A DNA stretch of 55,251 bases, the filler included, from Squatina squatina (Eukaryota), in assembly GCA_031763465.1 (NCBI GenBank). It is 3 parts of 3 records of this genome, joined end to end, with 100 filler letters (N's around TTAATTAATTAA, not from the genome) between each part and the next. Parts side by side here need not be neighbours in the genome. Positions count along the whole stretch, not along the records: positions 40,871 to 55,251 come from JARFOE010000232.1; 2 more parts are not named here. The stretch is one strand, 5' to 3'. Positions 1 to 55,251 of the stretch are shown here, in pieces (positions within the stretch are counted from its first letter, which is position 1; every line of letters starts with the position of its first letter). The position numbers and the translations under genes are program-made. The notes under the pieces are model-generated. The model had not been told where the DNA came from. It made no database searches and worked only from the letters and a program-made list of their open reading frames with translations.

Positions 1-1579
1 CGGATGTTTTGACAACCACCGCCTCCTCCAGGATGCTGTACTGGGTTAACAAGCTCCCTCTCAAATCATAATCCAAACTATAAACCACATGTGTTACAGA
101 GGCCTACAGATTATGAAATGTGATTTACAGCCATTTTTAACTGCTATTGAGGAATAGACTTGCCTCACTGATTCAAACACTGACACTGTGCATAAAGCGT
201 ACTTTGGCAATTTGTATTTGTGGAGTCTCTTTGTACTTATGTCTGTATATATCCTACACACATTGTACAGACATCCTCTTCTATAAGTATAATTGTTTGT
301 CTTTTCCAGTGGATGCCACATTCTGCAACCTGAAACTGAGCTCTTGGATGTGGCTTGTTGCCCACAAAGTAAGTTTCCATTATCACTCAGGATGTCTCAA
401 GCGACACACTGCTGCAGAGGGACGGGGTAGGGAGACAAGAAAAAATTAAATCAAACTCAGGCTGTTACCTTCCATCTTTCCCTGGTCAGTACATAGTTGC
501 TCTGACAGACAGGAACTGTGTGCAGCGCAATAGTATCCAATAAAATATCAATGTAAGGATAAAGATGACTTTAAAAAAAATCTATTTTCAACATCAATCT
601 GACCCCAAATTGTCTTTAACCCTTTGNNNNNNNNNNNNNNNNNNNNNNNNNNNNNNNNNNNNNNNNNNNNNNNNNNNNNNNNNNNNNNNNNNNNNNNNNN
701 NNNNNNNNNNNNNNNNNNNNNNNNNNATTACATCTAAACTAAAAGTCTTTAGCTCCAGAGCATGAGGATTATTCTACAATCAGCATTGTATTTATGTATT
801 TATTTGTCACTCTAAATTAAACATTTTGAAGTCTAACATTGCACATGATGAAATTTTGAGTTCTATTAAGTCAAGAGTCCTGCAAGATGAGACACACGAC
901 TCCAAAACCCAAGTTGGGATCACAGACATATCTGATAAAAACAGCTTCCAATAACCACTTTTACTAATTCCATACAAAAGTGTTTGTTTTTAATCTAAGA
1001 CATGGCAAGAGGTGTGAGTTCGCTTTGAAGTCCACCTTGTTTGACCTGGAAGCTGCAGGATGCCGAGATCAGGCAAGAATAGTCTGTAAGGCAACAAGGT
1101 GTTGAAGCTGGTGTCAATCACTGCCACCTATTCAAATGCTAAAATGGGTTCCTGCTTGCCCTTAACTGCTACAAATGAGTGAGGCAACATAAAATTCCTC
1201 CTTAAGCAGAACAAATCACTCCAAAATGAACAAAGAGCCCAAAGATGGAGGGCAGTAACAGACCCGAACATATTAACACACCAAAAACAAAATGACTCAA
1301 CCTTCAGGCTGTGTCATTACCTGGCAGAGACGGGAGGGAGGGCAGAAATCAGCAGAAACAATTAGCTGAACAATTCTTATTCAACTCATTACAGTCTTTT
1401 CCAGTTTAATGTATAGGCCAGTCACAGGGCAGGACCCAAAATAAAAAATAAAAGCCCCTCCTATGTGCAAATAGCTGTTTTTACATTGTTCTTGTGCTGC
1501 TGACTCCCAATGCGTGGGCCTCAATCAGCTGGTGGCAAGTGCGAGATGAAGTCAGCAGATGTTTCTATTGGATCTGTGG

Positions 1580-1752
1580 AACTGGATTTCCTGGGCCCAG
1601 TAAATGCACTGCGCCAGCAGCAGTACAATCCCAGTAATAATATCAGGATGTCAGTACTTTGCACACGTGCACTGGCCAAACTTCACAGCCATTCAGCACA
1701 TGCAGAATATACAAGCGTTTCCAGTTGCTCATTTGATGTACGGAATCCAGTT
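1580..1752. mobile_element. About 170-bp MITE-like element
   Basis: Terminal inverted repeats aactggatt(t)cc ... ggaatccagtt. Confidence 0.45.
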
Positions 1753-2249
1753 TGCAGCCAGTACACATGTAGAGCAGCTGCAGCATTGAAATGTAAATGT
1801 AGGAGAGAAGTGCACTTGGGTCACTCTACTGAGACCTGGCCTGCCGGCTAAAAGCAACTAATGTTAGTCAAAGTCTTGCTGGAGTCTTTAAGATTTTGCA
1901 ATTTCATCAGCATTAATCCCCACCCCATTTTCTCGCTCTGAAACCTGGTTTACATGACCAAGTTATTTATATTGGGACCCTCATCACATCTCACAAGTCG
2001 CATTCCCGAGCCATAACTAAATCTGGGAACCTTTACATTAGAAGGAGTTTTTCAATGAGTATAAGGTGATGCTCAGAGGTAGACCCGTGACCTCTGAGCA
2101 CCTCGCTCCCTTCTTTTACTGTCTTAGTGTGTCGTTAGTTCCTGTTGGAGGGCCACTGACAAAGAAACGCTTGTTTTTTTGCACCTCTGAACTCTGCTCT
2201 CTTGTTTCCCGTATGTGCGCCCTATCGTCCTATGCACCTCAAATTTAAT

Positions 2250-2610
2250 CCCTCCTCGCCCCATCCACCTCCCTATCTCTGTAACCTCCTACAACCCTCC
2301 GAGATCTCTGCGCTCCTCCAATTCCGGCCTCTCGCGCCTCCCCCCCCAATTCCCATCGCTCCACCATTGGCGGCCGAGCCTTCAGCTGCCTGGGGCCCCG
2401 AGCTCTGGAATTCCCTCCCTAAACCTCTCCGCCTCTTTCCTATTTAAGATGCTCCTTAAAACCGACCTCTTTGACCAAGCTTTTGGTCACCTGTCCCTAA
2501 TATCTCCTTTGTGTGGCTCGGTGTCAAATCCGTGTCTGATAATCGCTCCCGTGAAGTGCCATGGGACATTTTCCCAGATTAAAGGCGCGATATAAATGCA
2601 ATTTGTTGCT
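2250..2610 (+). mobile_element. L2-type LINE 3' end (approximate bounds)
   Basis: PPPYLCNLLQP..RSLRSSNSGL..RAFS..GPELWNSLP-type ORF2 end followed by an aaaggcg..atataaatgca..ttgttg tail; homologous to 22878-23128 and 55010-55251. Confidence 0.8.
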
Positions 2611-2684
2611 TCAGGCGTGTCCAAACACTCCGCCTTTTCCCGCAACCCCCCCACCCCCCTCCACAACACGGTTCCACGACGTAC

Positions 2685-2888
2685 CGATTGTGATAACCAG
2701 GTTTCTTTCCCCTTCGTCCTTCTCGTCATCGCTGCCAGCCCCTTTGAGCACTTCCGGCACCCCTGACGGCAAGGATAGACTTTGGCCCGGTTCGGTGGCG
2801 ACCTCTGGCCTCAGGGTAGCTCCGGCCTCCGAGGTACTGCTGACTGCGGGAGGTGCTTCCAGATCCTGGCTGTTGGAGGGCGGGTCTC
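2685..2888 (-). CDS. Unidentified putative coding exon, (G)DPPSNSQDLEAPPAVSS...GSDDEKDEGERNLVITI
   Basis: gttttctttcag acceptor, G|gtacgt donor, 204 nt, open in phase 1-1, compatible with the 3261-3446 exon; low-complexity acidic/Pro/Ser peptide. Confidence 0.6.
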
Positions 2889-3260
2889 CTGAAAGAAAAC
2901 AGCACAGCGCGAGTTAAAAGGTCTTCGACGCACTGAGTTGCTCCACCAAGCCTGCAAGTAAATGCCAATTTCTCGCACCCCCATTTGTGTCCATTGCTGG
3001 GATTAAGTTGCAGGAACCTTCCAGGACCTCACCCAAGTGCGACTCTTTACTGAAGCCTGGCGTGTAAGCGCTGGGAAGCTATCGCAGCCGAGCCCGACCC
3101 CATCCTCACCGGCCGTCCAGCTGAGGGCACGGGTCAGGACTTGGGGGAGGGTGATCTGTATCATTCCACTGCCACCCCGAGTGAGACCGGCTAACTCCGC
3201 ACAGACTGGGAATGGAGTCTGGGATTTGCGCTACGGCCCAGTGCTGAGCGGTGCCTTCAC

Positions 3261-3446
3261 CTGCTGAGCCATCGGAGGGCACCTCGCCGTAATCGTGGCT
3301 GCTCCGTAAACGGCACGGGAGCATCAAGCACCAGCTCAGAGGGGAGAAGACATGCGTGAAGGGAGAGGCAACCCGCAGATGCTCTCTTCCACCTCCTGGT
3401 GACACGCCATCGAGTGGCACTTGCCGAGGACCTCGGAGCACATCAC
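3261..3446 (-). CDS. Unidentified putative coding exon, (G)DVLRGPRQVPLDGVSPGGGREHL...DYGEVPSDGSA
   Basis: ttttctctctgcaccattccgtttgcag acceptor, G|gtgaag donor, 186 nt, open in phase 1-1, GC-rich. Confidence 0.45.
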
Positions 3447-6400
3447 CTGCAAACGGAATGGTGCAGAGAGAAAATAACCCTGCGGAATAGTCGCCTCCCT
3501 CCAGTCCACCATCAGAAGCCTCGATCTTTGGAACACCTCCCACANNNNNNNNNNNNNNNNNNNNNNNNNNNNNNNNNNNNNNNNNNNNNNNNNNNNNNNN
3601 NNNNNNNNNNNNNNNNNNNNNNNNNNNNNNNNNNNNNNNNNNNNCTTTATTTGCAGTAGAGATGCTTAAAAAAGGTACTGGGGGAGGGGGAAGAAAGAGT
3701 TAATTTGGCCAGAGTAAAAAGGGGCTAATGAAAACCATCTGATGCTGACTGAAAGCATGTACTGTAATCCAGCGCAGTTTCCCTTGTCATCTGTGTGCCC
3801 TAATCAACCAGCATCTGGTTCCCATTGCAGTTCACAAAACAAGACCCAGCTCTGCTGTTAACATTCACTGACACATGGAAAGTTTGCATAGATCTGGTTT
3901 GTGATAGGTTAAGTACTAGTCCACTCCTGATCACCTGCTAGGTCCAGATGGTAACCCTGGCTGGATGTCATGCATTTACAACTTAAAACAAACTAGTCAA
4001 CATGTATGAACTAACTTATTAAATAGCTCTTAAGAGCCAATCAATCAGATGTCCGCAATCTTTTATATGCTTATATTTTAACTCATTTTTATTTCCGTCC
4101 TCACTTTACAGTCTCCCGGTGGCACATCAGGGCCAGTTTAAAAGAGTGGGCAAGCCATCTTCTCCCTGAATTCATACCAGAGTCACTCTTGGGCTTGAGA
4201 TGGGGTGGGGTGGGGGTTGAGGGGGGAGGGGCAGTATGCAAGTAAACAAGGCAGAGACATAGCGAAGCACAATTTTAAGTCTTGTGTTTTTCACTTTGCC
4301 ACTTTACATTTGTGCACTATTTTATTGGTTTACATACAGAACTACTATATATAAAGAAAATGGTTTTTGAGCTTGACGATTGTTAGGTACACACATTTGA
4401 TGTCATTGAAAGTGCCAAAGTGAATGGGCATTAAATCATGGGCTGTGCACCAACAAATTTTCCGTTAAGTGTGTCAGTTCCCATGGTGGTGTAGGGTCTT
4501 GGAAAATGTATCCCTATATCTCTGAGGAGCCAGCAGTCCAACTTTTCTTCTCTTACAAAGAACTGTGTCATGTATGGGGGGTTATCTCAGAATGAAAGTA
4601 TAATTACTTTCTATCTATAATCCCCAGGAAGCATGCACTGAAGACCATTATTTTCTGAGCCAAGTCAAACTTTATTTGCACATTGGTGGAATAACAGCAC
4701 TTTGTATTTGGGCATGCCATAGGATTGACGGTAGGTCAGTCAGCGTGAGAGAGAGTTGTGAGTTAAAGGACTACTAGATGGTTGCACAGATGTTTTGGTC
4801 GGTTTGAGACTGGGACGGCTCTGGCACGCTTGGTCTTTTCGTTCAGCAGGTCTGTGGTTCGATGACAAGCAGAGAGAGATAGGGGTGTCCTTGGCTTGAT
4901 AAAAAAAAAGCCTTGCCCTCGTCTTCTGCTACCTNNNNNNNNNNNNNNNNNNNNNNNNNNNNNNNNNNNNNNNNNNNNNNNNNNNNNNNNNNNNNNNNNN
5001 NNNNNNNNNNNNNNNNNNNNNNNNNNNNNNNNNNGGGATCAGGGGGTATGGAGAGAAAGCAGGTACGGGGTACTGAGTTGCATGATCAGCCATGATCATA
5101 TTGAATGGCGATGCAGGCTCGAAGGGCCGAATGGCCTACTCCTGCACCTATTTTCTATGTTTCTATGTAAGGATGGGTATCCTTCAGGGTTAATTGTTAG
5201 AACGGCTCTATGTTAACTCATACATAGCAGAGAATAAAGCCAAAGGTTTTGGTTCACAGAGATTCAGGCTGCTTGTAGAAACTGCAGTCTAGTCATGGAT
5301 ACCAGGAAGGTTTTAGGGAAAAGTAATATGACCATTTACATCACTTGTTATGCCAGCTTTATAAAGTGACTGTTTATGCAGTATTATGTCTATTTATAAG
5401 TGCAGAAAGAGTAAGCCTGACATTGTACACTTTGAGTTGAACATTAAAGGAGTGTGGAGGTTGGCAAGGTGGGTGTTGGAGAAGTACACTGCAGCAATTT
5501 CAGCGATACCATATAAAATACACAACCAAAAGGATGGGCCTTTACATTGCTATTCACCAGAAAAATGTTAAGGTACCAGAGTTGAATGCATATTTGACTG
5601 AGTCGAGAATAACAGTCACAGTGTGATTTGAATAAGAACGGATAGAACATGGTGGAATCTCAAAAAACAAAACGTACATGCTGTGAGCGCACAGGCTGAC
5701 TTCATGAATACAAGATGAAAAGAGTGACTGCAACTTCAAGGATTCCTCTTTGTAAATCTTCACAAATGTGGACTGCAGCTTTAAGAGTACATAACATCAG
5801 AAATGGGGCTTTGTCTTTCACAGGCCATCTATGTATCAGAAACAGATCTGCCAGCTTCAAGAGCTTCAACTACCTGACTATCAATTTTACTGCTTGTGAA
5901 ATTGGCAAATTAGCCTTTAGCTGTTTGTACAGCCAGGAAATCGGGTAGTAACACCAGATTAGACTGGTGAGCATTGTTTATTCTGTAGTATTAGTGCTTG
6001 GACCTATGCCTAAATTATTCATTTACACTGTGTGTTTTCCTTTGCAAGGGTTAACCTATAAAAAAATGGTGTTTGGAGGGAGGAGGTGCAATCTATTCAG
6101 GGCATCATAAAATCTAATTGGTGAAAATAAAGTGTATGCTGAGTAAACTGCAGCATGGAAACCCAGATTGTATGGTAATACCCAGATAAGAGAAGTGGTA
6201 TGTGGAAGGGGGGAAGGACCTAAAGGTAGTTCTAAAATAAAGAGATTATGAAAGAAAAATTTAAATTCTAAAATAGAAAAGCTATAGTGGCAGTTGACTA
6301 ACTTCTAAATAAGAAAAAAACAAAGATGTCGGCAGGTGGCCCATATTCCTTATTAATGATGATCAGGTTCTGATAGACAATACATTAATCACCTTTAACT

Positions 6401-6479
6401 ATATCGAACAGGAGGAGCTGAGTTACTTGACTGACCTGACCCTTTGTCTGCTTATTAATTATTGGCATTGTAGAGCACT

Positions 6480-7042
6480 AGAGTTATGAAAGAACTTTAT
6501 AAAACACTGATTAGGCCTCAGCTGGAATATTGTGGGCAGTTCTGGGTGCCACACTTCGGGAAAGACGTAAAGGCATTCAAAAGGGTGCAGAGCAGGTTTA
6601 CCAGGATGTTACAGGGATGAGGAACTTAGATATGAGGAGAGTTTGGGAAAAGTTAGGACTGTTCCCATTAGAACAGAGAAGGTTAAGAGGTGATGTAATA
6701 GAGGTTTTAAAGATGATAGGTTTTGATCGAGTAAATAGGGAAAAATTATGCCCCCTGGCAAGTGGGTCAAAAACTAGAGGTCATAGATTCAAAATTATTG
6801 GAAAAAGATCTAGAGGGGAGATGAACTTTTTTCACGGAGTTTTTGGGATCTTGAAAGTTTTACCTGTAAAGGTGGTGGAACCTGATTCCATAAATAATTT
6901 TAAAAGGGAGTTGGACAGGTACTTGAGGAACTTACAGGGTTACAGCCAAAAAAGGGAATGCGGGGCTAAGCACAACTGCTCTTTCAAAGCATGACGGGCT
7001 GCGTGACTACCTCCTGTGCTGTCAGTTTCTACAATTCTATGA
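6480..7042 (+). mobile_element. CR1 LINE 3' fragment
   Basis: LYKTLIRPQLEY, LGLFPLEQRRLRGDVIEV, TRGHRFKI motifs and a ttctatga tail. Confidence 0.88.
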
Positions 7043-7319
7043 TAATTTATGGATAAAGAAAACTGTTAGATGGAAGCAGAGAAATAGACTTATTTAAGGG
7101 CTGTTACTCTTTGCTTAATGTGTTTAAAGTTGCCAATTAGAATTATTTGGTTTATTTTTCAAAATAATGGCAAGCTTTCACATTGCTCAGCTTTCAAGAT
7201 ACTAATGTGAATGTTTTTATTTGTTGGGCTTGATGTTCTGGTTATTCCTGCTGAAGGTCTACCATGATAGTTGCTTGATACATTTGTAGTACAACAGATG
7301 CAGCACTTTTTTAAAAATA

Positions 7320-7760
7320 TTCATTGGATATGGGTGTTGCTGGCAATGCCAGCATTTATTGCCCATCCCTAATTGCCCTTGAGAAACTAACTGCCTCCTT
7401 GAGCTGCTGCAGTCCATGAGGTGGAGGTTTTTCCTAGCAGTTTGATGCAACGGAGTGCCTTGTTGCACCATTTCAGAGAGCAGTTAAGAGACAACCATAG
7501 TGCTGTGGGTCTGGAGTCTCACACACAGGCCAGACTGGGTAAGGGCAGCAGATTTCCTTCCCTAAAGGATATTCGTGAACCAGATGGGTTTTTACAACAA
7601 TCCGGTAGTACCAATAATGGTGACCATGAAATTAGCTTTTTATTCCAGATTTTATTTAATTAACTGAATTTAAGTTGCACTGCTGCCATGGAAGGATTTG
7701 AACTCTCATCTCCGGATTGTTGGTACAGGCCTCTGGATTACTAGGCCAGTAACATAACCA
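7320..7760 (-). mobile_element. Second tRNA-derived shark SINE family, near full length
   Basis: Minus-strand head ggttatgttactgg..agtaatccagaggcc..gagttcaaatcc and tail gggatgggcaataaatgctggc; tail-only matches at about 8470-8640 and 19680-19860. Confidence 0.72.
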
Positions 7761-8049
7761 TTAAGCTCCTGTGATAGTTGAAGTATATTGGGTAGGAATT
7801 AAGACAGACATTTTTAGTGGATGTAGTTGCTTAGTATTGCTCTGTCTACAAACTATTGAAGAAGCTTGTAGGACACTCTTTCCCGCCCCCACCCTCCGAA
7901 CCTGGCCCCAAGGTCAGTCTCCCATCTCCCCTGACACTGCATACACCTCCACTATCTCAAATCTACAAGCTGTAAACAGGAATGTATCTGGTAAGTGTCC
8001 AGCTTGGCTATCCATCACTGCACGTGGCTCCTCTTTTCATGCCTGGATT

Positions 8050-8173
8050 GTCCCTCGAGTGTACTGCAGGGCTCCATCCTTGGCCTGCTCCTTGTTGTTT
8101 ACATGCTGCACCTCCAGTGATATCAAGAAACATGGCACTGGCTTCCACACGTGCTGGTGCTCTTTACTTCTTC
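8050..8173 (+). mobile_element. Degraded L2-type reverse transcriptase fragment
   Basis: Frameshifted VLQGSILGLLLVVYML..DIKKHG.GFH, resembling GVPQGSILGPLLF..YML..RKHG..FH.YADD. Confidence 0.55.
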
Positions 8174-10369
8174 NNNNNNNNNNNNNNNNNNNNNNNNNNN
8201 NNNNNNNNNNNNNNNNNNNNNNNNNNNNNNNNNNNNNNNNNNNNNNNNNNNNNNNNNNNNNNNNNNNNNNNNNGTTCTGAAGTTGGGTTGCATGATGTTG
8301 TTGGGGCAGAGTACAGGGAGCCTCTCTATGTGACCGTTTGATGCTGACACTGGTGGTTGAAATGGATAAGTTCAATTCTCAGCACTCGCATCCCTCACTT
8401 TGAGGTGCAGCAAAATTAACAGGAAGCTATATTAATATCTATTTCTGAGCTCTCAGCTTTTCTGTTCCTTTTATTCGTTCCTGGGATGTGGGCATCGCTA
8501 GCAAGGCCAGCATTTATTGCCCATCCCTAACTGCCCTTGAGAAGGTGGTGGTGAACCGCCTTCTTAAACCGCTGCAGTCCTTGCAGTGAAGGTACTCCCA
8601 CAGTGCTGTTAGGGAGGGAGTTCCAGGATTTTGACCCAGCTAGTTTTCTATGCAATACTTGGGTATGATGAAATTTGTGGATACAATCATGGCTCACAAA
8701 ATAGAAGAGCAGGCTTGATGTGGAAATGGTCTACACCTGTTGCAATAAATAGTGGTGAGCTGATACTAACCTTGGGTTTTATAGACCTGTGAATATGAGG
8801 AGGGAAGAAAGACTGTGTGAGTTAAGGAGTTCCAGTTTTCAGGTTTTGTGAAAGAATGACTTACGATAGGAGATAGTGCGAACAGTCTTGATTTCAACAC
8901 ATTTGGGTTACATTTAAGCGAAACAGAACAGCATGAAGGATAGCTTAGATGGAGCTTGGGAAGAACCAAACAGGAAGATCTAGAGCAGTAATGACTTTAA
9001 CTATATCAACACAATAAGGACAAGGGTAAAAGGGAGATAGAAAGATGGATGGAGAAGAGCACAGTGGGGAGGTATGAGCGGGGCAGGGAGGTGAACCTAG
9101 AAATATGAAACAATCAGTTTTTCTTGTATCCAGCTTAGGAGTGCAAGAGAGAGGCTAGAATATTCCTTAGATATTGGAACAGTATTGAGAAGCTTAGATG
9201 GTCTATTTTATTTGTACAAATTATTAAAACCTATTAAATATCAGTACTAATTTGTCGTCAGGTCACTTATAAGTCTCCAAATGCAAATCTGTAACAAATG
9301 TATTTTATTTGATACAAACCATCTATAACTTTCAGATTAACCTCAGGACTACTCACGTCATATCCTTCAAGTGGATGTGTTTGCTTGAGATTTTAAAATC
9401 ACAAGAACAAGCTGAAAATATTAGCCTAAGTTACACTGAAAAAGACTGATGCGGCTTCAACTGGATGAGTGATATAGGCTTTTGTAGGCTTTCTCCTACA
9501 CAATGCTGTCTAAATGTGGTGCTTTGTCAGCCAGATAATCCATAAATAAACTCACTCTCTGCACAGTTCACGCCAAGGTTAAAGTTCACTATAGGAGGGA
9601 CCACATTGCCTCAAGAAATCATTTGGGATGACCTGTACAGAGTTCTTTTATGCTAACTGCCCACTGACCTCACTTCAATCACATTTAAAGGACTCAAACT
9701 CTTGACCTATCCCGTTAAAGCAATGCACCAGATAATGAAATCGGAGGCAAGACACTTTCTCTTGCTCAATCTAATGCAATGCAGATTGCCGAGTATTCCT
9801 CTCTAACACAGAAACTTCATATAAAAAGTGTCTGACAATATACCCTTCACTATAACACATTTTGATACACCACAACCTTTGTTATTGCCATTTTGCTTCT
9901 GTAATAGAGAAATCTTACACACAGTGAATAACACATTAATCTAAAAATACTCTGTTATGATATAAATTATTATAAAGGGGACCTACTTATCTGGGGAAAC
10001 CAGATAAAATATGCTCTGCAGAACAAGTTGCACTAGTCAAAATGAATATCAAGTTTAATTTGTGTTTACACTGGGCACAGTCAGCCTCCCACTTGAGCAA
10101 CTACAGTATTTTACAGACAGCTGGAACAGACATTATGGGCTGTAGATGCACATTGCTAAATGAAACCACAGTGACTTGCATTATCAGCCACATGGGCTAA
10201 ATTTTCTGAGCAGGTGTGTACTATGAAAATNNNNNNNNNNNNNNNNNNNNNNNNNNNNNNNNNNNNNNNNNNNNNNNNNNNNNNNNNNNNNNNNNNNNNN
10301 NNNNNNNNNNNNNNNNNNNNNNNNNNNNNNCTGAGGAACTCTTACAGCGATGTCCTGGGGCCAGGGATC

Positions 10370-11170
10370 AAAGTGGGTAGTGGTGCCCCACAAGTTGCTG
10401 TTCTGGGATTATGTCTGTGCGCTGTGTATATCAATGGTTTGGATTTCAAAATAGAATGCGTGATGGTCACATTTGCAGATGATACTAAAATAGGAGGTAT
10501 GGTAAATAATTAATTCTGAGGACCAAAGGAAGCTGTAAGTAGATAGTGAAAAGATAGTGGAATGGGCAAAAAATTGCCAGATTGAATTCAATATCAGCAA
10601 GTGTGAAGTGATATATTTTGGTTAAAAATAGAGTAATAACTATACTTTGAATAGGGAAAGGCAGAGGGATTTGAGGGNNNNNNNNNNATTAAAAGCAGCA
10701 TCTTAAGTGGATAAAGCTATAAAAAACGCAAAGAGAACAGTAGGTTTTATGCCAAGAAACACAGAATATAAAAGTCAAGATATATTGGTGAATTTATATA
10801 AGTAAGACCACCATTTTGGGCTCCACACAATCCACTTTTCAGTGATTGAGGGCTCCAGAATGAGATGCCACAGATCTAAAATTAAATGTAAGAGATTTAG
10901 GACAGAGAACAGGAGAAACTTTTTTTTTACATAGAAGCTTGCAAGGCTGCGGAATGCACTCCCAGAGCTAGTGATTGTAGCAGAGACCATGTCAACTTTT
11001 AAGAATAGGTTAGATAGATGTTTGAAGGAATGTGGGATAAGGGGATATGGGAACAGGGTGGCACATGGGATTCGGCCTACTGCTTGTGTGGAGGTTAAGT
11101 ACCAACATGGATTGGTTGGATTGAATGACCTGTTCCCATGTTGTAATTTCTATGTAATTCTATGCTTTGT
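10370..11170 (+). mobile_element. CR1 LINE RT/3' fragment, degraded
   Basis: SGAPQ..VLG..YINGLD..FADDTKIGG, KCEV, FKNRLDR, (ttctatgtaa)n tail. Confidence 0.88.
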
Positions 11171-12442
11171 TTAGTTCAGACAATTTCTTATCCACTTCCA
11201 GGTTTCACCCTGAATTTTACTGCCACAGAAAGAAAATTTATTAAAGGCTTGTGGCAGTAAATCTCAACAGATTACTCAGGAGTGACATGCTCATTTACAA
11301 TTCTGGTGCTGCTAACTTGCAACACAGTTAGAGAAATGCTGAAAACACTGGGGGCTCCTAGGGCACCCAATTCTGGTTTTGGGCGTTGGTAGCGCCAANN
11401 NNNNNNNNNNNNNNNNNNNNNNNNNNNNNNNNNNNNNNNNNNNNNNNNNNNNNNNNNNNNNNNNNNNNNNNNNNNNNNNNNNNNNNNNNNNNNNNNNNGC
11501 TGATAAGCTTATATGAGTTAGAGATGGAGGAGGCTCGTGAGGTGCATAAACACCGGCACATACCAGTTGGGCCGAACGGTCTGTTTCTTTGCTGTAAATT
11601 CTATGTAATTTTATGTAATAAGGACGGTCCAGTGATACATTTTTAAACATGACAGAAATTAGGATTTCCTTTACAGGCTATTAAAACACACATGATCTTT
11701 TGAAAAAAATCCTACCTCTTTGAATGTGCCTTTAGTTTCCTAGGCTAACTTATCTCCCTTCACTGTTTTTCTACTTCTGTGGAGTTCTTTAGGGTGTTTT
11801 ATCATGGTAAAAGTGCCATATTGATATCAGTTGTTGCAGATAAAACTTGTAATTACAATATGAATGATAGCCATTTTGCTGCTTACATGTGTGCTAGCCA
11901 TTAAATAGACACAAAAGATAGTCATTTCACTGTGAAATCAGGTTGAACTGTACACACCTTTCACTCCCCTAGTTTTGCATGAATCATTGTCAGTTAACTT
12001 TACAACTCTCAAACCTTCGTAATCATCCACCTTTCAGAGTACACGGCTGCCAAACAGCACAAATAACATGAAATCTTGTGAACATTTGCTGTTGGGTTTC
12101 CACATGAACTTGAAATAAAAATGCCAAGTAATTAAATCCTTATTATAATAATAGTGTTCAAAGATTTTAAATCCTAAATATATACCTTTAATTTCAACTG
12201 TCAAGACTGGAGTGTTCCCTTGTATGAGTGGAAAGAAATCAATGGTCAGTAAAAGTGACTCACCCCCCCAAACATACACACACAAGTGGGTTAAATAAAG
12301 TGGTCAAATGAAATGGAACACTCACACATAAGATTAGGGCTAGCGATTTAGAATCAATGTGTGCAAGTGATTGTGAGGAACAGGAGTCAAAACAGATTCT
12401 CACCATTCTGAACAAAATAGCTGCTTAAGTTCATCTGACTGG

Positions 12443-12469
12443 CTATGCCCATATGCCCTCCTCATCATC
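12443..12469 (-). CDS. ERC1: ERC/ELKS C-terminal exon, DDEEGIWA* (PDZ-binding IWA motif)
   Basis: Minus strand aaatag|GAT GAT GAG GAG GGC ATA TGG GCA TAG; in frame with the 14362-14463 exon; a downstream donor after 12404 gives a 66-nt exon. Confidence 0.88.
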   Translation of the reverse strand, partial: DDEEGIWA

Positions 12470-14361
12470 CTATTTGGTTGCAGATGACAAGGACAGCCAA
12501 TGACAGCATGGGGACGAAATAAGAGCAAGTTAGTATATGCAAGCAACAACCAGATTATACATTAGAATAAAGAAGAAGAGGTGCCTTCCCAGAGATCGCC
12601 TTCCCCTTGTTTCATGCAAAAGAATGGATTTGTTCATGGACAAACACATTTACTCAGTTTCCTGTGAATTGAATCACCTCAGTATTATACATCAGTGACA
12701 GGGTTGTACTGAACGCACCAAAATACAAAATGTATTCACTGAATTTAAAAGAGCAGGGGATAAAGAATGAAAACTTTATACATCATTTTTAGTATTTTCC
12801 TTTTAGTTTTTAGGATTTACCAGCCTTTAGGATATACCAGTAGTGCCAGTCCGAACAACATCCTTCACCATTGAATGGTCAGAGCTGGATTTTAGGATAC
12901 TAAGGCCCTCACAATTTAATTATATCAAGGGAATATCCAAATTAATTGTCTCAATACAAATTTACAAAAGTTGATACGACCGATTGCTTATTCAGTGTTT
13001 AAAGTGAAAGTTCTGCAACTTCTCTTAGACTACAATGCTGTCAACATCAGAAAGAAATTCTAAGAGCTTTCAAATCTCATCTTTAAAAAGATTGAACAGA
13101 GTACAGGGCTGCTCTATAAAATGAAACTAATGATTTTCTTTCTGGTCAGCATGTCAGACACATAACTGAGCTTAAAACTCCACTCCATGTTTAGGTTGAA
13201 TTTTGGGCGAACACCATCCACAAGCCAGTCCCTGTGTTTTTATAACTAAATCCTGCTCTCCTAATCTAGCCACAGATATCTGAGCCTAACATTCTGCAAC
13301 TGCAATAACGAAGACAGGTTTAGTAATGAAAACATCAGAAGTGTACAAACCTGACAATCCACACAGGAGTGCACACTTGATCACTAAAGAACCCCAGACA
13401 GTGTAGGTGCAGTTGGCCAATAGCTGAAGGCTAGGGAACTCCCCTCTAAGAATGTAGAGGGGTTCTACTGGAGNNNNNNNNNNNNNNNNNNNNNNNNNNN
13501 NNNNNNNNNNNNNNNNNNNNNNNNNNNNNNNNNNNNNNNNNNNNNNNNNNNNNNNNNNNNNNNNNNNNNNNNNCCTGCTCCCCCTCTGTCCCTTTTCTCT
13601 CTCCTCCTGCTCTACCCATTTCCTCCAAAACCCACGCCTGCCCCCATCACCCTGTTTCTTACTCCTCCTCCAGCCACTCCACTTGCCCATCACCCACACA
13701 CCCCTCCCACTGGGTTTGGTTGCTAAGTCACAGTTAATCTCATGCCCAAAAGCGATCTAAAAATAATTGTGAATTTGGTTTTATTTCTATTATTGTGAAA
13801 TAAGCTGATCCACTCTAGCATGTGTTATGAATACATTTATGTCTAGGATATGGATTTGGTGGGGTTCTCGGAAGAACTCCTTTGTGCTTAATCCTTCCAT
13901 GTACGCTCAGACTTGTGCCAACAAATGAACTGATTGCAATCTGGGTCTGCTTTGGGCAAAACAAGTGGGTCTAGTTTCACACAGGTGCTGTGCCAAACTG
14001 GATCAAAGGGCATCAATCTAGGTTTTACTGGCCTAGTAAATCTAGACTGCCATTGCTGCTCAAATGTAAGTTGAGGGAATCATATGACAATGTCTTTATG
14101 CACATAATTTATAAACATAACAAGTACAATGATTTTTGCAATACTAAGAGATATTCCCCTTCTGTGGTGCAGGTTTGCAGCCCTTCACATTGCTCCTGGT
14201 GTTAAATCACTCAACTCCAACCCTGATCCAGGTCTGTTGGATAGGATATCCCAAATATAGCTTTTCTCTTGCTGATGTGTCTGAGAGAAGTGTTAATGGT
14301 GCTATATAAACCCTAACCATTAACTGTACAATTCCCAATTAGAAGAAAAAATGATTCTCAC

Positions 14362-14463
14362 CTGTTCTGGGGAGGGCTTATGGTTCGTCTGCTCTGAATG
14401 TGCTGAGGATTTCAGGTGGTCCTCCTCATAATTATCTGCCATCAGCTTCATTCTGTTCTGGGT
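14362..14463 (-). CDS. ERC1: ERC1 (ELKS) exon, TQNRMKLMADNYEEDHLKSSAHSEQTNHKPSPEQ
   Basis: 102-nt phase 0-0 exon on the minus strand, tttttacag / gtgaga; matches recalled human ERC1 TQNRMKLMADNYEDDHFKSSHSNQTNHKPSPDQ and lacks the His run of ERC2. Confidence 0.88.
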
Positions 14464-14941
14464 CTGTAAAAAGGAACAAAGATATTCATATCCATTTGGT
14501 TAGCCTCCACCAATGATACATTATTGTACTTCTTTTGCAGTTAGGTGTACTCTTTGGGGTAGGGGAGGGTAAATAACTGTTACCATGCCATTCCTTACTC
14601 CAAGTGTCACTGACAAAATTTTTAAAAATATATAAAATATATAAAAAAACATTTCCTCTTAACTAATACAAGCTAAGCTCACTGTTGAAGTTGGGACTTT
14701 CAGACATGATGAAAATACATTTGTTCATTTTGGGTGGAGGTAAAAAACAGCAATGGAAAGAAGGCACTGGTAGGAGTAGTGTAGAGACCCCCAAACAGTA
14801 GCCACACTGTAGGAAAGGGCATAAATCAATAAATAATGGGANNNNNNNNNNNNNNNNNNNNNNNNNNNNNNNNNNNNNNNNNNNNNNNNNNNNNNNNNNN
14901 NNNNNNNNNNNNNNNNNNNNNNNNNNNNNNNNNNNNNNNNN

Positions 14942-15142
14942 CGCTGCCTGAAAGGGTGGTGGAAGCAGATTCAATACTAACCTTCAAAAGGGAATTGGAT
15001 AAACACTTGAAAAGGAAAGTTTGCAGGACCACGGGGACAGAGCAGGAGGAGTGGGACTAACTGGATCGCTCTTTCAAAGAGTTGGCACAGGCACGATGGG
15101 CCGAATGGCTTCATTCTGAGCTGTACGAATTTAAATGATTCT
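14942..15142 (+). mobile_element. CR1 3' tail
   Basis: LPERVVEADSILTFKRELDKHL plus gggccgaatggc tail; similar tails at about 5035-5170, 17660-17830, 20175-20250, 34128-34280 (+) and 42050-42184 (-). Confidence 0.8.
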
Positions 15143-16897
15143 ATCCTTCTCCTCAAAAGATTAATTGATGGAAGTTTACAGATGAAAACCCTCAATTCTG
15201 TTTGAGACAGGACATGGAAGGACAGCCTGGCCCATTGTAAGACGGACAGTCGATCTGTCTGCATTCTTTTCTGCTGAAAAGCTGAGCAGTTCCGCTTTGA
15301 GGATTTCTGCACGTAAAATGCAGATTTAAAAAAGAAAAACATTTACTGCATCGAGTGACCTCAAGAAACCTTGAAGCATTTGGTGTTTCAAATGACAGGC
15401 TCAATTAGCTGGCTGTTTATATTCAATTCCTTTGATGCAGCAAATAGACCATAAGTGTCAGGAAAAAGAGCACTTTGCAGAAATTTTGTATATATCAGGG
15501 TATAGTATCAGTGGACGATGTTTGATTTCAGGACAACAGCCTCACAAGGCAAATACTGAATTATAACTACATGCTTTTCAGCAGATTCCTAGAGAATAAA
15601 ACACACAGGAGGCAGGCACTGAGTTACAAGACATTCATTCAGACCAGTTCTGATAACGTCACAAATGGTGAAAGTGAGGCTCAAGGGGTTTATGAAAGTA
15701 GCAGAACTCGGGTATTCAATTACTCTGTAAACTCACTGCCAACTATTCGTTATTCTGTACATTATGTTATGTATAGTTTACACATTTAATAAGCTTTCTC
15801 TTATGCTTGTTGAGCATGGTACAAGTCGTGTAACATAAGAGAAAGGGAATAGGAGATTAATTCCATCAGTGGATTACAGAGAGGTAAACTGGATAAATAA
15901 ATGCTACCATCTACATTATATCAACTACAACCTCTATTATATAGGTGCACTCTCCATATCATGTCAACTGTTAGAAGTTAGAAGACGCTAACCCTGGGAC
16001 ACAATACATGCTACATATATTTTTAAAGCAGTGCAGATCTCCATCTTAAGCATTTTTGAGGAGGCCTTCAAAACCATCTGGATGTTGCTTAACTCAACCA
16101 GTGTGAACAGTACAAGTATGGAGTGAGCAGTGTGAATGAGTGTGAACGTGTGGGGTGAACATAGAGGGTGTGGGGTAGGGGAACAAAATAAAAATGTGCA
16201 GAATTGCACTTTGATTATAGTGCTGTGGATGGTGTTCCAAAACATTTTACTATGGCTAACTGTATCAACTTTCACCAAACTTCTGATTTAAGCTCAAGTA
16301 TNNNNNNNNNNNNNNNNNNNNNNNNNNNNNCAACTTGTACCTAATACACCATTGGAACTTATAACATTCCCCTGGAGGCCATTTGCAGGCTGCCTGCCCT
16401 TTGCCTGTGATCCTTGGCAGACTTCTGCTACATAAGCCTTTGGATCTCCATTCATGGGCTGTCAGACTGTGGCACGCTGGCCAAGCTGAGATTCAGTGCT
16501 TTTCCCTCATTTTCTTGCTCTCCCTCACAATTAAGAAAGGGAATGCCATTAGTTGGCAGAATTATTGAAGTTTCCATAGATCAGGCAAAAGGGCTTACTG
16601 AAATAGAATTATTGATCCTACAGTTTTTTCCCCCTTCTTCCTGTGAAGTCATCCCTGGCCTCCATTTGGCAACTGCCCACAATGGCATAATTGAAATCAG
16701 GAGTTCAGTGTGTGAAAGCCAGGCATGGGCCTGTGGTGTGGACTGTTGTAGCAGTTCTGAGACGATGGGTTTGCATTGCATATTTGCGATGTTTGATGGT
16801 GGCAGTCAGTGTTTTAGGGGCATTGTTTGCATGTTTGTGTAAAAAAGCCAGTATCACTCCTCAGTCCCCTCCTCAGTGTTGCTCCAGATCTCCAACA

Positions 16898-17010
16898 TCC
16901 TGTTGTTCCTGCTGCTTCTCCAATTTTGAACAGCACTGACACTGTGGCAGGAACACTTGTGGCATCAGTGTGCAGCGGGATTCAAAATTAGAACAGCAGT
17001 AACACCAGGA
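16898..17010. repeat. Imperfect inverted repeat (hairpin)
   Basis: tcctgttgttcctgctgcttctccaattttgaa pairs with ttcaaaattagaacagcagtaacaccagga; inner cactga/tcagtg also pairs. Confidence 0.7.
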
Positions 17011-17152
17011 GGCAGGAGTCCTAAAGGTTCCAACTGGCATCAAAATACAGAACAAGGTTGACAAGTTAAGTGCCAGTGGACAGTCTGACATGCCCGACAA
17101 CTATAATTGCCTCATTAAATGCTGCTGTATGCAATGTGCTTGTAAGTGTGCT

Positions 17153-17252
17153 NNNNNNNNNNNNNNNNNNNNNNNNNNNNNNNNNNNNNNNNNNNNTTAA
17201 TTAATTAANNNNNNNNNNNNNNNNNNNNNNNNNNNNNNNNNNNNNNNNNNNN
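17153..17252. other. Artificial scaffold-joining linker
   Basis: 44 N + TTAATTAATTAA (stops in all six frames) + 44 N. Confidence 0.95.
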
Positions 17253-18310
17253 GGCAAATCAGCTCACTGTAAAATCTCGACAAAGCTGTTGCAGATCCTA
17301 ATCTATCTTTCCCCAACATCTTCTGCACTGTTTTCGTATGGCATAGACAATGATGCCAACTTTCACCATCATGTGTCATGCATTCAGATCCAGGCTATAT
17401 TTATACCTTAAGTGCAACGTTGATGTGATGCTAGACCACTTAACACCGGCACCATTGTCGCAGTGTGAATATGCCTTTAGAAATTACAATTCAACCTTCA
17501 TAGAAAAAGAACAAATTCTAAGCAAAATCGTGTAACAAAAGCTGCAACTTAAACTGATCATCAACATATCGGGTTGCTTCATTATGTAAAAGGTGCTACG
17601 TAAATGTAAGTGGTTTGATTATACCAATGAAAAAGAGTATTAATTTAAATTAGATAGGACAATTGAAGCTTTCAAGACCGAGATCGATAGAATTTTGTTA
17701 AATAAGGGTATCAAAGTGTATGTAGCTAAGGCAGCTAAGAGGATTTGAGGTGCAGATCGTCATGATCTAATGGAATGTGCAGCAGGCTCGAGGGGTTAAA
17801 TGGCCTACACCCTTTCCTATGTTTCCAAATCTACATTTGGGTTTAGGCCTTGAACAAATACATGGAGTTATAGAATTTTATAGCACAGAAACAGGCCATT
17901 CACCCCAACTAGTCTATGCCAGTGATTATGCTCCACACGAGCCTCCTCCCACCCTACTTCATTTCACCCAATCAACATATCCTTCTATTCCTTTCTCCCT
18001 CATGTGCTTATCTAGCATTTATGCATCTGTACTAATCNNNNNNNNNNNNNNNNNNNNNNNNNNNNNNNNNNNNNNNNNNNNNNNNNNNNNNNNNNNNNNN
18101 NNNNNNNNNNNNNNNNNNNNNNNNNNNNNNNNNNNNNCACTATATTGAACTCTGAGTCACTTATTCTTTGATTAAAAAAATTGTAATTAGTTTAAACCTG
18201 TAGTTTAAACTCATTTTCTGACTGAGTTAAGAATCTGTCATTATGCTAGCCTTTTTCTCATCTTGAAGAAGTGCAGCAGATAAAATGAAGTTCTCATTAT
18301 GTACTATAGC

Positions 18311-19095
18311 ATTACATAGAACCGACAGCACAGAAACAGGCCATTCGGCTCAACTGGTCTATGCCGGTGTTTATGCTCGACGTGAACCTCCTCACACACT
18401 TGTTCATCGAACATAACCTTCTATTCGTTTCTCTATCAGCATAACCTTGTCCCTCATGTGTTATCTAACGTCCCTATAAATACATCCGTGCTATTCGCGT
18501 CAACTACTCATCAACGAAGGCACCAAGGGATATGGGGAGAAAGCAGGAACGTGGAGTTGAGGTAGAAGATCAGCCATGATCATATTGAATGGCAGTGCAG
18601 GCTCAAAGGGCCGAATGGCCGACTCCTGCTCCTGTTTTCTCTGTTTCTGTGTTACTCCTTNNNNNNNNNNTTGCGAGTTCCACATTCTAACAGCTCTCTG
18701 GGTAAAGACATTTCTCCTGGACTCCCTATTGGAGTTATTGGTGATTATCTTATATTTATGGCCTCCAGATTTGATCTTCCCCACAACGGGAAATATTTTC
18801 TCTACATCTACCCTATCAAACCCTTTCATTATCTTGAAGACCTCTATCAGCTCACCCCTCAGCCTTCTCTTTTCTAGAGAAAGGAGACCCAGCCTATTCA
18901 GTCTTTCCAAATAGGTAGAACCTTTCAGTTCGGGCATCATTCTTGCAAATCCTTTTTGCACTTTGTCCAGTGCCTCTATATCCTTTTTATAATATGAAGA
19001 CCAGAACTGTGCACAGTGCTCCAAGTGTGGTCTAACCAAGGTTCTATACAAGTTTAACATAACTTCTCTGTGTTTGAATTCTATTACTCTAGATT
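18311..19095 (-). mobile_element. CR1 LINE 3' fragment with a nested opposite-strand CR1 tail at 18510-18652
   Basis: ORF 18500-19060: LYRTLVRPHLEHCAQFWS..LEKRRLRGELIEVFKIMKGFDRVD..FTQRAVRMWNS; the 3' tail continues to about 18311. Confidence 0.88.
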
Positions 19096-22000
19096 AAAGG
19101 GACAATTCAGGTGTGTCCACCCACAATGTTGTGTGTTGGGATTGTAATTCTCATTTTCTTAATGTCAGTTTAAGCCGAGGACCTTGTCCCCATGTAACAC
19201 TATATTGCACAAACCCTGGGCTCTGGCTCACAATCTCCTGCTGTGGCACAGCACTATTACGGCACCCAGTAACTGTTTAATTTAATGGATAAAGGAAAGT
19301 AGGTGAAGAAATAACCAGGCGTTCTAACCATTTCTCTAATAATAAGCCAACATTTTGCACTTGCCTGAGGTTTTGCGATGTCTTTTTCTGAAAAGATCCA
19401 TAGTACTTGGATGATATAAACAGTATTTGTTAGAAAACATCTCATGGCAGTTAGAGTCTTATTCAGGCTTGACAGTAAACTTACTCATTCTTTCAAGCAA
19501 AACGTGGACAAAGCTTTCAATATCCTCTTGCAAGGACTGCTGGGACTTTAGGGGCACTGGGAGGTAGCCGTAGTGCTCACTGTTGCATATGTGCATCTGG
19601 ATGTCTAAAACAGCACAGAAAATAAAAATTATTCAGCATTTGTTCTGTTAGAAACATGACCTTTTTGTTTAAAAAAAAAACCTGTTCCGAGAATGTGGAC
19701 GACAAAGGCGAGGCTGCATTTATTGCTCATCCCGAGTTGCCCTGAGAAGGTGGTGATAAGCTTCTCCTTGAACCATTGCAGCAATGGCAATGGTGCTCCC
19801 ACAATGGTGTTAGGTAGCGAATCCCTGGAGATTGACCTAGTGACAATGAAAGAATGGCAACATATGTTCTTGTGCACTGAAACCTTCCTAACTAAGACAA
19901 CACTAAAGTAAATTCACTGATGCTGCACTCTGTGCTCAAAGGAAGTGACGCTTCATGAGGCGGTGGCCAAAGAATTTCCACTGCAGAACTGTGGGCCTAT
20001 CCTAGACCTATGTACCTTTTGTTGGATTTAACTGAGAGATTGAGGCACAACCTAGTCAAGGTGTCCCTCCAATANNNNNNNNNNNNNNNNNNNNNNNNNN
20101 NNNNNNNNNNNNNNNNNNNNNNNNNNNNNNNNNNNNNNNNNNNNNNNNNNNNNNNNNNNNNNNNNNNNNNNNNNTATTGAATGGCGGTGCAGGCTCGAAA
20201 GGCCGAATGGCCTACTCCTGCACCTATTTTTCTATGTTTCTATGTTTCTAATAAAGTAAATTCCAGTATCACAGATATAGAATGTAAGGTCAAAGGGCAA
20301 ACATCAAGAATGCAAACACAAACTACTGGAAAAGTTTTGAAATCTTCACTGTGGATGGTTCTTCAACAGGTAAGAGTTTTTTTTTAAAGCTCCTATCTGT
20401 TGGTTACAACAACTCCTATCTGCCGGCTCGCTGTGGTATGGAGGGCAGGTGCTGCACCATACTGTGGAGGAGTAAAATTAGAGAGGGAAAGGCCCACTCA
20501 AGAGACACGGGAGTCGGCAGCCATTGATCCTCCTCCAGCAGGAGACCATGCACATCATTCTTGGGGGAGGGCAGGAAGATTCATATTTAATAGATAACGG
20601 TTTACTGACTTAACAGGAATTTACTACACTCTAGTTTCGTTAGTATGGGAAGAGTTTTTTTCGGTGCCAATTTTCTCCTCAACCTGAAGGTGTTGCCTCC
20701 AGTGGATCTGATTCTACAGGGGCTGGGCACACTCTCACACCTTCCCCAAGTGGCCATTTCTCTCGTGTGAGCTTGGGTTGCCAACTCTAGCAGCATGCAT
20801 TCCTGGAGGTTTCCTCACATGACCTTTTCCCCTTAACTGTCCTGCCTTCCTGCACCAATTGGAAACTTTCATTACTTGATTGGCTAATTCTTGAATGTCA
20901 GTCAAACATCCTTTTCTTTCCCAACTCCAACATTTTTATAACTAATAAAAAAAAACATTGAAAGAAATCTTTTTTTTTAAATTGCCCCTGTTGCCAATCG
21001 ATAGGAATCACAGCCAATTCTTTCCTCACTCAAAGCTCTATACACGTGCATTTTCCANNNNNNNNNNNNNNNNNNNNNNNNNNNNNNNNNNNNNNNNNNN
21101 NNNNNNNNNNNNNNNNNNNNNNNNNNNNNNNNNNNNNNNNNNNNNNNNNNNNNNNNNTTATGTTGCATACGAGCCCCCTCCCACCTTCATCTAACGCCAC
21201 CAGCCTATCCTTCTCTTCCTTTCTCCCTCGTGTACTCATTTCGAATCGCCTTAAATGCATCTATGTTATTTGCTTCAACCACTCCATATGGTAGCGAGTT
21301 TCACATTCTCACCACTCTCCTGAATAAAGACAAAAAAAAATTGTTTTCTTTTTATTTCCATCATTTGTTGCTATTGACTTCATTGGTGTAGCTATCGAGC
21401 TCAATTACACACAGTTTAAGCTGAGGTTCCTCCACTGATAATCATTTTAGTTTTTACTTATTGCCAGACTCAGTAACTCTCCAAGCCAGTTCCTCCTGAA
21501 GTTATTGCCAATTTACATTTAAATAAGCTTAAAAATTGTTTTTCCCTTTGTGATTTTGTGAGGTACTGATAGTGAGGGTGCTTGTTTAAAATGTAACTGG
21601 ATTTGTTCCATTGTGCGATGCTATTTATGTGGATTTAGACATGGGCAGTGTATTTGTGTGGATTTAGGCACAAAGTTAGGCAGCCTGCCTTTTTTTTTTT
21701 AAACAGCATTTTAGTCATATGCCGTAAGTTTCAAGAACTGTTTCATTTGACAGCCATTTTTCTTTACCTTTGAGGGAATGGGAACATTCTGAGGTAGGGA
21801 CGTTTTTAACATTCTGTTATTGTAGTGTCTTCCTGAGGTCTGTGGTAAATCTAACTGCTGAAAGCAGGCCCTTGTGACGTTGCCACTGTTGGAGTAATGA
21901 TTGACACCGTAGCTGCAGTTCTTGCAGTACAGTTTGTAAACAGAATTCTATGTACCTTGCGTGTTGTATGCTGGAAAGATATTTTGCAGACTTGCAGCTC

Positions 22001-22877
22001 TTATGACCTCATACCTGCAGTCCTCCTGTTTCGTTTGTTAGCTGTAAATATTTTCAAGACATTTCTAGAACTATCCCCAGATTGGGGCACTTCTGTTGAG
22101 GACAGCGCACCCTCTTGTATATCTACCTAAGAAGGTCTGGTTCAAAAAGTGCAAATACAGCTTTATCCTGCCCCCTCCCTTCCAGTGGCAGTCCTCTTAG
22201 TGACCACTCATGGGCCTGTAATGATGCAACGTTCCAACAATTTCAGAATAATAACTTTTGCAAGTGCAGGGTTTTCCAAATATTCTTTCTATTTTTGTTC
22301 AATTTCAATTCTTGATTTGATAATGACTTAGAGCTGCAATAAGTTGACTGCTGCAAAATGGGGAAACCACATAGAAATCTTTGTGTATAGTAGTGATTGT
22401 GACTGNNNNNNNNNNNNNNNNNNNNNNNNNNNNNNNNNNNNNNNNNNNNNNNNNNNNNNNNNNNNNNNNNNNNNNNNNNNNNNNNNNNNNNNNNNNNNNN
22501 NNNNNTACCTTGTGCATCACAATATATACACTCCACACCTGCCTGGGGCCGTGTAATCTCCTGGGAGAGGCAAAAAAATTTATAAGTCCAGGCCATTTTG
22601 GTGGAGGGGGAGGGGGGAAAGAAAACAAATCCGGAAAATTCCTCTCTGACCCCCTTAAGCGATTAAAACTAGACAAGGAGATCACTCTGGCCCTGATCAA
22701 CATTACAAGGTACCAACCTTGTACGAGGTGTTCTTCGCAGCCAGAAACAGGTCCAACTCTCATTTGAAGGAATTCTGCTTAAATCAAGTGCAAGCATGAT
22801 GGGATCTAACTGAAGCCTATTTTCTACTGGAATTCGCTGATGGATTAATGGGTATTGTGCTACAGGAATTCAATAAA

Positions 22878-23128
22878 CCATTGGCGGCCATGCCATCAGC
22901 TGCCTAGGCCCGAAGCTCTGGAATTCCCTCCCGAAACCTCTCCTCCTCTCTACCTCTCTCTTCTCTTTTAAGATGCTCCTTGAAACCTACCTCCTAGTCC
23001 AAGCCTTTGGCCACGTGCCTGAATATCTCATTTGGCCTGGTGTCAAATTTGTTTGATAGCACTCCTGTGAAGTGCCTTGGAATGTTTCACTATGTTAAAG
23101 GTGCTATATAAATGCAAGTTGTTGTTGT
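22878..23128 (+). mobile_element. L2-type LINE 3' end
   Basis: ccattggcggcc..agctctggaattccctccc..aaaggtgctatataaatgcaagttgttgttg. Confidence 0.8.
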
Positions 23129-25199
23129 AATACACATGATCAAGGGCAATTCAAGCCTTAAAATTTGCAACGAGCAACAATTGTGGAAAAAATGACTGAG
23201 TGTGCTCCCATGCTTGTTTTTATTTCTAAGCTTTTTAAAGAGGCAGGTTTTCAGGCCTCTAAATAATGCAATGAAGCAATGAAGTTGTTTAAAAACAATT
23301 TATTAGAACAAGCTGTTACACAGAACCTTAACTTCAGTGCATCTGCACTGCAGAATTTGATCATCCTCCATCATACTCTATCGCACGTGGTGGAACTCGT
23401 GAGTAATAAGCACTTAGAAACATTTTGAGAAACAAATAGAAATATTCAGGGGTACTGAGGAAAATCTTTTTGGGGACTTGGAGAGGACAGTGTAGAAAGA
23501 GGCGGAGGAAGTTACAGAGATGACCCCTGTTCATTTTGCCAATTCTCATTCTGATGGAGGTTATTTTTCCAAAATATGTAAATGTATTAAATCTCTGCTA
23601 TAAAACTCAATGACATTCTCTCGGACGATCACCATTTATGTCCTGTATTTATAGGTGCCTTAGGCTCTTGCTTATAGCTTTCACTATGGTGGCATAGATC
23701 AATAATGGCTGTTTCAGTGTTAACCTTAGTTGTATTCATCGGCTTCAGTATAAAACAGTTGCAAGACTGTGACTTAAAATCATTTTAAGAAGGTTCACCC
23801 TCATTCAGGTCCACTATTCTTTATAACAGTGTTGACTATTTAAAATATATATATATCAATTGTACTTGAGCAATTTATAAGTTGTATTTATTTATTTTTT
23901 TTTAAAAAGGAGAATTTTGTATTACTGTTGTGGTTACCTATTTCCCTTTCTCTGCCACAAGAAATTGCATGCAGACCCCACACCCCCAGTATAATATTGG
24001 AAGCACTTGCTCTAGTTTGACTCTACTGATGACCTCCAACCTCACAAGCTGATACTCAGTGATGCTAGATGTTATAACCTGGACTAACAGCATCGGGGGG
24101 AAAAAAATCAGATCAGCCGAGGGGGCAATATATGTAGTTCTGCTGACAAACTTGAGTGTTGCTGTTATGATTTGATGTTCTCTGGATGCCTTTGAGTCAC
24201 TGCCTTGTCATACACTGCCAGCCTTATGAATAGCAAAGTTAAACCAATACAGTCTCAATCTGTACTACTATAATTATTCACAATATTAAAAAAGATGGTC
24301 AGAAACAGATTGATAAGCCACTGATACAAGCACAAGTGGTGATTGCTCAAAAATCCAACTGATTTTAANNNNNNNNNNNNNNNNNNNNNNNNNNNNNNNN
24401 NNNNNNNNNNNNNNNNNNNNNNNNNNNNNNNNNNNNNNNNNNNNNNNNNNNNNNNNNNNNNNNNNNNNTGTAACAAGATGAATGAAAGAGCACATTGTTA
24501 GCAGGGCCTGATGCCTTGCAAAGCCAGAATTCACACTTATAAACATGACTGCCTGTTTCCACTGGAGAATACGAACTGATACGTAACTTGAAGCGTCAAA
24601 AGAAGTGGAAAATTGGAAAAACATTTTCATTCATTTATATTTTTGGGTGAACTGTGCACTGAATTAAAGGGGCGCTGCCTTCATGGGATCATTATTTACC
24701 TCNNNNNNNNNNAGAGTGAAGGCAAGCTCTTCCACCTTCCGAAGTCAAAGTTAACAAAGTCATTCTCATGAAGACAAACCCCCTTTAATTTGAGAGCTGT
24801 CAGTGATCATGTATCAAAACCAAGATTCCACTGGGATCCCTCAACCTAAATTGTTAAGTGCTATTAATATTTATGATCTCACTAGAAATAATGATCTGAG
24901 GGAATCCTCCCACTGTAGGGTAAATTCAGTTATCCCAGTGCTCAAGCTTGCTATGTGAAAGAATGACTTGCATTTATATAGCACCTTTTCCGACCACCAG
25001 ACATCTCAAAGAGCTTTACAGCCAATGAAGTATTGTTTTGGAGTGTAGTCACTGTTGTAGGAAACGCGGCAGCCAATTTGTGCACAACANNNNNNNNNNN
25101 NNNNNNNNNNNNNNNNNNNNNNNNNNNNNNNNNNNNNNNNNNNNNNNNNNNNNNNNNNNNNNNNNNNNNNNNNNNNNNNNNNNNNNNNNAGCACTCCAC

Positions 25200-25772
25200 T
25201 GAGCGCTAACGTATGAAAAAGACCCACCCCTTTAGTTAAAGGGGAGGGCTGCTGCACTAAATGAACAGCGCCCCGGTGGCCGTCACTGGGCCACCAGAGA
25301 CACTTCTGACCGGGCCAACAGCCTGGCACACTAGTCAGGGTGCCAGGCCAACAGTTGGCGGCCTGGTCGAGGTGAGGGCTGCCATCGGTCGGCCGACCCA
25401 AGAGTCAGCTGACAGAAAAAGATGGCAGCAGGTGGCACAAAGGCCCTCTCCTTTAACGTCCACAGCATTGACAGCTTCGCGGCCTGCTGTCGGTGCCATC
25501 GCTGGCTGCTGGCCTCGCATCCCACGGGGCAATTTCCTTTGCAGGGCGCAAAGGGGTCGGGGCGGTAAGGGGTCGGCGCACCCGTTGATGACATGGTGCG
25601 TTGACCCGAGGCACTAATCGTGAGGTGCGGCAATAAGGACCTAGTGCCTTCGCGATCTCCTGGGGAATCTCCCAGGAGGCGAGATCGCTGCCCCGCCCCG
25701 GCCCAAAATCGCTTAACGCCCCGTTAGCGCCCCTCGGAGGCAATAACAGGGGCGAAAAATTTCGGCTCCATA
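25200..25772. mobile_element. GC-rich Harbinger-like non-autonomous element fragment
   Basis: CpG-rich island in AT-rich DNA ending in ggggcgaaaaatttcggctcca; shares a ccttaaagggg-type internal motif with 32811-33100. Confidence 0.5.
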
Positions 25773-27583
25773 GACACTCAGTGAAACATTTCTTGATTTT
25801 CATTTACCATCTTCCATCTCCTGAAAAAACTCTGAATAATTGATTAAGAAACCGCGTCTGGCCTTTAGCGTGTTCCAACAACAAAGCATACCTTTTACGG
25901 TGCTTAATTGTCAAGCTTTTAAAATTAAGCATTTAATAAAATATTTGAGGTATATGACCTTTAAAATGTTGCTACTATAATTTTATTACTGCAATATCTG
26001 CTGTTTGCACCTGAGGCACTAATATGTAAATACTGCAGTTAGAAAGCATATGTAGTGATAGATTGTACTGAGGGCAAATCCAATTTTCTTCTGGCCCGCT
26101 GAATGTTGCTAATAATTTAAAATTTTAGCAGCTGCCCTGCTGTCTGTTTTGTGCACGACCCACGTCCTTTAATTCACAACAACCTAGTCTAGCAGCCGAG
26201 CACTAATCTAAAATGAGCCGTGTGTGGGCTCAGCATGGGTCTCGGCAGTGAGTGTGCTGTGGGTGGAGCTGAGTCATCACATTGTACACGCAGGCATATA
26301 CAATCTGCATAATTCAGATCCACAGACATTAATAGGCGAGCTGTANNNNNNNNNNNNNNNNNNNNNNNNNNNNNNNNNNNNNNNNNNNNNNNNNNNNNNN
26401 NNNNNNNNNNNNNNNNNNNNNNNNNNNNNNNNNNNNNNNNNNNNNTTTATATATGTATGAAATCCTATATAGTCCCAAGCTTTTCTTAGCTATTTGTATT
26501 ACTTTGATTACATGCCTTGCAAAAACTATTATTTAGCCTCAGTACATGTGATACAGCATTGAGAACAGAATGGCCTGAATTGTTGAATGAGGAGTGAAGT
26601 TATTGTATTAAGTCAGTAGCCCATACTGTAATATTTAAGTCTGCTGTATAAAATAAAGTCGGTTCTCAAGCGTTCAGCTGCACATAGTTGGATTGCTGGG
26701 GTTTCACTGGATAATTTAGTCACAGATATAATGGTAGAGAAAGAGCTTTTAGGTTTACACAAGTCATTTACTGAGCATTTGTTACTCAATTAGTTTAGGT
26801 GTTAGCGTTTGCCTCTGAAGTGTATTGAACATTTCATAGGAGCTTCAGTTTGAAGTACTCTCTTGTGTATTTCATACTCCTCAGTAGATCTCTTCTGCTC
26901 TCAACTAATTTAGCACTCTATTGGAATGGAGATGGTTGTATTAGACTGATTTGAGGATACACAAAAGCCCCTTAAATGGAGCGCTACATAACTGATTAAC
27001 TTATGATTGTATNNNNNNNNNNNNNNNNNNNNNNNNNNNNNNNNNNNNNNNNNNNNNNNNNNNNNNNNNNNNNNNNNNNNNNNNNNNNNNNNNNNNNNNN
27101 NNNNNNNNNNNNCAATCGAGCTTTTGTTTTTCCCTGCTTATTGTGTAAGGGTTTCTCTGCAGAGTACTGCCCACCTTCATCTGCGGTATTAGCTTTCAGT
27201 GGAGAGCAGCAGATCGTGATCACTCACGAGCTGTCAGAGCCATGGGCTTGACTGATGGATCATTAGAAGCCAGGATCTCTCATCTGTTTCCTGTCTGTTG
27301 CAGGAGAACTTTCTGTAGACTTAAGTGGTGATTTCATTTACAGTGCCATTTGGATAATGGGGTGGGGGTTGCCAGGGTGGGGAGGGGGCGTCGGGGCATA
27401 GGTTGCGATGCCCATCGTCCTATTCCGGCGAAGAGGAAAGGAAGGAGAACATGTTTAACATGGAGATTTTAAGACTGTTTAATTCATTTGTCCGCAGGTT
27501 GCAACCATCTAACGGGGAGGGAGGAGATTTCATCTTAGAGATGATCTGTGGGCAGTGCACGTTGAAGCCATTTGCGTAGAACT

Positions 27584-27677
27584 ATGGGCTGTGCCTCAGC
27601 CAAGCATGTCTCTACTGTTCAAAACGAGGAGGAAGCGCAGAAGGGAAAGAACTACCAAAATGGCGATGTCTTTGGGG
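27584..27677 (+). CDS. C1orf21: C1orf21 homolog, first coding exon MGCASAKHVSTVQNEEEAQKGKNYQNGDVFG
   Basis: Near-identical to the recalled human C1orf21 N-terminus; acceptor tccgcag ends at 27497 (5'UTR part 27498-27583); donor G|gtacgt. Confidence 0.93.
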
Positions 27678-28947
27678 GTACGTACCGCGGATGGCTTGAG
27701 GGGCATTAAAATGGCTGCCTTGACTGTGTTAACCATTGACTGCTTAGGACTACATTTGCAGTGTTTGCAACGAGAGCAGAATTGAAACAAGAGCTAAAAT
27801 ACTCATAGGAAATTTAGCAAATAACATAGATGTATAGAACTGGAGATATGTGCTTTATTTTAATAATATATAATTGATCTGTTCAGCATTTGAAATATTT
27901 TCCAGACCTACATTGCCGCTGTCCTGCTGCATTTAGACCTTGCCTCTAATGTTGGAAACCATTAAATGCCCTATTTTAACAAGGATGTTTTTATGTGACT
28001 TCTCTACTAAAAGGGAGCAGCCAAACACTTATGTATTACAGATAGGACTGCTGTGTGATTTCTGATGTGAAGTTTGTGTTTTATTTTAACCTCTACAGCT
28101 CTTTTCATTTTAAATATTTTGCAGCAAAACTTAAATATTTATCCTTTCATGTTGGCGACAGGTTTTAAANNNNNNNNNNNNNNNNNNNNNNNNNNNNNNN
28201 NNNNNNNNNNNNNNNNNNNNNNNNNNNNNNNNNNNNNNNNNNNNNNNNNNNNNNNNNNNNNNNNNNNNNACATGCTACCTACTTCTTAACTTAAACAGAG
28301 TAATTCCTCTGCATTGTGTTCTCCAGCCCAGGGCAGAACCTCTGCTCTTTGAAGTCTCCTACCTTTTTCATCGTCTCAGAGCATTTGAATGCCTTACTGC
28401 CCTCTGCTTTCACAGCTCTCTCTTTTGTAAAAGCCTGACTCCAGTCTCAGCTTTTAGTCAAATGTGTCCCCCACCCAAGAGCAGATTCCGGCAGCCTAAT
28501 TTGGCAATGACCCCTGTGGGTTCAAATGAATAAGATTGTTGCAGCAGCAATGAGTGTGAACCGTGTCTAGAATGTTAAACTATCTTCCATTGTTTGCAAC
28601 CTGAAGGTTCAGCTATCCTGTTTAAATTTTTACCTGTATCTCCCAGCTCTGCTGCTCAGTAATAACATTTTTAACATTATTACACCAAGGTCATTTATGG
28701 TGGCATAGAAATCCTGAAATGTGACTATCAGTATCTTATGCCTTATTGATCTGTACAAAATGATCTGTTGACTCACAAATTAGCATGAATCAATCCAGTA
28801 TTAATAAGGCATATTTACTTTAGTACAATGCCATTTCATGAAAATAAATGTTGCTATTTTAATAAACTATTGTTTTATCACTCCTCCAGTCCCAGGTTGG
28901 CTTTGTTTTAATCCATCGTTACTAATTCGGCTGTTACCATTTTACAG

Positions 28948-29084
28948 AGGAGTTCAGGATTAGAACAGTTGAAGAGGTGAAATACATGAAGAATGTCAAT
29001 CGAGAAGAATCCGATTGGTCTGAGAAAGGACATGCTGGTCATGAAGATGAACAGAAAGTTGCTGCCAGGAACCAAGAGAACCTG
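28948..29084 (+). CDS. C1orf21: C1orf21 homolog exon, (E)EFRIRTVEEVKYMKNVNREESDWSEKGHAGHEDEQKVAARNQENL
   Basis: tttacag / gtaaga boundaries, phase 1 to 0; matches human EYRIKPVEEVKYMKN..EEQKIAARNQENL. Confidence 0.92.
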
Positions 29085-29433
29085 GTAAGAATAATGTTTC
29101 CTTTTAGAAACCAGGGCCAGTGTTACAATAATGCTAAGCCAAAAGTAGTGTAATCCAGTCAAGAAAAGACACAGAACCAATTCTCTGAGGGACTAATTAT
29201 TTCCTTGTCGTGCTGGTGAGATATCAGCTCTTTGGCTTTGGATGGTCCAAGCCAGTTAATCCTGNNNNNNNNNNNNNNNNNNNNNNNNNNNNNNNNNNNN
29301 NNNNNNNNNNNNNNNNNNNNNNNNNNNNNNNNNNNNNNNNNNNNNNNNNNNNNNNNNNNNNNNNAGTGAGCGTAAGTGCATATCTCCTGTTCGACCGTCC
29401 TCTACTCCTTCGCTCCCCAACCTATTGCTCCAG

Positions 29434-29531
29434 CCTCTTTGCGCGGACCATGGCAGCCCCGCCGGAGAGGCAAGAGAAAGCAAGATCTCTTGCCATTTGC
29501 GAGGAAGAGGAAGGGGTCCACGGTCATGGAG
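29434..29531 (+). other. CpG-rich candidate exon inside C1orf21 (internal exon, or alternative first exon with ATG at 29450)
   Basis: Pyrimidine tract plus ccag acceptor ending 29433; donor GAG|gtaatc at 29532; Kozak-like accATGG at 29450; locally CpG-rich. Confidence 0.4.
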
Positions 29532-30446
29532 GTAATCGGTGCAACAGACTACCGTGCTGTCGTCAGCTGCGGCTCGGAGGGAGGAGATCACTCTCTCGGT
29601 CAGTTATTCGTTATGGAAAGCCCTCTGAACCTGTTTTTTTTTGCACACATTGCATATTTGTCGCGTAAGCGCAAATCTGCGTATTTGTCTTCCAAACAAA
29701 ATCCCGAGATTTAGGCGTTCCCTCGTGAGATTGCGAGTGAAGCTTTATTTCACTCCGAAATAGTGTGTCTGATGATGGAATTGCGAAAGTTGCCAATACA
29801 GGGTCAATTATACATTCTGATTAAATTATTTAATTCCCCTCATGGGAATACTTAGTATAAAAAAAGGCGTTGCCACTCATATTGCAATGAAGTCTAATGG
29901 TGGGCATGAGATATTTTCTTGGTGTCCATTCAAACAGTGTAAAAAAAACAGCTCTACCATTAGTTTCTTTTTCCTTGCACACTTGGGTTGTGTCTGAAGT
30001 GGCCATTTTGAGATAAGAATTTCTGGTGATGAATTAAGAGTGTCGCATAAGAAGCATATTAAGTTTAAGTGTGAAGTTTCTTTAAGTGGGATTTTGGATT
30101 CTTTTAACCGGACACTTGGATTAATGAACAAGTGAGGTTTAATAATCCAAAAACAGAACATTCAACTTCCTATGCAGCTTCATGCCTGTCTCATCCTCAC
30201 TCCCTGTTACCTGGAGGAGACAACCAATTGTGTTCATTGTGTCCCATGAGCTAGCCCTGTAACCTGGTTAACCCTGCAGTTCCAAGTGCTTACTGTACGC
30301 AGTAGGGTATGCAAATACTTGTACTTGGTCTAGGCAAAACAACAAGCACATGTTAAATGCCAGTAATTATCATTGTGTGGTTCCTTTTACTGTACAGAAT
30401 ATAAATATGTTTAAATCTAATGCTTGTTTTTAAATATCCCTTTTAG

Positions 30447-30507
30447 CATTCACACTTCAGACAGTCAGCAAGAGTTCTTCAAGATGCTGGATGAAAAAAT
30501 TGAAAGG
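30447..30507 (+). CDS. C1orf21: C1orf21 homolog exon, IHTSDSQQEFFKMLDEKIER
   Basis: 61-nt exon, ttttag / gtaag, phase 2 to 0; matches human MHISESQQEFFRMLDEKIEK. Confidence 0.92.
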
Positions 30508-32810
30508 GTAAGATTTTAATTGACGTTATTTTTCAGTAGCTTTTCTTGGCTAATTAATTCCGATGCACAATCTACCTTTCTCAAGTTTAAAATTCCTTTC
30601 CCTCTCCCCACCCCCGACTATCTGGTCTTTCTTTCACAACCTGTCAGAATTTAGTCACCTTTCTTCTAGAGTTTGGCAATCTGCGAGATTATATAAACTC
30701 TGGCCAAACTCATCTCCTCAGCAAGTAAAATGTGCACTTAAAATGTTGACACGATTAATTTTAATGCATTTATTAGCAGTTCTCCAACATGGTATGCAGG
30801 CAGAGACTACACAGATATCCCTCCATGAATATTCCTGTGATCTATGGTTAGCTAATCAAAATACAACATGATGAATTCCTTTTTCTTTACCTTCCAACAA
30901 ATCTCATCTTCATTTTGACATTTAATAAAAACGTTATCAAAATACCACTTAAAAGAAGCTTCAAATGATAATTCATAAAGCATAGCAGCTTACTAAGAGA
31001 ATCTAGGATAAAATTGCTCTTTAGCTCACTTGTGCCTTTTAAAGCGTTACAGTGTAGTGAATCCACAAGAATGAAACAATAGCTAAGTAAACTCAATTAC
31101 AGCTTTTAAGACTGCGCAACAGATTGCTGGCCTATGAATTTGATAGTGTAAGTTCTGTTGAGCACTCCCAGTATACAGATGGTGAGTTTAGATCACTACA
31201 TGTATAAAANNNNNNNNNNNNNNNNNNNNNNNNNNNNNNNNNNNNNNNNNNNNNNNNNNNNNNNNNNNNNNNNNNNNNNNNNNNNNNNNNNNNNNNNNNN
31301 NNNNNNNNNTTACATAGTGCCAATCCTTTCACACAATGTACGACTACCACTGTGTATATAGACTAAAGCCAGACCAGTATGTTCAAGTTACCACTGCAAA
31401 TAAGACTCATTGGAGGTGGATTTTTGGCATTGCGTGCTACATCATGGGACTAATGTTTCCTTGCGAATGGAAATGCAAGCATCGCTGAGGACTATCAATG
31501 CTCTTTGCTGCTAATGATTTCCTTTCTGCATTCTTTCTTTTCGTGCCCGCAAGTATGCAACTTTGAACGTTGCCTCAAACTCCAAGCAAGACAACTGGTG
31601 ACGTAAATAATAGAAAGTCTGCTTGAAAACTGCATGGTTGACTTGATGTTACAGTCATGTCTGGAAACGCAAGCTTTCTCTGATGAACTTTCGAAATCTG
31701 TGAAAGGCCTCTGTCAAATCTTGTGAATTTGGGTTGGTGCAACCATGATAAACCTCTTCCTGTTCTTGATTCCTTCAATTGTGTCTCCAAGCAGTAAATG
31801 AATGAAACATGTAACAAGCGGCAAAGGGCCTGTTACTTTCTACGAGGACACTGTCGAATAAACCCAACAAATGGACACACAATGTTGGATATAAAACTTT
31901 TATTCTCTCTGTTGGAACTGATCAGCACCTGTCCTATCCAAAAAAATATATATATAAAAAGCTTTCTGTCTCGGTGCTGGATAATATGGTTGCTTTTAGC
32001 AGATAATGGTGTTCCCAGCGACATTTTGAATTTTTTTTTCTATTAATAAAAACATTGTAGTTTCTTTCTGTGGTTTGCTATTGCTTTTTCATCTCAGGAT
32101 CATGAGGTTAAACTGGAAGTATGATTATGAACTGGTTTTCCTATTTATATAATTCTGTACCACTGACATACTGGAGCACAAGAACACCAAATCACAAAGA
32201 TTAACCTTTGGAACCAAGGTTAATTGCAGCTTCAGAAAACCTTGGTGATATAGATAAACATGTTTTTCTTTTAAAGAAAAGCACAGGTGTAGTGTTCTAT
32301 GATCAAACCATAAAAACTAGCCAGAAGTAAATACGAAAAGAAAGGAATCAATCAATGCAGAAAAATACAAGAGTGCACGATGCTGCAACCAGTTACGACC
32401 CATTTAAAAAGCATTGTTTACTTAAAACTTTTACCATTTAGTTGGAATTTGAATATCCAGTGTCTGGTAAGGAATCTTGAGTATAGTGCACTTAATACTA
32501 GCCAGGTAATGAAAGACTAACTGTATACTGGTCCATTTCCTGTGACATCAGTATTTCGGATGAGACGATAAACCTAGGCCCTATCTGCCCTTAAAACTTG
32601 CATTTATATAGCACCTTCCACGACCAGCAGATGTCTCAAAGTGCTTTACAACTCAATGAAGTACTTTTTGGCACATAGTCACTGTTTTAATGTGGGAAAT
32701 GTGGTGGTCAATTTGCACACAGCAAGCCCCTACAAACAGCAATGTGATAATGACCAGCTGATTTGTTTTTAGTGATGCTGATTGAGTGATACATTTTGGC
32801 CAAGACACTA

Positions 32811-33100
32811 GGGGACCGAAATTGGCTCCCGCCGCACTGGAAACATGTACGGGGCAGGAGCTGCATTTCCTCGCTGGCGCCCGCCCCACCCCGTCCCAGC
32901 CGTCCTGGTATTCGCTGTTCCAGGGTGCTTGCGGGGCGCACCCAGGGCGGCTGGGTCCAGACGCCAGTGGCGAGGCATCAGCGCCATGCCACCGGCCTCC
33001 CAAATGCTGCGTCACAGCACAGCGTGCTGACGTCGCGGGAGAGCCGGGCCTCCCTTAAAGGGGCGGTCTGCCAGCCATCCTGAAGGTCGGCCGATTAAAA
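32811..33100 (+). mobile_element. GC-rich PIF/Harbinger-like non-autonomous element end, inserted into a SINE
   Basis: Begins cta|ggggaccgaaatt; reverse-complement match at 48476-48550; related terminus aaatttcggctcc at about 25757-25770. Confidence 0.55.
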
Positions 33101-33233
33101 AAAAAGAGAGAAATTATTTTATTAATTGAGGAAGGTTATAATAGTTTCATAAAAAAAGCTTATCATTATGCACAGAGCAAAATATGTCTCTGTCACTTCA
33201 TTGGGAGTTAAATTAAATTCTTTGTTCTCACAG

Positions 33234-33370
33234 ATCATAGGAGAACCGCTGCAGTACCGAGATCTAACAGCAGAAATCTGCTTTACCAATCCGATGCCAG
33301 TGAATCTGTGTGATGGTATATTCTTGGTCGAGGGAGCCGGCCTCACTGATGAGCAGAACGTTCCATGCCC
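33234..33370 (+). CDS. Transglutaminase (TGM2-like) C-terminal beta-barrel exon, IIGEPLQYRDLTAEICFTNPMPVNLCDGIFLVEGAGLTDEQNVPC
   Basis: 137-nt exon, ttctcacag / gtaagt; similar to recalled TGM2 [41 protein letters not shown]; paralog not determinable. Confidence 0.85.
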
Positions 33371-33404
33371 GTAAGTAGAACCTGTAGTTGTCAGCATCTG
33401 AGTG

Positions 33405-33820
33405 AAGTGTCTGCCATGCTTCAGTGGACAGCACCCTCGCCTCCACGTCAGAAGGTCATGGGTTCAAGTTCCACTCCAGAGACTTGAGCACATAATCCAG
33501 GCTGACATTTCTGTGCAGTACTGAGGAATGCTGCACTGTCAAAGGTGCCGTCTCACGGATGAGGCCCTGGCTTTCCCCTCAGATGGATGTAAATGTTCCC
33601 ATGAAATAATTTTGAAGAGCAGGGGGAGTTCTCCCCAGTGCCCAGCTAATATTTATCCCTAAAAATATATCCATCAGTTGGGAAAAAAAATCTGGTCATA
33701 TTGCTGCTATGTGCAATTTGGTTGCTGTGTTTCCTACAACAGTGACAACACTTCAACAGTACTCTGTTGGCTGTGAAGTGCTTTGGTTGTGAAAGGTGCG
33801 ATGTAAGTGCAAGTTCTTTT
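33405..33820 (+). mobile_element. SacSINE1-type SINE, near full length
   Basis: Same family as 47235-47665; partial copies at about 24960-25200 (-), 32595-32810 (-) and 51190-51312 (+). Confidence 0.8.
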
Positions 33821-36800
33821 TGTTTTTAATTAATTGCTTCAAAACTTATGTTCACAAGCTTTTGTAGCGCTCGTGATGACCATTGTCAGCTTTATACAAT
33901 CAAATGAGGAGCTAAATAATGAATCTGGTGATTTACTGCCTGTTCCCTAGTTAATAACAAATTTGAAGAAAATGGGTCACTGGCCAGTAATAGGTGCTTT
34001 TTTCCACATGCCCAATAGCAGTGGGAGNNNNNNNNNNNNNNNNNNNNNNNNNNNNNNNNNNNNNNNNNNNNNNNNNNNNNNNNNNNNNNNNNNNNNNNNN
34101 NNNNNNNNNNNNNNNNNNNNNNNNNNNAGATTCAATTCTGGCTTTCAAAAGTGAATTGGATAATTACCTGAATGGAAAAAAATTGCAGGGCTACGGGGAA
34201 AGGGTGGGGGAGAAGGACTAACTGAAGTGCCCTTGCAGCGAGCTGGTTGTGTTGTAACCGTCCTATGATTCTATGATTTTAGGTGGCTCGCTTCCACCTT
34301 CTCAAGGGCAACGAGGGATGGGCAATACAAAGAAAACCTCTGGAATGCTTTTACTAAACACCTCGTTATTTCTTTCACCTCTTTCATAAGACTTTCCAAA
34401 ATCTTTCTTTTGGACCACACCTTCAGTTACCCCCCACCCCATCACCCACATCCCAAACTCTTCTCTCACCACTGCTTGGCATTCATTTCTGCTTCAGTGA
34501 TGTTTTACTGCATTAATTGTGCTCTGTAAATGCAAGCAGCTGTTTATACTGAAGCAAAAAGAATGTTGCTGACAGCTGAAAATCATGTGACTCAACTTGG
34601 TTCAGGGCATATCATAGAGCCTGTTGCTTCAATCCTTGTTTTTTAGTTTGAGTGGGTGGAGGAGGGGAACTTATATTTATCCAGGTAAGGATGTTAATAC
34701 TGGCAATTGAACATTTTCCACTTTTGACCGCACTGCTAAAATAAAGCACTCCCAGGACCCGAACTTCGATTCCGGAACCAGTCGCAATGGAGGGAGTGGC
34801 CGCAGTGAGGGGAAGGGGCTCGTGGTGTATGGGCAGCTAGTTACTTAAAAAGGTTTCACAGCGATGACCTGAGAAAAGCTATACTTTTTAAAATAAAACA
34901 AGTAAGCACCCGTCTGTATTTTAAGTATCTTGTAGTTGCCAGAAGTTATCCAGTCCAGTGTCTGGGACTTGATGCTTTCTTATTACTTTAGATTTCTTTG
35001 GTTATTACATTTTTGTAGCTCTAGGATAATTGACTGAGTGCCCAAGCTATTGGGGTGGGAAAAATCTGTCAAATGGCAAAATAGATATAATTTCACAACC
35101 AATACTTGGGGCAGTGATGGATATCTGAAGGGATTCACCTCGCTGTATTCCATTAGGTAAGGTATTTTCCCGATTTCATGCTATGTCAGAGTTCCTGCAA
35201 AAGGGCTATCCTGTGTTTGTGAACTGTCTGTAGATGCACTTTAGGGCTTGAAGCCAGGACCACCTGCACGCGGGATGGACCTGCCATTTCCTAATCCTCT
35301 CTTGTTCTCTTCTCTCAAGGGAGAAAAAAAAGCCATTTACAGTTATTGCTCAGACAATTAACATCCTACTGATTTTCTGTGTTCTGGGTAATTGTGGTTG
35401 TCAAATACAATTAGCTTCTTTCTAAGTTTCCCACCCACAGGACAAAGAGCTGCAGGTACTACCTGTCTCCACATCTCCTGCCGAGTGCTTGACAGCCATT
35501 TCTCCACTGCTAAAATACATGAGGCCAAAAAGTATCTGATGAAAAAATGTGCATGGTTTATTTAAGTTCGCTGCGTTTCACTCCCTAGCTGTGCTGCCTC
35601 GGTCAGTTTGGGTGCTGAAGTACAGACTTGGATATAGTTGAAAGAGCAAGTGCTTGTAAGTTGAGTCAGTTAGCCAAATTCCCTGAAGAGCAAGATCCCA
35701 GTGTTTCTTTTTGACAGAGGATTGTAAAATGAAGCTTGGGATTGTGTCTGTTTTTCCTTTTTTTCTGTTTATACAGGGTTTTATTTGGATCTTGAGAGAA
35801 ACAATAGGTTAATCTTTCAGGTAAAGGCCTTTTGTCAGACTAGCAACCTGTGAGAAGAAGGAAAAAAGTCTTCTATTTATTGCTTCTAACAATCTTTCTG
35901 TTTTATGTAGGTAACAAAGTTTTTGAAAATGAGGTGACGCTCAATAGAGCAAACTGTTGAGATGAGATCTTGAGGGGAGACAGTAAGATGGAGTTGAAGA
36001 GTTGTGCCTGATGTCATTAGTGGGGACTGGTACTGTATTCAACAGCTTGCCAGAAAATACTGTGTACTTCAGGTCCTGCAGTTGTCTTTGTTTTTATCTA
36101 AACCCTTCTCTTTATATTAGTGTCTTTTTGAAGATGCATTGGTGTTTTCCCAATGACTTATTGGGTAAATGCTCTGGAGAAATTACATAGGAATATACGC
36201 CACAGAAACAGGCCATTCGGCCCAACCATTCCATGCCGCGTTTATGCTCCACATGAGTCTCNNNNNNNNNNNNNNNNNNNNNNNNNNNNNNNNNNNNNNN
36301 NNNNNNNNNNNNNNNNNNNNNNNNNNNNNNNNNNNNNNNNNNNNNNNNNNNNNNNNNNNNNCACTCCCTAGGAACAAAATCGACAGACATTGTGGTGCAG
36401 TTCTGGCAGATCTTGTGTGCTTGATGTAAACATGGTGTTTTGGCTTAAATTATAGCAACTGTTGTGCTGCTTTGGTCTTATTGTTTAGAGACCACCGGCA
36501 AACTTTTGAAGACAGACTGTGGCATGCGATAAGCCAGCTGTTCCAGTTTACGGGGCTAAATAGCATTTGACTAAATTCAGGAACAAAGGATTGATTTTTC
36601 TTTATAGCCTGCCAAATGTTGTTTCAGGCTATAAGGAACACCAGCTGTCACTTACTCTGACAAGTTGGACAGTGCATTTCCTTGAGAATTTCTCCTTTTC
36701 TATAAGCCTTTTCAGCTATTCTTGGTTGTTTTCCTCATGGTTGCTTGTAGCTAATTGCTAAGCCCAACAGCTGAATATTTGTAACAGAAGAGAGCTTGAT

Positions 36801-37619
36801 ATTCTTTGTAGAGAAAAGGTAGGTGAGGATAGCTTTCTTGACAGAGTTGTTGACATGGTCTTGGCGCTGGAGGTAAGGCACCATTTGTCAGTAGGTTATC
36901 CAGTGCTGTCTATATCTGTCTACATTAATTCAGTTGCTGCTCATCTTTTAGGTGCTGAAGCTAACTTTAGAGGCTGCTGCTATCAGCAAAAAGAACATCA
37001 TCACTTTGGATGACAGCCATCAGTTTAAGAAGCTGTAAAGCCAAGCACATGTATAAATAGATACTATATCCAGGCTAGCAGCAGTGAGCAAAAAATAAAA
37101 TGTCTTGAGCTGCAGCAGATTAAAAATGATCCAGAACTGTTTGATGCATTGGAGAGTATCAGTGGTGCTCATAATTTGTTCCAGTGTAAACTGCTTCCTG
37201 TATTGTGTCTCTTCCTTTTCAAAATTTGTATCTAGATTGTTTTTCTTTTTCTTGCTACAAGTTTCAATTTTCAACTATTTCATTTTTGTTTTACATATAT
37301 TCTTCCTGACAGTTATTTGATTTTCCTGGTTCCGTGAGATGGCTACAATACTTGAAGAAGCACTTGAGTGAAAGGAAAAGGGAGAAAGGCAAGAGTCAGC
37401 CAATGTCTTCATAGTAGGGAAACTGAGGACAATTCCCTAATTTTTCAAATTTTATTTTTATTCATTCTCGGGAATTGGGTGTCGGTGGCATTTATTGCTC
37501 CGCTGTTACAGGTAACCTTCTCAGCCAGTATGCTGGCTTTTCAATGTTCAATCAATGCATGCGCAGTATTTTGAATGGCGTTCACAGTCCTTTAAAGGGG
37601 CAGCATGGCGCCAAAAGAA

Positions 37620-38895
37620 ATTAAGGAAATATTGATCCCTAGTTGTCCTGAGAAGATGCTGGTGGGACTTTTTCTTCAACTGAAACAGTTTGATACACCG
37701 GGGGCTTGCTAGGCAGTTAAGAGTCAACCACAATGGCGTAGGACTGGAGTCATATGTAGGCCACACTGGATAAGGGCGGCAAGTTTCCTTCCCTAAAGGG
37801 CATTAGTGAACCAGTTGGGTTTGTACGACAATCTGACAGATTCATGGTCACTTCACTGATACCATCTTTTTATTTCCAGNNNNNNNNNNNNNNNNNNNNN
37901 NNNNNNNNNNNNNNNNNNNNNNNNNNNNNNNNNNNNNNNNNNNNNNNNNNNNNNNNNNNNNNNNNNNNNNNNNNNNNNNNNNNNNNNNNNNNNNNNNNNN
38001 NNNNNNNNNNNNNNNNNNNNNNNNNNNNNNNNNNNNNNNNNNNNNNNNNNNNNNNNNNNNNNNNNNNNNNNNNNNNNNNNNNNNNNNNNNNNNNNNNNNN
38101 NNNNNNNNNNNNNNNNNNNNNNNNNNNNNNNNNNNNNNNNNNNNNNNNNNNNNNNNNNNNNNNNNNNNNNNNNNNNNNNNNNNNNNNNNNNNNNNNNNNN
38201 NNNNNNNNNNNNNNNNNNNNNNNNNNNNNNNNNNNNNNNNNNNNNNNNNNNNNNNNNNNNNNNNNNNNNNNNNNNNNNNNNNNNNNNNNNNNNNNNNNNN
38301 NNNNNNNNNNNNNNNNNNNNNNNNNNNNNNNNNNNNNNNNNNNNNNNNNNNNNNNNNNNNNNNNNNNNNNNNNNNNNNNNNNNNNNNNNNNNNNNNNNNN
38401 NNNNNNNNNNNNNNNNNNNNNNNNNNNNNNNNNNNNNNNNNNNNNNNNNNNNNNNNNNNNNNNNNNNNNNNNNNNNNNNNNNNNNNNNNNNNNNNNNNNN
38501 NNNNNNNNNNNNNNNNNNNNNNNNNNNNNNNNNNNNNNNNNNNNNNNNNNNNNNNNNNNNNNNNNNNNNNNNNNNNNNNNNNNNNNNNNNNNNNNNNNNN
38601 NNNNNNNNNNNNNNNNNNNNNNNNNNNNNNNNNNNNNNNNNNNNNNNNNNNNNNNNNNNNNNNNNNNNNNNNNNNNNNNNNNNNNNNNNNNNNNNNNNNN
38701 NNNNNNNNNNNNNNNNNNNNNNNNNNNNNNNNNNNNNNNNNNNNNNNNNNNNNNNNNNNCTGATACCATCTTTTTATTTCCAGATTTTTAAAACTGAATT
38801 CAAATTCTCAAACTGTCATGGTAGATTGGAACTTACGTTCTCTGGATTATTAGTCTAGGCCTCTGGATTACTAGACCAGTAACATAACCACTACA
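37620..38895 (-). mobile_element. Copy of the 7320-7760 SINE family interrupted by an 880-N gap
   Basis: ttccttccctaaagg..gtgaaccag and ggcctctggattactag..ccagtaacataacca are shared with 7320-7760. Confidence 0.75.
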
Positions 38896-40363
38896 TCGCC
38901 TCATCTTGGTACCAATGTACTACAATTACAAATCTTTATCGATTGACATAATGGTCTATTTATAAGACTTGTTAATGAGCTCAAATATCTTGGGGGTGCC
39001 AGTCCATTTGACTTTGAGAACTCCAGTTTGTCAAAAAGCCTTTTCCACTTACACAGTGTATTATTTTTTAAACTTCAACAATTAAAAAGCATTCCTTAGT
39101 AAATCCCCTGGAAGGGTGTTGAACTAAGTCTTGGCATAAAAGTCAGTGATGTCTGGGCCCTTCATGATCAGCTCAGCCATCAGGTGATGTACGCTGTGCT
39201 GTACAGGTGCCAGTAAACAAATTAAGCTTCTGTTTGTGTGGAATTTCATCAGCAGCTTGTAACGCTGATTACCTCTGTTTTAATTTTGCCAAGTATATCC
39301 CTTGAAGGCCTGCAGCAGTGTATCCACACTTGGTTTTAAAAAAAAACAAGAGGGATTCCCATCTAAATATGCCCTGTTGACATTGGGGAATTTGTTAATT
39401 CACAGTGAAATAATTCAAATCAAGTTGTATCTGTTCCACATGGCATTCCTGTTTGCAAAGGCAAAGTGTTGGGCAAGATGTGTGTGTTTACAACCTAATA
39501 GAGAAGATGTACCCTCCGGATATTTGGATATCACAGCTGTGTGCTCAAAGTATTGGTAGCTCACTGTGGGAAAGATTTTCTAAGATGCATAAACATAAAT
39601 AATGTTAGTGTATGCTTACCTGTAATACATTTTATTGAGCAGAATTTGAGTAGTAGAGAGGAAGTATTTTTTAAATATCTAAAATATTCTCTTCCCTTTT
39701 CTTTAATAAGGACTGAAATAAACTTTATTCAGAACATTTCCTTACGTGGGCTGTTCTCCATTTCCTATAAACCTGACATGTACAGTAGCCTAATGTGTAT
39801 GGTCCCGGACTCGCAACCCAGATTTCCTGAATTCAAATTGAATTGCATAAATTTGGCCATTTGTGGGCTGACACCAGAATGAAAATGACCAGGAAAGCTG
39901 GTGGATTGTTGTAGAAACCCAACTCTTCATCAGGGAAGGGTCCTGCCATCCTTACAGTACAGCCGACACCTCAGCAACAAATAATTAGAGAAAAGTGACT
40001 CCTGGTTAGAAGCTGCGAGATCTCCTATGTTGTTTTCAAAAAGACCCATCTGGATAACCTGTATGCTGAGTCCATGCTCAGTTTGCTTTCATCATATTAC
40101 ACAGGGATTGGCATCCTTCTGATCCTGGACGCTGACTTCACTACTCTAGTAAAATGTAATAAGTCCATTTCTTCCTGGGACTTGAGGTTGAATATGTCCC
40201 TGAATGACTCGATCCCATAACTCCACTTCCTGTGGTATTGTGAAACAATAACTTGTGAACACTTCAGTGGTTTTTTTCCCTCCATTAGATATCACCCCCT
40301 GCAGAGAGCAGCACACAGCAATGACGAGTGACTGAGCCAGGCACAGCATTGCTATAGTGTTCC

Positions 40364-40770
40364 ACTAGGCTCCAAGCAGCCCAATTCTGCTGTATCGCAT
40401 TTTGTGAAGCAGCATGGCTTTCACTGCATGGCAGCAAGCTGACCAACAGACGCTACATCGTGCTTGGATCCACAAGTGTGCGAATGGAGTTGGCCAGCAC
40501 TTCCACGTTGGAAAGGATGGGCTCCAAGCTCTGCTGAAAGCCCTGCAACAAGTTGCTGCTGGACACCTCCATACTCCTTGACATTGCATGCAGACTTTCT
40601 GGCAGGCCTGCCAATGCATCAAGCATTTCTTTGTGCATACCCATCGGCCTTCTTCTGTAGCCTGTCCCATCAAAGTGCTGATCTGAGTCCTCTGCAGCAG
40701 AACTTGTGTGCAACCTTGCCCTCCTGTGACTTGGCACCTGTACTACCCTTGCCCCCTGCCCTAGCTGTCT
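40364..40770 (-). mobile_element. Probable Harbinger accessory (Myb/SANT-type ORF) C-terminal remnant
   Basis: ORF RRARLHTSSAAEDSD..MHKEMLDALAGLPESLHAMSRSME..SLEPILSNVEVLANSI resembles recalled repetitive shark ORFs; not verified. Confidence 0.45.
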
Positions 40771-40870
40771 NNNNNNNNNNNNNNNNNNNNNNNNNNNNNN
40801 NNNNNNNNNNNNNNTTAATTAATTAANNNNNNNNNNNNNNNNNNNNNNNNNNNNNNNNNNNNNNNNNNNN
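40771..40870. other. Artificial scaffold-joining linker
   Basis: 44 N + TTAATTAATTAA + 44 N, identical to 17153-17252. Confidence 0.95.
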
Positions 40871-42284
40871 AAACTGAGCATCAGTTACCAGTTTAATCCC
40901 TTTTATTTCCAGTGTTTTACCCACACAAACCAACCAAAAGCAGCTTGAACAGTCCACATGTCTGTTAAGTTGGCGCAAAATATACAAAAGCCTCGATTGT
41001 CCCTGTTTCCGTCCTTTTCCCATTATGGCTGGTATATTATGGAAATAGCGAAGGGAGTGCATTGTCTCCTGTTGCATTTTCTGCCCAAATTGAGTGAAAG
41101 ATCTAGACCATTTTCCTATTGTGCCTCAGTTCCCCCCCCCCCCCCCCCCTCACTATGTATTGATTCTGATTGGAGATGGCAGACATGTGACCTTATTGCA
41201 GGTTCCTCACTGCTATCGATTTGGGCAATGGGAGGGGTGTGAGAAGCAGGCATGAGTGCTACCCTCCAGTGTAAAACTCCGATTCTTTGGGATAAGTACC
41301 CAGGCTCTGATCAGTGCCTGTCTGACAGCAGGGCCATGGTCATACTCATGTAGGGAACATGCAGGTTGGAACTTATACTACAGCATCAGAATGTGGCGTG
41401 AAATATTGCATTTAATTTAAACCTACTTATCGAAAATGCGAGCTTTTGGTAAAAGCTCAGTATTTGGTGCTTATAAGGAAAAATCATTATCTAACAGGAC
41501 AGTGCAACCTATGTTTTAATTGTCAAAATAATCTTTTTTAATGTGCTGATAATTAAAAGCAGTAACTTATTTATTTATTGGGGGGGGTTTACCTTTATAT
41601 CCAGTGAGTGATAGTTTTGTCTTTTCAATGTTTAATGTGTGTTCAAAGCTGATTTTAAGGTATGCGTATCCCTCTTTGGTTTGAGCTTGTTTATGTCCAC
41701 AGGGTAGGATTAGATGTGGGGTTTCTGCTGAGTGTTAACTTTGTGTTGGTTGCAAAAGAGCGACAAAAATAACTTCATTCTCTTCACTTTTTACAAAAAA
41801 AATGTTTGAAATGTGATGTATGTTTTGTTCCTTTTTAATTTGGCATTTGCACTAAGGTTTGATCTGCCATCAAGTTTAATGTGTCTTGCAGAAGTTGGTT
41901 TAAATGGTTGATGCAGTTTCATAAATATGATTTCCATTTTGAAGTCATTAGGATTTGTGATTTAAACATTCAAAGTGCACTTTTCAAAATCCATTTCACT
42001 CATCGCAAACAAGTCCCCAAAACACCGTTGCAGTTTTCCATTTGTTATTAACATAGAAAATAGGAACAGGTGTAGGCCATTCGGCCCTTCGAGCCTGCTG
42101 CGCCATTCAATATGATGATGGCTGATCTTCCATCTCAGCGCCATATTCCCGCTTTCTCCCCATATCCCTTGGTGCCTTTAGTACNNNNNNNNNNNNNNNN
42201 NNNNNNNNNNNNNNNNNNNNNNNNNNNNNNNNNNNNNNNNNNNNNNNNNNNNNNNNNNNNNNNNNNNNNNNNNNNNNNNNNNNN

Positions 42285-45200
42285 TAAAAAAGCTCCGATT
42301 GGAAGAATGGGATGAAAACCACGTGCGAAGCTGGTTAAAATGGATTCGGGTCAAAGATGAACATATACAAACGCTACATGAGCAAGAAGTAACTGGGGCG
42401 GCGCTGCAGGAGATAAACGAAGGTGACCTTAAAGATCTGGGTGTAAAAAAAGGTCAAATACAACTGATTTTGAAGAAAAGGAATGAGCTATTGAATAGTC
42501 AGAATTTAGAACTGGCCCAGTGCAGTACAACTGAAGTAAGAGAGTGTGAAAAGGCTTCTTTAACACAGGATAATCATAAAGATACTCCTCCTCAAATACC
42601 ACAGACAGAGGCTCTGCCAAGCAAAGCGAAATTGAAAAGCCAGGATCATGTTGCTGCATTAGCATCCGATCCTCCTGACACTTCTGCTGATTCACAACAC
42701 ACAAACACAACTGAAAACAAAGAGAAAGAAGATAAGCCTCATATTCGATGCAAACCTCGTCCATTTGGCAAGGACAATATCAACTTTAAATATGTAAGCA
42801 ACCAAGTTCTTCCACCAGAAACTGGGGTTATAAACTTAATTAGCCCCTGTCATGAATATAAATCTCTTGCCAAAGCTGTAACACTAGACAGACAACGGCT
42901 ACAAGTAAAGTTTGCTCGGGAAGTTATTAAATTTGCCTCTGGATGCATGAATGTTCGGACCAATGGCACAATACATTTTGGGGTTGAGGATAGCAATGAT
43001 AGTTCTGGATACATACATGGTGAAATAATAGGTGTACCTGTAAAAGATCAAGACATCTATGTTGATGCACTGGATTATGTAGACAAATGTTTCAAACACC
43101 ATGGTGAGGTTGCAAGACTTTGCATTCAGCAACCCAAATTTGTGGAAGTGATCAGCAGAGATGGAAGTGAAGGAAGATTTGTTATCGAGATTGATGTGAA
43201 CTCATCAATAAAGACTGTGAAAAACAAAATTTATAGAGTTTGTCTTCCAAATTTTAGTGAAAAAAAAAATAAAATCGAGTATGAAAAGGCAACCATCTAC
43301 AGAAGAAAGGGAGCAAAAACTGAGCCCATCTGTGAAGAAGACCAGGATGACTTTATTTCAGGTATGCAAGAGAGAGACGACAGAAGAGAAGCGGCAGAAA
43401 ACTCAGAGAAGCCAAACAACAGAATCTGTGAGGATCTTGGAAGAAAACTATCTGTTCTTCTCACCGGTGGCAAGAAGTACATGGATACCAGCCAGTGGTA
43501 TGTAGTCGTCATGAACAAATGCAAACCAGAAGATTTACAGAAATTAAACTTTTTACTACACATGAATATTTTTTGTGTGTTTGACTTTGATCCTGATTCT
43601 AAGACCAATGGTTTCTTTGAGCACTATCTGAAACATCACACAGCCAATGTTCACTTCTTACAGGATTACAAATGTGAAGACGGAGAGAGCCCGCTCGACT
43701 TCAGGAGACGTTTGTGTTTGTTTGATCAAACTAGCTGGATATTTTGCAATGGGTGTAATGATTATGATGGTGATGAAAGACCATGTGATTTGAGTACATG
43801 GGTGAAGAACAAAAAAAAGCACTTGAAGAGGACAGTCTCCCTGATCTGTAATGAAATTCTGCCAGCTGGGTCTTTTGTTGTACTTATCCTTCTCCTGTCA
43901 CCAGTAGAACAGCCTCTGGTGGACACATTCCATGAATTCTATGCAGAAATGAATGGCAGAAATGACATCATTTGTATTGCAGAGTGTGAAGAAAACTATC
44001 AGAAATGGGCCAATCTTGCACAGCCCTCGTGCAGTATTGAAACTATTGACCAGATGAGCATTGTTGGGATGAAACTGAACCATGTAAATGACACCATCCA
44101 AACTATGCTGCCAATGTTAATAGATCNNNNNNNNNNNNNNNNNNNNNNNNNNNNNNNNNNNNNNNNNNNNNNNNNNNNNNNNNNNNNNNNNNNNNNNNNN
44201 NNNNNNNNNNNNNNNNNNNNNNNNNNNNNNNNNNNNNNNNNNNNNNNNNNNNNNNNNNNNNNNNNNNNNNNNNNNNNNNNNNNNNNNNNNNNNNNNNNNN
44301 NNNNNNNNNNNNNNNNNNNNNNNNNNNNNNNNNNNNNNNNNNNNNNNNNNNNNNNNNNNNNNNNNNNNNNNNNNNNNNNNNNNNNNNNNNNNNNNNNNNN
44401 NNNNNNNNNNNNNNNNNNNNNNNNNNNAGTTACCACAGTACATGTATTTCATCACCCTGGCAGTGGGGGAAGCACCCTAGCACGACAGGTTTTATGGAAT
44501 TTTCGAAAGGACCTGCGATGTGCATCTGTCAAGCCATTATGTACTGTTGGGAAAGTCTGTGAACATGCCATCCAGCTGCTTGAATATGAGGAAAGTGATA
44601 TTAATCAGTGCTTGCCGGTGTTACTACTTGTTGATGACTCTGATGAAGACTACTTTGATGAAATTAAGTGTGAATTAATAGCTGCAGTTGGCTGTAAGGT
44701 CAGTATTGTGAGGCCTCGCTTCATATTTCTGAGCTGTAGGAGATCCCATAATCCTGAAAAACAGTGCAAAAACATCCCACTGGAAGCGGTAGCTGTTACC
44801 CACAAATTAACGAAGGAAGAAAAGAGATTGTTTTCAAACAAACGTAAGAAACTCCAGGAACATTTTGAGCCAGAGTTCATATTGACATTTGTTCTAATGA
44901 GTGAAGAGTTTCAGGAAGAGTACATTCAGAACTTTGTGAAACATTTACTCAAAGACATTGACCACTCTTCTCTTGTCACTCGGCTGATAAAGTATGTTGC
45001 CTTACTGNNNNNNNNNNNNNNNNNNNNNNNNNNNNNNNNNNNNNNNNNNNNNNNNNNNNNNNNNNNNNNNNNNNNNNNNNNNNNNNNNNNNNNNNNNNNN
45101 NNNNNNNCTTACTGAATCACTATGTGGAGAATTCAAACATTTCACTGTCTCATTGTGAAACATTTTTGGGTCTTGGTGTTCAAATAGATCACTTGCGCCA

Positions 45201-46889
45201 GCAGAGCTTTGAAATCTCCCTGACTGATCAAGCCCACCTTTTGTTCCTACACTTCAGAGACTGTACCACTGAGATTAAGTCGATCCGAATTGTGCACCCA
45301 CTTGTTGCAAAGGAAATACTGCATCAGTTATCAAATCAGCCTCTGAATCAAATTGCGATGGACCTTCTTCAGGAAAAGGCATTTTTTAAACACCGATTTG
45401 GGCGTGATGAGTTCATTAAATTCATTAGAGACTTGTTCATACGACGTCACAGAAGAAGTAAAGGTGACAGTGCAGATACCTTTTTTTCTCCTCTAATCGA
45501 AGATATATGCAATGGGGACAAAGGTCCAGAAAAGGCTGTGGCTGTACTGACAGCAGCTTATGAATGCCTTGGGAAAGACCCATATTTTGCTCAGCAGCTT
45601 GCTCGACTGCATTACATGTACAAACAGTTTGTTGAAGCTATAAAGTGGGCTGAAGATGCAAAAGGTCAGTTGCCATCTAATTCTTACATTTTGGACACAG
45701 NNNNNNNNNNNNNNNNNNNNNNNNNNNNNNNNNNNNNNNNNNNNNNNNNNNNNNNNNNNNNNNNNNNNNNNNNNNNNNNNNNNNNNNNNNNNNNNNNNNN
45801 NNNNNNNNNNNNNNNNNNNNNNNNNNNNNNNNNNNNNNNNNNNNNNNNNNNNNNNNNNNNNNNNNNNNNNNNNNNNNNNNNNNNNNNNNNNNNNNNNNNN
45901 NNNNNNNNNNNNNNNNNNNNNNNNNNNNNNNNNNNNNNNNNNNNNNNNNNNNNNNNNNNNNNNNNNNNNNNNNNNNNNNNNNNNNNNNNNNNNNNNNNNN
46001 NNNNNNNNNNNNNNNNNNNNNNNNNNNNNNNNNNNNNNNNNNNNNNNNNNNNNNNNNNNNNNNNNNNNNNNNNNNNNNNNNNNNNNNNNNNNNNNNNNNN
46101 NNNNNNNNNNNNNNNNNNNNNNNNNNNNNNNNNNNNNNNNNNNNNNNNNNNNNNNNNNNNNNNNNNNNNNNNNNNNNNNNNNNNNNNNNNNNNNNNNNNN
46201 NNNNNNNNNNNNNNNNNNNNNNNNNNNNNNNNNNNNNNNNNNNNNNNNNNNNNNNNNNNNNNNNNNNNNNNNNNNNNNNNNNNNNNNNNNNNNNNNNNNN
46301 NNNNNNNNNNNNNNNNNNNNNNNNNNNNNNNNNNNNNNGACCAAAATATTGAGCGAGCAGCAAAAAAACTAGAAAAAGTAATCTCCATGTATCCTGAAGA
46401 CCCTCAAAAAGAAAAACTAGATCTAGTTGAGCTTGTCAATTTCACCGTGAGTCATATTGCACTCGCATGTGTGGCACCAAGGTCTTCAAAGCTGTCAACA
46501 TACCTGAAACTGAGGGAACTGAGTCAGCAGTTTTGGAGAAAAAAACATAACAATTCAAGTGCCTGGTTTTTACTTACACTGTTGTATTATCCAGACGAAG
46601 CCCTTGACCAGGGACCCAATGAAGCGAAAGGCAAAATCTTAAATACAGCACTTGAAACAATGAAAACACTGTATGACATCAAAATGAAGAATATCCCTTC
46701 CAGAAAAAAGCAGATCTATACTCATTTTTTCTTGGGAAATGGATGCGAGTTTAACAAACTTGTTCATAAAAGTTCGCTTGAAAAGCTTACTGATAGCCGC
46801 CTAAATGAAAGAAGATTGAAGTGGCTTACAGGAGATGTGTGGAAGAACCCCAAGGTCACCCAAAAGTTGAAGCGTGTTAAAGGATGGAC
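42285..46889 (+). CDS. SAMD9: SAMD9/SAMD9L-like STAND NTPase (SAM - AlbA_2 nuclease - SIR2-like - P-loop NTPase - TPR - start of OB fold); intronless, 5' and 3' ends lost in gaps
   Basis: ORFs 42299-45115 and 45124-47088 carry SAMD9 motifs: SAM (EEWDENHVRSWL...EQEVTGAAL...DLGVKKG), AlbA_2 (PETG..NLISPCHEYK..KFAREVIKFASGCMNVRTNGTIHFGVED), SIR2-like (VFDFDPDS, TSWIFCNG), Walker A-like HHPGSGGSTLA (HPGSGGST at 44453-44476), Walker B LLLVDD (44621-44638), IRIVHPLVAKEIL, TPR QQLARLHY..A..WAEDAK, and LKRVKGW. The frame is kept across the 301-N and 638-N gaps. The flanks of the 45008-45107 gap overlap by 7 nt and rejoin in frame. Sequence after the 46890-46989 gap is unrelated. Confidence 0.95.
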
Positions 46890-47234
46890 NNNNNNNNNNN
46901 NNNNNNNNNNNNNNNNNNNNNNNNNNNNNNNNNNNNNNNNNNNNNNNNNNNNNNNNNNNNNNNNNNNNNNNNNNNNNNNNNNNNNNNNNAGGCCACATTT
47001 ACCCATCAGAAAATACTGCATCCTGCTGATGATGGCTCCTTTCCCAGCTATGCCATCCACCACCTCCCACCCAAAATTAAAGAAATAGAAGGAAAAGAGG
47101 ACAGAGAGTAAATCAAAAAGACTTAGAGAAAAAGAAGCAGGAAGAGCAAAAGAGAAACATTAATACGAAAACAACAGAGAGAGATCATATTCTCTGACTT
47201 ACCATGTGCAATGTTAAAGTAAATCAACTTACTT

Positions 47235-47665
47235 AAGAAAGACTTGCACTTATATCGCACCTTTCACGATCTCAGGGTGTCCCAAAGTACTTTACAGCCA
47301 ATTAAGTACTTTTGAAGTGCAGTCACTGTTGTAATGTAGGAAATGCAACAGCCAATTTGTGCACAGAAAGCTCCCACAAACAGCAATGTGATAATTTGTT
47401 TTAGTGAAGTTGATTGAGGGATAAATATTGGCCATAATACTGGGAGGACTCCTCTGCTAAATAGTGCCACAGGATCTTTTATGTCCAGCTGAGAGGACAG
47501 ATGGGGCCCCAGTTTAATGCCTCATCCGAAAGACAGCGCAGCACTCCCTCAGCATTGCACTGGAGTGTCAGCCTGGATTTTTGTGCTCAAGTCTCTGGAG
47601 GTGACCTGAACCCACAACCTTCTGCCTCTGAGGCGAGAGTTCTACCCACTGAGCCACAGCTGACA
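47235..47665 (-). mobile_element. SacSINE1-type tRNA-derived Deu-domain SINE, near full length
   Basis: tRNA-like head (tggctcagtgggtag..gttgtgggttcag), central Deu-like core and L2-like tail aaaggtgcgatataagtgcaagtc. Confidence 0.82.
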
Positions 47666-47944
47666 CTAATTAAACATTGTTTTTAACTTCCTGCCCAAAT
47701 CAATGAGTGTAAATGTAGCCTAAGACTGGTATCTAACTTACCACAATATACATTTTAATTTTACTTACCAGACAGCATACTGACTATCAATCCTACTAGA
47801 ATTGTACTTAGGCAACCGATCGGGGTGTAGTAGAAAAATGACAAGGAGTAGAAATTCTCTGCTATGCTGGGCCTGAAATATAAAAAGAAAACAACAGTAA
47901 TTCTGTTCTAGTAAGTGAACAGCAGTTCATACAATCCTAGTTTA

Positions 47945-48375
47945 GGAACATTGGAACAGGAAGAGGCTATTCAGCCCCTTGAGCCTGTTCTGCCATTCAT
48001 GGCTGATCATGACTGATCTGTACCTTAACCCCATTTACCTGCCTTTGACCCATTTCCCTTGATATCTTTACCTAACAAAAATCTATAAATCTGTCTTAAA
48101 ATTTCAATTGACCCAGCATCACAGCCTTCTGAGGGAGTACGCTCCAGATTTCCACTACCATTTGTGTGAAAAGTGCTTCCTGATTTCACTCCTAAATAGC
48201 TTAGCTGAAATGATAAGATTATGTCCTCTTGTTCTGGATTCCCCCACCAGAGGAAATGCTTTCTCTGTATCTATTGTATTGAATGCCTTAATCATTTTAA
48301 ATGCTTCAATAAGATCAGCCCTCAACCTTCTAAACTCAAAGGAATGCAAACCAGGATTATGCAACTGATCCTCAT
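47945..48375 (-). mobile_element. CR1 LINE 3' fragment
   Basis: LHSFEFRRLRADLIEAFKMIK..ESRTRGHNL..RKHFS plus 3'UTR. Confidence 0.85.
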
Positions 48376-49061
48376 NNNNNNNNNNNNNNNNNNNNNNNNN
48401 NNNNNNNNNNNNNNNNNNNNNNNNNNNNNNNNNNNNNNNNNNNNNNNNNNNNNNNNNNNNNNNNNNNNNNNNNNNGGCGCCGGTGAGCGAAATGCTGACT
48501 CCCGCCCCATATGCGTTTTAAATGCAGTGCCAGGGAATTTCGGCTGCTAGGCATTTTAAATTAGTTTCTAACATGGCTGTCTCAATATAAGATCTTACCT
48601 TGCCATTGCTCTTTGGAAACAATGCTGCTAAAGTGAATACACCCAGTATGGGTCCTTGAATTATTCCTGCAACACTTAGTGAAGCCTGAGAAGAATTACA
48701 AAAGGAAGCATACTTTTACATTCAGAGCTACACTTGCTATATTGATAAGTATGTAAGACAAACCATAGTTTCATCATCAAAGCTCACTTTCATTACTCTA
48801 CAAATGTTATTTGAAAAATCCATCAAATGCATTTACCTGAATTATATTTCCTTGTAAGAGAGAAGCTACCCCAGCCAGGCCTATTGTAGCAAGTCCAAAT
48901 ATCATAGCTGCATATGATCACAGAAACCAGTTAGGTGATTAATCCAAGTGAAATGTTAGTTTTTAAAATTACATTTTTAAAAGCTTTTACTTTATTTTTA
49001 AAATGTAATTTGTTTATTCTACAACGATAGTCTGAAAAATTCTCATTCTGAGCTCTTACGT

Positions 49062-49254
49062 AGGGCCAGAAATTCCGATTGAGTCCTGGACTGAACTGGG
49101 ATGGGTCTGGAAAACGGATTCCATCAAGATTAAGCCCAGTGTTTTCTGTTCTACATTTTTCTGGTGGGAGATCCATGGGTTGATCTTCTGCTTGCCCCTA
49201 TGGCATGGGAGCATGTCAGGCAGAGTTCCCAGGTTATCCCAGGAATTCTGCCCT
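49062..49254. mobile_element. About 190-bp MITE
   Basis: Imperfect terminal inverted repeats agggccagaaattcc ... ggaattctgccct. Confidence 0.55.
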
Positions 49255-49753
49255 CTGTAGGCCTCCACAGAATTCATACCAGCTGAGAGTTGAGAGCTGG
49301 TGTGAGTCCTCCTGACACCTGTAATAAGGCCCCAAACCTTTTCTCAGAAAAAATAATCAAACTCCTCTGGAATGATTAGCTTCTCCAAGAGACATGCTTC
49401 CTCTATTGGGTGCTGAAGAACCGAAGAAGACACTTCTTCAAGGCCTCCTGTCCGCTGGTATGGCATGGCACTACTCCAACATTCTGCTAACAATTTGGGG
49501 CAGGCACTGATGTATCCTTGCAGATATGGGGAGCCATATAGATAAACCTGGCCTCAGGATTTGGGATAGGGTCTCTGGCTCGGGTTATGATGGGTGGGAT
49601 ACAAACAAAAAATGCTGGAAATACTCAGCAGGTCAGGCAGCATCTGTGGAGAGNNNNNNNNNNNNNNNNNNNNNNNNNNNNNNNNNNNNNNNNNNNNNNN
49701 NNNNNNNNNNNNNNNNNNNNNNNNNNNNNNNNNNNNNNNNNNNNNNNNNNNNN

Positions 49754-51180
49754 AATACTCCAGGTGTGGTCTCACCAAGGCCCTGTATAACTGCAGTAAG
49801 ACATCCTTACTCCTGTACTCAAATCCTCTTACAATGAAGGCCAACATACCATTTGCCTTGGTATCATCCTAGTGAATCCTTTTTGCACTTTCTCCAGTGT
49901 CTCTATATCCTTTTAATAATATGAAGACATGAACTGCAGTCTTCCAAGTGTGGTCTAACCAAAGTTCGATACAAATTTAACATACATTAGCTGCTTTTCA
50001 ATTCTATCCCTCTAGAAATCAACCCCTGTGCTATGTTTTTTTTTAATTGCCTTATTAACCTCTGTCACTACTTTTAGTGTTTTGTGTATTTGTACTCCTC
50101 GGTCCCTCTGTTCCTCTACCCCATTTAGACACTTATCTTTCAAGGAGTCTCTTTATTCTTCCTACCAAAATGTAGCACCTCACACTTATCTATATTGAAG
50201 TTAATTTGCCAATTACACCCCCATTCTGCAAGATTATTAATGTCTTCCTGTATTTTGACACAGTCCTCTTCTGTATTAACTATGTTCCCCAATTTGGTGC
50301 CATCTGCAAATTTTGAAATTGTACTTGTGAATCCCGAGTGCAAATCATTTATGTAAATAGTAAACAGCAGTGATCCCAACACTGATCCTTGTGGAACACC
50401 ACTTCCCACCATTTGCCAATCTGAGTAACTACCTTTAACCCCTACACTCTGCGTTGTTTTTCTAGCCAGCTTGTTATTCATTCTACTGCTTGTTCCCTGA
50501 CTCCATATGCTCTGACCTTAGTCATGAGTCTACTATGTGGCACCTTATCGAAGGCCTTTTAAAAATCCAAATGTATTACGCCTACTGCATTAACCTTGTC
50601 TAACATTCTGTTACTTCTTCAAAGAATTCAATAAGTTTGGTCAAGCATGACCTTCCCTTTTCTATTACATCTTTAAGTAAGGATTCTATTATCTTTCCTA
50701 TGACTGACATTAAGATAATTGGTCTATAGTTCCCTGGACTTGTTCCATCTTCCTTTTTATATATAGGAATCACATTAGTTGTCGGTGAGACCTCTGGCAC
50801 TATTCCTTTTCTAATGCATTTTTTATATATGCAATAGTGCTTTTGTTATTTTTATCCAAACTTCTTTTAACATTTGTGAATTCAATCCATCCAGGCCAGG
50901 GGTTTTAACCTCTCTAAGTATTATTTGTTTATCAATTATCTCCCCCTCTTTTATCTTAAATGTCTTTATATTATTTTTGTTCTCTTCTAATGTCATGTCC
51001 ACCCTATTAGTTTCCTGGTAAATATGGAGGCAAAGTAACCATTCAATATTTCTGCCATTTCGCTGTCATTACCTGTGAATTTATCTTGTACACCTGAGTG
51101 GCCCAACTCTACCCTGATTTTTCTTTTGTTATTTATGTATCTGTAGAATGCTATATTATTTCCTTTTATATTCCTTGATA
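49754..51180 (-). mobile_element. CR1 LINE ORF2 (RT) remnant with internal deletions
   Basis: NVIPIYKK..PGNYRPI, GVPQGSVLG.LLFTIYINDL..KFADGTKL..FNIDKCEVLHFG, LQLYRALVRPHLEY. Confidence 0.9.
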
Positions 51181-52649
51181 ATTTAGTACGATGAGAGATT
51201 AAAACGAGGCTCCATCTACTCTCTCAGGTGGACGTAAAAGATCCCATGGCATTATTTTGAAGAAGAGCAGGGGAGTTATCCCCAGTGTCCTGGCCAATAT
51301 TTATCCCTCAANNNNNNNNNNNNNNNNNNNNNNNNNNNNNNNNNNNNNNNNNNNNNNNNNNNNNNNNNNNNNNNNNNNNNNNNNNNNNNNNNNNNNNNNN
51401 NNNNNNNNNNNAAATTCAGCACTTAGCACTAGAAACTTTAAAAACCCGAATTGGCCGCCCTATTTGTATTAACCATTCCAATGGCAGGAAAGGCTTTTAC
51501 CATTGGGGTGCTGTTCATTCTACAGGTATGAAATAATCAAACAGAAACCTATTATGCAGACTTTGTGCTTTTTAACCCTATTTTGATTCACAGCTTTGAT
51601 TAATTGTGCGAGTACCTTTTCTATTTTTTCTTTCTCACAACCTAGATTTAAGAGAAGATAAAAATTTATGATGTGACTACACCTAATGACCAGAGGGATC
51701 ATTAGTCCTCCTCCTTTCCAATAATTTTTTTATGTACAGTAATGTATTTTGCATTTACTTCAAAGTGCATTTCACTGTTAAGAGTACATACATTGTGGAA
51801 TATCATCTTAGCAGATGACTTCAGTTTTAATAATGCATATCAATTTACAATGCTATGTAAATATCTTTAACTTGTATATTGATCAAAACTTTCATGGAGT
51901 TATAAAAATGCATACCTGTTATCGCAGACAAGAAACTAGAAGCCAATGAAAGAGCAATTGGGTATGCAGAGATCTGTCTGTTGAAAAAAACATGAAGCAC
52001 TCTTTTTTAATTACATGAGCCTGCAAGTTGATCATTTTTCTTTTACAAAAGGTTATGTTTAAAAGTATATTTGTTCCTATAAATGTTCAAATTGTGCTTA
52101 CCGGTTTCCTACCAGGAACTCTTCTGTTGTTTCTTGTCCAGTCCTACCACGTTTAAAAGCAAAAAATATTCCAATCGCAGCAGATACAAACAGCATAGAA
52201 GCAAAAACAACATAATCCCAGACTTGAAAGGCACTATTCTCTGCCATGGCTGCTTGTCTTATAAAGGTAAAAGCTCAAAGAACAAACTAAGTCCAATAAG
52301 TCTGCTGATAATCTGATAAGAAGGGCAAAAGTCCACACCTGCACTTCTAAAGATACACACATAGTTGTCTGTTCTTTTATTGCATGTAAGAAAATCAATC
52401 CCCACTCGTCAGTTATTGACTAACTGTGATAGAAATAGTCCAGTTTTATTGCTANNNNNNNNNNTATATAGTGATTAGAAATCCTGCATCACTTCAAGGA
52501 CACAATCCAAAATCTCATATGAAGGAGTTTCAGGAAATTCTTATCATTATGTGACCAAATTGGTCATTAGTTCATTATTAATAGTGATGATTGTGTTCTA
52601 ATAGAACTTTCTATTGTTAATCTGGGCACTGAAATTCAATGCTGGACCT

Positions 52650-52781
52650 GTCATGGAGAAATATTGAAAAACTGTTTTGAGTGATCAAACAGTTGCAGAT
52701 TCTGGCCACCAGATGGTGGTGTCATGGAGACAAATATTGAAGAACTGTTTTTAGTGATCATACAGTTACAGATTCTGGCCA
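52650..52781. repeat. Diverged tandem duplication, period about 71 bp
   Basis: gtcatggaga..aatattga..aactgttt..agtgatca.acagtt.cagattctggcca occurs at 52650 and 52721. Confidence 0.8.
52703..52721 (+). promoter_or_regulatory. Candidate CTCF binding site
   Basis: tggccaccagatggtggtg resembles the CTCF consensus TGGCCACCAG(G/A)(G/T)GGC(G/A)(C/G); motif match only. Confidence 0.35.
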
Positions 52782-52896
52782 TTGGGTATCATCTTTNNNN
52801 NNNNNNNNNNNNNNNNNNNNNNNNNNNNNNNNNNNNNNNNNNNNNNNNNNNNNNNNNNNNNNNNNNNNNNNNNNNNNNNNNNNNNNNNNNNNNNNN

Positions 52897-53498
52897 CCTC
52901 ATTCTTCCCACCAAAATGTATTGCTTCACAATTCTAGTAAAATTTCATCGATGATGTGTCTGCCCATTTCACCAGTCTGCCTATGTCCTCCTGAAGTCGG
53001 TTTGTATCCTCCTTATTGTTTACTACATTTCAGAGTTTTCGATCATCTGCAAACTTTGAAATTATGCCCTATATACCCAAGTCCAGATCATTAATATATA
53101 TCAATACATGTGACTGTCCCTGTAATCCCCTGGACTTTAACTTTGCTAAGAGGTCTGAGTGAGGTTTTCAGGATTTTGAAACAAATTGACATGGTAGATA
53201 GAGACACACTTTTACCACTGTTGGGGGAGTCTAGGGCAAGGGGATATAACCTTAAAATCAGAGCCATTCAGGAGAGAGGTTAGGATGCACTTCTTCACAC
53301 AAAGGGTGGTAGAAGTGTGAAACTCTCTCCCAGAAAAAGCAACAGATGTTAGCTCAATTAATAATTTTAAATCTGAGATCTACAGATTTTTTTTTGCCTG
53401 ACAAGGGTATAAAAGGATATGGGGCAGGTTGATGGAGTTAACATACAGATCAGCCATGAGCTCATCGAATGGTGGAACAAGCTCGAGAGGCTGAATGG
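52897..53498. mobile_element. Two adjacent CR1 fragments in opposite orientations (about 52897-53150 minus, about 53155-53498 plus)
   Basis: Minus: YINDLDLGI.GIISKFADD; plus: ESRARGYNLKI..FFTQRVV and a cagatcagccatga tail. Confidence 0.75.
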
Positions 53499-53743
53499 NN
53501 NNNNNNNNNNNNNNNNNNNNNNNNNNNNNNNNNNNNNNNNNNNNNNNNNNNNNNNNNNNNNNNNNNNNNNNNNNNNNNNNNNNNNNNNNNNNNNNNNNAA
53601 AGAATTTGACCAGAAACCTCATTCTCTGGTTTCCTCATATTATTTATCAACATGCAGTTATTCTGTTCATTTTTTTAGTGGAAGAAGTTTTGTTACAGAT
53701 TTTGACTTATTTCAGGACTTACCTCCGTAATTATTTGAAATAA

Positions 53744-53854
53744 AAAATGCTGGAAACACTCAGCCTGCCATCCAGCATCTGTGGGGAGAGAAACAGAGTT
53801 AACTCTGTTTCTCTCTCCACAGATGCTGTCTGACCTGAGTGTTTCCAGCATTTT
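53744..53854. repeat. Long palindromic repeat (Penelope-like inverted terminal repeat family)
   Basis: aaaatgctggaaacactcag..cagcatctgtgg.gagagaaacagagtt|aactctgtttctctctccacagatgctg..ctgagtgtttccagcatttt; a half-copy lies at about 49608-49653. Confidence 0.8.
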
Positions 53855-54331
53855 CTGTTTTTTTAAATTTCAGATTCCCAGCATCTGCAATATTTTGCTA
53901 TTATTTCACGTAATTATTTGATTCATAATTATGAAGGTGGGAATTGTTAAATANNNNNNNNNNTTGGGAGCAAAAACGTTAATGCGCCAATGTTATGAAA
54001 TGAAGCAAAAGCCAAAATGAATACCAGTCTAGTACAAAAAAACAAATGTACGCAAACCTTGAAGGTCATCAAGTTTACCTTCTGTGTCTCAGCAGAAGAA
54101 AAAGTGTCAACTGCTGACAATGAGGAAAGTCTTATCAATTACTTCAACAATCCAAACTCAGATTGCTCTTTCTGTAGTAGATCAGTAAATGATATTGTTA
54201 TAAACTGTATCCTGCAGAGTCCTTATAGAGATTTATACACTAAAAACAAATGTCAGTGATATACTGGCCCATACTTTTATTCGTACAAACTGATTTAAGC
54301 CTACCTCATTGTTTTATACTTTCTGTTGCAG

Positions 54332-54385
54332 GCTAATGTAATCTGTATAGTGTATGCCGTCAACAGCAGAAATTCCATAGACAAG
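54332..54385 (+). CDS. RHOT1: RHOT1 (Miro1) exon, ANVICIVYAVNSRNSIDK
   Basis: 54-nt exon bounded by ttgcag / gtggg; matches recalled human RHOT1 ANVICIVYAVNNKHSIDK. Confidence 0.93.
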
Positions 54386-54541
54386 GTGGGTCCAATTCAG
54401 TGTTTTAAAATGAGTCACAAGTAGAGGATTGAAAGTATTGTAATGCATCAATTTCTCACAGAACTAGTCAGTCAGATTTGCTTGGTTGCTGGCTAACTTC
54501 ATACCTGGGTTGCAACAAAATCAAATGTTTACCTATTGCAG

Positions 54542-54594
54542 GTAACGAGTCGCTGGATTCCTCTAATAAATGACAGGACTGATAAGGATAGCAG
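54542..54594 (+). CDS. RHOT1: RHOT1 (Miro1) exon, VTSRWIPLINDRTDKDS(R)
   Basis: 53-nt exon, ttgcag / gtacgg; RHOT1-type sequence (RHOT2 has IRTKWIPLVNG); phase joins the flanking exons. Confidence 0.93.
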
Positions 54595-54778
54595 GTACGG
54601 TGATGTTTAGTTAAATACAGCTATTTGTTTTGTAAGGCTGGAAAGTTAAATGGCTAATGATGTCTGTTGCTATTTAACTTGTATGTCGCTTGCTAGTAAA
54701 ATATATTCTGTTTATTTTAAAAAAAGACTTCACAGAATTACTGTAGCAAATCACATTCTGCTTGATCAGCTATTTTAG

Positions 54779-54970
<192 letters not shown>

Positions 54971-55009
54971 TAGCAATTGAATTGAATTTACTTTATCAAG
55001 TTCATATAT

Positions 55010-55251
55010 CAGGTTAAGCAACACCTCGATTTTAAAATTCTCATCCTTGTTTTCAAATCGCTCCATAGCCTCACCCCTCCCTATCTCTGTAATCACCTCC
55101 AACCCCACAGCCCTCCAAGATCTCTGCGCTCCTCTAATTCTGGCCTCTTGAGCACCCCTGATTTTAATCACTCAACCATTGGTGGCCGTGCCTTCAGCTG
55201 CCTTGGTCCTAAGCTCTGGAATTCCCTCCTTAAACCTCTCTCCCTCTCTTT
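55010..55251 (+). mobile_element. L2-type LINE 3' region in a RHOT1 intron, runs off the window
   Basis: Same family sequence as 2250-2610. Confidence 0.8.

Follow-up and report, generated by a model that had tools for sequence, protein, structure and literature searches.

A Squatina squatina gene of a second vertebrate SAMD9 lineage that has likely been lost in mammals

What does the long open reading frame on record JARFOE010000232.1 of Squatina squatina (assembly GCA_031763465.1) encode, and how is it related to human SAMD9 and SAMD9L? We analysed it within a window, the whole stretch of DNA under study, of 55,251 nucleotides including filler (Table 1). The preliminary description had recognised SAM, AlbA_2, SIR2-like, P-loop and TPR domains and the start of an OB fold, and each of these was matched by Pfam or by human SAMD9 structures. 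Their order (SAM, AlbA_2/tRNase, SIR2-like, P-loop NTPase, TPR, OB) is that of SAMD9, and the segment matches to human SAMD9 structures reached e-values of 3e-73, 3e-30, 1e-24 and 4e-13, the sequenced part of the OB region contributing only 34 aligned residues. Pfam returned no AlbA_2 match in the window; the tRNase domain is assigned from PDB sequence and fold matches, its model aligning to 9o0d and 7ksp with a TM of 0.90 on the target and an rmsd of 1.9-2.0. The SIR2-like model fits 9zjs with an rmsd of 1.9 over 234 columns, and the winged-helix/HD2/TPR1 segment (pLDDT 91) has a TM of 0.78 to the same structure, so that structure prediction also finds SAMD9 folds in the modelled segments. 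The SIR2-like domain of human SAMD9 lacks a NAD lid (PMC13600222), and that of Squatina is predicted to be structural and no NADase. Best matches and tree position both lie within the family, and the gene is a genuine SAMD9-family member, as had been proposed.

Table 1. Coordinates of the Squatina gene, its sequencing gaps and its sites in the window; residue numbers are those of human SAMD9.
Feature	Position	Strand	Basis or remark
Unsized N gap, expected start codon + ~3 codons	42185..42284	+	relatives' N-termini
Segment 1	42287-44125	+	613 aa, stop-free
SAM domain	42302..42490	+	Pfam SAM_1 E 1.9e-6, SAM_2 E 7.8e-6
Disordered linker	42527..42733	+	pLDDT <50 over most of residues 81-149
tRNase (AlbA_2-type) effector domain	42743..43402	+	phmmer to 7ksp, 9o0d E 1e-30
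SIR2-like domain	43436..44125	+	alignment to human SAMD9; model
Sized N gap, 101 codons, Delta domain + lineage insert	44127..44427	+	
Segment 2	44429-45007	+	193 aa, stop-free
STAND nucleotide-binding domain + HD1	44429..45007	+	human SAMD9 alignment E 3e-30
Walker A HHPGSGGST	44450-44476	+	aligned to human HHPGCGGTT
Walker B DD	44633-44638	+	human SAMD9 alignment
Sensor-1 Arg	44741-44743	+	human SAMD9 alignment
Artefactual 100-N gap	45008..45107		flanks share 7 bases
Segment 3	45109-45699	+	197 aa, stop-free
Winged-helix, HD2, start of TPR1	45109..45699	+	human SAMD9 alignment; model
Lineage-specific Arg at human 972	45256	+	alignment
H985 equivalent	45295	+	human SAMD9 alignment
Glu at human K1026	45409	+	alignment
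Sized N gap, 213 codons, inside TPR region	45701..46338	+	
Segment 4	46339-46890	+	184 aa, stop-free
TPR2 + first part of OB region	46339..46890	+	human SAMD9 alignment E 4e-13
Unsized N gap, expected last 53 codons + stop	46890..46989	+	

In a phylogeny with vertebrate SAMD9/SAMD9L proteins, the Squatina gene falls inside the SAMD9 family but in a clade apart from the human pair. Two lineages split with 100/100 support, a result repeated by FastTree on 73 and 309 rows and under a mixture model, with three proteins longer than 1,850 aa left out of the 309-row alignment and most representative sequences lying outside the trees. Lineage B holds human SAMD9/SAMD9L along with copies from sharks, rays, chimaera, coelacanth, bird and fish, while the second lineage, to which the Squatina gene belongs, spans sharks, fish, amphibians, reptiles and birds. 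Sharks carry both, and the two copies sit on different-sized chromosomes in all five shark species listed with both. A shark-specific duplication was rejected (shark copies as one clade, p-AU 7e-125). On the trees, the split predates the vertebrates or falls close to their origin. A single search with a turtle protein of this second lineage as query (8,000 candidates scored) returned no named mammal among the best 120 of 634 hits, which ran from turtles to fish, and 13 unnamed hits among these 120 were 81-93% identical to named bird, lizard and frog proteins; the second lineage has likely been lost in mammals. The suggestion that the gene resembles fish-type paralogs more than the mammalian pair holds in that the Squatina protein is 51-52% identical to three teleost proteins versus 31-33% to five mammal-clade proteins. 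However, the fish-type label is too narrow: amphibians, reptiles and birds group with it as well (52-54% identity to two bird proteins), and the mammal-type lineage is likewise present in sharks and fish.

Would such a protein still cut tRNA? The essential tRNase residues have been defined in human SAMD9 (PMC10246899, PMC12331169), and Squatina keeps all four acids (E184, E196, E218 and D241, at 42818, 42854, 42920 and 42989) and all three basic positions (K198, K214 and R221, the last as Lys, at 42860, 42908 and 42929), as do 172 of 178 second-lineage members. The SAMD9 family has a non-canonical Walker A, GG[T/S] with an upstream histidine (PMC5445408, PMC13600222), and the Squatina motif is of this type; H737, G742-G743, T744 (as Ser), T745, D799, D800, R837, R982 and H985 are kept, their roles being drawn from human SAMD9 (PMC13600222). 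With family, domain order, lineage and the conservation of catalytic and ATP-site residues in hand, the function is read across from human SAMD9: a sensor-nuclease role, as first proposed, appears likely, and the conserved residues suggest that the gene is functional. At rest the protein would be an ATP-bound, closed and self-locked cytosolic sensor. An infection trigger would open it and lead to self-association, with oligomerisation as in human SAMD9, and the activated protein would then cut tRNA, presumably tRNA-Phe, whose 2'-O-methylated form is the substrate of tRNase-SA nucleases, so that protein synthesis stops. The gene may also be interferon-induced, like human SAMD9, and the sequence predicts lock and activation surfaces wired unlike those of the human protein. 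We thus consider it reasonably probable that the Squatina gene encodes a second-lineage SAMD9 STAND protein, apart from human SAMD9/SAMD9L and of a lineage likely lost in mammals, which likely acts as a self-locked, infection-triggered tRNA-cutting sensor.

A different RNA target (another tRNA, rRNA or mRNA) or trigger (stress or development) for an intact SAMD9-family nuclease would fit several features. Second-shell binding residues have changed lineage-wide (K242 to Ser, D345, K350 to Glu), position 350 being Glu in Squatina and in 161 of 177 other second-lineage members, and K350E reduces tRNA binding of the human SAMD9 domain. The loop adjoining D241 exceeds that of the human-numbering reference by 6 residues, the old split has left a long time to diverge, and both copies persist together in sharks, fish, amphibians, reptiles and birds, which argues against full redundancy. 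Yet none of the seven essential tRNase positions has been lost, K242 and K350 are less critical positions, and rabbit SAMD9, although altered at R221 and K350, remains specific for tRNA-Phe (PMC12331169), so we regard such a shift as unlikely.

The regulation of the putative tRNA-cutting sensor may be another matter. Human SAMD9 has an E974-K1026 salt bridge as well as SIR2/SIR2 and OB/SIR2 interfaces (PMC13600222), and K1026E is a gain-of-function change. These human-type regulation residues do not recur in Squatina: the E974-K1026 pair has become C974/E1026, the six SIR2-dimer positions read V, K, K, gap, A and S, none of them as in human SAMD9, and the OB loop, unsequenced in Squatina, differs from human throughout its second-lineage relatives; R459 is not kept either. 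The acidic residue at 1026 is fixed across the second lineage, with a new basic residue at 972 beside it, in counts that come from related rows and reflect one or few events. From the alignment we predict that this charge swap replaces the human salt bridge. Human SAMD9 depends on residues such as those of the SIR2 dimer for its activation; since these and the OB loop differ, the Squatina protein may be activated by a route other than the human one. A wider scenario can be offered tentatively: two SAMD9 tRNA-nuclease lineages may have existed since before the jawless/jawed split, all main non-mammal groups, from sharks to birds, keeping the second and mammals losing it. The gain-of-function states of human disease that it contains (an acid in place of K1026 in every member, R685Q and R982H in a subset) might then be held in check by a rewired, charge-swapped lock, and its own activation surface might mean that different viruses are sensed or different RNA is cut.

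The sequenced gene consists of four stop-free segments, totalling 1,185 of ~1,560 codons, in which the other reading frames contain 7-60 stops each. Read through, it spans 1,499 codons including 314 N, in line with the ~1,490 codons first reported, and the claim of no stop in sequenced DNA was borne out. The 100-N gap between segments 2 and 3 is an artefact, as had been recognised: its flanks share 7 bases, and there is a 2-residue overlap at this point in each of the 15 chondrichthyan proteins tested. The terms intact and single-exon were not confirmed. Some 375 codons (~24% of the coding sequence) fall in N gaps, which take in the beginning of the frame with its start codon, two blocks inside it and its final 53 residues. 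Two to four residues precede the first sequenced codon in 12 of 15 chondrichthyan relatives, and all 15 extend 53 residues past the last segment; these 53 residues found no match downstream of the final gap in the window. A dispersed repeat copy lies upstream of the start-codon gap (42050-42178, self-BLAST). Of 15 relatives, two share the gap pair of 101 and 213 codons, and these are lamniforms; the corresponding blocks measure 104 and 216-219 codons in the nearest relatives. The sized-gap lengths likely derive from reference scaffolding. Given this fit to lamniform and not nearest-relative lengths, the frame across the gaps is not independent evidence of intactness.

Could the gene be a recently broken copy, with its lesion in the unsequenced quarter? 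The extent of the gaps and their non-independent sizes would allow it, and copy number in the SAMD9 family is labile (PMC12680541 section 9), Pristiophorus having three second-lineage proteins, one of them on a long branch. Against this, the 1,185 codons show neither stop nor frameshift, full-length orthologues occur in every shark order returned by our searches, and conservation and branch length are normal: Squatina departs at 16 of 243 strongly conserved columns versus 9-19 in 19 other chondrichthyan rows, and its end branch is 0.063 versus 0.057 in its sister. By these measures the gene appears free of decay, and we consider a broken copy quite improbable. Identity to annotated orthologues in other sharks is 73-87%, and 60-86% for the last segment against chondrichthyan orthologues. 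The literature searches returned no experiment on the gene, in keeping with its description as uncharacterised, but public shark genomes already contain annotated orthologues under the name SAMD9-like.

That the gene is instead the shark orthologue of human SAMD9/SAMD9L, as the shared database name and the best match among solved structures (human SAMD9) might suggest, is extremely improbable: the trees do not group it with the mammalian genes and refute direct orthology, barring gene conversion or long-branch error, distinct shark, ray and chimaera genes group with coelacanth, bird and mammal SAMD9/9L, the Squatina protein is 32-34% identical to eight lineage B proteins, and a SAMD9L, presumably the other copy, is listed in PMC4527844 on an elephant-shark scaffold with CDK6, PEX1 and FAM133B (human 7q21-type).

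We also looked at expression and at the surroundings of the gene. In three runs whose RNA origin is a guess, contigs cover segment 1 at ~90% identity, but the upstream control stretch 40880-42040 is covered in these runs too, so they are uninformative on transcription. One of these runs contains segment 1 in a single gap-free 6.2-kb contig. The control stretch may itself fall in the gene's 5' region. A Pfam scan of 208 stop-free ORFs of at least 58 aa outside the gene found no neighbouring gene in the window. Its one match above cut-off was a LINE-type RT fragment, and a single DUF4612 match stayed below threshold. There was no Rfam match in the window and no ERN1 exon by seven kinase/RNase motifs, and nothing relevant linked samd9 with ern1 among the literature matches listed. 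Nine loose ISRE-like matches were counted without a chance control, and the 4 kb preceding the coding exon contain none of them. In trout, type I interferon induces a samd9l of unstated lineage (PMC6612602).

Work on interferon-stimulated 'samd9l' genes of fish and birds may concern a paralogue absent in humans, and function is then not transferable by name. The second lineage is also a natural experiment on autoinhibition in that its normal state carries a substitution that activates human SAMD9. Its 1026 state offers a direct test of the lock from the 2026 cryo-EM work and may aid the reading of patient variants. The lineage is further a candidate for the host-range barriers that poxviruses of fish, reptiles and birds encounter, a question that PMC13245274 raises.

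Finally, we compared the Squatina protein with known systems. Schlafen RNases (SLFN5, 11, 12, 13, 14) have a related AlbA_2-type fold (weak Foldseek matches, E 1e-3 to 8e-3), but these matches lack the STAND NTPase, SIR2-like and TPR parts and the overall protein is different. Bacterial Avs9/Avs5 have the AlbA_2-SIR2-NTPase-TPR layout in common (PMC12680541 section 6), and an AVAST5 filament chain gave one weak fold match to the Squatina model (E 0.04). The likeness to Avs noted earlier is a published one, described as convergence; Avs9/Avs5 lack SAM and are ~15% identical to human SAMD9 (PMC12680541). An Avs origin was rejected, the Squatina protein having a SAM domain and no match to Avs models in PADLOC at E 0.1. 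Human SAMD9/SAMD9L (tRNase-SA; PDB 7ksp, 9zjr) share with Squatina the domain order, tRNase active site, two modelled folds, Walker A type, Walker B, sensor-1 Arg and winged-helix His. They differ as a paralogous lineage of ~31% identity and in the E974-K1026 pair, SIR2 dimer residues, R459, K242 and K350, with the OB loop differing in relatives. The lineage B proteins of sharks, coelacanth and bird (P0295-P0303, P0286, P0398) share the family, the catalytic residues and the shark genomes, but form a separate clade that keeps human-type regulatory residues. The chondrichthyan 'SAMD9-like' proteins (XP_041073266 of Carcharodon, XP_067859974 of Heptranchias and UniRef100_UPI00398E739A of Pristiophorus), which are automatic annotations, are orthologues with the same length and domain order and 82-87% identity over segment 1. 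Taken alone, the Squatina gene adds one to the annotated SAMD9-like orthologues; its value is that it exposes the second SAMD9 lineage.

The gene on the plus strand at 42287-46890 is a further member of the SAMD9 family, orthologues of which are already annotated in sharks. Sequence searches with its four sequenced segments matched human SAMD9 structures (E = 3e-73, 3e-30, 1e-24 and 4e-13 for segments 1 to 4), and among the best 120 of 585 database matches the closest were shark SAMD9-like proteins (73-87% identity), followed by chimaera (66%) and basal ray-finned fish (53-56%). The AlphaFold model of segment 1 (pLDDT 84.6) resembled SAMD9 both in the tRNase domain, as seen in crystal structures (TM 0.90 on target), and in the SIR2-like part (rmsd 1.9 over 234 columns), and that of segment 3 (pLDDT 91.4) resembled the winged-helix/HD2/TPR part (TM 0.78). 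In a 30-row IQ-TREE analysis, the window protein and Pristiophorus formed a pair with support of 98/95, which makes a squalomorph shark the likely host. The Pristiophorus protein P0003 is 71% identical to the window protein in its C-terminal part and 84-88% elsewhere.

Another Pristiophorus protein, P0001, bears the source name 'serine/threonine-protein kinase/endoribonuclease IRE1 isoform X1' and is SAMD9-like throughout, so its gene model may be fused to ERN1, either as a neighbour or as the host gene. In humans, ERN1 maps to 17q, and 17q and 7q are regions that arose by an old duplication. The window itself yielded no ERN1 exon. A short stretch at 41270-41299, some 1 kb 5' of the coding exon, matches the N-terminal extension of P0001 (E = 0.002) and is possibly an upstream exon of the window gene; the 1.1 kb around it is kept in relatives.

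The window assembly is of the fragmented short-read type, with 42 N runs, and the four segments are each open in one frame (613, 193, 197 and 184 amino acids), the other frames being stop-rich. The 100-N gap at 45008-45107 had been called artefactual, and this was borne out by 7 bases common to both flanks and a two-residue overlap in 15/15 chondrichthyan proteins. Read through this false gap, the span has 1,499 codons, 1,185 sequenced and 314 N; relatives are mostly 1,557-1,566 amino acids long, and compared with them the sequence lacks about four codons at the N-terminus, 53 at the C-terminus and two blocks in between. The sized gaps, of 101 and 213 codons, are matched as a pair by only 2 of 15 relatives, Carcharodon and Cetorhinus, while the corresponding lengths in the nearest relatives, two Pristiophorus proteins, are 104 and 216 or 219. 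Because the pair fits lamniforms and not the nearest relatives, we infer that the gap sizes were taken over from a lamniform reference, and the two spacers in the table likewise point to reference scaffolding. The frame across the sized gaps is therefore no evidence of intactness. The preliminary description was largely right as a whole, but intactness is unproven and a single exon not demonstrable. Judged by its sequence, the sequenced part is without sign of decay, since its 16 departures at 243 conserved columns fall inside the range of 9-19 in 19 other chondrichthyan rows.

Spacers and other elements in the window
Feature	Position	Strand	Details
Spacer	17153-17252		44 N, TTAATTAATTAA, 44 N; 12 letters non-genomic
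Spacer	40771-40870		44 N, TTAATTAATTAA, 44 N; 12 letters non-genomic
Reverse transcriptase fragment	50143-50517	-	Pfam RVT_1, E = 1.6e-8
CpG-rich stretch	2001-3500
CpG-rich stretch	25251-25750
CpG-rich stretch	32751-33250
Imperfect palindrome, ~120 bases	53738-53860		86% self-complementary by self-BLAST

The reverse transcriptase fragment is probably a decayed LINE. The CpG-rich stretch at 2001-3500 is partly dispersed repeat, has no Pfam match and could be a promoter region.

A coelacanth SAMD9 query retrieved, among the best 120 of 828 matches, mammalian SAMD9/9L together with further shark, ray and chimaera proteins that form a second set. Four trees (73 rows; 309 rows; 30 rows, IQ-TREE; 19 rows, mixture model) rooted on amphioxus and acorn worm all recovered two clades. 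Lineage A (178 rows; support 100/100 in the 30-row tree) comprises the window protein, sharks, chimaera, ray-finned fish, amphibians, reptiles and birds; lineage B (128 rows) comprises mammalian SAMD9 and SAMD9L, birds, reptiles, amphibians, coelacanth, lungfish, ray-finned fish and sharks, and its sister group is formed by the lamprey and hagfish proteins, of which three were sampled (100/100). In five of the five sharks listed with both, A and B copies lie on sequences of differing length (52-78 Mb vs 135-227 Mb). With groups named once the first tree was known and a root that depends on long outgroup branches, a single clade of all shark copies was rejected (p-AU 7e-125), and one of all jawed-vertebrate copies less strongly (p-AU 0.00055). 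Among the stored Pristiophorus proteins P0001, P0003, P0137 and P0295, three belong to lineage A, one of them with a long branch, and the fourth to lineage B.

Searching with a tortoise lineage-A protein (8,000 candidates scored) returned turtles, crocodilians, lizards and birds, then amphibians, then fish and sharks, and none of the named entries among the best 120 of 634 is mammalian; 107 of these 120 were named, and the remaining 13 share 81-93% identity with bird, lizard or frog proteins that are named. A fast-evolving mammalian lineage-A copy could rank below these 120. Coelacanth and lungfish were likewise missing from the lineage-A matches listed (best 120 of 585, 828 and 634), while coelacanth is represented by three proteins in lineage B; this may point to a second loss. 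The motif LDRQRLQ.KFA, earlier described as fish-type, is absent from lineage B and is identical in tortoise, and therefore marks lineage A, not fish.

Numbered by human SAMD9 through the reference P0405 (41/41 listed human sites match), the window protein retains E184, E196, E218, D241, K198 and K214, with Lys at the R221 position. These seven positions are essential for the tRNase (PMC10246899, PMC12331169) and all are retained in 172/178 lineage-A and 118/128 lineage-B rows. In the ATP site defined in PMC13600222, H737, G742, G743, T745, D799, D800, R837 and H985 are retained and T744 is replaced by Ser. Walker B (44633-44635) has Asp at 799 vs Glu in 175/177 other lineage-A rows. Human SAMD9 is closed and ATP-bound, is activated via SIR2/SIR2 and OB/SIR2 contacts, and has a SIR2-like domain described as unlikely to bind NAD (PMC13600222); the window protein would follow the same general scheme of a closed ATP-bound form activated by domain contacts.

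In human SAMD9, K1026E causes a strong gain of function, which E974K rescues. Position 1026 is an acid in 171/177 other lineage-A rows and Glu in the window. Counting relatives as rows, in a hairpin of uncertain register (one alignment is shifted by one residue), an acid at 1026 goes with a base at 972 in 149/178 lineage-A rows, and the reverse, an acid at 974 and a base at 1026, occurs in 93/128 lineage-B rows, suggesting that lineage A may have a swapped salt bridge. Of the six SIR2-dimer residues of human SAMD9, none is identical in the window protein. Other residues of human SAMD9 are replaced in most other lineage-A rows: R593 by Ser (166/177), R1562 by Pro (168/177), R459 by His (167/177) and K350 by Glu (161/177). 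Gln at 685 and His at 982, each a disease state in humans, occur in 33 lineage-A rows apiece. The trigger and activation surfaces of this lineage therefore likely differ from those of human SAMD9, which counts against a simple transfer of function.

Zebrafish and trout samd9l are reported to be interferon-induced, the lineage not being given (PMC12107551, 10.1101/693333, PMC6612602), and SAMD9L is listed next to CDK6 on an elephant-shark scaffold (PMC4527844). In PMC12680541, 18 birds and amphibians serve as outgroups only, and the words fish, shark and chondrichth- are absent from its main text. In the texts covered, we found no paper that names a second vertebrate SAMD9 lineage lost in mammals or that tests a shark SAMD9; Lemos de Matos 2013 (PMC3685527) may already show the lineage, as may figures, supplements or subscription papers. 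Both the lineage split and the predicted rewiring of the lock can be tested, and both are of real interest to specialists in SAMD9 and comparative immunity. The resemblance of SAMD9 to Avs9 is already published, as convergence (PMC12680541).
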